Positions 1 through 47,217 of a stretch of 47,217 bases of DNA are shown here, in pieces. Origin of the DNA: a virus (lineage: Duplodnaviria > Caudoviricetes); IMG/VR virus record IMGVR_UViG_3300033067_002201, positions 1-47,217 of that record. One strand, given 5' to 3'. The notes under the pieces were generated by a model that ran no database searches, was not told the DNA's origin, and saw nothing but the letters and a program-made list of their open reading frames with translations. The stretch's first letter is position 1; each line of letters opens with the position of its first letter. Position numbers and translations under genes: made by a program.

Positions 1-848
1 GTTCATATCCGACAGTCGAGCATGCAGTAGTCTGCGGCACAGGCCCGAGCCTTGGCAAGGACTATCAGAAGCTCAGGGAAAAGCAGGAGTGGGACAGGAA
101 GGACAAGGAGAAGCACACGCTGATCATTGCCAATCATTCGAATCTCGCGACCCTGCTGTTCGAACACATCCAGCCTGATCTGGTGATCGTCACTGATTCA
201 GGCGAGCCGACCTACAACCGCATGAAGCGGGACGTATTGCCCCACTTCAAGCAGGATCTGCGGAAGGCCGGCACCTGCTTCATCCTTCCGACCCACGCAA
301 GGCCTGACCTGTTCAGGCTGTTGCTCGACAACAAGATGCCAGTCTACACGTTCCTGTCCATGCTGAGGACGCCGGAAGGTGACGACTTCGCCAAGCTGTA
401 CAATGATGCGTTGTTTGCAATCATGGACGGCAACAAGGAAGTGCTCCACACATGTATCCTGCAGGCTGGATCGGTAAGCAATGCCGCTGTCCTGCTCTGC
501 AATGCGCTGAAGCTTCTGAAGAAGGCACCATCGCTTGAGCATGTGTCACTCTCGGGTGTTGATTACAGTTATCCGAACGGCATCACCCGGTGCAAGCAGG
601 TAGTATGGAATGCGGAAGTCCGCGACTGGGATGTGGATGAGTATCCCACGTTCTTGGGCGAGGAGATCAGGCGCATCAAGTACAATCGCATGGAGACAAG
701 CGAAGAACAGATGGCGTACTACCGTGACTTGAGGTTCATCTACTGGAACCTCGTCGAGCAGGTGAAGGATGTCGACCGCATCTTTGAAATGAGCACGACG
801 ACAGACAATTTCATTGCCGACTTCCTGCCTGTCTACCCGCTATGCTAG
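1..848 (+). CDS. Maf_flag10/DUF115 (MptE-like, motility-associated-factor glycosyltransferase-like) protein, 3' part
   Basis: Frame is open from base 3; motifs AVVCGTGPSL, PDLVIVTD, AGSVSNAA and LSGVDYSY match the DUF115/Maf pattern. Confidence 0.7.
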   Translation, partial: SYPTVEHAVVCGTGPSLGKDYQKLREKQEWDRKDKEKHTLIIANHSNLATLLFEHIQPDLVIVTDSGEPTYNRMKRDVLPHFKQDLRKAGTCFILPTHARPDLFRLLLDNKMPVYTFLSMLRTPEGDDFAKLYNDALFAIMDGNKEVLHTCILQAGSVSNAAVLLCNALKLLKKAPSLEHVSLSGVDYSYPNGITRCKQVVWNAEVRDWDVDEYPTFLGEEIRRIKYNRMETSEEQMAYYRDLRFIYWNLVEQVKDVDRIFEMSTTTDNFIADFLPVYPLC

Positions 849-1171
849 ACGACTACTACCAGCGGAAGAACGACCAAGGCAAGCTCGCTTGGGACTTGCT
901 TCCACTCGATGCACTCGAAGGCATCGTAAGGGTGCTTGAGTTCGGCGCAAGGAAGTATTCAGCGGACAGCTGGAAGCAAGTCGAGAACGCCGGCAGGCGG
1001 TACAAGGCGGCGATGCGGAGACATCAGGTAGCCATCGACGCAGGGGAGATGATCGATCCTGAGACAGGCTTGCCCCACATCTATCATGTGGCATGCAATG
1101 CAATGTTCCTGTGCTGGTTCGAGGGAAAGGAGACAAAGGATGGGCAAGATAAGTCCGCAGACAAGACGTGA
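842..1171 (+). CDS. dATP/dGTP diphosphohydrolase (DUF5664 family)
   Basis: KNDQGK-WDLLP-ALEGIVRVLEFGARKY-W...DPETGLPH-H-ACNAMFL signature. Confidence 0.9.
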   Translation: MLDDYYQRKNDQGKLAWDLLPLDALEGIVRVLEFGARKYSADSWKQVENAGRRYKAAMRRHQVAIDAGEMIDPETGLPHIYHVACNAMFLCWFEGKETKDGQDKSADKT

Positions 1172-2093
1172 GAGTTCTCTGGGTTTCCATTACTTCAACC
1201 TGTACCAGTGCTGTCCGAGGAAGTTCTTCATCAAGTACTTCTGCCGGATCGTACCCAAGCATGTGCATCCTGCTCTTGTTCAGGGTTCAGCCTTCCATGA
1301 GGGGAAAGCAGCGTTCTATCTGAGCAGGAGCAAGAGCGAGAAGGTAAGGGAAAAGGAAGCCGTCCAGACTGCGCTTGCCATCCTCGATGAATCGAAGGAT
1401 CAGCTCGCAAGCGAGGATATCTATAGGGACTTGTCTTTCAGGTTGCCCAACTTCCTGCACTTCTGGATCGCCGAGACTGGCGTGTACGATCTCCGGAATT
1501 ACAAGGTGCTGTTCGTCGAGAAGCAACTGCACGTACCCATCAAGGGTACGCCATATAAGATGACGATCAGGCCGGATACGATCCTTCAGGACAAGCAACA
1601 CGGTCAGATCTACATCATGGAGACGAAGACGAGCGGCTTCAGCATCAGAGTGACGCAACAGGCGGTCGAGCTTGGGGATCAGGCAACCAGCTACATCTTC
1701 GGCGCGCGGAAGGTGCTGGGTCTGGACATCTACGGTTGTGTGCCGGACATCAGTTACTGGAACAAGAACACGTCTGATGTGAAGAACATCAAGAACGAGA
1801 GGGGAGCGATAATAACTCGCGACCAGTATGCCTGTGACAGTTTCGAGAAGGGCGTGGCACAGGTGCTGACCGAGATCAACCAGAAGGCACAAGCGTACAG
1901 AAAGGGGTACGATCCATGGGTCTTGTTCCCAAGGAACTCGCACTACTGTACGAGCTTCGCAAGTCCCTGCGATTATGCGGGGATATGCTACAGTCCCTGC
2001 GAGAAACTGAAGAGCTTGCCGAGCGAGTTCAGGCGGGATACTGCTGTCAGAAAGATAACGAAACTGACAGAGGATCCAATAGCCGTGCTGTGA
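1140..2093 (+). CDS. PD-(D/E)XK exonuclease (PDDEXK_1, Cas4/RecB-like, probable Fe-S cysteines)
   Basis: CPRKF..., GSAFH, RPD...IMETKT, Q-TSY, C-terminal HYC...PCDYAGIC; ATG at 1140 after GGAG. Confidence 0.85.
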   Translation: MGKISPQTRRESSLGFHYFNLYQCCPRKFFIKYFCRIVPKHVHPALVQGSAFHEGKAAFYLSRSKSEKVREKEAVQTALAILDESKDQLASEDIYRDLSFRLPNFLHFWIAETGVYDLRNYKVLFVEKQLHVPIKGTPYKMTIRPDTILQDKQHGQIYIMETKTSGFSIRVTQQAVELGDQATSYIFGARKVLGLDIYGCVPDISYWNKNTSDVKNIKNERGAIITRDQYACDSFEKGVAQVLTEINQKAQAYRKGYDPWVLFPRNSHYCTSFASPCDYAGICYSPCEKLKSLPSEFRRDTAVRKITKLTEDPIAVL

Positions 2094-2105
2094 AAGGGGC
2101 TTGGT

Positions 2106-2306
2106 ATGAAGCGGAGAACATACGCTGACTGGTTTCCGGTCTGTCCGTCGTGCAATCCGGATGAGGACATCACGACGGCTGACCATATCGAAAAGGAAGC
2201 GTACACAATCAAGTTCGATCCTTACAGGCATCGGTACGAGGTGCGGTGCAAGCTCTGCGCTAGGTTGATCCGCTCGTATGTGACGAGGGAGGAAGGTGGA
2301 TTGTGA
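2106..2306 (+). CDS. small Zn-ribbon protein
   Basis: CPSC...CKLC; operon-coupled. Confidence 0.6.
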   Translation: MKRRTYADWFPVCPSCNPDEDITTADHIEKEAYTIKFDPYRHRYEVRCKLCARLIRSYVTREEGGL

Positions 2307-2545
2307 GTGTAGGAGCATGCTACGAGATGGATCGGCCGTCATTCCTGCAGTGGTTGTTCAGGGTGAGGCCGAGCATCGAAGTGATCATCCATGAAGAGGA
2401 AGGAGATGATGTCAAATTAGACGTGAAGCAAAGCGGCTGTTCGCTTGTGCCATCCTTGGTCTGGCCGCGCTCCAGATGGCAACAGGACAGTATGCGTACC
2501 AGCCTGCGTCGAGACTTGAATATCAAGCCGGCGAAGCTTGGGTGA
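2303..2545 (+). CDS. hypothetical protein
   Basis: GTGA overlaps at both ends; RBS. Confidence 0.55.
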   Translation: MSVGACYEMDRPSFLQWLFRVRPSIEVIIHEEEGDDVKLDVKQSGCSLVPSLVWPRSRWQQDSMRTSLRRDLNIKPAKLG

Positions 2546-2805
2546 CGCTGACCCAAAGGGAGAAGACCTGCTATGTGAGCGGGGTTCTGGTCGGTTGCAT
2601 GTATCTGGCATGGACGTACGACCAGAACGAGAAGCCGGATGTCAGGCTCGATGACTATTACGAGCACCTGTATGCGACCCCGAACACGGACATCGTGAAG
2701 GCGCTTGATCTGCTCTACGGACTTGAGAAGTACTGGAAGATGCCTATCATTGTGCTGGTGTTCGAGCATCGCAGGATATTGAAGGAGCTTGGCTATGGCA
2801 ACTGA
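2542..2805 (+). CDS. hypothetical protein
   Basis: GTG start overlapping the upstream stop; fills the operon gap. Confidence 0.5.
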   Translation: MTLTQREKTCYVSGVLVGCMYLAWTYDQNEKPDVRLDDYYEHLYATPNTDIVKALDLLYGLEKYWKMPIIVLVFEHRRILKELGYGN

Positions 2806-3514
2806 GACAACCAAGGCAGTAGCAGTGAAGCAGAAGGCACAGGTTGCGAAGGGCAAGAGCACGGCGCTTACAACGGCGCTCGACCCGGCAATGCAAAGCC
2901 TGTATAATGTGTGCCTTGCACTGAGCAAGAGTTCGGCGGTTCCGATGCAGTACATCGGGAAGCCCGACTGGATCTTCTCGACGGTAGTGCTTGGCAAGGA
3001 GTTCGGACTGGCTCCGATGACCAGCCTCATGAACATATCGACCATCAATGGCAAGCCGAGCATGTCGGTGCACCTGTTGCTTGGACTTTGCATGAGGCAT
3101 CCGGAGTTTGCCGGCTGGCGTGTGGTCAAGTCGAATGATGACGAGTGCACAGTCGAGATGCAAAGGATGTTCAAACACCAGAAGGAGCCGACCAAGTTCG
3201 AGGGCAAGTTCAGCTTCGCCGAAGCCCAGCGTGCCATGCTGGTGAAGAACGGTGGGGCGTGGATGACGTGGCGCAGGAATATGTGCAAGGCGAGGGCGAT
3301 AGCCTTCGTATGCAGGGAATGTTTCGCCGACGTTCTGACCGGCACGTATACACTCGAGGAGATGGACTCGGAGAAGTACGTGGACAGTTACATGGCGGCA
3401 GACCTGAAGGCTGTCGACGAGATGGAAGAGTCGGAGCTGACAGGGAGGTCGGTTCCAGCGGCAACCGAACGCGAGCCTGTACAGGTTCCCAAGAAGAAGA
3501 TTGCCCGCTCCTGA
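2795..3514 (+). CDS. RecT-like ssDNA annealing protein
   Basis: LSKSSAVP-QY-GKP...GKEFGLAPM-SL-NI--INGKPSM...W...RNMCKARAIAF-CR--FAD-L-G-YT-EE pattern; lies downstream of the exonuclease. Confidence 0.75.
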   Translation: MATETTKAVAVKQKAQVAKGKSTALTTALDPAMQSLYNVCLALSKSSAVPMQYIGKPDWIFSTVVLGKEFGLAPMTSLMNISTINGKPSMSVHLLLGLCMRHPEFAGWRVVKSNDDECTVEMQRMFKHQKEPTKFEGKFSFAEAQRAMLVKNGGAWMTWRRNMCKARAIAFVCRECFADVLTGTYTLEEMDSEKYVDSYMAADLKAVDEMEESELTGRSVPAATEREPVQVPKKKIARS

Positions 3515-3589
3515 GTGGGCAGATGATTGAGGTTTCCAAGGATGCCCGTATGGGTGTCCTATGTTTCTGTTTTTGCGAAGGAGCCTACC

Positions 3590-4042
3590 ATGGCTAAAGT
3601 AACCGTACCCGGACTCAAGAACTCCACTGGCATGAAACCGTTCGAGCCGCTCGATACCGGTCGCTACACCCTCAAGTGCATGGCATGCAAGATAGAGCCG
3701 GCAAAGTCCGGTGCTCCGACCGACGTGTGGAAGTTCGAGTTTCAGGTAGTCAAAGGGCCTGAGCAGTCGAGCGACAACCGGTCACCGAAAGGCAAGAAGT
3801 TCTTCTCGAACTGCAACATCATGCGGCCGGAACATCCAGACTTCGAGAAGTACACCTTCGGCGTCGATGAGCTGAAGAGCATGTGCCTCGCCTTCGGTGT
3901 TGCTCCCAAGGGCGACTCGCTTGACAATGACGCTTTCCTCGGCCTCGAAGGAGAAGCGGACATCATCAAGAAGCTGGAGAAGAACGAGTCCACAGGCGAG
4001 GAAGTCCAGCGCAATCGCGTCAACAAGTGGATTCAGGGCTGA
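3590..4042 (+). CDS. DUF669-family protein (putative phage ssDNA-binding protein)
   Basis: FEPL-TGRY-LK...F-FQVV-GP...GKKFF...RNRVNKW; RBS AAGGAG. Confidence 0.7.
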   Translation: MAKVTVPGLKNSTGMKPFEPLDTGRYTLKCMACKIEPAKSGAPTDVWKFEFQVVKGPEQSSDNRSPKGKKFFSNCNIMRPEHPDFEKYTFGVDELKSMCLAFGVAPKGDSLDNDAFLGLEGEADIIKKLEKNESTGEEVQRNRVNKWIQG

Positions 4043-4044
4043 GC

Positions 4045-4596
4045 ATGGACAGCCCCGGTGAGTTCTTCGCACCGATAGGTGCCGGGCCTTTCCGGGGCAT
4101 TCCCGCCATACATCTGGTCGATGTGGACGGGAAAGCCTTGGAAGAGAACATACCCAAACTGGTCGATGACGCGGTCGCTACGTTCGGTCTTGGCTACGTG
4201 GGCAAGCCGTTCCTCTACATTGCACGGTCACTGGATCCCAAGATCATCGAGGGAATGCGGATGATCGGAATGTACACGATCGCGGACGTTGGCCCGCACG
4301 ACAACAAGGAGTGGATCGGCCAGTGCAATCACATCATGGTTGGCTGGAACCTGCCGACAACAGGCGAGCGGATGGACTCGTTCGTCTATGCACCTGATCC
4401 TGACCTGTTCATCAAGGAACCGAAGTTCCAGCCGAGGATGCGGACGGTTCCCAAGTTCCTGTTGGTGCCACGCCTGACAAAAGAAGTGATGGCGTTTTTG
4501 GCAAATACAGAGTATCCTTGGTCATTGCAGTTGAATGGCAGTTTGCCGTTCAAGATTCCGTTATCCCGTATGTATGAGGAGGAGGAGGACAAATGA
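4045..4596 (+). CDS. hypothetical protein, possibly degenerate QueE-like radical SAM fold lacking the Fe-S motif
   Basis: N-terminal EFFAPIGAGPFRGIPAIHL and C-terminal FLLVP...WSLQL resemble QueE termini; no CxxxCxxC. Confidence 0.45.
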   Translation: MDSPGEFFAPIGAGPFRGIPAIHLVDVDGKALEENIPKLVDDAVATFGLGYVGKPFLYIARSLDPKIIEGMRMIGMYTIADVGPHDNKEWIGQCNHIMVGWNLPTTGERMDSFVYAPDPDLFIKEPKFQPRMRTVPKFLLVPRLTKEVMAFLANTEYPWSLQLNGSLPFKIPLSRMYEEEEDK

Positions 4597-4802
4597 CATT
4601 CGCACAGGCAGATGTGGAGATGGACAAAGGCAAGAACGTTCGCTTGCCGACGTGGCCGGACGGCCAGTATGCGTACAAGACGCCGGTCGTCGTACAGGGC
4701 GGACAGATCCAGTACAGGATGTGTTCAGCGAACGAACCGCAAGGCACGTGGGAACCCACGGATGCCGACAAGGAAGCATCAGGATGGGTAGTAGTGACCT
4801 GA
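4593..4802 (+). CDS. DUF2829/Tad2-like protein (putative immune-signal sponge)
   Basis: MTF-QA---M-KGK-VR---W...W-PT--D--A-GW pattern typical of the DUF2829/Tad2 family. Confidence 0.7.
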   Translation: MTFAQADVEMDKGKNVRLPTWPDGQYAYKTPVVVQGGQIQYRMCSANEPQGTWEPTDADKEASGWVVVT

Positions 4803-4828
4803 CCTGACAAGTGAAGACTCTGATTGTG

Positions 4829-4866
4829 GCCGGGAGGGCGTTGATGCCTTCCCGGTATTGTTTACT
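4829..4866 (+). terminator. putative intrinsic terminator / hairpin
   Basis: 12-bp stem GCCGGGAGGGCG/TGCCTTCCCGGT, loop TTGA, followed by ATTGTTT. Confidence 0.5.
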
Positions 4867-4881
4867 TGAAAGGGGCTGGAC

Positions 4882-5112
4882 ATGAAGAAGTTGCTGGGTT
4901 TCATGGCGTTGGTTCTTGGTGGTTTGTGCGCATGGTTTGTAGTCAGGTGGAAGACAGAGGAGATCAGGAAAAGGGCGCTCGAAGCAATGGCAAAGTTGCC
5001 ATTGACCGAGAACTTCGAGAAGGCTATGGATGCGGAGACAGCACGGATAACACAGCTTGAGGCGCAGGCTGTCGTCGACGGATTCCGGAAAGCGTTCGGG
5101 GTGCAACTATGA
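4882..5112 (+). CDS. small membrane-anchored protein (N-terminal TM)
   Basis: MKKLLGFMALVLGGLCAWFVV then a charged helical region. Confidence 0.65.
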   Translation: MKKLLGFMALVLGGLCAWFVVRWKTEEIRKRALEAMAKLPLTENFEKAMDAETARITQLEAQAVVDGFRKAFGVQL

Positions 5113-5480
5113 AATGGTTGCTATTGGCCTTGCTGTTTGTATTCGCATTGATGTCGGCGACTTCCCAAACCTTGTGGCCGGAAGCGTTGCCTGAGCCAGT
5201 GGTCAAGCTGGTTGACAGGCTTGTGTTGCCTGATCCGCTACCTGCTGACCAGCAGGAAAGTCCATATACACCCACTATATATGAAATGAAGAATGCTTTG
5301 CTCTATCAGTCAGGGTACAGGCTGTTGTATGGATATGTGAATGAAAGCCTGATCCCTTACGTCAACCAGTTGGGTGAGCAGTACAACCGCTTGGTGTTCA
5401 GGAACAAGTTGTTGCTCGTCGGTGGATTGTTTCTGGCAGGAACGACAGCAACGAGCCTGCTTTTGCTGGCGGGCAGATGA
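5109..5480 (+). CDS. exported protein with signal peptide and C-terminal TM
   Basis: MKWLLLALLFVFALMSATSQ signal; C-terminal LLLVGGLFLAGTTATSLLLLA; ATGA overlaps on both sides. Confidence 0.65.
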   Translation: MKWLLLALLFVFALMSATSQTLWPEALPEPVVKLVDRLVLPDPLPADQQESPYTPTIYEMKNALLYQSGYRLLYGYVNESLIPYVNQLGEQYNRLVFRNKLLLVGGLFLAGTTATSLLLLAGR

Positions 5481-8155
5481 GCAAGCTGGTTCGGTTCGAG
5501 CGCACGAAGAGCAACTGCAAGGACTGCCCCCTGAACGGCAGGAACAAAGTACAGTCAGCGTGCGGAATCGAGAATCCTTCTCTGGTGCTGATAGGCGAGG
5601 CACCGGGTGAGGACGAGAGCAATGGCGAGGAACAGTTCCAGTGGGAGGACAGGCGTGCGTTCTTGGATCGACCCAAAGGCCCCTTCATCGGGCCGTCTGG
5701 TGGAATCCTCAAGAGTGCGCTTGGTCAGGCCGGCATCATGTGGCATACAGTATGGCGAATGAACGTGATCAACTGCCGTCCGGCAGGAAACGATATCAAG
5801 AGTTCGGAGGCGAAGGATGCGATCGAATGCTGTAAGGCAGGGTTCGAAGAAGAACTCGCTCATCTCAAGGGAAGGCAAGCAACCGTTCTTGTTCCCGTTG
5901 GAAACACAGCCATGTCAGCCCTTGGCTTGGATGGCACTGTCACGAAATCAAGAGGTAGCGTATATAGTGTCCCTCGGTTCGGAGGAGTTGCACTGCCTAC
6001 CTACCACCCTAGTTTCATTCTTCGTGGAGCAATCAGGGAAGAAGCTGTGTGGGTCGCCGACCTCAGAAAAGCAAGAGAGCTGAGCTTAAAGAAGTGGACA
6101 CCGCCGAAGGAGAACTTCAACATAAGGCCCAGTCTTAAGGATGTGAAGGCATTCATCAAGAAGGCGATCGATGGCAAGCTGTTGGTCGCCTGCGATATTG
6201 AAACGGATGGTGGGTTTTCTGCTGACTACAACTCGATCACGATGATCGGCCTCGCGTTGAACGGAGAGGATGCACTGGTCGTGCCCTTTCAGCAGGGTGG
6301 CGCGAATGCAAGGAAAAAATACTGGTCGATGGAAGAGGAAGTCGCGGTCAGGAAGGAACTCCAGAAGCTGTTCAATGCCTGCCCGTTCATCTTCCAGAAC
6401 GCGTTGTTCGATGTATACCATATGGCGATGAAAGGCCTGACCGTCAAGGATGTCAGGCACGATACGATGCTGTTGCACCACGCGATCCACCCGGAACTGC
6501 CTCACGACCTTGGTTACATCGTCAGCATCTACGGCAACACACCCTACTGGAAGGACGTAACCAAAGGCTCGAAGGCGCGGATGATCGAGCAGGATGAAAC
6601 GATGATCAGGATCTACAACGCGAGGGATACAGTCGTGTTGCACCAGATCATCGAGCCTATGCTTGAGGATCTCAAGGATGTGGGAACGGAAAGGACGTAC
6701 TTCGACTGGTCGATGAAGCTGGTCTGGCCGCTTGTCAGGATGAAGATGAATGGCATCAAGTGCGATGTGAAGCAGATAGCGAAACTGCAACGCAAGCTGA
6801 AGAAGGAGTACGATGAGTATGAGCATCAACTACGAACAGATCTGGATCTACCTGCCTCCTTTAATTTTGACAGTAATTTTCATCTCCTGTATCTTCTATA
6901 CGGGAAAAAACCTGTTACGCTGGATCGCAAGATCGCTGAGAAACTCGAGATCGAAAGCTCTGAAAAGCGTAGCAAGACGACCAAGAAGTATCTGGAACTC
7001 TGCACGTCCATAGAACCGTACCTGAAGGTGAAGCCGCTTTACCGCACCAAGTCCAACGCAAGCAACTGCGACAGCGAGGCGATGCTATCGATCCAACAGC
7101 AGGCGCTTGGCAGGCTGGAAGCGATCGAGTACCTGAAGCGTGCGACAGCAGAGCATGCGTTTGAGAAGGCACAGATCCAGAAGCTGTTGAAGTTCATTGA
7201 AGTGTTCAGCAAGTTCTCGGAAGTAAGCAAGATGCTGGGCACGTATACGAAGTACCCGATAGCGAAGGATGGCCGCGTTCATGGCGACTTCAAGATCCAT
7301 GGCACTGCTACCGGCAGGTTGTCGGCGAGCAATCCGAACTTGCAGAACCAGCCGAAGTCAGTACGGACGGTGTTCGTGAGCGAACCCGGCAAGGTGCTGG
7401 TCGAGGCGGACTATTCGAATCTGGAACTGAGGGTGCTTGCGTATATGACCGAGGAGCCGTACCTGATCAAGGCTTTCGCCGACTATGATGCAGGCAAGGG
7501 GCCGTCCATACATGTGATGAACTGCAAGGCATTCTGGGGAATCGAGAAGGATGATCCAACATGGGAGAAGAAGTACAGGGTGACAAAGTCTGTGATTTTT
7601 GGATCGAACTACGGAGGTGGCCTGCAGGGTCTTTACCGTCGTGCGATGGCAGATGTCCCCGGGATGGATCTGAGCTTTGCCCGTTTTTCGGAGATAGTGA
7701 ACGGGTACTTTGCAAAGATGTCAAAGTATTCGGGGTGGCAAAGATCCATACGTGACACAGTCACAGGCAGGAGCAGGAAGGAGGAGAGCTGGGGTGGTTT
7801 GCGCTGGATAGCCAATGCGTTTGGCAGGAAGCGGTTCTTCCTTGGTGCGATCGAGGAGATCGAGAGGGAAGCGCTCAATACTCCCATTCAGGGTACTGCC
7901 GCCGACATAGCAGGTGCGGCCCTGATCAAGCTCGACAGTGAACTGCTGAAAGATCCCAAGCTGGAAGCGAAGCTGGTCTGCATGGTACATGATTCGATAC
8001 TGGTCGAGTGCCCGGCAGGCAAGCAGGATGAAGTGTCGAAGGTCATGCGGAAGTGCATGGAGCAGGAGTTCACGATCAACAAGGTGAAAAGGAGTTTTCC
8101 TGTCGATGTGAAAGTAGGTGTCAACTGGTACGAGATGATTGAAAAGGACGAGTGA
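5477..8155 (+). CDS. family A DNA polymerase with N-terminal uracil-DNA glycosylase (family 4-like) and 3'-5' exonuclease domains
   Basis: UDG: CKDCPL, LIGEAPG, NVINCRP, TYHPS; exonuclease: DIET, QNALFD, YNARD; polymerase: TGRLS, ADYSNLELRV, K-VIFG-NYG, NTPIQGTAAD, VHDS. Confidence 0.95.
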   Translation: MSKLVRFERTKSNCKDCPLNGRNKVQSACGIENPSLVLIGEAPGEDESNGEEQFQWEDRRAFLDRPKGPFIGPSGGILKSALGQAGIMWHTVWRMNVINCRPAGNDIKSSEAKDAIECCKAGFEEELAHLKGRQATVLVPVGNTAMSALGLDGTVTKSRGSVYSVPRFGGVALPTYHPSFILRGAIREEAVWVADLRKARELSLKKWTPPKENFNIRPSLKDVKAFIKKAIDGKLLVACDIETDGGFSADYNSITMIGLALNGEDALVVPFQQGGANARKKYWSMEEEVAVRKELQKLFNACPFIFQNALFDVYHMAMKGLTVKDVRHDTMLLHHAIHPELPHDLGYIVSIYGNTPYWKDVTKGSKARMIEQDETMIRIYNARDTVVLHQIIEPMLEDLKDVGTERTYFDWSMKLVWPLVRMKMNGIKCDVKQIAKLQRKLKKEYDEYEHQLRTDLDLPASFNFDSNFHLLYLLYGKKPVTLDRKIAEKLEIESSEKRSKTTKKYLELCTSIEPYLKVKPLYRTKSNASNCDSEAMLSIQQQALGRLEAIEYLKRATAEHAFEKAQIQKLLKFIEVFSKFSEVSKMLGTYTKYPIAKDGRVHGDFKIHGTATGRLSASNPNLQNQPKSVRTVFVSEPGKVLVEADYSNLELRVLAYMTEEPYLIKAFADYDAGKGPSIHVMNCKAFWGIEKDDPTWEKKYRVTKSVIFGSNYGGGLQGLYRRAMADVPGMDLSFARFSEIVNGYFAKMSKYSGWQRSIRDTVTGRSRKEESWGGLRWIANAFGRKRFFLGAIEEIEREALNTPIQGTAADIAGAALIKLDSELLKDPKLEAKLVCMVHDSILVECPAGKQDEVSKVMRKCMEQEFTINKVKRSFPVDVKVGVNWYEMIEKDE

Positions 8156-8159
8156 TGCC

Positions 8160-9959
8160 ATGCTTGATGACGATGTCTATCACCCTGAGGCGATCAAGGA
8201 GGGGTACGGGGAAGCGCCCGTACCCTATGAGGAGAAGCCGGCACCAGATGAACACTGGTCGGCTGATTACCATGACAATGCGATACCTGCGCAGAAAGGA
8301 TTCATCACTGACTTCATCTATTACACGAGGGGTTTCGAGACACCAACGCTGTCCTGCATCTGGACTGCGCTATTCATCCTGTCGAGTGCGTTGAAGCGGG
8401 AAGTCTGGCTCAAGTGGGCACCGAATGGTTTGTTCACCAACCAGTACATCATCATCATTGGTCCGGCCGGAATCGTCAAGAAGACAACCGCAGTCAGTGT
8501 GGTTGGTCTGCCGATCTTGCGCAAGTTCCGCAACTGGATCGTCGACAAGAACATGTATGCGATGAAAAGCATAACGGTCGTCAAGGACAAGGTAACGCCT
8601 GAGGCGTTGCTCAATGGTATCCTTCCGGAAAACAAGGACGGTCATGACGTGTACCTGACGGACGAGATGGGCAACAACATACTCGGTGTGGATGGAAAGG
8701 CGATCAGGTACAAGAGAACGAGCGAGTGCGCACTGGTGGTCAGCGAGCTTTCGACTATGCTGGGAAAGGCAAGCTATGCGGAAGCGATGATACCCAACTT
8801 GCTCGACCTCTATGACTGTCACTCGGACTGGGACTGGTCCACCCTTGGGCGTGGGAAGAAAACTTTACGTAATCTGCACACAACCATGTTGGCCGGGACG
8901 ACTGTCGATGGGCTACGGAGTTCGGTTCCTGCCTCTGCATCCGGTGACGGATTCCTGTCAAGGACGATACCTGTTTATGTACCTGATACGAAGAGGTGCT
9001 ACCGCAAGCCGTTCATTCCGAAGAACGCGCCGTCAGAGGATGAACTTGCCAAGCGTCTGGCTTGGATAGCAAGTACCTGCATCGGCGAGTTCCAGTTGAC
9101 CAAGGAAGCTGACGCGTACATGGACAAGTGGTACAAGAACTACAAGGATTTTTTGCGTGCCAATCCTGCGATCAGCGCATCAATGAGCCGGATGGACGTG
9201 AACGTGTACAAGACAGCGTTGCTGTTGAGGGCACAGCGTTACGATGACTGCTCGCCGTTCGTAACGCTCGAGGATTTGAAGACCGCGATCGCATTGCTTG
9301 AAACTACCTACAGTTCGTTCGGTTTCCTTCGTAGCCAGATCAGTCCAGACGAGATCATAATGTGGACGGCGAAGGTTGAGGAGTACCTGAAACGGAAGGC
9401 AGGAAAGCGTATACCGCGCTTGATGATACTGCAGAGACTGCATGTCAAGTCCGACATGGCTACGTTGGTGCTTGAGGAACTGTTGGCTAAAGGACACGCG
9501 AAGGCGTACTACGAAGGGAGGTTGATTACACATGCCACAAACAGAAGCGTCGAAGAATACGAATGGTGTGGAGAGGACGACGGACAGGGAGAGGCTGGAG
9601 AAGCTGGGGAAGGAGAGGGTTTCCATTACGCTGAGGAGGTTCGGGTCGATCAGGCAGACAGCGATAGCGTTGATGGTTTCACATACAGTGCTAAGACAGT
9701 ATCTAAGCGCGGAAGGCCTAAAGGATCAGTACGACGAACAGTTCGCGAAGACACAGAAACGCGCATTGATGTCGAAGCACCACCGAAGCGGAAACCGGGC
9801 AGGCCTCGTAAAGTGGCTAACGGAACATCCGGAGGAGAGCCTGCCAAGCGGCTCGTTAAAAGACATCGCGAGGAAAACGGGTTGCACGGTGGATCAGGTA
9901 AAGACCTACATGTACAGGGTAAGGAAAGACGTGAAGGAGGAACTGGCGAAGTTGCCTGA
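8160..9959 (+). CDS. DUF3987-like helicase/ATPase with C-terminal wHTH and AT-hook-like tail
   Basis: Walker A-like IIIGPAGIVKKTT, TPEALL, VSELSTML, LLDLYD, GFLSR; tail with KRGRPK and KPGRPRK; start may be TTG at 8139. Confidence 0.75.
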   Translation: MLDDDVYHPEAIKEGYGEAPVPYEEKPAPDEHWSADYHDNAIPAQKGFITDFIYYTRGFETPTLSCIWTALFILSSALKREVWLKWAPNGLFTNQYIIIIGPAGIVKKTTAVSVVGLPILRKFRNWIVDKNMYAMKSITVVKDKVTPEALLNGILPENKDGHDVYLTDEMGNNILGVDGKAIRYKRTSECALVVSELSTMLGKASYAEAMIPNLLDLYDCHSDWDWSTLGRGKKTLRNLHTTMLAGTTVDGLRSSVPASASGDGFLSRTIPVYVPDTKRCYRKPFIPKNAPSEDELAKRLAWIASTCIGEFQLTKEADAYMDKWYKNYKDFLRANPAISASMSRMDVNVYKTALLLRAQRYDDCSPFVTLEDLKTAIALLETTYSSFGFLRSQISPDEIIMWTAKVEEYLKRKAGKRIPRLMILQRLHVKSDMATLVLEELLAKGHAKAYYEGRLITHATNRSVEEYEWCGEDDGQGEAGEAGEGEGFHYAEEVRVDQADSDSVDGFTYSAKTVSKRGRPKGSVRRTVREDTETRIDVEAPPKRKPGRPRKVANGTSGGEPAKRLVKRHREENGLHGGSGKDLHVQGKERREGGTGEVA

Positions 9960-10263
9960 CCTGCGAAAGGTAGGTGTGATCCTGCTGACGAGCGAAGGTG
10001 AGCGAATTGAAACCAAGAAACTCGAGTGGTACAGGTTCGTCATGAACAGGCGCAACTTTGAGGTGACGTTGTTCTGTGGAACGAAGGAAGGTGGGGAATG
10101 GCAAGTGCCCATCCCCCATCTACCGTCCTTCGTGAAGGCAGTACTCAGTCCCGGGTCGTCGGTACGCCAGTCATCGACAGCCAGCCCTTCCAGAAGTCTC
10201 CCTGCTCAAAGTACTCCTTCGCATACTGGAAGTACCGAACCTGATAACCGCCCGGAACCATAG
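9532..10263 (+). CDS. HTH DNA-binding protein overlapping the helicase C-terminus in another frame
   Basis: Two HTH-like segments: GSIRQTAIALMVSHTVLRQYL and SLKDIARKTGCTVDQVKTYMYR; exact start uncertain. Confidence 0.6.
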   Translation: MPQTEASKNTNGVERTTDRERLEKLGKERVSITLRRFGSIRQTAIALMVSHTVLRQYLSAEGLKDQYDEQFAKTQKRALMSKHHRSGNRAGLVKWLTEHPEESLPSGSLKDIARKTGCTVDQVKTYMYRVRKDVKEELAKLPDLRKVGVILLTSEGERIETKKLEWYRFVMNRRNFEVTLFCGTKEGGEWQVPIPHLPSFVKAVLSPGSSVRQSSTASPSRSLPAQSTPSHTGSTEPDNRPEP

Positions 10264-13200
10264 ACTTTGACTGGAACTTGAACTGCTGGAGGTTTGCCGA
10301 ATCTGCGATGCTCCAGTTTCCAGCCGCTTTGTTGATGCCCATCGCAGGGAGCTTGATGAGAGACAGTGCGTAGTGGAAGCTGGGACCGCCAGTGAAGACA
10401 CCCGGGCCTACAGGCAGGAAGTCGTTCGTCTTCACACCCATCTGCGTGAACATATTCGTCATGACACCGCAGATTGCGAGGTAGGTGGCGACCATCCTGA
10501 CGCGGTCTTCCGGCCGTCCATACTTGAGCATGTTGAACATGTTCGCACGGTAGCTTTCAGAATAACTGCCGTACTGGCCGAATAGCTTTCCGATCAGGCC
10601 TTGCCTGAGCATGGAACCTTCAGCGCCGTCGTTCGTGAAGGCGGTGTCCTTGACGACGATCGCGCCGAAGAAGTCCTTTGCGGCTTCCTTCTGGCCTTTC
10701 ATCACAAGCTCTGTGATCTGCTGGCGATTGATTGGGTCGATGACTGACAGCCCGCTGATGCGGTGGAAGCCGTCAATGTCCTTCGGGTTCATTGCAAGGT
10801 GCGTCAGCGCTTCGTCGAACTTGTTGGTGGCAACCCTATAGCCGATGGCACGGCTGAAATCGTCACCGTTCTTGAGCCATACCAGTGATTTTTCCGTGAG
10901 CTTGCCGAGCTTGCTCTCGCCTGCGAGGATCTCGTCTACGATAGGAAGGTTCTCGCTGATGATACCGATCTGTCTGAGCCTGACGAAGTAATCATCACCT
11001 GACTTGAGTACCTGATCCATTGCTTCGATGGTGCTGGACAGGCCAAACCTTGGCGCAAGGGTCGTCATACACTGAAGGCTGTTGCGGATAGCCGTCCAAG
11101 GTTTGAGTCCAAGCTGGGTCATGTAGGTCAAGCTCATGTAGTTGCGCAGGACATTCTGGCCGATGTACTTGAGTTTCTCTTCAGAGACATTCTTGACGAG
11201 GCCTGCGGTTGCAGGATTATCCTTGAGGCCGACGAAGAACTTCTCGCCCCACTGGCTGACGATCTTCTCCCCCGGCGTATGGTAGTAGCCCATCACCATT
11301 TCCCTGTAGTTGACGAGCCTTGTCTTCAACGCAACGTCACTGATCGGATCCTTCTCGACGTACTTGAAGATCTTGTCCCATGGCTCGTCTAGGTAGAGCT
11401 TCTTGTGACCTTGTGCGTTGTAAAGCATGAGCAGTTCCAGTGGGTCGTCCTTCACCATATAGGCGAAGATCTCGTTCGTTCGTTCGTTCTTTGCCCAGAA
11501 CTTCACCGAGCGCGGTACGTTGCCCTTGAAGACAGCATTCGCAAGCTTCTCTGGCAGGTCAAGGCGATTGAGCAACTCGCGGTTCGCCGGGTTGTTGAAG
11601 TCCCTGATCATCGGCATGTACTTGAAGATCAAGTCCTTGAACTCGAACCCGAACTTGTGTGAGAGATTGTCGAGGAACTCGCTGACCTTTCCCACTGCCT
11701 GCATCTCCTCATTGGTGAGGGGTTCAAGCAGGTCGACGCCCTTGCGCTGTGCTTGTATTCCTAGCGCGGTTGCCGCATCCTCGCTGTTCTGCCTGCCGAG
11801 GTGGTAGAAGATCTTCTGCCTGCTCGCAAGCGGAAGCGTCTTGCCGTTCGCGCCTTTGAATGCGTCCTCGATGAACTTGTTGCCCATCAGTGAATCAACC
11901 TGAGTAATACGACGGGCTTGCTGGAACTCGTTGACGAACTCCAAGAGCTTCGGCCGGTTGGTACGGACTGCCACGTCCCTGATCCAGCTGGTGAACTGGC
12001 CGAGAGCCGCACGGCTGGTCATCCACGCGCCCATTGCCTTCGCGTGGGGGTCCATCTGGATCTCCGGTGGCTGGTTGAACTTGTTCCGGCCGGCACGCAA
12101 CTCCCTGCTGATTGGGAAAAGATCCGGCAACATCTTTGTATCCAGTTCTATTGATGGATCAAGTGAGTCGAGTATGTTTGGCGCAAGGGCTTGGAAGTCT
12201 GGTTTCTCCTGCAGGAACTCGATGACCTCGTCCAGTTTGAAGAACGTCTTTTGTGTTCCATCGAGATAACTGGTAAGATCATACCTAGTGCCGTGCCTGT
12301 TTGCAAACGCTTCAGTGAGATGGTAATACTTTTTGTCTGCCATCTCGATTGTATTGGTGAGCGTCTTATAATCACCCAACAAAAATTGAGTTGCCTCACC
12401 CGGTGTATGGAAAGAACGGACAATATCCATCTCCGGTATGCTTACCGTGTAATGGTTGAGTCCGTCCGAGGGCTGGATAAGTTCTCCGCTTGTCGTACGC
12501 CTCAACACACGGCCTGCCGCAGACTTCTTGTTTTCCGCGAACATACCCATAAGCCTGCCCGCTTCGTCCGGACTGACCAGTACTGGTTTCCCGACAACTG
12601 TGAGGGCTACTTTGAGTCCCTTGTCCCCATCAACAAAGAACGCATTGTCAAAACCAAGTGACTGATCTATCTGGTCGGGACTTATGCCCAGACCATCAGC
12701 GATTTCCGCGACTGATGTAGTCCTTATAGGTTGCGGGATTTCCTGATCAGTCAGGATGGGTACAAGGTTCTTGCCTTGCTTGCGATACGCATTGTAAAAA
12801 CCATCCTGCAGTTTTACAAAGACTCCTTGGTTTTCAAGCGCCTTGACCAGTGCATCATGTGGCATTCCCTTCAGCAAAAGGTAACGCATCAGTGCAGTCC
12901 GTTCATCGGAGTCGAGCATGTTGAATTGCCTGAAATACTTCAACCCGTCATGCTCGCTTATCAGTTTGACAAACGCCCCGTCTTCCATGACAAGCTCAAT
13001 ACCCAGCTTGTCCGCTATCTTCTTTTGCCATTTCATGATTGTCGGCCCATCGACCTGATTACCGAAAAGATCAAACAACCTTGCAAAGGACAGATCCGGC
13101 TGATCCAGATAGGCTTTTCCGATTACCCGTCCTTTGAGTGCTTCAGCTGGTAGTTTTGCCTCGTAACGCAAGTCGTCAAAAAGGTTGGCGATCTGGTTGG

Positions 13201-15592
13201 CGAACTGTTCCGGTGAACCCGGCGTCTTGCGTCCTTGCCAATGTACAATGACTGTACCTTCCTTGACGAAGCCTGTATCCATATGCTCGATGTACTCGAT
13301 GTAGCTGGTTCCACCTTTGGGGGGTAGCACTGTTGAACCATCATCCTCATTGTGTGCGGTGTAGTCGAAGTATTCCTCATCGAGTGCTTCAAGTTCACCC
13401 TTTGGTCTTGGTTTTCCCTTGAGGTGCTTGCGTGGTATTTGTGGTGTTCCTTCATCATATACGCCGGAAACCGTAACATCCTTGCCGTAGGCCTTCATGT
13501 ATAACCTGATCAGGTTATGCAGGTCATCTGCATTTTCTGACTTAGCCAGTATGCCTGCGATCAAACGTGGTTGCCTGACAAGTTCCTGTGCGTCGATGTC
13601 AAACCATTGTTTTACTTCAACCTTCACTTTGGGAAGTGTTTTCTTCACGTTGGCCGTATTGCTATATAAGTTTGCGACTGTCTCGTAATTGGTGACCAAC
13701 CGTGCATTGCGTGCAGTGAAGAACTCGACCGACTTCTCCATGCCAAGGGAGGTTCCCAGTCCGTCCGTCATCGCTGAAGGCTCGCTGTGCACGTAGTAGT
13801 CTATCCCCCTGTCAAGCATGTAGTTTGCACGCGCATCCTCAAGCGTCAGGCTTGGATCGTTGTTGATCATGCGCAATGCCGCTTCGCTTGCTTCCTTGTA
13901 CGTCTGGTCATCCGCACCGTTGAGGCCGATGAACAGCATATTGGGGCTTGCGTCGGGCTTTACCCGAACCGAACCCACATCACGGAAGAAGTCCAGTTCG
14001 CCCTTCTTTACCACATCAACAATCGTACCCTTGAGCGGAACGCTGGTTGCCACTGCTATTCGCTTTCCGTTGCCAAATGCCATGCGGTTCATTATCTCGT
14101 CTTCAGGACCACTGAGCTTTGCTTGCGAATCAGCTACCAACGCTTTCGCTTCGTCAAAGGTGATGACTGGCCGTTCAAGGATGTCCATTGACTTGTACGT
14201 GCCGAACTCCATGCCGGCCTGCAGGTTCATGTCACCAAGTTCAGCGGTCTTGGTCATTGCCGACAGTGCCTTCTGCTGTTCGGCAAGCGCCCGCCCACGG
14301 TGGATTGCCCACTCTGATCCTTCGGAGACAAACTTCGCCTGCTCGTCGGGCTTCAGCTTCGACCACTTCTCGTACACCTGATAGGCAAGGTAGTTCTTCG
14401 CCTCACCCAGCGTATTGTAAGTTTTCTTTACTTCAAGTAGAGAGTTCGCGTCCTTCGCTTCCCAGATCCTGTACGTACTGTCTTCCATACGTTCAAGAAT
14501 CTTGTACGTGTCATGTGCGACCATCTGAGCTTTTGCCAGTGGAAAGTCATCCGCATTGGTGATCTTGTTAAAGACGAGGTCATGGATGTTGGCAAACTGC
14601 TTTGCCTGCGCACGCGCCTGCTCGGGCATCATATTGAGCTTGATCGGATCCCTTGTATGGAGGAACTCCGCCATCTGGTCTTTGTACTCGCCATAACTCT
14701 TGACCATCATGTCGTCGAAAGTCTGGGGCTTGATGTTGAAAATCGCCTTGCCGAACTTCCAGCTTGCCTGCATGATCCCGCCGAACATCATTCCATAGAG
14801 GAAGTTGCTCGCGGCGTTGACACCGATCGTCCGAAGCACTTCACCGGCACCCTCTGCCGCTATGGAAGGTTCACCGTTTGCCAGACGCTTGGCCTCATCA
14901 GCCGCATAGAGGGGAACAGCGGTCGTGATCGCATCCGCGAGGATATTGCTTGTCATCTCAAGGGCGGGGTGGATCTTGGGCAGGGCGTTGACGCTCTTTG
15001 CGACTGTTCCTGCTTCTTTCGCCAGTGCAAGCGCCGCCTGTGCACCCTTCCCTCCCCTCAACGCAAGGGTGGTTGCCTTGGTGAGAGCGGCAGTTGCCGG
15101 CGTCATGAGGAGGGAAATGGCGACTGCCTCTGCTGTCCCGCCAACGAACGAGCCAGCCGTTTCGAAGCCGGATTCCCTATGGTTGATCTTGTCAAGCGAA
15201 CGGTAGTATTCAACTGCCCGCTTGTGGTCGACTTCCCCACCGGGCTTGCCGGTCACTGCCGCACGGATGGTTGACGCAAGACCCGAACCTCTCGTCATGC
15301 CTTCGACGAACTGGAAGCGTTCCTTCGCCATCTGGTCGCCACGTTCACCCTGCATGTAACCTGCGCCGGTTTCCTTGAACTGCTTGGCAAGCTCCGGGTT
15401 GGCGAACGTCGGTGCCTTCGCAAGCAGTACCTTGCGGGTAATCTCCTGTTCCTCGAACGGCAACGCTTGGAACTCAGGGTTGAGTGGCAGACGCTTCCGA
15501 AGCAGGTAATCCGCCGCGTCAAGCTGGTCATCGACCGACATGGTCTGGTACTCCGGATTGTTCTTCAGGTCAAAGAGGATGTCGGGCATCAA
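10145..15592 (-). CDS. large internal virion (ejection) protein, 1815 aa
   Basis: Last and largest gene of the podovirus structural operon; Ala/Gly-rich N-terminal part; C-terminal GDDF-R...FGQYGSY region typical of ejection proteins. Confidence 0.7.
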   Translation of the reverse strand: MMPDILFDLKNNPEYQTMSVDDQLDAADYLLRKRLPLNPEFQALPFEEQEITRKVLLAKAPTFANPELAKQFKETGAGYMQGERGDQMAKERFQFVEGMTRGSGLASTIRAAVTGKPGGEVDHKRAVEYYRSLDKINHRESGFETAGSFVGGTAEAVAISLLMTPATAALTKATTLALRGGKGAQAALALAKEAGTVAKSVNALPKIHPALEMTSNILADAITTAVPLYAADEAKRLANGEPSIAAEGAGEVLRTIGVNAASNFLYGMMFGGIMQASWKFGKAIFNIKPQTFDDMMVKSYGEYKDQMAEFLHTRDPIKLNMMPEQARAQAKQFANIHDLVFNKITNADDFPLAKAQMVAHDTYKILERMEDSTYRIWEAKDANSLLEVKKTYNTLGEAKNYLAYQVYEKWSKLKPDEQAKFVSEGSEWAIHRGRALAEQQKALSAMTKTAELGDMNLQAGMEFGTYKSMDILERPVITFDEAKALVADSQAKLSGPEDEIMNRMAFGNGKRIAVATSVPLKGTIVDVVKKGELDFFRDVGSVRVKPDASPNMLFIGLNGADDQTYKEASEAALRMINNDPSLTLEDARANYMLDRGIDYYVHSEPSAMTDGLGTSLGMEKSVEFFTARNARLVTNYETVANLYSNTANVKKTLPKVKVEVKQWFDIDAQELVRQPRLIAGILAKSENADDLHNLIRLYMKAYGKDVTVSGVYDEGTPQIPRKHLKGKPRPKGELEALDEEYFDYTAHNEDDGSTVLPPKGGTSYIEYIEHMDTGFVKEGTVIVHWQGRKTPGSPEQFANQIANLFDDLRYEAKLPAEALKGRVIGKAYLDQPDLSFARLFDLFGNQVDGPTIMKWQKKIADKLGIELVMEDGAFVKLISEHDGLKYFRQFNMLDSDERTALMRYLLLKGMPHDALVKALENQGVFVKLQDGFYNAYRKQGKNLVPILTDQEIPQPIRTTSVAEIADGLGISPDQIDQSLGFDNAFFVDGDKGLKVALTVVGKPVLVSPDEAGRLMGMFAENKKSAAGRVLRRTTSGELIQPSDGLNHYTVSIPEMDIVRSFHTPGEATQFLLGDYKTLTNTIEMADKKYYHLTEAFANRHGTRYDLTSYLDGTQKTFFKLDEVIEFLQEKPDFQALAPNILDSLDPSIELDTKMLPDLFPISRELRAGRNKFNQPPEIQMDPHAKAMGAWMTSRAALGQFTSWIRDVAVRTNRPKLLEFVNEFQQARRITQVDSLMGNKFIEDAFKGANGKTLPLASRQKIFYHLGRQNSEDAATALGIQAQRKGVDLLEPLTNEEMQAVGKVSEFLDNLSHKFGFEFKDLIFKYMPMIRDFNNPANRELLNRLDLPEKLANAVFKGNVPRSVKFWAKNERTNEIFAYMVKDDPLELLMLYNAQGHKKLYLDEPWDKIFKYVEKDPISDVALKTRLVNYREMVMGYYHTPGEKIVSQWGEKFFVGLKDNPATAGLVKNVSEEKLKYIGQNVLRNYMSLTYMTQLGLKPWTAIRNSLQCMTTLAPRFGLSSTIEAMDQVLKSGDDYFVRLRQIGIISENLPIVDEILAGESKLGKLTEKSLVWLKNGDDFSRAIGYRVATNKFDEALTHLAMNPKDIDGFHRISGLSVIDPINRQQITELVMKGQKEAAKDFFGAIVVKDTAFTNDGAEGSMLRQGLIGKLFGQYGSYSESYRANMFNMLKYGRPEDRVRMVATYLAICGVMTNMFTQMGVKTNDFLPVGPGVFTGGPSFHYALSLIKLPAMGINKAAGNWSIADSANLQQFKFQSKSMVPGGYQVRYFQYAKEYFEQGDFWKGWLSMTGVPTTRD

Positions 15593-15607
15593 AGCACTCC
15601 TGTTCTA

Positions 15608-17809
15608 TCAGTCTCCACCGAGCTTCGCACCCAGTGCGGCTCCTGAACCCGTGCCAAGCTGTGGCTGTCCACGGCCACTGTTCACTGGATTCACTGTTCC
15701 AAGTCCCGGCAACGCATATCCCTGAACTGTGCGGTCGGGCGTCTTTCCGAAGCCAAGAACACCTGCGTTGCCCTTTACCACGAACTCGGTAAAGGAGAGG
15801 CCTTCGTTTCCGGTAACCATCGCAAGCAGTGCCGCGTTGATCGCGTTGTACTGCCTCACGTCCGCTGAGTTTTCCATGGCGACCGCTATTGCCTGCCTCT
15901 GCGCTTCCTGTATGGCTTTCGGCGTCATCTTGCCGTCCTTGCCACCCTCGCTGATCTGCTTGAGCGTTGCATTCAAAGCAATTACACCCGGGCTTTTTTC
16001 AAGCAGGTCGAGTGTTTCCTTGAACTGGGTAGACTTCTGGGCAAGTGCGTTCGATGCACCCTTCAATCCCGAGCGGATGTAATCCGCATTAGCATTGTTA
16101 AGGTTGGTTTCGCTCTTGATGCGTTCAACCTCTTCCTTGATCTTTCGTTGTGCAAGACGGGGTTCCTCACGCATGAGCTTGAAGGTTTCATCCATGTAGC
16201 TCACATCAGGATCCGCGTCCTGCATCTTCTGCGCGGCATACCCGATCTCGGAAAGGAAACCCCGATCATAGCCCTTGGTCGGCGAACCTTCCTTGTCAGG
16301 ATCCTTGACAGTGAGCGTCCGGCCTTCCTTGCGGATGATCGCCACCGCCTGCTCCCCTGCCTTTGTGATCTTTGCATCCTCTTTCTTGTCAGCGATGATC
16401 TCCTCACGGGTACGTGTTTCGCCCTTGGTCGCAGGAGAGGGTGCGGTGCTTGGTATGCCGACCTTGTCCGCGATCAAGGTCTGCAAGGCTTCTTGCCTGC
16501 GCTGGTCGACGATTTGCTTCCGGTCCTTGGCGATTTCCTTCGCCTGCAACTCGGCTATCACACGCCTGTCATTGACGACATTGCCGGACTCGTCCCTGAA
16601 GTTACCGTCCTGATCACTGACATTGTACGTCTTGCCGTCGACCTCGTACTCGGCCAGCACCTTCGGACCCCTTGGTTCACGCACAGGTTCCTGACTTGCC
16701 TGTGCAGGTGCCTGTGCAGTCTGACTCTTTTGCCCCAGCAGGTTCAGGTATTGCTGATAGCTTTCAGGATCAAGCTGGCGCAAGTCCGCAGTTCCCTGCG
16801 GATTGACAGGCTTCCCATACTTGACACCGTTGGCTTGGTTGGCGAGTAGCCACTTGCGGAAGTCTTCAGGCGTATCCTTGAGTCCGTCGACCGGTGCAAG
16901 CTTGGGTGACTGCGCAGGTGCCTGTGCCTGTACCTGTGCAGTTCCCGCTTCACCCTGTTTGGCTGGAGTACCACCTGCTTTATCGGCACGGATCTTGTCC
17001 AGTGCGGCATAAGCGGCACGCGCGGCTGAGTAGTTGCGGGTTTCTCCATACTGTTCAGCCATTTTTTCAAGCTCTTGTTCGGTATAGCCAGTTGAGAAAA
17101 GTTTTGTGTAACGTTCAAGCTCTTCTTTGAACTTTGGCCCAAGGCTTGGAAGCGTGCTCGCCGTCATGATCTTGTCTCTAGTCGTCATTGACCCTTGGGG
17201 AAGCGTGACCGACTGTATGCCGGGTGGCAGGCCTTCATTGACAGCAAGCGGCTGTGGCCGGACAATCCTTGTGTCGACTATGCCAACGGGAGAAGAGGAC
17301 GTTCTAATGGGTGCAGGGCCGTCAGATTGTGCAGGTACCTGCGGTGGAGGAGGAGGTGGTGCGGGTGGCTGGGTGTTGTCGATAACCTGACCGGGTAGAG
17401 GCTCAACTCCACCACCCCTCGCAACCTCCGTACCCTTCTGGGTTTCAGCTTGTTTCTCCAGTTCAGCAAGCCCCTGTTCAAACTTGCCTGAGTAGATCAT
17501 GGCATCGGTAATTTTCCTCAGTTGTGCGGCATCCACCGGCGCGTTGGCAAAAGCCGAAGCAACCAGATCACCTTTCATGCCCCACGGATCGAGTCCTGCC
17601 TTGAGCATTGCCCGTCCACCGGGTGTTGCCGCGAACGCTTTTGGCCCGAGTCCGGAGCTTTCCGACATCTTCCAGAACTGCTCGAACGTCCGGTTGATGG
17701 TATCTTCTTTGGATTTTCTGGCGAACTTGAGGCTTTCCATAAAGCCTTGGGTCGAGATGTTGTCAAGTTCCGCGCCGGTGGGTCCAACTAGATTGGAAGT
17801 GATTGCCAT
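15608..17809 (-). CDS. internal virion (ejection) protein
   Basis: Position; low-complexity Q/A/P-rich and helical sequence. Confidence 0.6.
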   Translation of the reverse strand: MAITSNLVGPTGAELDNISTQGFMESLKFARKSKEDTINRTFEQFWKMSESSGLGPKAFAATPGGRAMLKAGLDPWGMKGDLVASAFANAPVDAAQLRKITDAMIYSGKFEQGLAELEKQAETQKGTEVARGGGVEPLPGQVIDNTQPPAPPPPPPQVPAQSDGPAPIRTSSSPVGIVDTRIVRPQPLAVNEGLPPGIQSVTLPQGSMTTRDKIMTASTLPSLGPKFKEELERYTKLFSTGYTEQELEKMAEQYGETRNYSAARAAYAALDKIRADKAGGTPAKQGEAGTAQVQAQAPAQSPKLAPVDGLKDTPEDFRKWLLANQANGVKYGKPVNPQGTADLRQLDPESYQQYLNLLGQKSQTAQAPAQASQEPVREPRGPKVLAEYEVDGKTYNVSDQDGNFRDESGNVVNDRRVIAELQAKEIAKDRKQIVDQRRQEALQTLIADKVGIPSTAPSPATKGETRTREEIIADKKEDAKITKAGEQAVAIIRKEGRTLTVKDPDKEGSPTKGYDRGFLSEIGYAAQKMQDADPDVSYMDETFKLMREEPRLAQRKIKEEVERIKSETNLNNANADYIRSGLKGASNALAQKSTQFKETLDLLEKSPGVIALNATLKQISEGGKDGKMTPKAIQEAQRQAIAVAMENSADVRQYNAINAALLAMVTGNEGLSFTEFVVKGNAGVLGFGKTPDRTVQGYALPGLGTVNPVNSGRGQPQLGTGSGAALGAKLGGD

Positions 17810-17819
17810 GTCTTGCTCC

Positions 17820-18398
17820 TTACTTCCACAGGGACTTTATGCCAAGGCCCATACCGACAGCATCCTTGGTATAGTCCCAGAAGTTCTTGTTGCGCTCGTA
17901 CGTCGGCGTATACATGTCACCCTGCTTGCTTGCCATGTCACCGTACTGTTGCATGCCTTGGCTCATCAAACCGTACTGGCTCGACAGGTTCTGGGTCAGC
18001 AAGGGTGACAGTAATCCAAGCTGTGCCTTCTGCGTTTCGGTTGCGGCATCCGAGAACGCCCTGCTGTACGCATCGCCAAACGCACCCATGCCTGCACCCG
18101 AGTTCGGCCCACCCAGTGCGGCCAGTGCCGCTTCGCCACCAATCTTCGCATTGCGGGTGGCACCCTCGCGCAACATCTGTGCGACCGGACCCGTCTGCCC
18201 GGCAACCATATTGGTCAGGCCTTCGCTCTGCCCAAGAAAGGCATTCATTGCCTTCTGCGGATCGAAGGCACCATTCGCATCCATAAACGCACTCTTGAAC
18301 GAGTCCATGGCACTGCCATAGTTGCCTGTCGGATCGACAAAACTGACGTTGTCCTTGGCATTCGGACCACCGACCTCACTATACGTATTACCCATCAA
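17820..18398 (-). CDS. small internal virion (ejection/pilot) protein
   Basis: G/A/Q/M-rich; follows the GNAT gene as in P22/T7-like layouts. Confidence 0.6.
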   Translation of the reverse strand: MMGNTYSEVGGPNAKDNVSFVDPTGNYGSAMDSFKSAFMDANGAFDPQKAMNAFLGQSEGLTNMVAGQTGPVAQMLREGATRNAKIGGEAALAALGGPNSGAGMGAFGDAYSRAFSDAATETQKAQLGLLSPLLTQNLSSQYGLMSQGMQQYGDMASKQGDMYTPTYERNKNFWDYTKDAVGMGLGIKSLWK

Positions 18399-18850
18399 TT
18401 CCTCCCTTCAAGCACATACAGGTTGCCGTCCCATGTCCGTCCATCGGAAGCAACAAACCAGTCAAATACCTTCCGTTCAAACCTGAAACCCAGATATCTT
18501 TCAACGTACCTGTTGACTGCCTTTTGCCCTACTGGAACTATACACTCAATCCTCGGAAGGTGGAAGCGCACGCCCAGCAAACACATCGCACCCTTGACCC
18601 AGTTACTTTCCCTGAACACCGAAGGCGACCAGAACACCCCATGCACCAACGCCCGTTCATGTTCGACCAGATCGGTCACACGCCCCAGTCCGAACCCGAA
18701 ATCGCAGATCAAGTTACTCGTCCTGAGCGTATCGTCGAACGTCCGGAAATCAGGAGCCTCGAAGTCAGTCCAGAAACTTCCGGTCTTTCGTATCCTTTCC
18801 CAAGCAAACATTGCAGTCTCGGGCATATACGGAACCCAGTTCATTCTCAA
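18395..18850 (-). CDS. GNAT-fold acetyltransferase-like protein
   Basis: RIECIVP---KAV-RY-ERYLGFRFE motif; typical position after the nozzle gene. Confidence 0.6.
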   Translation of the reverse strand: MRMNWVPYMPETAMFAWERIRKTGSFWTDFEAPDFRTFDDTLRTSNLICDFGFGLGRVTDLVEHERALVHGVFWSPSVFRESNWVKGAMCLLGVRFHLPRIECIVPVGQKAVNRYVERYLGFRFERKVFDWFVASDGRTWDGNLYVLEGRN

Positions 18851-20928
18851 GCTCTGTGTCCACCATACGTGAGTTCCGATCCCGACAGCCTCACCCGCAT
18901 GCCATGTTCACTGATGATATACTGGCTCGCCGGCGGTGTACCTGACACCGTGCACTTGAACCTGAACGTACTACCCACTGCCCTGAAACTGACCCAACCT
19001 TCATCCCTGTTTTCAGGAATATAGATGTTGCCGCAGTTCTTCCAGCTTGTTCCCCGGTTGGTCGAGACAAGCACATTGACGATCAACGGGTTGTTGCCGG
19101 CCGGAACACTTCCACCGTTACAGTCAACCTTTATGTTGAAGCCGGTCACTACCTTGAGCGAGTCTGGCATATCGAAATCATAGTCCTTCGTCTCGAATTG
19201 TGGAACAATCGTCACTGATGCCCGGTCAAGACTCTGGTTGTCATCGACCTGCCACAACCTGCCCGCACCCTCATAGTAGATTGACCGCACCGTCGAGCCG
19301 GCCCGCATGCTGTCCCAGCTTGCATACACGCTACCCAGTCCATCCCAAGTATTGCCTGCCAGTCCGTCCCAGCTCAGGCTATTGGTAACGACCGGATTCG
19401 CTATCATATACGTCTGGATGTCGTCGTAACTCCATGCCTTCGCCCTGTACTCGTAACTCCACACCTTCGCAACATAATCCGCATCGGTTGGAAAACCAAA
19501 CAGGATCCTGAACCGTTGCGGATCAGCCTGCACACGCACGCATTCTGTTTTCTGGCATGTCTTCAGCGTCTGCTTGTGCACAGGCGAACCGATCCGCTCG
19601 ATGCCCTGCGTAGTCAACAGATAAATATCATCCTGACCTACAAAAAAGTGCGCTCCCAGCCAGCTGATGACAGCTTTTGGCCCGACCAGACCGACACCAC
19701 CTGTCTCCACTTTCTGGAACTGCAACGGCAACAGCGGATTGTTCGTCGGCGTTCCCATGAACACGGCATCGCCGAAGTATGCGATCAAAGTATCACCAAG
19801 CGGAACCAGCCTCAACAGCGGTGTCGACGTAAAAGGCAGATCAAGGTAATTCGTCGGAATGCTAAAGTCAGTCACATCCGCAAGTGCACTCCACCTGATC
19901 CTCTGCCGCTGGCTACCATCAACCGAATCCACCGTCTGTCCAGCCCATGCCCTGTTCATGAACCCACAACAACAAGCCGGAACAAAGTCAATGCCCGCAG
20001 TCGTAAGCACCCTATAGGTTGCACCCGCACACACCGGTATGAATCCCGGGTTTGCCAGTGTCATGCTTGTCGTACTTGCCACTGCCGCAATGGTATCCCT
20101 GTACGCATACCCTCCCACCGTCACTTCAATGATCTTACCAACCCACGTGGCACCCGTCACCCAAGTCGTTCCGGCACCGGTCAATGTACCAAGCGCACCG
20201 ACAGCCACCGTCACCGTACCAGTCGAGTACGTAACGGTTTCCGTCTGCTTTATCTTCTTCTTTACGTCCGTCGTCCAATACCCAAGCGTTCCCCCCAGTG
20301 GATCATACTTGAGCATCGCACGCTTCCCGTCCGCAATCATCATATAATTGTTGAGCATATCAAACACGGGCTGACTCGCCGCGCCGGGAGAGAACGTTCT
20401 TTGTATCGAGTACGTCACACCTGCCCTGTTCACCAGCGTACCGACGCTCCTGAGCACGATCGACGTAGAACCGCTGACCGTGTCGATCACCGCTTCGCCG
20501 TCAGCCGTACGTAATATGTCGCCGGGCAGGATGTTGTTGGTTGTCCAAGCGGCACCACCTGCGCCCGTGACCGACGTTCCGCTGATCGTCACCGTCCCTG
20601 TCGTGTACGTCCACAGCACTTCGGCTATGCCAGTCGAAAGGTCCAGCACATACAGGTTGTTGCGCGTTATGATGATCAGCTTCTGCAAGCCGTCCGTGCG
20701 CCACACCGCGATCATGTCGCTGGGCGTATAAGGGATAAGCTGGTTCAAGCCAAGTGTACCCGAACCCGGGCGTCTGACGAGGCCTTCCGGACCCGCGATG
20801 AAGTCCTTCACCAATAGGAACGCACCATCAGGCAACACCTGAGATGGCGCATTCAACAGCATGCCCTTGGCAAGCGGCCGTATGAAGACACTCTTCACGC
20901 TTGTGGGCTGGAAGACCGCGTCACTCAT
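18847..20928 (-). CDS. tail nozzle / stabilization protein (P22 gp10, T7 gp12-like)
   Basis: N-terminal GL--RPG, RIRWSALAD, FFVGQDDIY, C-terminal ETKDYDF...FRFK; beta-rich; position. Confidence 0.8.
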   Translation of the reverse strand: MSDAVFQPTSVKSVFIRPLAKGMLLNAPSQVLPDGAFLLVKDFIAGPEGLVRRPGSGTLGLNQLIPYTPSDMIAVWRTDGLQKLIIITRNNLYVLDLSTGIAEVLWTYTTGTVTISGTSVTGAGGAAWTTNNILPGDILRTADGEAVIDTVSGSTSIVLRSVGTLVNRAGVTYSIQRTFSPGAASQPVFDMLNNYMMIADGKRAMLKYDPLGGTLGYWTTDVKKKIKQTETVTYSTGTVTVAVGALGTLTGAGTTWVTGATWVGKIIEVTVGGYAYRDTIAAVASTTSMTLANPGFIPVCAGATYRVLTTAGIDFVPACCCGFMNRAWAGQTVDSVDGSQRQRIRWSALADVTDFSIPTNYLDLPFTSTPLLRLVPLGDTLIAYFGDAVFMGTPTNNPLLPLQFQKVETGGVGLVGPKAVISWLGAHFFVGQDDIYLLTTQGIERIGSPVHKQTLKTCQKTECVRVQADPQRFRILFGFPTDADYVAKVWSYEYRAKAWSYDDIQTYMIANPVVTNSLSWDGLAGNTWDGLGSVYASWDSMRAGSTVRSIYYEGAGRLWQVDDNQSLDRASVTIVPQFETKDYDFDMPDSLKVVTGFNIKVDCNGGSVPAGNNPLIVNVLVSTNRGTSWKNCGNIYIPENRDEGWVSFRAVGSTFRFKCTVSGTPPASQYIISEHGMRVRLSGSELTYGGHRA

Positions 20929-20932
20929 CCGT

Positions 20933-21163
20933 TCAACCCTTCTTCAATCCGTTGACAAGAGCTTCCCACTTGGAAGCGAACCTGAGTCCGACTACCAAGA
21001 ACCACCCCAGCACCGTCATCACGAAACCACTGAGGCCGACTGTATCCTGCACCCTAACATACAGGAACGTGACAACGACCATTACCACGACCTTGACACT
21101 GACAAGTTCGGTGATTACGCGGCCAAACCTAGAGAACAGCTCAACAAAGAACTTCTTCATCAT
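20933..21163 (-). CDS. putative holin (76 aa, two hydrophobic segments)
   Basis: MMKKFF... start after GGGAGG; VSVKVVVMVVVTFLY and GFVMTVLGWFLVVGL; basic C-terminus; near the endolysin. Confidence 0.6.
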   Translation of the reverse strand: MMKKFFVELFSRFGRVITELVSVKVVVMVVVTFLYVRVQDTVGLSGFVMTVLGWFLVVGLRFASKWEALVNGLKKG

Positions 21164-22157
21164 TGCCCTCCCGCATGTAGTATTCCTTCGGCTTCCAGTC
21201 CTTCTTCTTCGAGAAGAACATATTGTAGTAATCCTGATGATAAAACAGCGGCTCGCCTGCCGGATCTGCCCTGAACCGTACCTGACCCTCGAAGCCCAAT
21301 CCTGTATATGCGAACGAACAGACATCGCACGGCTGATGGAACACACCCGCGTCCTGATCCGACCTCAGCTTGCAGATACTCTCATTGTTGTACACCTCAA
21401 GCAGGCTCTTGGTATCAGCCGAAACCTTCCCGTAACTGAGCATGCCTTGGTTCGCCACCTTGTCGTTGTACGCGCACGGCACACACGTCCCGTCCCACCG
21501 GATGACCATGAAGTTCCGGTCGAAATACTGGCACGGATGCCGGCGCATGCTCACCTCGTTCTCATCCTTCAGTGGCTTGCCCACGCATACATAGTCCGCC
21601 GGATGCTTTCCGCCAAGCCAGTGCATCACGTACTCTTCGATCTCCTGCCAGTCCTGTCCGCGTTCGCAGATCTTGACTGCGACATCCTTCTTCGAACCCT
21701 GCAATCTTTTTATAACCAGCAACCGCTCGACGTTCGTCACCAGCAGATGCTTGTTCGTTCCCGGCCTAGCCAGTTCAATGCTGTCCGAACCCGGTACGCC
21801 ATCCATGCTGATGATCAGCTGATAGCAGGTACTTTGATCGGAAAGCAAAAACTCAAGCAGTTCCTGATTCCAGATGGTCAGGTTGGTCGTCACGTAGAAC
21901 CTCAGTCCCAACGTTGACAGATACTTCACCATCTCGAGATAGTTCCTGTTCATGAACGGCTCTCCGTTCATCCAAGGAATCACCACCGTCTCAGGCATCT
22001 CTTTCTTGACAAGGTCTGCTACGTTCTTGAACATCGCCAGATCCATGTCACCGACCGGAAAGTCCTTGTTCTGGACATTCGGGCAATACTTGCACTGCAG
22101 GTTGCACCTGCTCGTAACCTCAAGTATCACCTGCTTCGGAACCTTCAAAACTCCCAC
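21141..22157 (-). CDS. radical SAM protein with SPASM/twitch domain
   Basis: CNLQCKYC, MNGEP, TTN, ISMDG; C-terminal PCQY...IRWDG-CVPC...GKV...PCDVC. Confidence 0.9.
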   Translation of the reverse strand: MGVLKVPKQVILEVTSRCNLQCKYCPNVQNKDFPVGDMDLAMFKNVADLVKKEMPETVVIPWMNGEPFMNRNYLEMVKYLSTLGLRFYVTTNLTIWNQELLEFLLSDQSTCYQLIISMDGVPGSDSIELARPGTNKHLLVTNVERLLVIKRLQGSKKDVAVKICERGQDWQEIEEYVMHWLGGKHPADYVCVGKPLKDENEVSMRRHPCQYFDRNFMVIRWDGTCVPCAYNDKVANQGMLSYGKVSADTKSLLEVYNNESICKLRSDQDAGVFHQPCDVCSFAYTGLGFEGQVRFRADPAGEPLFYHQDYYNMFFSKKKDWKPKEYYMREGNDEEVLC

Positions 22158-22174
22158 CCTTTTCCCCTTCTCCC

Positions 22175-22654
22175 CTACGCTATCTCATAATGCGGGCTGT
22201 CTTTCTGTTTCCCCGGAAAGTCCGCTCCGCAACGCAGGCCAACCTGCAATCCGATCCTGTGCAGTTCCTCCCAGATCGCCTCCGGCGCATTCCAGTCAGG
22301 ACTGTTGCCGTCCTTCGAGGGCGCGGCATCGAATGCCTTCCCTTCCAGATGCTTCGAGTCCAGCGTCCATGTGCTCGGTCTTGCCGTTTCGCTCGGACTG
22401 ACCTGCCACAACCCGGCCTTCTGGAACGCCTTCTGGATCCACTGCGCACTGCTCATTCCGTCCTCTGTCCGTGCTACAAACCGTCCGCGCATCGCGTACG
22501 CCATCTGTACCGCCAGATCCCTGAGTGTCTCAAGCAGTATAACCTTGTATCCGGCTTCCCGCAACACTTCGCTTTCCTCGCACATGCTGAGGAAGTCCTC
22601 GCACTTCACCTGACAGGCAGGCACCAGCAATTCCACACTTCTATGTATAGACAT
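22175..22654 (-). CDS. endolysin, peptidase M15 (L-Ala-D-Glu endopeptidase-like)
   Basis: ETLR---Q---YA-GR, SKHLEGKAFD, W--L---G---GL-CG-DF, DSPHYE. Confidence 0.85.
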   Translation of the reverse strand: MSIHRSVELLVPACQVKCEDFLSMCEESEVLREAGYKVILLETLRDLAVQMAYAMRGRFVARTEDGMSSAQWIQKAFQKAGLWQVSPSETARPSTWTLDSKHLEGKAFDAAPSKDGNSPDWNAPEAIWEELHRIGLQVGLRCGADFPGKQKDSPHYEIA

Positions 22655-22663
22655 TGTCGATCC

Positions 22664-23017
22664 CTACTTGAGCAGTGCGATGAGTGCGACCATTACGATG
22701 CCAAATACCTGTATCCATTGAACGACCATAAGCTGTTTGCCCTTTTCCTTTGTCACCGTCATTTCAGCTTCCTCCGCTTTCCTCTCGGCCAGATATTCAC
22801 GGAACGCCTGCAAGCCCAAGCATGACGACTCACGTGTGTCCTCATAATGCTTGATCTTCACTTCTATGTCATCGACCCTGCTTGCCAAACTGACCACCTC
22901 CGAACGCTTTCCGTTCTGCTTGTCCGGTCCCCACCAGTCAGTCGAGTGTTGCCTGACTTCCGTCCAGAGCTTGGCGAGATCTTCCCTTGCCTTCAAATCA
23001 ACACAGCTGTCATCCAT
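22664..23017 (-). CDS. coiled-coil protein with C-terminal TM (lysis-associated?)
   Basis: C-terminal VVQWIQVFGIVMVALIALLK; immediately upstream of the endolysin. Confidence 0.55.
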   Translation of the reverse strand: MDDSCVDLKAREDLAKLWTEVRQHSTDWWGPDKQNGKRSEVVSLASRVDDIEVKIKHYEDTRESSCLGLQAFREYLAERKAEEAEMTVTKEKGKQLMVVQWIQVFGIVMVALIALLK

Positions 23018-23025
23018 ACGTGCTC

Positions 23026-23631
23026 CTATAGGTTGCCGACCTTGACGATGCTCAGGTACGAATAATCACGTGATCCATAAAGGCTCTTCGATCCAGCATT
23101 GCTGTGCATCAACTGTGCCTGCAATATATCATTCTTCTTGCAAGGTACCACAATCGCTCCACGACACCACCAATGTGCGTTCGCGGTTGAAACCACCGTA
23201 AACCTGTCAAGAATGAAGCCTACCCCCGAAGTCATATTTGCGAGGTTGTACCAGATAGTTTCACTCGCGACCCACACCGATGCCTCGAACAATACAAAAC
23301 TATTGACTGAGTACAATCCATCCATTGGTATCTTGTAATCATACGTGTTCGGCTTGATTCCACCATAGTTGTCAAAGAGTATTGTATCCCAAGCGATCGC
23401 CTTAAAGGTAAGGCCGGTAGCGATTGCGAAGGTATTGCTACGTCCTACCAACGCATAGGGTGTCTTCTCCGTATACCTGAAACCAGCTTTCGGTGTAAAG
23501 AGTGTCTCACCCTCAGCATTGAAGTTATAGTCAAAGAAACTAGGCCACTGCCCCTTGTCAAGCATCGGCCCCCTGACCTGCCCGGGCGACAAGGCATACG
23601 TACCATTCCTTTGGTCACTCACTTCAACCAC
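23026..23631 (-). CDS. C1q/TNF-like domain protein, candidate receptor-binding protein
   Basis: I-WDTILFDNYGG...Y-IP-DGLY-VN...KKND-L-AQL...YSYLSIVKV matches a C1q-like jelly roll; true start may be GTG at 23622 (GTGA overlap). Confidence 0.65.
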   Translation of the reverse strand: MVEVSDQRNGTYALSPGQVRGPMLDKGQWPSFFDYNFNAEGETLFTPKAGFRYTEKTPYALVGRSNTFAIATGLTFKAIAWDTILFDNYGGIKPNTYDYKIPMDGLYSVNSFVLFEASVWVASETIWYNLANMTSGVGFILDRFTVVSTANAHWWCRGAIVVPCKKNDILQAQLMHSNAGSKSLYGSRDYSYLSIVKVGNL

Positions 23632-24962
23632 CGGTCATCAGACCTTAACCTAAACCCCAGCCGGTATGCCTTTGCTTCAAGCCGCTCAATTCTCAACCTT
23701 GCAAACAACGGCAACTTCTTTTTTGCCGCATGACAGTAATACAACAGGCACCCGATGCATTCAATGGTGCAACCACCGGAACCAAGGTACTGGCAACCAT
23801 CACAACAAAATTGTGTACAGCTTCCAAGACAGGGATTGTACTTGTTCCGGAAAGCCAGTGCCTGCTTTATCAAACGGTTACCAGCGCGTTTTATCGCCAC
23901 TTCCGGTTTTCCTACCGCACACAAACCCCTGTATATCTCAGTCAAGGTAATCGTATATGGATCTTTTTTGGCATTCAGGGATTCATTCCAGCAAATATGG
24001 ATCGGAATCACATACTTGACCAATTCAGACAACCAACGCGGCAACCACTTGATCCTGTAGCGGGATGGATCACAGTAGCCTACAGCGCGTTCGACCGCAT
24101 CCTCGTCAAACACAGGTTCATTTTTTATATCACCTATGCAGTGTAGGGGATTGCCAACCGTTTCATGGCAACTATAGAACTTTCCACCTTCAACATCGTA
24201 ACTGAGAAAGTTTGCTCCCGCATGGCAAACATCCAGTCCACAGTACCTGCCATCGGAATCACGCATGTTTCTCACATTCACCTGCATCATTGGCGGGAGT
24301 TTGTTACGCATCCGATAGAAAGCCCTTATACCCAATACCTGCTTTAACTCAGGTTTCTTGAAAATATGTTCACATTCAAAACCATACCTCAGACCTTCAG
24401 GAGCATCGGCAAACAGGTTTGGCAAGCCATCCACAAACTTCCTATACCCATTGATCGGGATAACCCCATGGATGGTAACCGGCAAACCATCGGCACGGTA
24501 CTTCCGCAAGTTTCCCATCAGCAGGGTATAGCTTGCCCTTCCATCCTTGAAGCTCCGGTTCTTGTCATGGGAAGGTGCATACCCGTCGACAGTAAACTGT
24601 ATCGTATCAATAATCCGATGGTACTCCACCATCCAAGGCAGGTAAACGCTTCCATTGGTTATAAAACCAACACGTACGTTCAACCGGACACAACAATCAA
24701 GCAGTTCCCTGAGCGGCTCCGGTGTTATAAACGCTTCACCACCCATGATAACCAAATGGTTGAACTGCCTATGCTCTTCCAAGAACACATTAAATGCCCT
24801 GAGATTCTCCACATTCACGGGATTGTTGTCGTGTATTTCCCGCTGGAAACAATACGGACAGTCAAAATTACACGCATGTGTCAATATCACGTAAAGGCTG
24901 AGCTTCTCCACGTTTTCAGTATTGCATGCCGGACATGCCTCATTGACCGTCACATCGCTCAT
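23619..24962 (-). CDS. radical SAM protein (anSME/SPASM-type maturase-like) with extra Cys-rich C-terminal domain
   Basis: CNFDCPYC, MGGE, ITNG, TVDG---HDKNR---G--SY; CHAG...YSCH...IGDI; tail NPCLGSCTQFCCDGCQYL...GCTIECIGCLLYYC. Confidence 0.9.
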   Translation of the reverse strand: MSDVTVNEACPACNTENVEKLSLYVILTHACNFDCPYCFQREIHDNNPVNVENLRAFNVFLEEHRQFNHLVIMGGEAFITPEPLRELLDCCVRLNVRVGFITNGSVYLPWMVEYHRIIDTIQFTVDGYAPSHDKNRSFKDGRASYTLLMGNLRKYRADGLPVTIHGVIPINGYRKFVDGLPNLFADAPEGLRYGFECEHIFKKPELKQVLGIRAFYRMRNKLPPMMQVNVRNMRDSDGRYCGLDVCHAGANFLSYDVEGGKFYSCHETVGNPLHCIGDIKNEPVFDEDAVERAVGYCDPSRYRIKWLPRWLSELVKYVIPIHICWNESLNAKKDPYTITLTEIYRGLCAVGKPEVAIKRAGNRLIKQALAFRNKYNPCLGSCTQFCCDGCQYLGSGGCTIECIGCLLYYCHAAKKKLPLFARLRIERLEAKAYRLGFRLRSDDRWLK

Positions 24963-25438
24963 ATACAGTCCGCACAGAAACTGCAGGTCGTTGCTGGGTT
25001 ATACGTGTACGTCTTGCTTGCCAGCACTGTCGAGCACCTGCGGGAATTGATTTTTCCAAGCACATCAACCGACCTTGTACCGGATGTGGCAATACTTGTA
25101 CCAGCAACTGCCGTCGCCACACCAAGTGAAACAGTAGTCAAATTAGGTGATGCCCACGTTTGGGTGTTTGCGTTCAGCGGATCCCGTATCTTTGTATTGA
25201 AGTCACTTGCCAGTATCCGGGCATTGGCACTCGGCCCTGCCGGACTGGCCGACAGGAAAAAGTTCGACCGCCATCCATCGACAGCCGCCTTCAATGAAGA
25301 CCAGAACGTAGTTGTCATGCGTTGCGTACCACTCGTCGTCCAATGTCCGGAACAACTTCCAACCGACTCACAGACACTCGAACAAACCTTGGCGCAATCA
25401 GTGACACAGGCGCAGACTGTAACACAACTACAACTCAT
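24959..25438 (-). CDS. Cys-rich protein (CxC/CxxxC repeats), putative radical SAM substrate and virion component
   Basis: 8 Cys in the first 29 aa; ends in CSFCADCI; ATGA overlap with the radical SAM gene. Confidence 0.75.
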   Translation of the reverse strand: MSCSCVTVCACVTDCAKVCSSVCESVGSCSGHWTTSGTQRMTTTFWSSLKAAVDGWRSNFFLSASPAGPSANARILASDFNTKIRDPLNANTQTWASPNLTTVSLGVATAVAGTSIATSGTRSVDVLGKINSRRCSTVLASKTYTYNPATTCSFCADCI

Positions 25439-25441
25439 CTA

Positions 25442-25834
25442 TCACCCCCACGTAGCATAGCCAGAACTGTCAATCGCAACACGTCCGGCAACCAAAACAC
25501 CGTTGGTCCAGAAACTGGCCCAAGCATTTCCCTTCCAATACTTCAGATCACCAGTCGACACTTTAAGCCACACCCGGCCTACGTCATACGTCGAATCAAG
25601 TGCAGTTACTCCATCAGGTTTGGTTGTTGGCGTAGACTCACCGATATAGATTTCCGCTGAACCCATCTTGTGCCAGCCATCCTCCGCCAGCAACCCGCTT
25701 GATAGGTTCATCGTATGCTCTTTGATGACCCTTTCACGAATGGCACCTTTGAACTCTCTTATCTTGTTATCGCCGATGCTTGGATCATCCGCACCGGCAG
25801 GTGTAGCCTCATAAGCAGTATTCCATGTAGCCAT
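25442..25834 (-). CDS. short tail fibre / fibre-anchor protein
   Basis: N-terminal P---D----GD--IR--K--I-ER---EH attachment-like segment; G-VWL--STG-LKYW-G-AW fibre motif. Confidence 0.6.
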   Translation of the reverse strand: MATWNTAYEATPAGADDPSIGDNKIREFKGAIRERVIKEHTMNLSSGLLAEDGWHKMGSAEIYIGESTPTTKPDGVTALDSTYDVGRVWLKVSTGDLKYWKGNAWASFWTNGVLVAGRVAIDSSGYATWG

Positions 25835-25837
25835 CTT

Positions 25838-26812
25838 CTACCCCCACACCGTCATGCCGGACTGCTCTTCATCCAGCATCATCTCGCCTTGGTTCCTCAA
25901 GGTCTGCATCAACTCCTGCAGATCCCGCTTGGTCGCATACGCCCCATTGAAATCCTGCTCCCTCATCTGGATACTGTGCACCGCCCACTGCACCACTGCC
26001 TCATGGAACGGTCTCGGCAAACCCAACACATCATTGACCGTTGCCAGCGACTGCGGATGCGCGTAATACAACATCTCGTAGCTTCTTCCAAGATCCCAAG
26101 GACTGTCAAATGTCACCCTGTTTCCTTCGACCATATACAAACTTGGAATAGCCTTCGTCAACAGCGTACTTGTAAACAGTTCCGTATGTTTCGGCTGAGC
26201 AAGATCAGTCCCTGAAATCAAATCCCTGATTCTCAACACATCGGCAACGTCATCGACCAGATTCCCGATCGCCATGAAATCATCGACACTACCTGCGACC
26301 GGAACCGGAACAAACTCGAAAAACCTCTTGTACAACCTATACGTCCATGTACTGTCAGGAACCACATCCCAGTCCTGATGCACCGTCAGCACACTGTTGT
26401 CGGCAAGATCACCCGTACACCGTATCACCAGTCGTTTCTGCAACTGCAGACCAACCGAATCAACTACTTCGACTACCCAGCCGGTAAACTGCCCGTTCCT
26501 GTTCAGTGGATTGAAACCGTCCACATTGATGCTGTCGACCGTTCCACTCAGCACATCACCCGCCTTGAGCGCGAATGCCTTCCAGTACAAGTTCTTGCGC
26601 AGATGCTTGAACCTGAGTATCGTCCCGTCCGGATACTCCCAGTTCGCGATCCTCACGATCGCTTGGTTGATCCATTCCAGAAGCGGAGTCGCGCCCGGCA
26701 CACCCAGCGTCAAGTCAAACGTTGCAGGATCCCCCGGCGTAACGTACGGGCAAAGATCGGACGGTTCACCCGATAGCTGGAAGACCTTCGTCATCATTTC
26801 CCGTACTGTCAT
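25838..26812 (-). CDS. head-tail adaptor (T7 gp11-like) with inserted beta domain
   Basis: MTV-EM---V--L-GE...WINQA...P--Y...YYA-P--L-----LP--FHEAVV--A; position after the capsid genes. Confidence 0.7.
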   Translation of the reverse strand: MTVREMMTKVFQLSGEPSDLCPYVTPGDPATFDLTLGVPGATPLLEWINQAIVRIANWEYPDGTILRFKHLRKNLYWKAFALKAGDVLSGTVDSINVDGFNPLNRNGQFTGWVVEVVDSVGLQLQKRLVIRCTGDLADNSVLTVHQDWDVVPDSTWTYRLYKRFFEFVPVPVAGSVDDFMAIGNLVDDVADVLRIRDLISGTDLAQPKHTELFTSTLLTKAIPSLYMVEGNRVTFDSPWDLGRSYEMLYYAHPQSLATVNDVLGLPRPFHEAVVQWAVHSIQMREQDFNGAYATKRDLQELMQTLRNQGEMMLDEEQSGMTVWG

Positions 26813-26814
26813 TT

Positions 26815-27120
26815 TCAGTTACCGCCCATGTACACAAGCGCGACAGTCCCTGCCGGATTGCTCGCATGCGATTTGAACCCGCCAGCCGTCCAGATCCCAC
26901 ACGGAATCTCCAGTGCCAAGCTTGAGTTACTCTTCAAATACGCTTCGAAAATCGGCTGGCCCGCACCAGTCGCACCTTCATTGATGATTACCACGCCGGG
27001 CGTAGTCCCTACCGTCACCAGAAAGGCCTTGACCTTCGCGTTGGTCAGCGGATTTTCAAACACTTCCTGATCGCCGGGTGCCCCCAGCCGTACCACATCA
27101 GCAGTCCTAGTCACCGCCAT
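26815..27120 (-). CDS. hypothetical virion protein
   Basis: Start MAVTRT with TAATG overlap; beta-rich. Confidence 0.6.
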   Translation of the reverse strand: MAVTRTADVVRLGAPGDQEVFENPLTNAKVKAFLVTVGTTPGVVIINEGATGAGQPIFEAYLKSNSSLALEIPCGIWTAGGFKSHASNPAGTVALVYMGGN

Positions 27121-27344
27121 TATTTCCTCCCCTTCCCAATCAGTTGCGGAACATCCTTGTAACAACCACAAGGAACCCCGAAGTACTTGCCATTATATCT
27201 CACGCACTCCGAATCCTTCCAGAGCAGGTGGCATTTGCAACATTCCCTTGTTTCTTCGAACTTGATTCCGCTTTGAGTATACTTGAGCGTTTCACACTTG
27301 TTGTCGACCAGCGGCCTCGCCGGCCCTTCGGTATAGCTTGCCAT
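27120..27344 (-). CDS. small Cys-containing protein
   Basis: CCKC...CGCYKD, possibly metal-binding; typical post-capsid position. Confidence 0.55.
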   Translation of the reverse strand: MASYTEGPARPLVDNKCETLKYTQSGIKFEETRECCKCHLLWKDSECVRYNGKYFGVPCGCYKDVPQLIGKGRK

Positions 27345-27353
27345 AGCTTATGA

Positions 27354-27380
27354 CAAGGGGAAGGTTGCCCTTCCCCCTGT
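27354..27380 (-). other. intergenic hairpin (GCAA tetraloop on the minus strand)
   Basis: GGGGAAGG-GCAA-CCTTCCCC on the minus strand. Confidence 0.5.
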
Positions 27381-27383
27381 TCC

Positions 27384-27680
27384 CTACTTGTTCTTCCTTG
27401 CGACCATCACGCAAAGGACCTTGTTCGCGCTCGATGTCCCGCCCGTGTTGTTCAGGAAATCGTTCGACTTGATGGTGAACTCGTTCGTATAATCCGCACA
27501 ACTGGTCAGCGTACCATTCGTCGCAAACACCAGCGCGTTGACCTGCAACAGTACGTCCCGGGCCTTTATGATACCCGTACATCCTACGTTGCCAGCCGCC
27601 GCACCCGGTGCCCAGAACAAAAACTGACCGATGCCATTCGGAAACCTAGTTACGTTCTCGTTGGGCAATCCAGCCGCCAT
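27384..27680 (-). CDS. hypothetical virion/decoration protein
   Basis: RBS AAGGAGG; T-FPNGI motif common in post-capsid genes. Confidence 0.6.
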   Translation of the reverse strand: MAAGLPNENVTRFPNGIGQFLFWAPGAAAGNVGCTGIIKARDVLLQVNALVFATNGTLTSCADYTNEFTIKSNDFLNNTGGTSSANKVLCVMVARKNK

Positions 27681-27699
27681 GGTTCCCTCCTTTGGGAAC

Positions 27700-27725
27700 G
27701 AGGCCCACCGTCACCGGCAGGCCCC
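27700..27725 (-). other. hairpin immediately after the major capsid gene (partial terminator or mRNA stabiliser)
   Basis: GGGGCCTGCCG-GTGA-CGGTGGGCCTC on the minus strand; no U-tract. Confidence 0.45.
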
Positions 27726-27733
27726 TCTTCCGG

Positions 27734-28648
27734 TCAAGCCCCGGCGTTGCCGTCCACGCCCCTCCACCCGAAGAAGGTGGTCTGGAGGCGCATTACCGCC
27801 ATGAAGCGCGCGGTACGGGTATCGAAATCATCCGAAGACTGGAGCTGAAGCTGTTTCCTCCAGATGAACCTCAAGTCATGGTCGGCCTTGTCGCCGGCCA
27901 AGAACCAAGCCGTGGTGCTGGTCAGGAAATGACTGACCATGAACTGCAGACCAGTGATCTCGGACGCGTTCTTCTCCATGTTGGCATTCTCAGGATTGTA
28001 CTCGCTCTTGATCAACTGCTCGGCCTTCCACCTCAGCTGGGGCGGAACGATCAACAGCTTCGGCTTGATCTTGAGGGGAATGCCCCGCTCGTTCGGGATC
28101 AGCTCGAACCTGTCCATCATCGCCTGAAGGCTGGTCATGGTCAGACTGGAAGCCGTGCTCGCATAGTTGGCGTACGTACCACCGCCTATGTGCGTATGAC
28201 TCGCGAACAGCGCGGCACCGTCGATGCCGACACGGGTGGTCGTCACGAAGCCGGCATTGAACAGATCCCAGAACTTCAACTCGCGTGTATACGCGGCCGA
28301 CTTTCCAAGCTCCGCAAAAGCCTTCTTCATGTACCCGGTGCGGTCGTCGTCGTACATGTTCCGCGTAATCGCAACACCGAGGGCAAAATCAGACGGCATG
28401 ACCGTCTTCTCATTCCCCTGCATGAAGCTGTCATACGAAACAGGTTCGCCTTCGCCGATGCCCTGCAATGCCTGCAGGCCTGCCATCTGGCCTTCCCTGA
28501 TATAAGCCCCGTCCATTGTGCTGACGTTGGCTACCTTGTCGAACTCCGTGTCCTGCCGACTGTAGTTGTCGAAGAACACGTTGGTGAAGTCCCGGCTGAT
28601 AAGCTGAGCAAATGCGCCGGTATTCATAACAGAAACAGATGCGGGCAT
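27734..28648 (-). CDS. major capsid protein (HK97 fold, Mu gpT-like family)
   Basis: GEGEPV-YD, FALG-AITR---DD, GIDG-ALF-SH, P--LIVPP-L---A, HFLT--TAWFL, DDFDT; 304 aa. Confidence 0.9.
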   Translation of the reverse strand: MPASVSVMNTGAFAQLISRDFTNVFFDNYSRQDTEFDKVANVSTMDGAYIREGQMAGLQALQGIGEGEPVSYDSFMQGNEKTVMPSDFALGVAITRNMYDDDRTGYMKKAFAELGKSAAYTRELKFWDLFNAGFVTTTRVGIDGAALFASHTHIGGGTYANYASTASSLTMTSLQAMMDRFELIPNERGIPLKIKPKLLIVPPQLRWKAEQLIKSEYNPENANMEKNASEITGLQFMVSHFLTSTTAWFLAGDKADHDLRFIWRKQLQLQSSDDFDTRTARFMAVMRLQTTFFGWRGVDGNAGA

Positions 28649-28662
28649 ACTTACTCCTTACC

Positions 28663-29133
28663 TTACGCCTGTCCGGTCCACTGGGACTTCGTCCAAATGA
28701 AGAGTACTCGTCCGTACGCTCCAACCTCGTTCTTGATGCCCGGCTCCATCATCAGAATACGTGCCACAGCCTGTGCGGTCGTAGTCGTCAGGAGCATTGC
28801 ACCGGTTGCGCCGTTGATGTCACGGCCAGTTCCCCAGTTGCCCGGCGTTGCAGACGAGCTATACTGGGCCGCGAAGATGAGATCCTCGGCGGCGGGAACC
28901 ATCAATATCTGCTTGCGTGTGGCCGCTACAGCGGTCACGGTGGTCTGGCATACGCCAAAGATCGCCGTCGAACCGACTACAGCCTTGTCCACCACACCGT
29001 TCGTAAGCAGTATCAATGCATCACCCGCTGTCAGGGCCAGATTCGACTTCGTCATGAACGTAAACAGAGGTACGATGCACCCTGCCGCGCCCTTGACACA
29101 AGTAAATCCATTGGGATTGTTCGTGTTTGCCAC
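28663..29133 (-). CDS. capsid decoration/cement protein
   Basis: MAN-NNPNGF start, GD...FGV; immediately upstream of the MCP gene. Confidence 0.7.
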   Translation of the reverse strand: MANTNNPNGFTCVKGAAGCIVPLFTFMTKSNLALTAGDALILLTNGVVDKAVVGSTAIFGVCQTTVTAVAATRKQILMVPAAEDLIFAAQYSSSATPGNWGTGRDINGATGAMLLTTTTAQAVARILMMEPGIKNEVGAYGRVLFIWTKSQWTGQA

Positions 29134-29187
29134 GATTGCTTCCTCCCCTCAGGTAAATGCAGAGGGGGGACAACGTCCCCCCAACTC

Positions 29188-29919
29188 TTAAAACCGTCCG
29201 CCTTCGTCAATCACCTTCATACGATGGTCACGGTCCAGTTTCGTATTAAGCTCCTCGACGTTTTCAGCGAACCGGCCTTTATTCGCGTTATACATCAGCC
29301 TGCTCTTCTCGGCCATATACTCCAGATACTTCTCGAACAGTTCGTTGGGGCATTCGACGGCAACAAGCTCGACCTTGTTGTTCTCGTCCATCAGCTTGAG
29401 CACTTCACCGTTCTCGTACCCCGGCTCCTGCTTCTCAAGCACCGCTTCCCCATACTTGTCCTTGGCCCCGGTTTCCTTCTGCTTCCTGATCTGCCTGTAC
29501 GGCCCCGCAAGCGCCGCGTCCAGTTCCAGCCCCGGACTCTTCCAGCACTGGTGCCAGCCCTTCCGTTCCCTGATCTTCAGCCTGAAGTCCGAGTTCATTC
29601 CCAGCGGATTCACCGGGTTGCTGATCTCGACCGTCGCCTTCTTCGCCTTTTCCTTCGCCTTGAACTGTGCCTTCAGGTAGTTCTTCAGGTTGTCATGGCT
29701 CAACTGCCTCTCGACCGTCTCGCTCAGTTCCCTGAATCCTTCTTCCGGCCATACCAGCTCAATCCCTTTGTCCAGATTGAATTGTAGCACCTGCTCGTCG
29801 GTCCTGTCAAAACCAACTTCCACCTTCTGCCGCTTTTCCTGCTTGGCGACACCACTTTTTCCCGTTCCTGCCGGCTTCGCCAGCGGATCCTCCACCGCCA
29901 CCTTCAACTCGTCACTCAT
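29188..29919 (-). CDS. hypothetical head-region protein
   Basis: Coupled ORF between the scaffold and decoration genes. Confidence 0.65.
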   Translation of the reverse strand: MSDELKVAVEDPLAKPAGTGKSGVAKQEKRQKVEVGFDRTDEQVLQFNLDKGIELVWPEEGFRELSETVERQLSHDNLKNYLKAQFKAKEKAKKATVEISNPVNPLGMNSDFRLKIRERKGWHQCWKSPGLELDAALAGPYRQIRKQKETGAKDKYGEAVLEKQEPGYENGEVLKLMDENNKVELVAVECPNELFEKYLEYMAEKSRLMYNANKGRFAENVEELNTKLDRDHRMKVIDEGGRF

Positions 29920-30722
29920 TTCGCCCTCCTAGGATGGTTCCTCAGCCATGACTGGACGGCGTTCGGATCCCTCGGATCCATTCCCAAGTCCAGCATCCTC
30001 TGCTTCTCGCTTTCAAACAGCTTCAGCGTCTGCCTCTCGGCAGGCTGGCCTCCACCGCCCGCGCCTGCCCTCTGCCCCAGACTTTGCACCGCCGGTTGCC
30101 TCTGTCCCTGCTTTGGCTGGTACGTCGCCGGATCCAAGCCCAGTTCCTGCATGATCTCAAGCTTCATCTGGTCCTTGAGCGCCAGCTTCTGCTCCTCGAA
30201 AATCTCGGGCTGTTTCTCCAGCAACACCTGCTTGTACGCCACCTCGTACACATCCGGTGTCTGCGGCAACCTGCTCGCGGTTGCTTCGATCTCCTTCTCG
30301 TACTTGCGGAAGGTCTGTCCCCGCTCCGGATCGACCCGCATCAACTGCTTGGCCTGACCCAGAATGATTCCCGCCATCCTGTTCACGACTGGCGCATACT
30401 CGCGGCTCGACACCGCTTTCATCACCTGTCCGAACTTGCCCGGCAAGAACGCTTCCTGTTCCATCCTCGCGTAGAACTCGTCGTCCGTTTCACCGGGTTG
30501 CTGGACATTGGCCGGCTGTTGCTGGCCCATCTTCTCGACCAACCCGCTCAGCGGACTCACAAGCGCCTGTGTCGCCTCACTCCTTCTGACCAGCTCCTGA
30601 TACTCGGCATCCGTCAGCGTCTTTCCTGCCGGCATCTGTTCGACCGGCTTCTCCTCGATCGGTTCGCCATCCTGCACGAACATCACATCGAAGTCATTGG
30701 CCTGTACGTCATCATCCGCCAT
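29916..30722 (-). CDS. putative scaffolding protein
   Basis: Acidic N-terminus, helical Q/E-rich body, basic C-terminus; position. Confidence 0.6.
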   Translation of the reverse strand: MADDDVQANDFDVMFVQDGEPIEEKPVEQMPAGKTLTDAEYQELVRRSEATQALVSPLSGLVEKMGQQQPANVQQPGETDDEFYARMEQEAFLPGKFGQVMKAVSSREYAPVVNRMAGIILGQAKQLMRVDPERGQTFRKYEKEIEATASRLPQTPDVYEVAYKQVLLEKQPEIFEEQKLALKDQMKLEIMQELGLDPATYQPKQGQRQPAVQSLGQRAGAGGGGQPAERQTLKLFESEKQRMLDLGMDPRDPNAVQSWLRNHPRRAK

Positions 30723-30731
30723 ACATTCCCC

Positions 30732-31031
30732 CTAGAAATCCATCTCGACTTGCGTTTCAGCTTCTTCCCGCATGTCGCCATCCTCACGCTCGACACCGTC
30801 GAACGCAATGAACTCCTTCATCCGCAACCCCAGCTTCCCAAGCCCGTCCAGCGCACCCTGCGCAAACCTCAACTGTTCAAGCGAACTGGCCGGATCATGC
30901 AACACGTTCTCATACTCCTGTGCATTCATCACCATCAGCCTGTTCACCAGAGACGCCCCGGGTGAATCCGGAAAGAAACCCTGAAACCCGCTCAACTCAC
31001 CACTTGAAAACTCCACTCCCAAATACCTCAT
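30732..31031 (-). CDS. small post-portal protein (Bbp19-like)
   Basis: LRFAQGALDGL motif; position. Confidence 0.5.
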   Translation of the reverse strand: MRYLGVEFSSGELSGFQGFFPDSPGASLVNRLMVMNAQEYENVLHDPASSLEQLRFAQGALDGLGKLGLRMKEFIAFDGVEREDGDMREEAETQVEMDF

Positions 31032-31043
31032 CCCGCACTCCTT

Positions 31044-31622
31044 CTATTTGACAAACGAGAACCTGAAAGGCTTCCGCTTTTCCCTTTCGGGATCCATGGC
31101 CTCCACCCGCTCACCCTTGATCTGCTCGATCTGGTCCACCATTCCACGTCCAGCTGGACTGTACGGATCAACCATAGAACCAGTATCCATGCCGAACTTC
31201 GGATCAACCGCACCCATTTTGTCCCCGCCAAAGTTGTCCCTTCCCTCGGCAGGCCTGTCCCCGTACAGACCACCGACAGTCCTTCTGGTATAATCCTGCC
31301 TTCTGTCGATTTCCTCGATGGCCGACCTCAATCCCTCAAGCCTTCTCTTGTCAGTACCGGCACTATACGCCTTCACCCACAATGTATGCAGTTCCTTCTT
31401 CTTTGCCTCGAGCTTGTCCTGCAAGTTGAAATAATCAAAATTGCCTATTTCCTGCCTTGTCCGCTCGCTCCGTGGATCCTTTGCCGGTCCCCCAAGCGCG
31501 TACGTATTGACCTTCTGGAACAAGCTCTGTATCTCACCCAATTCGTCAGGATGCCAGAATGCCGGATCAAGTGCGGTTGCAATGTCCCGCACACTTCCAT
31601 TTCCTGTCGGATCCATCGCCAC
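31044..31622 (-). CDS. hypothetical protein
   Basis: ORF with RBS between portal and scaffold. Confidence 0.6.
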   Translation of the reverse strand: MAMDPTGNGSVRDIATALDPAFWHPDELGEIQSLFQKVNTYALGGPAKDPRSERTRQEIGNFDYFNLQDKLEAKKKELHTLWVKAYSAGTDKRRLEGLRSAIEEIDRRQDYTRRTVGGLYGDRPAEGRDNFGGDKMGAVDPKFGMDTGSMVDPYSPAGRGMVDQIEQIKGERVEAMDPEREKRKPFRFSFVK

Positions 31623-31627
31623 ACCCC

Positions 31628-33685
31628 CTACATCGGAAGACCGGCGGCTCCGCCGCCGGGGATCATCATTGAGGCAGGATTCCCTTCACCCCCCGCTCCG
31701 GGGCGGGTTTCAGGACTCGGAAGACCGGGGCCTTCGGCCCCGGGGAAGCCCCCGGGAGAGCCGGCCCCTGCGGGGCCGGGGCCAGTCGGGGAGCCACCCA
31801 ATGGAACAGAAGAAGCACCTGCGAACGACTGGCCTATCGAGCCGAGTGTATCCAGAAGCTGGTCGACCATGGTCTGATCGGGCACATATTCCTGACTGTC
31901 CTTGACCCCGAAGAACTTGAACACGTCCTCCATCAACCGTCCGGAACCCAGCATCACCCTCTGCATGTACTTGTACATCTCTGGTGCGGTCTGCATCATC
32001 TGCTGGCCTTGCGGTCCGTACAACTGCATCGCAAGCGGCATCGTCTGCTGGGCAAACTGCGCATAGATCTGCGTCAGCGCCATCATGTTCTGCCTCTGCT
32101 GTTCAAACGTCTTCTCGGCATCCGTCGTCCGAACCGTGAAGCTCAGACGCATGGGTACGTCCGTGAGTTCCATTCCAAGGGCTTCTTCCAGCAATCCAAG
32201 CTCCTTCTCGTCAAGCCTCATCGCCTTCCGTTCCTTGTCCATCACCCTTTCTTTGTTCGCCACGCACTGCATCCATACCAGCATTCCAATCTGGCTCCAC
32301 GTGCTCTTCAACCCTTCAATGACACTTCCAAGTATCGAGTCACCCTGTTGCAGGCGCATCGCCTGACCCCTTGCGGTATCCCTCGAACCAAGCGTCGAGT
32401 CAGCGAAACCCATCTGGTTATCACTCAAACCGATTGCCTTCTGCCCGATCGACCAGCTTTTGTTCTCGGCATTCTGGATGCTTGGATAGATCTCGCCAAT
32501 CGGAATGGACGCCATATCTTCCCTCGGGTTGTCCAGCTGGAAGACCTTGCCCGGCCAGATCTCGATCTCTTTCGCAAACCCCGCATTCCTCTTTGTCGCA
32601 AACATCCTCATGTTCGCGATCTTCATGTTGTCATTCGCGAGGTTGTGGACGCTCGTCGCTTCATCATTCATCGATTCCGTCATCTGGCCGGTTCCCCGTC
32701 CAGTCAGCGCGAACGGCCGATGGATGTACTTGGCTGGAACCACAAACCTCTGCCCAAGCGTATTGTACTGCTGGCGAAGGACAGTACCAGTCGGTACATG
32801 GATGGTGAAGAACAAGTCAACCGGAACGCCTGAGTTGTCGATGTCCCAGTAGAACCAGAACTCGGTGATGTCGTACAGACCGGTCTGTTCAGCCTCGTCG
32901 AACCACTCGGCCTTCTGCCTCTGGCTCTCCATATCGGTTGCGCTTGTCCTGACTTCCTTGATTATCTTCGCAACCGCTTCGCTGTCGTACTCCGCGTGTG
33001 CGGCCATCTGCCGCAACTCATACTCAGTCAGCGGAGTATCCAGCCCGATCCAAGGCAACCGGCTGATCTTGCCGATACCCCGCCTGTACTTGCACCGCTC
33101 GACCGGAATGACGACAATCTGCGGTCCGTCATGGAAAGTAACATCCTTTTCCCCATATATCGGGTCAATCACCCGCCACCTGTCGGTCGACCAGATCACC
33201 TTCGGGAATGCTCCGCCAACCAGCACCGCTTCGCCGAACAGGTCCTTCTTAACCTCTTCCAGATCAAGATCATTGGGACTTTCAGCCAGTAAATTGAGGT
33301 ACTTCTGTATGACCTTGTGCATCTCGATGCTGTGGCTGTCCGCACGCTGGCTCGACACCGTCCAGAACGGATCCCTCGCATCGAATGTGCCTTTGACTTT
33401 CGCAAGCAAACTCTGCGTCAGCGTCTGTGTGAGCGGAACCGTAATATTCGAGGCATTCTTCATCGGCTGGCTCTTGGGCGCATCGCTCGCGAGCGCCTCC
33501 ATTGTCTGACGCCACTTGATTACCTTCTTGTTCCGGCCTTCCATCTCGGAAGCGGCCTTCTCATACTCTGTCTTCAGGTAGCTGACAGCCTTGTCGAGCG
33601 CATCGCCTGTCAGGATCTCCTGAAACTCGCTTACAGGCAGGCCTGACTCGTCAGGAACCACCTCTATCGTCATGGAATCGCTCAT
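31628..33685 (-). CDS. portal protein
   Basis: 685 aa after TerL; ASNITVPLT, G--FPKV-W, G-G--TE-...TARG-AM; G/P-rich tail. Confidence 0.85.
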   Translation of the reverse strand: MSDSMTIEVVPDESGLPVSEFQEILTGDALDKAVSYLKTEYEKAASEMEGRNKKVIKWRQTMEALASDAPKSQPMKNASNITVPLTQTLTQSLLAKVKGTFDARDPFWTVSSQRADSHSIEMHKVIQKYLNLLAESPNDLDLEEVKKDLFGEAVLVGGAFPKVIWSTDRWRVIDPIYGEKDVTFHDGPQIVVIPVERCKYRRGIGKISRLPWIGLDTPLTEYELRQMAAHAEYDSEAVAKIIKEVRTSATDMESQRQKAEWFDEAEQTGLYDITEFWFYWDIDNSGVPVDLFFTIHVPTGTVLRQQYNTLGQRFVVPAKYIHRPFALTGRGTGQMTESMNDEATSVHNLANDNMKIANMRMFATKRNAGFAKEIEIWPGKVFQLDNPREDMASIPIGEIYPSIQNAENKSWSIGQKAIGLSDNQMGFADSTLGSRDTARGQAMRLQQGDSILGSVIEGLKSTWSQIGMLVWMQCVANKERVMDKERKAMRLDEKELGLLEEALGMELTDVPMRLSFTVRTTDAEKTFEQQRQNMMALTQIYAQFAQQTMPLAMQLYGPQGQQMMQTAPEMYKYMQRVMLGSGRLMEDVFKFFGVKDSQEYVPDQTMVDQLLDTLGSIGQSFAGASSVPLGGSPTGPGPAGAGSPGGFPGAEGPGLPSPETRPGAGGEGNPASMMIPGGGAAGLPM

Positions 33686-33696
33686 ATTCGCTCCTT

Positions 33697-35475
33697 TCAG
33701 TACCCAAACGCGCTGAATGTGCCATCAGCATGCGCCATTTCCTCTTCCCTGTAAAGCCTCTCCGCCTTGTCGGTGGGATCTTCCGGCTGTTTCGTGTATG
33801 TTATACCCTTTTCACTCTCATCCATCACGTCCATCTTGCTCTCGCTCATCGGAAACAGCCTCAACTCTTCCCTCAGCTCCCGTCCGGCCTCGGCAGTCGC
33901 CCAAAGCCTGCCTTTCGAGAGGTAGGTGCCGAATGCAACCCTTATCCGAGCCTTTTTATCGCCTGCCGCCTGAACACCTTGGCAGTTTATGTAGGTTCCA
34001 CGCTCAAACTGCTCGCGGTCTAGGTACTCTTTCAGCACTTTTTGATAGGCATTCACCTCGACAATCGTCTGACGGATGTAACCAGCAAGGACCTTGTGCC
34101 CTTCGAAGACATAATCGACCGTCTGGTGCTGGTTGAAGAAGCCAACCCTCGACCAGATGCGGTATTTGTTGTCATGGGCGTCAGTAGCCCACACACCGAT
34201 GCTCGTCCGGCAGGTCTTTGCACTGATTCCCCTATCCGTTGCGGCAGGATCGATCGACATTGCCACGTCACAGTCACCCAAACGCACGACACGGTCCTCT
34301 TTCCTGCCGAAATTGTCGCCCAGCTTGATGATGATCCACTCGCCTTCATCGAAAACGAGCTTGCATTCACCTACTTCGGCAAGCGCAAACTCTGCCAGAC
34401 CCGCCTTGTAGGGCGAATTGTACCACTGCGTCATCGCGGCCCACGGATCATCAATCATCAGGCGGTCGAGTTTCTCTTTATTCATCACACCCGGGCGGAT
34501 ATAAAGCCCATTCTCTTCAACCAGACGGTAATAGATGTTCCATTCCCCGCCTGCAACAGGCTGGAGGTCACCTTGAGTCCAACCCCTGATTGTCTTGCAT
34601 GAGTCATAGATGCGCTGGTAGCAGTCATCAATGGCATATCTGGTGGCAACAACGCCGACCCTTGCCGATTGGTCGCTCTTCAAAGCGTCAAGGTTCGTTC
34701 CGAGCCACTTCTTAGCCTGTTCCATGTTCATGTTGCCGGCCCTTGACGCATTCAAACTGTCAAGACCAACGAGGTCGTCCATGCAGATCCGGGTGTAGTG
34801 ACCACCCTCGGCCGCACCGCTTACACCAAGTGCCTTCACAGAGGGTTCCACGTAGTTCTTGGTCCGGTTGGGCATGATGAGGCCCTTCATCGAGAGCTGG
34901 CCGGACTTCGAACTGAACCTGCAATGGTTTGGGTAGAGGAAGCGCATCAGCGAGTTCTGGCTGAAGTTGTTGGCAATGATCGTCATGAACTCTTCGGCCT
35001 TCTCGGCGATGCCATTGACGATGACGATCCGCTCGTCAGGGTTCCGCAAAAGGTCCCACGTGTTTCCGCCATGGTCGAAGACAGTCGACTTGTACATGTT
35101 TCTGGGAATGAATGCCGCCGCCATGGCACCGGGTGCTTCCCATTCATCGGACTGCCGGGTGTTGCACATGTCGATGGAAAGGGAATCGGTAAGGCGGTCG
35201 TAGGGACCGGACGCCGAACAGACGCAGGCGAGGAAGAACCAGAGGCTGACGTAGCCGGTCTGCTGTATAAGGTTGAAGGCTTCCTTGTTCGGGCTAAAGT
35301 TCGGCGATTCCATCTCGCCGACGATCTGCAGGAAGACCTTCTCCGCGTCGGACGGTACGTTGTAGGCGGGTGCCAGCAGATGGGGCCGGATGGCGAAGGG
35401 ACCGATGAAATAAGGGACAGGCTGGACGTCGACCGCAAGGAGTGGGGAAACGGCCTTCGCCTTCACCTGTCCCAT
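33697..35475 (-). CDS. terL: terminase large subunit
   Basis: Walker A-like PRNMYKST, Walker B ICMDDL, ATRY--DD, nuclease SIDPA, IVE-NAYQ, K-ARI, FP----D-MD. Confidence 0.9.
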   Translation of the reverse strand: MGQVKAKAVSPLLAVDVQPVPYFIGPFAIRPHLLAPAYNVPSDAEKVFLQIVGEMESPNFSPNKEAFNLIQQTGYVSLWFFLACVCSASGPYDRLTDSLSIDMCNTRQSDEWEAPGAMAAAFIPRNMYKSTVFDHGGNTWDLLRNPDERIVIVNGIAEKAEEFMTIIANNFSQNSLMRFLYPNHCRFSSKSGQLSMKGLIMPNRTKNYVEPSVKALGVSGAAEGGHYTRICMDDLVGLDSLNASRAGNMNMEQAKKWLGTNLDALKSDQSARVGVVATRYAIDDCYQRIYDSCKTIRGWTQGDLQPVAGGEWNIYYRLVEENGLYIRPGVMNKEKLDRLMIDDPWAAMTQWYNSPYKAGLAEFALAEVGECKLVFDEGEWIIIKLGDNFGRKEDRVVRLGDCDVAMSIDPAATDRGISAKTCRTSIGVWATDAHDNKYRIWSRVGFFNQHQTVDYVFEGHKVLAGYIRQTIVEVNAYQKVLKEYLDREQFERGTYINCQGVQAAGDKKARIRVAFGTYLSKGRLWATAEAGRELREELRLFPMSESKMDVMDESEKGITYTKQPEDPTDKAERLYREEEMAHADGTFSAFGY

Positions 35476-35478
35476 TCC

Positions 35479-35694
35479 CTAGATCCTGCCCAAGAAGGGT
35501 TCCTTGTTCCGTGCTTCATGTGCTTCTGCCGCATGGAGACGGAACTGTTCAAGCGAGGTGCAGGCCTGTCCGCAGACAGCGCACGTGTAGTTGGTCCCGC
35601 TTACGAATGAGCGCTGACGCAACACCGACATGTCGGGCGCGGCCATCTTTACCCGTGACTGGGTCGTTTTCCTCGACTCATATGTTACTGCCAT
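35479..35694 (-). CDS. small C2H2 zinc-finger protein
   Basis: YTCAVCGQACTSLEQFRLHAAEAH; RBS AGGAGG. Confidence 0.7.
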   Translation of the reverse strand: MAVTYESRKTTQSRVKMAAPDMSVLRQRSFVSGTNYTCAVCGQACTSLEQFRLHAAEAHEARNKEPFLGRI

Positions 35695-35816
35695 TTACTG
35701 CCTCCTGTCTCTCGAAACCGAGAGCCGTGAACGTCTCTCCTTCAGGTGGCGGGGGCAGGTTTGAAATGTGGAGCAGAGTGATTTCCTCTTCCCCCTCTTC
35801 CTCTTCCTCGAGACGG

Positions 35817-36230
35817 TCATGGCTCATTGGTTTCTCCTATCGGGTGGATGACGGGTACTGCCCGTTTCAGTTCGGTATGCCGGTGGTCGACGACCATCGA
35901 AAACATCTTTCCAAGGCCTTCCATGAGGACGCCGAGGGCTTCGGCAGGTATGCTCTGGTCTTGGGTAGAGCCTGCTACCATCTGCTTGGTTGCTGGTGAG
36001 CGGTCGAGGATCGCCTCTGCCGCCGCCAGACGCTCCTTGGGTGCGCCGAAGTCGAGGACTTCCTCTAGGGTATCGACTGCCTTGTTCGTGATGGAGAGAA
36101 GCTTGCGCTCGGCGGATTGCTTGACCGGCTGGATGCTGTCCTCGACGGAAGAGACTGCGAGGTACTTGTTTGACTCCTGCTCGTCTTTCCGCAAGCGATT
36201 GAGCAGGGCAGGAGGCAGGCTGGAAGGCAT
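35817..36230 (-). CDS. putative terminase small subunit
   Basis: AVDTLEEVL...RLAAAEAILDRS motif; upstream of TerL. Confidence 0.6.
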   Translation of the reverse strand: MPSSLPPALLNRLRKDEQESNKYLAVSSVEDSIQPVKQSAERKLLSITNKAVDTLEEVLDFGAPKERLAAAEAILDRSPATKQMVAGSTQDQSIPAEALGVLMEGLGKMFSMVVDHRHTELKRAVPVIHPIGETNEP

Positions 36231-36521
36231 CTAAAGGATCTCGTAGACGGCTAGGAAAGACGCAACGTCAGGGTACGTCTCGTAGCCGGAAGGCGTTTTT
36301 ACGAGGACGTTGCCTGCGTAGAGGGTGAAATGCGAGCCGGAATGTTCAAACTTGATGACCATGGTAGTCAGGTCGCCCGACTGGCCGAGGTCCAAGGAGA
36401 AGGGCCGCACATCCAATGACTGGAGGTTCGAGATGGTTTCGAACTCGCGCTTGACCTCGAAGGCGGAGACGACGGGGAAGGTGATGGTTTGGTCGGGTTT
36501 CTTTGCGCTGTAGATGGGCAT
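36231..36521 (-). CDS. hypothetical protein, first gene of the late operon
   Basis: ATG at 36521 after AAGGAG; stop abuts the TerS start. Confidence 0.65.
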   Translation of the reverse strand: MPIYSAKKPDQTITFPVVSAFEVKREFETISNLQSLDVRPFSLDLGQSGDLTTMVIKFEHSGSHFTLYAGNVLVKTPSGYETYPDVASFLAVYEIL

Positions 36522-36539
36522 GGTTGGCTCCTTTAATTG

Positions 36540-36568
36540 ATTGTACAGCATGCGCGCGCTGAAGTCAA
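36540..36568 (-). promoter_or_regulatory. sigma70-type promoter of the late operon
   Basis: TTGACT-17 bp-TACAAT on the minus strand, just upstream of the RBS; spacer has CAGC...GCTG dyad symmetry. Confidence 0.7.
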
Positions 36569-37033
36569 CGGTGTTTCCAAAAGTGTCAAAGGTTGCAGGT
36601 ATTTCGGGTTGGATGCGGGGGGTTCTTATGCCCGCGCACCCCCCTGTCCGAAACGTGCCACGGGGGTCTGGTGATATAAAAATAGCATGATAAATTAATC
36701 ATGTTAATTAATATTTTTTAATGGGGTGTGCAATTTTGCACATGATTCTGTCTACTTGCACGTTTTTCGGCGCGTAATTCTTTACTACACAATGAATTAG
36801 CTACGGTGTGCAAAAATGCACTTTTTTTCAAAAATGCACACCCCAGAATGGAGATTGTGACAGAAAAATAACCTGTGCAAAACTTGTGGATAACTTTTCT
36901 TTTCCACAGGTTGTCCACAGGTTGTCCACAGGCAATCGTCCCCCGCGCAGGCACGTGACGCGCGCGTAGGATTATCCTCTTAAGACTTAATTCTTTTAAG
37001 ATATTATATGCTAATTATATACCTCTTTTATCA

Positions 37034-37057
37034 ATATATATTATATATATATATATA
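37034..37057. repeat. (TA)n tract within the AT-rich core
   Basis: ATATATATTATATATATATATATA. Confidence 0.8.
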
Positions 37058-37261
37058 CTAACTCTATATAAGATAAGAAACTATGAGAAAAAGAATTGTT
37101 TGGAGAAAAGAAAATGAGCAGAGACGTTCCAGAAAAGAGAGAATCAGGGGATTTTAATTAAATTAATTCTATCTCTTTATCCTACAAGGAACTAACAGAA
37201 TATTATTGTTGATATAATAGGCATAGCACTGGTATATATTTACTGGAATAATTACTTAAAT

Positions 37262-37300
37262 CCCGCACGTACCCGCACCCGCACCCACGCACCCGACCCC
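37262..37300 (+). repeat. degenerate GCACCC tandem repeat
   Basis: cccgcacgtacccgcacccgcacccacgcacccgacccc, between the AT-rich core and the right box cluster. Confidence 0.6.
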
Positions 37301-37358
37301 TTTCCCCACTTTTTCCACAACTTTTCCACAGCCGGTAAAACCTGTGCAAAACCCACTT

Positions 37359-37374
37359 TGGCACGGCGATTGCA
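37359..37374 (+). promoter_or_regulatory. sigma54 (RpoN) -24/-12 promoter
   Basis: TGGCAC-GGCGA-TTGCA, exact consensus and spacing, about 95 bp upstream of the first early gene. Confidence 0.65.
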
Positions 37375-37469
37375 TGGTAGTTGTCGGCCTCGGCGTTCGT
37401 CGCCGTCGCCGCCCGGCACGTTGAGGCCGGGAATTGCATGCTCCCCCCGAAGGGGGGACGGAGGACACT

Positions 37470-37928
37470 ATGGGTATCACAATGGCGCAGATCAAGGCGT
37501 TGCAGGCGATGGGCATGACCGATGCGATGCTGGACATCATCCTCAGCGGAGCTGAGGATAGCTCATCGACATCGACCACGGTCAAGGCGAGCAAGCCTTC
37601 GGCGAAGCCGAAGGCAGTTGAGCCGAAGCCGATCGCTGTCGTACTGCCGAAGGCAGTACGCAAAGCCGAAAAAGCCAAGCAGTACGTCAAGCTGTCCGCC
37701 GAAGCCACGGAGTGGCTTAGGGAGCGCTACTTGGAGACCAAGCGCACTGGCGAGTATGACAAGGCGATGCGCTTGTTCGGGTTCTCATCGCCCTTCACGC
37801 TTGGCAAGATGGCGAAATACGGTGCTGGGTATCCGAAGGATACCCAAACGGTCGAGACGATGTTCGCCGCATCAGGCAAGGCGAGCGTTATAACCAAGCG
37901 CATAGTGCGCCGCAAGAAGAGCGCTTAA
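37470..37928 (+). CDS. first early gene, basic hypothetical protein
   Basis: RBS GGAGG, preceded by CCCCCC-GAA-GGGGGG hairpin; K/P-rich linker. Confidence 0.7.
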   Translation: MGITMAQIKALQAMGMTDAMLDIILSGAEDSSSTSTTVKASKPSAKPKAVEPKPIAVVLPKAVRKAEKAKQYVKLSAEATEWLRERYLETKRTGEYDKAMRLFGFSSPFTLGKMAKYGAGYPKDTQTVETMFAASGKASVITKRIVRRKKSA

Positions 37929-38006
37929 CGCAGAGGACACGGTGTCCGTAGGACACCGTGCAATGCGGCAAGCATGGTTCCAAGCCCATGCACCTGTCTT
38001 TGACAG

Positions 38007-38022
38007 AGGCACGCACATTGCA
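38007..38022 (+). promoter_or_regulatory. second sigma54-like promoter
   Basis: AGGCAC-GCACA-TTGCA with correct GG/GC spacing, intergenic. Confidence 0.45.
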
Positions 38023-38054
38023 AACGTGTGCACATGCACACACAGGAGCGCACG

Positions 38055-38414
38055 ATGGACAATTCCACAATCAGCAACATGGGCGTTGACGAACTGGACT
38101 TCATCCCAACGGCACCGCTTTATGCCAGCATCAATGGCGCGGGCTATGCCATCATCGCCTATCGCAAGTTCGGCCACAACATCGGCATCACCCGCACTGG
38201 TGATGCCATCATCCTCGACGGTGAATCGCCCGACCTGCCCGTCATCAGGCATGATCTGGTCAGCGTCGAGCTGTGCTTCAACGTGAGCAACCTGATATGC
38301 GCTGAACACACCGATGCGTTCTTCCCCGATGACCGCGCACTTCCCGTTGCCGACTTCCTCAACGCCTACGTTGAGGCCGGTATCCCAGTCCACAAGCTGT
38401 CCGACCTGCGCTAG
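38055..38414 (+). CDS. hypothetical early protein
   Basis: RBS AGGAG; phage-like codon usage. Confidence 0.65.
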   Translation: MDNSTISNMGVDELDFIPTAPLYASINGAGYAIIAYRKFGHNIGITRTGDAIILDGESPDLPVIRHDLVSVELCFNVSNLICAEHTDAFFPDDRALPVADFLNAYVEAGIPVHKLSDLR

Positions 38415-38510
38415 ACCACAAAGCTAGGGCACCGCGCATGGTGCCCCTGCTTGGTTGCCTAGCAACCGCATTGCAAAGCAGTCACCACGCATGGTGACAG
38501 GGAGAATCCA

Positions 38511-38699
38511 ATGACCATCGAACAGCTCAACGCACGTGCCGCTGAGGAACTTGACCTTGCACTTGATGCTTGGTCGCATCACAACCGCGCAGGCTATCGC
38601 CTTCACCTCAACATCAGCGATATGTACGTTGCCAAAGCGCGCCTGATGACCCGCGTTGTCGCCGAACGCACCGCCATACTGCGTGGTGCATCATGCTGA
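38511..38699 (+). CDS. hypothetical early protein
   Basis: RBS GGGAG. Confidence 0.6.
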   Translation: MTIEQLNARAAEELDLALDAWSHHNRAGYRLHLNISDMYVAKARLMTRVVAERTAILRGASC

Positions 38700-38884
38700 G
38701 CACTATGCCCGAAGGCGCTCACGCCATGGTTCAGCAAGCCTTCCACACCAAGCACCTTGCGCTGATGGCGCGGGCATCAGGTGATGAGGCTGGCTACTAC
38801 GAACACATCACCCGCTATGAATCCATGCTCGCAGTGCTTTCAGCACTGAACGACTCGCTCAAACTGAAACGGAGGCACGCATGA
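38693..38884 (+). CDS. hypothetical early protein
   Basis: Overlap-coupled ORF MLSTMPEG... Confidence 0.55.
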   Translation: MLSTMPEGAHAMVQQAFHTKHLALMARASGDEAGYYEHITRYESMLAVLSALNDSLKLKRRHA

Positions 38885-39045
38885 TCACGTTCGACCAGTT
38901 CATCCACCTGCTGTACATCAATGGCTACGATGCCGGCACCGACAAGCGCGATTTCTGGCGCGACCAGTTCAATCGCTACCAGCGTGGCGAGAGAGGCATC
39001 GCCATGCACGATGGCACCCTCGTCCTGCTGAGCATGGCCGCCTGA
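38881..39045 (+). CDS. hypothetical early protein (54 aa, below the ORF-track cutoff)
   Basis: RBS GGAGG, ATGA overlap; MITFDQFIHLLYINGYD...LSMAA. Confidence 0.55.
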   Translation: MITFDQFIHLLYINGYDAGTDKRDFWRDQFNRYQRGERGIAMHDGTLVLLSMAA

Positions 39046-39133
39046 CCGAGCCATCAGGCTAGTGCACTGGCACCTGCCAGTGCGCCTGCTTGATCGCTTG
39101 TGCGATCACATTCCAAACCATCGGAGGCTCATC

Positions 39134-39301
39134 ATGCGTGACACGTACACGTTGGAGCAATTTCTGTTTGACTGGGGACTGAAACCAGCCACCATCGAAG
39201 CCGAGCGCAGGCGCTTGGCCTTCGTCATCGCTGGCATCCTGCCAGCCACCGTCCTCGACCGGCGCACCTATGACTGGGCGCGTGTCAGGGGGCAGGTATG
39301 A
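39134..39301 (+). CDS. hypothetical early protein
   Basis: RBS GGAGG; MRDTYTLEQ... Confidence 0.55.
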   Translation: MRDTYTLEQFLFDWGLKPATIEAERRRLAFVIAGILPATVLDRRTYDWARVRGQV

Positions 39302-39543
39302 CCATCGACCAAGCGCGCTCGCTGAAGAAAGGCGACATCATCCATCACCTGTCGCTGAAGAATGCTGATGGATCACCCATGCGGGCTAAGGTCACCAGCG
39401 TCATCCAGTTCAAGCGCCAGCCCGGGCGCATCGATGTCCACGTCAAGCATGGCATGTATGACTTCGCCATCTTTGACGAGACTACCATCGACAGCATCCA
39501 GCCGGGCGATGGCCGGCCATCCAGACACGGGGGCGATGAATGA
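39298..39543 (+). CDS. hypothetical early protein
   Basis: ATGA-coupled. Confidence 0.6.
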   Translation: MTIDQARSLKKGDIIHHLSLKNADGSPMRAKVTSVIQFKRQPGRIDVHVKHGMYDFAIFDETTIDSIQPGDGRPSRHGGDE

Positions 39544-39782
39544 TAACCCTCCGCTACCCCAACAACATCACTCGCGAGGCGCTGTTGCTCTACCTCGACA
39601 GCACGTTCCGTTGGGCTACCGCCCGCAACGATGTCGATCTCACCATCGTGCCCGATTACGGCACCCAAGACAGCGACTTGCACAAGGACTTCATCGGCAC
39701 CATCAAGATCGATGGCGTCAATGCAATCACACTTGGTGCCCATTGGAGTGAATCCATGGGCAAGTACCTGCTTCACTCGTGA
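39540..39782 (+). CDS. hypothetical early protein
   Basis: ATGA-coupled. Confidence 0.6.
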   Translation: MITLRYPNNITREALLLYLDSTFRWATARNDVDLTIVPDYGTQDSDLHKDFIGTIKIDGVNAITLGAHWSESMGKYLLHS

Positions 39783-39794
39783 AAGGAGCATCCA

Positions 39795-40121
39795 ATGAGT
39801 GCTGACCAGAATCTCAACAGCGTACTGATTGAAGGCACAATCCTTGAGCCTGTCACCGTGCACAAGTATGACACCTACACCTATCATGTCATCAGGCTGA
39901 GGGTAGGCAAGCCTCATGAGTGCGAGGTAATCATCACATCGATGGCGAGATACGCCATCCTGCCGGTACTGAAACCCGGCGACCCGATACGTATTGTCGG
40001 CTATCTCCATGGTTTCGACCAGCGCATGACTGTACAAGCTCAGCACATCGAGCGGCTTGTGCCGTCCGCTACCACCCAACCACCCGCTGTTAATGACAGC
40101 GAACCCCAGCAGGAACCTTGA
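39795..40121 (+). CDS. ssb: single-stranded DNA-binding protein (short OB fold)
   Basis: NLNSVLIEG...L-PG--IRIVG-L...V-AQHIE resembles bacterial SSB, especially spirochaete-type short SSBs. Confidence 0.6.
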   Translation: MSADQNLNSVLIEGTILEPVTVHKYDTYTYHVIRLRVGKPHECEVIITSMARYAILPVLKPGDPIRIVGYLHGFDQRMTVQAQHIERLVPSATTQPPAVNDSEPQQEP

Positions 40122-40167
40122 CCATCAGCCGGGCGTATGCCCGGCCATTGCAAGAGAGGAGCAACCA

Positions 40168-40560
40168 ATGAGTCGCAAACGCACACTTGAATCCGACTTT
40201 ATCGCCGCACTTCAGCTAGGCTATGACCCATCAGATCCGAGCGCCTTCGCGGTGAAGGCCAACTGGAAGCGCGTCAGCAAATCCTACTTCCAGTCCCTCG
40301 TACATGGCCTCAACCTGCGTACTGCCAACACATGGTACAACTCAGGTGGTACTGCCTGCTCAGGCGACATCAACCTGCAGGTGATGGGCGATACCAAAGG
40401 CTTCCACCTGTTCGGCAACCTTGACGGTATGAACTTCTTCATCATCCGCCCCATCGCCTATCTCGGTGACTACACCGGCGGAACCAACCGCCAGCTCTAC
40501 ATCGAGGACATGAGGCTGAAGCCCCTGCTTGCCATCCTCCGCACGTACTTGGACAGGTGA
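40168..40560 (+). CDS. hypothetical early protein
   Basis: RBS GAGGAG; NSGG-A-SGD and DYTGG-N motifs. Confidence 0.65.
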   Translation: MSRKRTLESDFIAALQLGYDPSDPSAFAVKANWKRVSKSYFQSLVHGLNLRTANTWYNSGGTACSGDINLQVMGDTKGFHLFGNLDGMNFFIIRPIAYLGDYTGGTNRQLYIEDMRLKPLLAILRTYLDR

Positions 40561-40564
40561 GCAT

Positions 40565-40783
40565 ATGGCAACCTCACGCATCCTAGCCATTGACCAGTAT
40601 GGCAACAGTCATCGTCTCACAGGCAAGCACCCGCGCAAGGAACTCATCGAACGGTTGGGTGCATCGAACGCAAGCAAGATGTATGAAGACCACATCGATG
40701 GCAAAACCTACCACGTAGGCTACGTCATCGACGGTGCATGGTACAAGTTCTACACGGTGACACCGTGGGAAAAGGAGCAATGA
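40565..40783 (+). CDS. hypothetical early protein
   Basis: IDQYG...HPRKEL...KMY-D--DG--YHVGYVI. Confidence 0.65.
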   Translation: MATSRILAIDQYGNSHRLTGKHPRKELIERLGASNASKMYEDHIDGKTYHVGYVIDGAWYKFYTVTPWEKEQ

Positions 40784-40784
40784 C

Positions 40785-41117
40785 ATGGGCTATCGCTCAG
40801 ACTTCCGACTTGTCAGCGCACACGATGAAGAAACAACGCAAGCCATCATCGAGTGGGCTAAAGCACAAACTGATCCTGACTTGACATTCTACTTCACACA
40901 GCTGTTTGAGAATAACTACCTGTATGACATGAAGTGGTACGAGCATGAACGGGATATGGCAACACTATCCAAAGCCTTTCCCGATGAGAAGTTCATCATC
41001 GAGGTTGAAGGGGAAGGAAAGGACGATCAGTGGGCGAGTTACTCCCTGCACGGTGAGTGCCGTATCATCGTAGCATCCATCGTCTGGCCGTCCGATCCGT
41101 TCGAGGAGGAAGCATGA
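40785..41117 (+). CDS. hypothetical early protein
   Basis: MGYRS...KWY...LSK-FP...GE--DD, a common phage early-gene pattern. Confidence 0.65.
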   Translation: MGYRSDFRLVSAHDEETTQAIIEWAKAQTDPDLTFYFTQLFENNYLYDMKWYEHERDMATLSKAFPDEKFIIEVEGEGKDDQWASYSLHGECRIIVASIVWPSDPFEEEA

Positions 41118-41725
41118 TTGTACCAGTACCGCCCCCGCTTCATGTGAGCTGGGGCAACAAGAAGATCGGCCGAACCATGAACATCTCGCTACCGCCGATC
41201 ATCACCTGCGAGCCTGACCCACCCTGCGCAGTCAAGTGTTATGCCAAGTCGAGCTACAACAACTACCCGCAGACACACACTGCGTGGCTCGACAACTACC
41301 TGCTCTGGAAGGGCTGGCCTGACATATTCGAGCGCAAGCTGAACGAGGCCATCCGCAAGCGCAAGACCAACTGGTTCAGGTGGCACGTTGGCGGTGACAT
41401 ACCCGATCCCCTCTACTTCACCATGATGGAACGGGTGGCAGAGACTTACTTCAACGTGTACTTTCTCTGCTTCACCCGCAAGGGTTATCGCTCGAACATA
41501 AAGAACCTGACCATCATCCGCTCCCACTGGATAGGTGAGGAGCTTAACCATCAAGACCAAGCGCAAGCGATGGTGCTTGATCGTCACCAGTTGCCGCCGA
41601 AAGATGCCTTCCACTGCCCGGGCGAGTGTGAGACTTGCCGCAAGTGCTGGTGTCTGGAAGCAGGCGAAACCGTCGCCTTCACCCTGCATGGGAACGGTTA
41701 CAGGAGCGCGCATGGCAAGCGTTGA
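41114..41725 (+). CDS. GP88-family (radical SAM-like) protein
   Basis: GN-KIG...SLP---TC-----C---CYA, FRWHVGGD, FTR, CPG-C--C-KCW. Confidence 0.75.
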   Translation: MIVPVPPPLHVSWGNKKIGRTMNISLPPIITCEPDPPCAVKCYAKSSYNNYPQTHTAWLDNYLLWKGWPDIFERKLNEAIRKRKTNWFRWHVGGDIPDPLYFTMMERVAETYFNVYFLCFTRKGYRSNIKNLTIIRSHWIGEELNHQDQAQAMVLDRHQLPPKDAFHCPGECETCRKCWCLEAGETVAFTLHGNGYRSAHGKR

Positions 41726-42002
41726 GTTTACATTCAAGGGCTTGCACCTGCTGGTGACCGGCACCTACACACCCGGCACCAAGCATGGTGATCCACCCGA
41801 TGGTTCAGACCTCGACATAACCAAGATCGAGGCGCTTGGTGAGAACAGGCACGCTATTGATATGACCGACTTCTTCGGTTCGGATGTATGCGGCAGGTCA
41901 CGGGTGCTGAGCAATGACAAGACACCCACCTACCGGTACTATGATTTGCTCAATGCCATATGGCAGACAGCACTGGACAATCTCGATGAAAGGAAGTACT
42001 GA
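41712..42002 (+). CDS. hypothetical early protein
   Basis: RBS AGGAG; MASVEFTFKG... Confidence 0.6.
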   Translation: MASVEFTFKGLHLLVTGTYTPGTKHGDPPDGSDLDITKIEALGENRHAIDMTDFFGSDVCGRSRVLSNDKTPTYRYYDLLNAIWQTALDNLDERKY

Positions 42003-42003
42003 C

Positions 42004-42462
42004 ATGGGAACATTCATGTACAACGCTGAGGTAGACATTGAGATCGACTGCGAGGAAGCGCTCGAATCCATCAAGAACGAGTGGGGCATGGACAGACTGG
42101 TCGAGAACCTCATCTACCTCGACGAGGATGAGTTCAAACAAGCACTACCCTCTGAGTATGGCAACTCCGACATCGAAGATGTCGTCAAGCGCGTTGGCAT
42201 ACCGACAGTCATCAATGCCTGCATTGAACGCACCGTCGATGGTACACTCGACGCAATCAAGAACGAGCTGTCACCTGAGAAAATCAGGGATCTGTTCGAC
42301 ATCGACACCGAGCTGAACGCACTCGACCCCGACTACGTAGTTGACTGGCTTGTTACTCGGCCTGCGATGGTCGATGCTGTCATCCAGAAAGCCGACCTGC
42401 TCGACCTGCTCATGCGTGTCATGAAGCGGGTTGTCGAGGAAAGCATAAAGGCGAAAGAGTAG
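42004..42462 (+). CDS. acidic hypothetical protein
   Basis: Very D/E-rich, helical. Confidence 0.65.
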   Translation: MGTFMYNAEVDIEIDCEEALESIKNEWGMDRLVENLIYLDEDEFKQALPSEYGNSDIEDVVKRVGIPTVINACIERTVDGTLDAIKNELSPEKIRDLFDIDTELNALDPDYVVDWLVTRPAMVDAVIQKADLLDLLMRVMKRVVEESIKAKE

Positions 42463-42511
42463 CTTGAAAGCGGGGGCGTATGCCCCCGCATCACATTGCA
42501 AGGAGCAACAC

Positions 42512-43468
42512 ATGAGCGCAGAAGTAGAGAGCCTTTACCTGAACAAGGAACCCGCGTGGCATGGCCTCGGCAACATCAGCAAGGAGGCACTCACCAGTGC
42601 CGACACCATCCTCACCGCCGGCCTTGACTGGCTCGTCGAGAAGCGGCAGATCCTGTACGAGTGCGGCGAGGAAGTCGCCGACTTCCCCGGTCAGTACGCA
42701 ACCGTCAGGGCAACGGATGATATGCCACTCGGCATCGTCAGCGACCGCTACTCCATCGTCCAGAACCATGAGGCATTCAAGTGGATCGACCAGCTACTCG
42801 GCGAGGGCATCACCTTCGAGTCGGCTGGCTCGCTCAAGAACGGCAAGCTCGTCTTCATCCTAGCCCATATGCCTGCACAGCAGATACTCGGTGACGAGAT
42901 CAGGCCGTACTTCATGTTCTCAAACTGGCATGACGGCACCGGCACGATGGACGAGTGCCTAACCGCTGTCCGTGTAGTCTGCTGGAACACGTGGAACGCC
43001 GCGATGAAGGGTGCCAGTCGCAAGTTCTCCGTCCGCCACACCGGCGACATGGAAGACAAGCAGAAGAACGTGGCGCAGACGCTGAAGATCAGCTCCGACT
43101 ACATGGACAGGCTGGCGATGACTGCGGAGACACTCGAGCAGACCCGTGTAAGCAAGCCTCAGGTTCTCGACATTATCAATCAGGTCTGGCCTGAACTGAA
43201 ACCCGAGGAGCAGACACCGAGGAAGATCGCAAACCGCGAAGCGATACTCCAGCAGTTCGCAACCGCACTTAAAGCCGACGACCTCTCGAAGTTCAGGGGA
43301 ACGGCATGGTGCCTACAGCAGGCGATTGCCGCCTTCGACTCGCACCTCGAACCTGTCAGGCAGACGGTGATGTGGAAGGAGAACCACTTCATCAACCTGA
43401 ATGAGGGCAACGGCATCCAAGACACGTTCCTGAAAGCCATCGAGAAAGTCTGCGGAGTCGCAGTCTAA
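42512..43468 (+). CDS. DUF932 / TIGR03299 phage-plasmid protein
   Basis: AWHGLG, AGLDW-VEK, LGIVS-RY-IVQN-EAF, ESAGSL-NG, RVVC-NT, RHTG, GTAW. Confidence 0.9.
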   Translation: MSAEVESLYLNKEPAWHGLGNISKEALTSADTILTAGLDWLVEKRQILYECGEEVADFPGQYATVRATDDMPLGIVSDRYSIVQNHEAFKWIDQLLGEGITFESAGSLKNGKLVFILAHMPAQQILGDEIRPYFMFSNWHDGTGTMDECLTAVRVVCWNTWNAAMKGASRKFSVRHTGDMEDKQKNVAQTLKISSDYMDRLAMTAETLEQTRVSKPQVLDIINQVWPELKPEEQTPRKIANREAILQQFATALKADDLSKFRGTAWCLQQAIAAFDSHLEPVRQTVMWKENHFINLNEGNGIQDTFLKAIEKVCGVAV

Positions 43469-43515
43469 CCAACAACCGGCGTTGCCCCGGCCATACGGGG
43501 CAGAAAGAAAACCAC

Positions 43516-44106
43516 ATGAAACTCTACAAAGGCATCCGCGCCGACATCGCGACCAAGGCTGTTGACTTCTATATTCCCCGCACCCACTCGGACGATACCT
43601 ACAAGGCGCTCGCTGACGACCTGTGCAGGGATGTCATCAGGCGAGACATGATCGATCCGGCACTGCTCAAGTTCTGGGACGAGCATCCTGAACTGCGTGA
43701 GTCCTTCAACACCAACAGGGATGTTAGGATCGCATTCAGGAACAAGGAACCAAGCGGCTACTTCAACTGGTGGGAGGGTGGCAAACACGTCATCCTGAGC
43801 CAGCCCCTGCCTGCCATCTGCGGTTTCTTTGACCTCAGTATGGAGGATTACCCCAACATCTGCCTCCGCTTCAAGGAAGAATCAAAGCTCGATGAGCAGA
43901 ACAAGGACAAGCGCAAGGCTCTCAAGGAGCGGCTGATGGACGTGCTCAACTCATGCAACACCAGTAAGCAACTGCTTGAGATCATGCCTGAGCTGGGTCA
44001 GTTCCTTCCTGTCGAGGGCAACCCTGCTCCTGTCCCTGTCAGTGTCTACGAGAACCTCAAGCGTGACCTGCAGATGCTGGCACAGCAGAAAGAGCAAGCG
44101 AGCTGA
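43516..44106 (+). CDS. Nmad5-like (nucleotide modification-associated domain 5) protein
   Basis: C-terminal L--VLNSCNT-KQLLE--PEL--FLP motif. Confidence 0.6.
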   Translation: MKLYKGIRADIATKAVDFYIPRTHSDDTYKALADDLCRDVIRRDMIDPALLKFWDEHPELRESFNTNRDVRIAFRNKEPSGYFNWWEGGKHVILSQPLPAICGFFDLSMEDYPNICLRFKEESKLDEQNKDKRKALKERLMDVLNSCNTSKQLLEIMPELGQFLPVEGNPAPVPVSVYENLKRDLQMLAQQKEQAS

Positions 44107-44109
44107 GAA

Positions 44110-44205
44110 ATGATAGCAGTCTTTGTACTGTGCTTCATCGTAACGATCATGGCGTTGTCTTTCTTTTTTGGTACGTTATCAACTGATAAGGAGGCAGGGG
44201 AATGA
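44110..44205 (+). CDS. small hydrophobic membrane peptide (31 aa)
   Basis: MIAVFVLCFIVTIMALSFFFG...; ATGA overlap with the next gene. Confidence 0.45.
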   Translation: MIAVFVLCFIVTIMALSFFFGTLSTDKEAGE

Positions 44206-44441
44206 AAGTGATGACTGAGGACGAATTGAAAGCTTTCGCCGACGAGATACGGAGGGAGTGCGCGGGCGAGTGCAACTGGAGAGAGATCGAAGACCTTGAC
44301 GATACGTTATGGACGACTTCATGCGGCGGCGAATGGTATTTTGAGCCGGGGGACCCAAAGGAAAGCGGATATACCTACTGCCCAAAGTGTGGCAAGCGCA
44401 TAAAGTTCGCCGCCATCACGGGCAAGGAGGCAGTGGAATGA
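44202..44441 (+). CDS. Zn-ribbon protein
   Basis: TSCG...YCPKCG. Confidence 0.65.
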   Translation: MKVMTEDELKAFADEIRRECAGECNWREIEDLDDTLWTTSCGGEWYFEPGDPKESGYTYCPKCGKRIKFAAITGKEAVE

Positions 44442-44665
44442 TTGAAGTAAAATGCGACAAATGTGGTGGCACCGAGTTTTTTAGTTTGTGCGCCAACTGC
44501 AACGCCGAACTTATGGACAAAACAAACGCCATGCGCGACGCTTTGGAGAGGGTTGCGAAGATATATGAAGACAACATCGACTCTCCGATAGCAAACTTTG
44601 CCGGGTACGCCTATGCCATGAGATGCATAGCCCGGTCTGCGATTGGCAAGGAGGCGGGGGGATGA
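44438..44665 (+). CDS. Zn-ribbon protein
   Basis: CDKCGG...CANC; RBS GGAGG. Confidence 0.6.
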   Translation: MIEVKCDKCGGTEFFSLCANCNAELMDKTNAMRDALERVAKIYEDNIDSPIANFAGYAYAMRCIARSAIGKEAGG

Positions 44666-44756
44666 TCCCACCCCATCCGGTTCTCGCCATCGTGAGCCTG
44701 TGGTTATCGTTCATACTCATGCTTCTATACTTTGGAAGCGACAGGAGAAAACCCAA

Positions 44757-45071
44757 ATGAGGTCACGTATCGTTATCATGTTGATCACGCTGTTGGTACT
44801 GCTTCTGTGGCTCTTGTTTGTCAGAAGCCAGCTATCGCGTTCGCCCCTCGGCAATGGCTACCATACGGGTTGGCCTCCGGAGAGCGTGCCTGTGATGCTT
44901 TGGTGGATCGAGGACAATGGTACGTTGAATGGAACGTCGGCAATAAGCACAAGCTATGCCGGCGTCATCCAGTTCTCGTTGACTGGTGATCCTGTCCCGT
45001 TGACGCAGTTGTTCGACTGGGACTATTGGTCTAGCCTCGACCGCAAGCTGGTCGAAAGAAAGGATATGTGA
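44757..45071 (+). CDS. membrane-anchored hypothetical protein
   Basis: RBS AGGAG; N-terminal IVIMLITLLVLLLWLLFV. Confidence 0.6.
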   Translation: MRSRIVIMLITLLVLLLWLLFVRSQLSRSPLGNGYHTGWPPESVPVMLWWIEDNGTLNGTSAISTSYAGVIQFSLTGDPVPLTQLFDWDYWSSLDRKLVERKDM

Positions 45072-45457
45072 TGGCAAAAGATTTCGGGAAACTGCGCCGT
45101 GATCAGACGATCTATGATCAGGGCACATTCGAGGGCTACCCGTACGTTGTGGTACAAGGCCCGTTCAGCATCAACGGCTACGTTGCCGTGCCTGTCAGCC
45201 ACCCTGACTGGGGCAAGGCGTACGATGACGTGGAAATGGAGGTACATGGCGGGCTGACGTTCGGTTGCATGAACCAGCTGACAAACCCTTGGGTCGGGTT
45301 CGAGGATTACGTGGGCTGGTGGATCTTCGGGTTTGATACCAGCCATTACATGGATGACGACGGTTCTTGGACAGTCGAGGCAGTCATCAATGAAACCCAC
45401 AAGATGTGCCTGCAGTTCGCAGGAAACAAGCATCAGGCGGAAGGTGGAAAGAAATGA
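45071..45457 (+). CDS. conserved phage hypothetical protein
   Basis: GYVAVP--HP--G--YD----VHGGLTF...W-FGFDT-H motif. Confidence 0.7.
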   Translation: MAKDFGKLRRDQTIYDQGTFEGYPYVVVQGPFSINGYVAVPVSHPDWGKAYDDVEMEVHGGLTFGCMNQLTNPWVGFEDYVGWWIFGFDTSHYMDDDGSWTVEAVINETHKMCLQFAGNKHQAEGGKK

Positions 45458-45948
45458 GCATACTCAACCTCACACTGGTCTATGACAAGGATCGCATACA
45501 GAAGGGCGACACGTTGCCCGATGCCCTTGGTATCGATCCCGAGTTCATCGTCGAGGCGCACAAGCTTGTCGTCAAGAGGCGGGATGCCGTCGTCAAGAAG
45601 TCGAAGGAGGAGGAAGGCAACGACGGCACCTGCGTGTTCAACACGCTGACCGACTTCTTCGAAGCGTATGAGGCAGATCTCATCACACCGGACATGATGT
45701 TGCTCTACCTCATAGCGGGTTACACCTCAGCCATGAAGTACCCGCTCGTAAAAGCCGACGGCTTCAAGGAAGGCTTCGAGTTCGGACGCCAAACAAAAGG
45801 GATGCCGGACAGTCTGGCCGACACGCTCAAGGATGCGATCATGGGCAGGATCACGGACGGCGCATCATTCGTCCCTGCTAAGGAGGGTTCCATGGGTGGC
45901 AGGTTTCTTAAGTCACTGAAGGATTTGGCGGAAGGAGCACAAGGATGA
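45454..45948 (+). CDS. hypothetical protein
   Basis: ATGA-coupled ORF. Confidence 0.6.
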   Translation: MSILNLTLVYDKDRIQKGDTLPDALGIDPEFIVEAHKLVVKRRDAVVKKSKEEEGNDGTCVFNTLTDFFEAYEADLITPDMMLLYLIAGYTSAMKYPLVKADGFKEGFEFGRQTKGMPDSLADTLKDAIMGRITDGASFVPAKEGSMGGRFLKSLKDLAEGAQG

Positions 45949-46265
45949 GCAAGGATCAGATCAAGGCCGCATACGAGCAGTACACACTGCTTCAGGCAAG
46001 CATCAAGGAAATGAAAGCGGCACTCGGTTCTCTCGAGAAAGAGCGGGACGTGCATGAGGCCGTACTCCTGAAAGGGATCAAGCCGAACGAATCGAAGAGC
46101 GGTGTGTTCCACAAGCAGACGGTGACAAAGAGCGTCAAGTATGCTCAGGTGCTGGCACAGGCAAGGGAGCGGTTCATTCCGAAGACCAAACAGCAGGAGC
46201 TTGACGTGCTGATCGAGAACTTCACGACCGTCAGTACCCGTGACAGCTTCGAGCTGGAGGGCTGA
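45945..46265 (+). CDS. hypothetical coiled-coil protein
   Basis: RBS GGAG; ATGA overlap. Confidence 0.65.
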   Translation: MSKDQIKAAYEQYTLLQASIKEMKAALGSLEKERDVHEAVLLKGIKPNESKSGVFHKQTVTKSVKYAQVLAQARERFIPKTKQQELDVLIENFTTVSTRDSFELEG

Positions 46266-46275
46266 TTCCAATTTC

Positions 46276-46304
46276 TTGACACCTGAAAGAAACAGGTGTA
46301 GAAT
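46276..46304 (+). promoter_or_regulatory. sigma70 promoter of the middle/replication operon with embedded operator palindrome
   Basis: TTGACA-17 bp-TAGAAT; inverted repeat ACACCTG-AAAGAAA-CAGGTGT at 46279-46299. Confidence 0.8.
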
Positions 46305-46379
46305 CTAGGTAGCTTCTTTCCCTTCAGGTGCAGGGCACGGTGGCCTTGTCAAGGTACGTTGCCCTGTATCTGGAGCTTT

Positions 46380-46449
46380 GGCATCAACGGTTGAGCGCGG
46401 CATTGGGTAAGTATGCCTGCCAGTGCGGGTCCGATTCCCGCAGATGCCA
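46380..46449 (+). ncRNA. tRNA-like element 1 (degenerate)
   Basis: Acceptor GGCATC(A)/(A)GATGCC, T-arm GCGGG-TCCGATT-CCCGC, central stem GGCAT/ATGCC with 9-nt loop; D-arm reduced. Confidence 0.5.
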
Positions 46450-46494
46450 GATCGCGTTGCGTGTTTATATCCAGAATCTCCAAGGAGTATTCCA

Positions 46495-46713
46495 ATGCCC
46501 AAGATCCTGTACCCGGAACTGACCGAGCAGGAGCGTGCGGTATATCTTTCCATCCGTGCTGTACAGAACAGGTCAGGAATAACGGTAAGTGAACTGCTCG
46601 ACTGCTTCCCTGATATGGCACCATCGAGGATGGGCGACATCCTCCACTTGCTCTGCAAGAAAGGTGCGATCGAGAAGCTCGAACGTGGCAGGTACGCACG
46701 TACTGTTCCCTGA
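46495..46713 (+). CDS. winged-helix DNA-binding protein
   Basis: LTEQERAVY--I...ITVSEL...RMGDIL--L--KG-IEK-ERGRY; RBS AAGGAG. Confidence 0.75.
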   Translation: MPKILYPELTEQERAVYLSIRAVQNRSGITVSELLDCFPDMAPSRMGDILHLLCKKGAIEKLERGRYARTVP

Positions 46714-46718
46714 AAAAT

Positions 46719-46808
46719 GCCGGGATCGTCCATGCAGTAATGCCACCTTGTTCTGCGCGTAGGACACTGCGTAGTGCAGAGAAGCGGGTTCAACTCCCGC
46801 TCCCGGCT
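46719..46808 (+). ncRNA. tRNA-like element 2 (non-canonical)
   Basis: Perfect 7-bp acceptor GCCGGGA/TCCCGGC, T-arm GCGGG-TTCAACT-CCCGC, D stem GTCC/GGAC with a 30-nt loop, shortened anticodon arm CTGC-GTAGT-GCAG. Confidence 0.65.
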
Positions 46809-46822
46809 CGAAGGAGGCAACA

Positions 46823-47095
46823 ATGCCAGATGAGAAACTGCCGAACTACGTGTTCGGCCCGTTGGATGTGATGCCGCTGGTCGAGCTTTCGAACGAAGCG
46901 TACGACATAGCGAGACAGCATCCGTCGGCACAGACAGTATTCCGTAAATGGATGCGGAAGTTCGTCGAGTTCATGCAGGCGCATGAGTTCACCAAGCCAC
47001 CTGAGGGTGCGCTGACAAAGACGGACAACAAGTATCTGGAGCTGGTGCGGGAGGGAACCGCAAAAGCCATCACCGACAAGATGAAAGACCAATGA
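46823..47095 (+). CDS. hypothetical protein
   Basis: RBS AAGGAGG. Confidence 0.65.
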   Translation: MPDEKLPNYVFGPLDVMPLVELSNEAYDIARQHPSAQTVFRKWMRKFVEFMQAHEFTKPPEGALTKTDNKYLELVREGTAKAITDKMKDQ

Positions 47096-47108
47096 AGGAG
47101 GCAGGTAG

Positions 47109-47217
47109 ATGATGAGCGATCTTGAGGACAGGACACGTGCACACTTCACGCCGCAATGGCTGAGGAATGCGAGCGACAATGCCAAGCTCAGGGAACTGCA
47201 AGACCTTGAGCATCTGT
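47109..47217 (+). CDS. 5' part of Maf/DUF115-like gene, continuing across the circular junction into 1..848
   Basis: RBS GGAGG upstream; ATG at 47109 gives MMSDLEDRTRAHFTPQWLRNASDNAKLRELQDLEHL; the last base T plus GT (1-2) makes TGT and continues in frame into the ORF ending at 848. Confidence 0.8.
   Translation, partial: MMSDLEDRTRAHFTPQWLRNASDNAKLRELQDLEHL

Follow-up and report, generated by a model that had tools for sequence, protein, structure and literature searches.

A radical SAM enzyme and a cysteine-rich protein in the tail-fibre slot of a tailed virus: a candidate thioether-crosslinked tail-tip module

A cassette of four tightly packed minus-strand ORFs was found at the fibre locus of an uncultured short-tailed phage, IMG/VR record IMGVR_UViG_3300033067_002201 (the entire 47,217-nucleotide stretch analyzed is called the window here). 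It encodes a short fibre anchor, a cysteine-rich protein (CysP, or P0001), a radical SAM enzyme (rSAM1) and a predicted C1q/TNF-like knob protein. We propose that rSAM1 forms thioether crosslinks in CysP and that CysP would be a tail-tip protein within a four-gene tip module replacing a long fibre, a reading to which we give an even chance. The proposal builds on direct observations of the gene order, the homology of the anchor, the alternative arrangement with a long fibre in related phages, the family to which CysP belongs, the residue bias at Cys+3 and the domains of the enzyme.

The operon containing the cassette runs terminase-portal-capsid-adaptor...nozzle, and the cassette follows the gene of an SU10-type head-tail adaptor (25838..26812, minus strand, as are all cassette features; Pfam SU10_adaptor, PF24175, E 3.8e-10). 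The ORFs lie at the coordinates given in the initial annotation: the anchor, 130 aa with no Cys, at 25442..25834; CysP, 159 aa and the inferred substrate, at 24959..25438; rSAM1, 447 aa, at 23619..24962; and the knob protein, 201 aa (phrog_15750), at 23026..23631. The CysP and rSAM1 genes overlap by ATGA and the knob ORF overlaps the rSAM1 stop, bearing out the packing first described. The likely start of the knob is a GTG at 23622, giving a GTGA overlap with the rSAM1 stop comparable to the ATGA of a sibling contig (L005), and a second possible rSAM1 start, GTG at 24911, corresponds to the sibling's start. One Logan contig spans 21000-27000 with zero differences, is probably from the same source and hence is not independent. 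Among the sequencing runs listed for this sequence, none was from RNA. As the initial annotation had also stated, no long-fibre gene was recognised elsewhere in this 96% complete record when 43 ORFs were compared with Pfam and PHROGs and 20 further ORFs with Pfam; the 693-aa nozzle was the only protein with partial tail-fibre PHROG matches. Read-through from anchor to CysP was considered and rejected as a conserved mechanism, CysP being in frame behind TGA-TAG in the window and out of frame in L005. The window also carries an MptE-like gene at 3-848. Hints about the host conflict: the spiro-SPASM and MptE-like matches point to a spirochaete, and the related BK063670 record names Methanomicrobiales.

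The anchor is homologous to the N-termini of longer fibres: over 107 aa it is 31% identical to that of the 385-aa BK063670 fibre, which lies in the same slot. At five loci of this related lineage (L002 and L007-L010, of which L009 repeats L002 and L008 repeats L007), a 379-440-aa fibre with the same anchor is followed by a chaperone-like gene, and PF04055 was found in none of four related records, one of them a complete genome. These comparisons support the view that the cassette takes the place of a fibre body plus chaperone in the tail-fibre slot. The diverged sibling L005 contains the whole cassette in the same order. Identity between L005 and the window was 45% for CysP, 37% for rSAM1 and 36% for the knob, versus 59-77% for the adaptor (62% over the C-terminal 181 aa), anchor (74% to a 130-aa gene), endolysin, a second radical SAM enzyme (rSAM2) and the start of the nozzle. 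The CysP and rSAM1 genes were therefore side by side at both of the loci seen, the co-occurrence that the initial annotation had offered as a check, and their linkage rests on these two loci.

The GC3 of the four cassette genes in the window (0.49-0.57) was below that of 10 other operon genes (0.59-0.77), which accords with the genes being linked. This lower GC3 and the faster divergence would also suit an inserted, non-virion pair, with CysP and rSAM1 producing a modified host-acting effector (for exclusion or counter-defence, for example) and the tip consisting of anchor and knob alone. Such an explanation gains from rSAM2, which shows that the operon takes in enzymes, from HXS, a radical SAM-matured nonstructural effector, and from the knob, which may be a tail needle head like those of Sf6 and HS1. 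We nevertheless consider it rather improbable: at both loci CysP and rSAM1 are flanked by anchor and knob, starts overlapping stops, the anchor is truncated exactly where the cassette occurs, and neither a signal peptide or leader nor an exporter or a protease was visible. CysP is a candidate virion protein by its gene position and its viral neighbours in the Atlas (scores 0.88-0.90).

The 12 Cys of CysP comprise eight in residues 3-29, C135 and three in the last eight residues, confirming the clusters first reported at both ends. Eight Cys in the 29 N-terminal residues gave a binomial P of ~7e-12 against 0.6% Cys in 14 other operon genes. The first Cys is residue 3, with no leader before it, as had been noted; the spacing alternates 2 and 4 instead of forming a pure CxxxC repeat, and residues 15-26 read CxxVCxxVCxxV. 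These short ladders flank a folded core of ~100 aa. In an AlphaFold2 model (pTM 0.66; core pLDDT 63-89 by block; ends <50), three helical segments give CysP the appearance of a compact monomer, unlike a fibre. Fold searches with this model, of BFVD and of PDB, gave nothing at E<=0.001 and so lent no support to a place for CysP in the particle. The model has three helices, yet a three-fold internal repeat (pseudo-trimer) drew little support, the profile probabilities being only 0.4-5%.

CysP belongs to a family of 20 members (P0010 was dropped as a repeat artefact, and P0012, P0014 and P0015 were omitted as near-copies) with a common core and ends formed by either Cys ladders or His-x-x-His/His-x-Ser arrays. 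Eleven relatives bear the His arrays on the same core (98.3% in a core-only profile comparison, E 1.3e-14), and these are not covered by the initial suggestion that the modification replaces disulfides. Eight of 19 members matched HxsA4 and three of 19 matched HxsA3, and these matches of His-tailed relatives may reflect low complexity only; P0001 has no His-x-Ser repeat. Of the 20 members, 18 carry the three-Cys motif CxxVCxxVCxxV; it precedes the core in eight Cys-tailed proteins and follows it in 10 His-tailed ones. Since both Cys and His can ligate metal and they replace each other on a shared core, CysP could instead be a metal-binding (Zn or Fe-S) tail protein whose unmodified ends chelate, with rSAM1 acting elsewhere or only loading metal. 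The near-universal three-Cys motif suits a four-Cys clasp joining both ends, and rSAM1 carries a fused YkgJ-like Cys domain. We regard this explanation as unlikely, given that it accounts neither for the Cys+3 bias toward Asp, Asn and Glu described below nor for the coupling of CysP to an enzyme nearest to thioether-maturase profiles.

In the free tails of eight Cys-tailed proteins, Asp, Glu or Asn was found at Cys+3 in 54 of 95 cases, compared to a shuffle mean of 24.7, and none of 72,945 shuffles reached this count, a figure that overstates certainty because neither the repeats of one protein nor the related proteins count as independent. Val was found there in 17 of the 95 cases, which 37 of 72,945 shuffles reached. 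At Cys+4 in these tails, Asp, Glu and Asn were not enriched (12 of 57). The short ladder of the window's own CysP has one of these residues at one of four scored tail positions and Val at three, and C-x-x-V also suits one face of a predicted helix at residues 8-20. The anSME target motif is (C/S)x(P/A)xR, and it was found in none of nine Cys-tailed proteins. The C-x-x-(D/N/E/V) pattern of the family ladders resembles the motifs modified in CrpA, in which CrpC acts on CAGM, CAVD, CAGD and CPLV units (PMC13692751). The dominance of Val in the window protein raises the alternative that rSAM1 modifies CysP without a Cys thioether, through a C-C bond on Val (a cyclopropane, as in TvgB, which cyclises Val in repeats), an epimerisation or an HXS-like change. 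The His-tailed branch requires other chemistry, HxsA has a +8 Da change, and rSAM1 falls outside all curated families and has no second-cluster motif. The Cys spacing and the acidic or amide +3 residues of the relatives match thioether substrates, and we judge the non-thioether alternative quite unlikely.

The radical SAM core of rSAM1 (PF04055, E 7.9e-12; 46.1 bits versus a cut-off of 29.5) has its CxxxCxxC at C31/C35/C38, and Foldseek returned matches to radical SAM structures. This motif begins so early, at residue 31 in rSAM1 and at 16 in the sibling, that rSAM1 is judged to be without an RRE, in keeping with the first description; among 77 bacterial relatives the median position is 101, and a single one lies under 50. 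The accompanying term SPASM-type applies in part. The first SPASM half is present at residues 236-345 (23928..24257), with C246, C265 and C324 common to the sibling; C246 and C265 of the auxiliary-cluster hairpin align in 79 of 79 rows, the region scores 21.2 bits to a first-half SPASM profile, and it aligns to CteB 344-386. However, rSAM1 had no Pfam SPASM match and lacks the second-cluster motif CxxC-x5-C-x3-C, present in 76 of 77 bacterial relatives. Residues 345-447 (23622..23930) form a fused C-terminal domain with eight Cys common to the sibling and no Pfam match at E<=5; its YkgJ/CxxCxxCC-like character is a lead only. Its Atlas look-alikes are stand-alone viral proteins of 116-162 aa (feature score 0.91-0.92, TM 0.60-0.65), and the nearest named family was PF03692 at 0.80; a cluster in which PF03692 makes up 27% gave TM 0.47. 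Against the second SPASM half, 468 and 411 of 500 shuffles reached its score. A fused substrate or displaced SPASM half is disfavoured by these shuffle-level scores, the conserved Cys and the look-alikes, while MAFFT forces five of the domain's Cys onto second-cluster columns, leaving a displaced half some slight plausibility.

The best NCBIfam profiles for rSAM1, all scoring far below cut-off, were the Cys-thioether maturases PapB (59.5/340; 81.5/340 for the sibling enzyme), TIGR04463 (CrpC; 54/525) and CefB (53.3/600). Viperin profiles scored nearly as well, and the HXS enzymes HxsB and HxsC scored 26.4/370 and 22.2/267.9 bits. rSAM1 and its sibling orthologue separate from 39 bacterial relatives and sit on long branches. 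The rSAM1 model (pLDDT 42) was too poor to place clusters, and its top Foldseek match was the sugar-nucleoside enzyme BlsE.

Database searches for further family members covered several collections. None was found in neighbourhood searches of viral contigs with rSAM1 (one unrelated NrdG-like match) or with CysP, A4, A6 and A13, of genome contigs with A6, or of GenBank phages with CysP, the knob, P0017 and the C-terminal domain, nor in 401 genomes of the phylum of G005, three of which matched the His array only. A motif scan over 21 of the 64 parts into which the viral collection is divided returned 122 loci, with no convincing match and no radical SAM near the motif, and none of 80 bacterial radical SAM loci carried CysP, the anchor, the knob or the C-terminal domain.

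The C1q-like label initially given to the knob draws partial support from the sibling protein, for which PF00386 fell just below the cut-off (E 1.5e-4, 22.4 versus 23.7 bits), and from PDB sequence matches solely to weak C1q domains (E 0.4-0.6); the window protein itself had no Pfam match. A second radical SAM enzyme two genes downstream of rSAM1 had been missed initially. This rSAM2 (338 aa; 21141..22157, minus strand; PF04055 and SPASM, PF13186) lies between endolysin and nozzle and has a twitch-type Cys pattern (C209, C228, C277, C280), and spiro-SPASM is among its sub-threshold NCBIfam matches. It occupies the same position in L005 with 68% identity and is possibly a second modifier, its link to the cassette being a candidate one. 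That rSAM2, not rSAM1, modifies CysP, or that both enzymes and the MptE-like/Maf gene serve a sugar or small-molecule pathway, could be argued from the conservation and synteny of rSAM2, the presence of the MptE-like gene and the BlsE match. We consider this highly improbable, since rSAM1 overlaps the CysP stop whereas the knob and lysis genes separate rSAM2 from it, and the BlsE match comes from the poor rSAM1 model.

In known thioether formation, a 5'-deoxyadenosyl radical abstracts an acceptor hydrogen and the Cys thiol closes an S-C bond, with a change of -2 Da per link (PMC13692751, PMC9413430). We propose that rSAM1 would link CysP cysteines to their +3 residues (Asp, Asn, Glu or Val). 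The three-Cys auxiliary cluster (C246, C265, C324) may hold the substrate thiol, the folded core of CysP could be the recognition surface in place of leader and RRE, and the fused eight-Cys domain may bind metal and substitute for the absent second auxiliary cluster. Neither protease nor exporter would be needed, because the product would stay whole and be built into the particle before lysis. In the tail, stapled CysP would probably be mounted on the anchor protein or lie next to the putative C1q-like knob. The initial claim that the enzyme modifies a structural fibre or tip protein is partly supported by the slot, the recurrence in L005, the maturase profiles and the C-x-x-(D/N/E/V) pattern; the enzyme itself is not a canonical SPASM protein. 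A fuller reading is only tentative: a new fold would bear interchangeable enzyme-written ends (Cys thioether ladders or His arrays) made without leader or RRE, the YkgJ-like domain would be a second iron-sulfur site, Cys-to-Val links would form, and the stapled ends would be a receptor- or metal-binding surface replacing the long fibre. That phage host-contact tips are built from radical SAM-stapled proteins, with all of these elements included, is likewise doubtful.

If the proposal is true, virus assembly would also include a step of radical SAM crosslinking, a chemistry otherwise known from bacterial peptides and from a small number of cellular proteins, and phages could rigidify or chemically diversify a host-contact part in a way invisible to sequence-based host prediction. 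Enzymologists would take an interest in a crosslinker that uses neither leader nor RRE and works on a folded protein, perhaps at Val, and the His-tailed branch would link Cys-thioether and HXS-type substrates via one common core. The system is small and directly testable, with a 159-aa substrate and one enzyme. The literature searched, mostly without subscription papers, included no account of a protein of the phage particle being matured by a radical SAM enzyme.

Among known systems, the podovirus fibre and tail-fibre-assembly chaperone of the BK063670 lineage share the anchor domain, slot and flanking order of the cassette but consist of a 379-440-aa fibre and a chaperone, genes for a Cys protein, a radical SAM enzyme or a knob being absent. 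In HXS (HxsA-D; NF038313, NF038309; PMC13128918), HxsA is matured by radical SAM enzymes, and the His arrays of CysP relatives match HxsA4/A3; however, the HXS effector acts against phages in bacteria and comes with HxsD and two enzymes specific to it (PMC13128918), and the window CysP has one His and no HxsA match. QhpD/QhpC, as outlined in the introduction of PMC13692751, resembles the proposal in that radical SAM thioethers stabilise a subunit of a larger assembly, although QhpC is described there as an enzyme subunit with a cleaved leader, and no sequence link to CysP was found. The ranthipeptide pair PapB/PapA (NF047865), considered with CteB/SCIFF, makes Cys-to-Asp/Glu thioethers (PMC9413430), and PapB is the best profile for both phage enzymes, but it needs a leader and an RRE, both absent from rSAM1/CysP, and the native PapA motif is CX3D, whereas the CysP family is enriched at +3 (CX2) and not +4. 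CrpC/CrpA of Methanococcus voltae (TIGR04463; PMC13692751) is cellular, not viral, and that paper mentions no phage in its main text and three supplement files. CrpC has an RRE and three clusters, whereas rSAM1 has a half SPASM and a fused Cys domain and no RRE; CrpA begins with a leader-like part and ends in repeats (PMC13692751), whereas in CysP the repeats flank a central core. Like the cassette, this system pairs a radical SAM enzyme with a whole Cys-repeat protein and releases no peptide, the CrpA units C-x-x-(D/Q/M/V) are akin to the CysP-family ladders, and TIGR04463 is the second-best rSAM1 profile.

The window, an entire linear virus record of 47,217 bases (96% complete), carries a structural operon of podovirus type on its minus strand, within which all four open reading frames of the initial annotation (23026-25834) were present as described. 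On the head side the order was terminase, SU10-type portal, capsid and SU10-type adaptor, then the cassette of 130-aa fibre anchor, Cys-rich protein (CysP), radical SAM enzyme (rSAM1) and knob; after these came a holin-like gene, an M15 endolysin, a second radical SAM gene (rSAM2), a small membrane protein, a 693-aa nozzle-like protein and long genes without family matches in the ejection-protein position. A terminal hydrophobic stretch suggests the holin-like label, and gene position together with phrog_3287 suggests the nozzle-like and ejection-protein labels. The nozzle-like protein (18847-20928, minus strand) had inserted beta-rich repeats and partial tail-fibre PHROG matches, and therefore may have a host-binding role. 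A contig of run X1 was identical to positions 21000-27000, with zero differences, and is probably the window's own source.

A single metagenome scan gave 120 pattern matches and one confirmed locus, the sibling contig L005, whose gene order was that of the window: adaptor, 130-aa anchor, 173-aa CysP, rSAM1, knob, holin-like gene, endolysin, rSAM2, membrane protein and nozzle. Identity between the two was 74% for the anchor, 45% for CysP, 37% for rSAM1 and 36% for the knob, and downstream it was 59% for the endolysin and 67 to 68% for rSAM2, with holin-like genes that scarcely aligned. The cassette's divergence appears to resemble that of a tip module, and within the window GC3 was lower in the cassette. 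The cassette is real and conserved, and the pairing of Cys-rich protein and enzyme proposed earlier recurred in L005, so that the two genes were seen linked at two loci in all.

Among 50,697 GenBank phages the anchor had one match (31%), to residues 1-107 of a BK063670 protein of 385 aa, whose gene has the adaptor before it and a tail-fibre-assembly gene after it. The adaptor alignment, used as a scan query, recovered five loci, four with a 379- to 440-aa fibre bearing the window-type anchor, followed by a chaperone-like gene and then lysis genes; the fifth contig ended after 158 aa of the fibre gene. These loci represent few lineages, L009 being a repeat of BK063670 and L008 of L007. None of four related records (one complete, one 81% complete) gave a PF04055 match. 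Given this and the long-fibre layout of the relatives, sequence comparison suggests that one slot holds either a short anchor with the cassette or a long fibre with a chaperone.

CysP (159 aa) has 12 Cys, 8 of them in its first 29 residues, far above the background of 0.6% across 14 operon genes. Word and profile searches found 18 further proteins, giving with CysP itself and the L005 protein a family of 20, of which nine have Cys-rich ends and 11 have Ser- and Asn-rich His-x-x-His arrays. After removal of ends and Cys motifs, the cores of the two groups still matched in a profile-profile comparison (98.3%, E 1.3e-14), and every one of the 20 outscored 1000 shuffles against the opposite group's profile. 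One branch split the groups with support of 100/99 in a tree of 17 rows (three long or short rows omitted) and of 89/88 with all 20. A CxxVCxxVCxxV-type motif occurred in 18 of 20 proteins, preceding the core in Cys-tailed members and following it in His-tailed ones; in P0021 the usual N-terminal Cys motif sat at the C-terminus, a placement that looks like circular permutation. Three His-tailed proteins (P0021, P0022 and P0024) started at or within the core, and P0018, P0019 and P0017 were hybrids with a His array and then a Cys-rich end. AlphaFold2 predicted a compact CysP core (pTM 0.66) with low-confidence ends, and searches of BFVD and PDB with the model found no matching fold. In the Atlas the closest three clusters, a lead only, were 89 to 100% viral (scores 0.88 to 0.90).

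A protein of this family, with Cys ladders or His arrays at its ends, could bind metal unmodified, a reading of CysP that we consider unlikely. In the free tails of eight Cys-tailed proteins, 54 of 95 Cys+3 positions held Asp, Glu or Asn (shuffle mean 24.7; reached by 0 of 72,945 shuffles) and 17 of 95 held Val (reached by 37 of 72,945), figures inflated by internal repeats and by kinship of the proteins; Cys+4 was not enriched in these tails. The window ladder is short and mainly C-x-x-V, with Asp, Glu or Asn at one of four positions and Val at three of four. According to the text of PMC13692751, the modified units of CrpA are ACAGM, CAVD, PCAGD and CPLVL, two being narrowed to CAGM and CPLV.

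The radical SAM core was present in rSAM1 (447 aa). Its top NCBIfam profiles, PapB, TIGR04463 and CefB, reached between one tenth and one sixth of the cut-off, and viperin followed; PapB likewise ranked first for the L005 enzyme. Set against 77 bacterial relatives of full length, drawn from the 80 best of at least 338 confirmed loci, rSAM1 had no N-terminal extension to hold an RRE. Its designation as SPASM-type was borne out for the first hairpin (C246, C265) but not for the second-cluster motif, which is absent from rSAM1 and present in 76 of the 77; C324 is a third Cys common to the L005 orthologue. Such an enzyme might perform other radical chemistry on CysP, which we rate as rather improbable. 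Residues 345-447 share eight Cys with L005 and are like stand-alone phage proteins, with a weak YkgJ likeness; as a second SPASM half, this region matched no better than shuffles and is disfavoured. In a 44-row tree both phage enzymes clustered together on long branches, outside 39 bacterial rows. A CPAC motif lies in the first 17 codons of the window gene (24911-24962, minus strand) and is absent from L005, and the C-terminal ladder of the window CysP is shorter than its relatives'; the CysP/rSAM1 junction may have shifted.

We propose that rSAM1 would recognise the folded core of CysP and close thioethers between Cys and the residue at +3, and that the linked protein would become part of the tail; this account as a whole, the likeliest of those considered, we judge evenly balanced between right and wrong. 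Taken separately, it is probable that rSAM1 acts on CysP, thioether chemistry is probable if it does, and CysP is likely to be located in the particle. The C1q likeness ascribed to the last cassette gene was recovered below threshold only. Sf6 and HS1 tail needles are capped by TNF-like knobs, and the window knob may therefore form the head of a needle rather than the tip of a fibre. That CysP and rSAM1, encoded between anchor and knob, are instead an effector outside the virion is quite unlikely.

The initial annotation overlooked rSAM2 (21141-22157, minus strand; L005 4475-5473), which has a twitch-type Cys pattern and a conserved position between endolysin and nozzle, and which was absent from the complete long-fibre relative. 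A spiro-SPASM match to it, below threshold, spanned 250 aa. At 3-848 (plus strand, 5' end open) there is an MptE-like domain (PF01973, E 6.8e-12), of a family that includes Maf flagellin glycosylation factors, and the phage may therefore glycosylate a protein. That rSAM2 or a sugar pathway is responsible in place of the proposed rSAM1 reaction is highly improbable. A dATP/dGTP diphosphohydrolase domain (PF18909, 842-1171, plus strand), a family A polymerase with a fused uracil-DNA-glycosylase domain (5477-8155, plus strand) and an Nmad5 gene (43516-44106) may together be a sign of DNA base modification.

Elsewhere, in the GenBank "phage" scaffold MT836223 (L003, 615-3780), two radical SAM genes flank a 62-aa Cys/Gly-rich peptide, with an ABC transporter and a gene of TonB type alongside; the arrangement resembles a bacterial RiPP cluster. 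HxsA4-like precursors with long His-x-Ser arrays occur in two genomes from the G005 phylum (loci L214 and L216), in one of them beside a gene that starts like a radical SAM maturase. No paper listed by our literature searches describes radical SAM maturation of a phage particle protein, and the cassette would be a variant of known chemistry in an undescribed viral setting. Unlike ranthipeptide maturases and their substrates, rSAM1 and CysP miss the profile score, RRE, leader and full SPASM; the mode of working proposed for them would resemble those of CrpC/CrpA and QhpD/QhpC.
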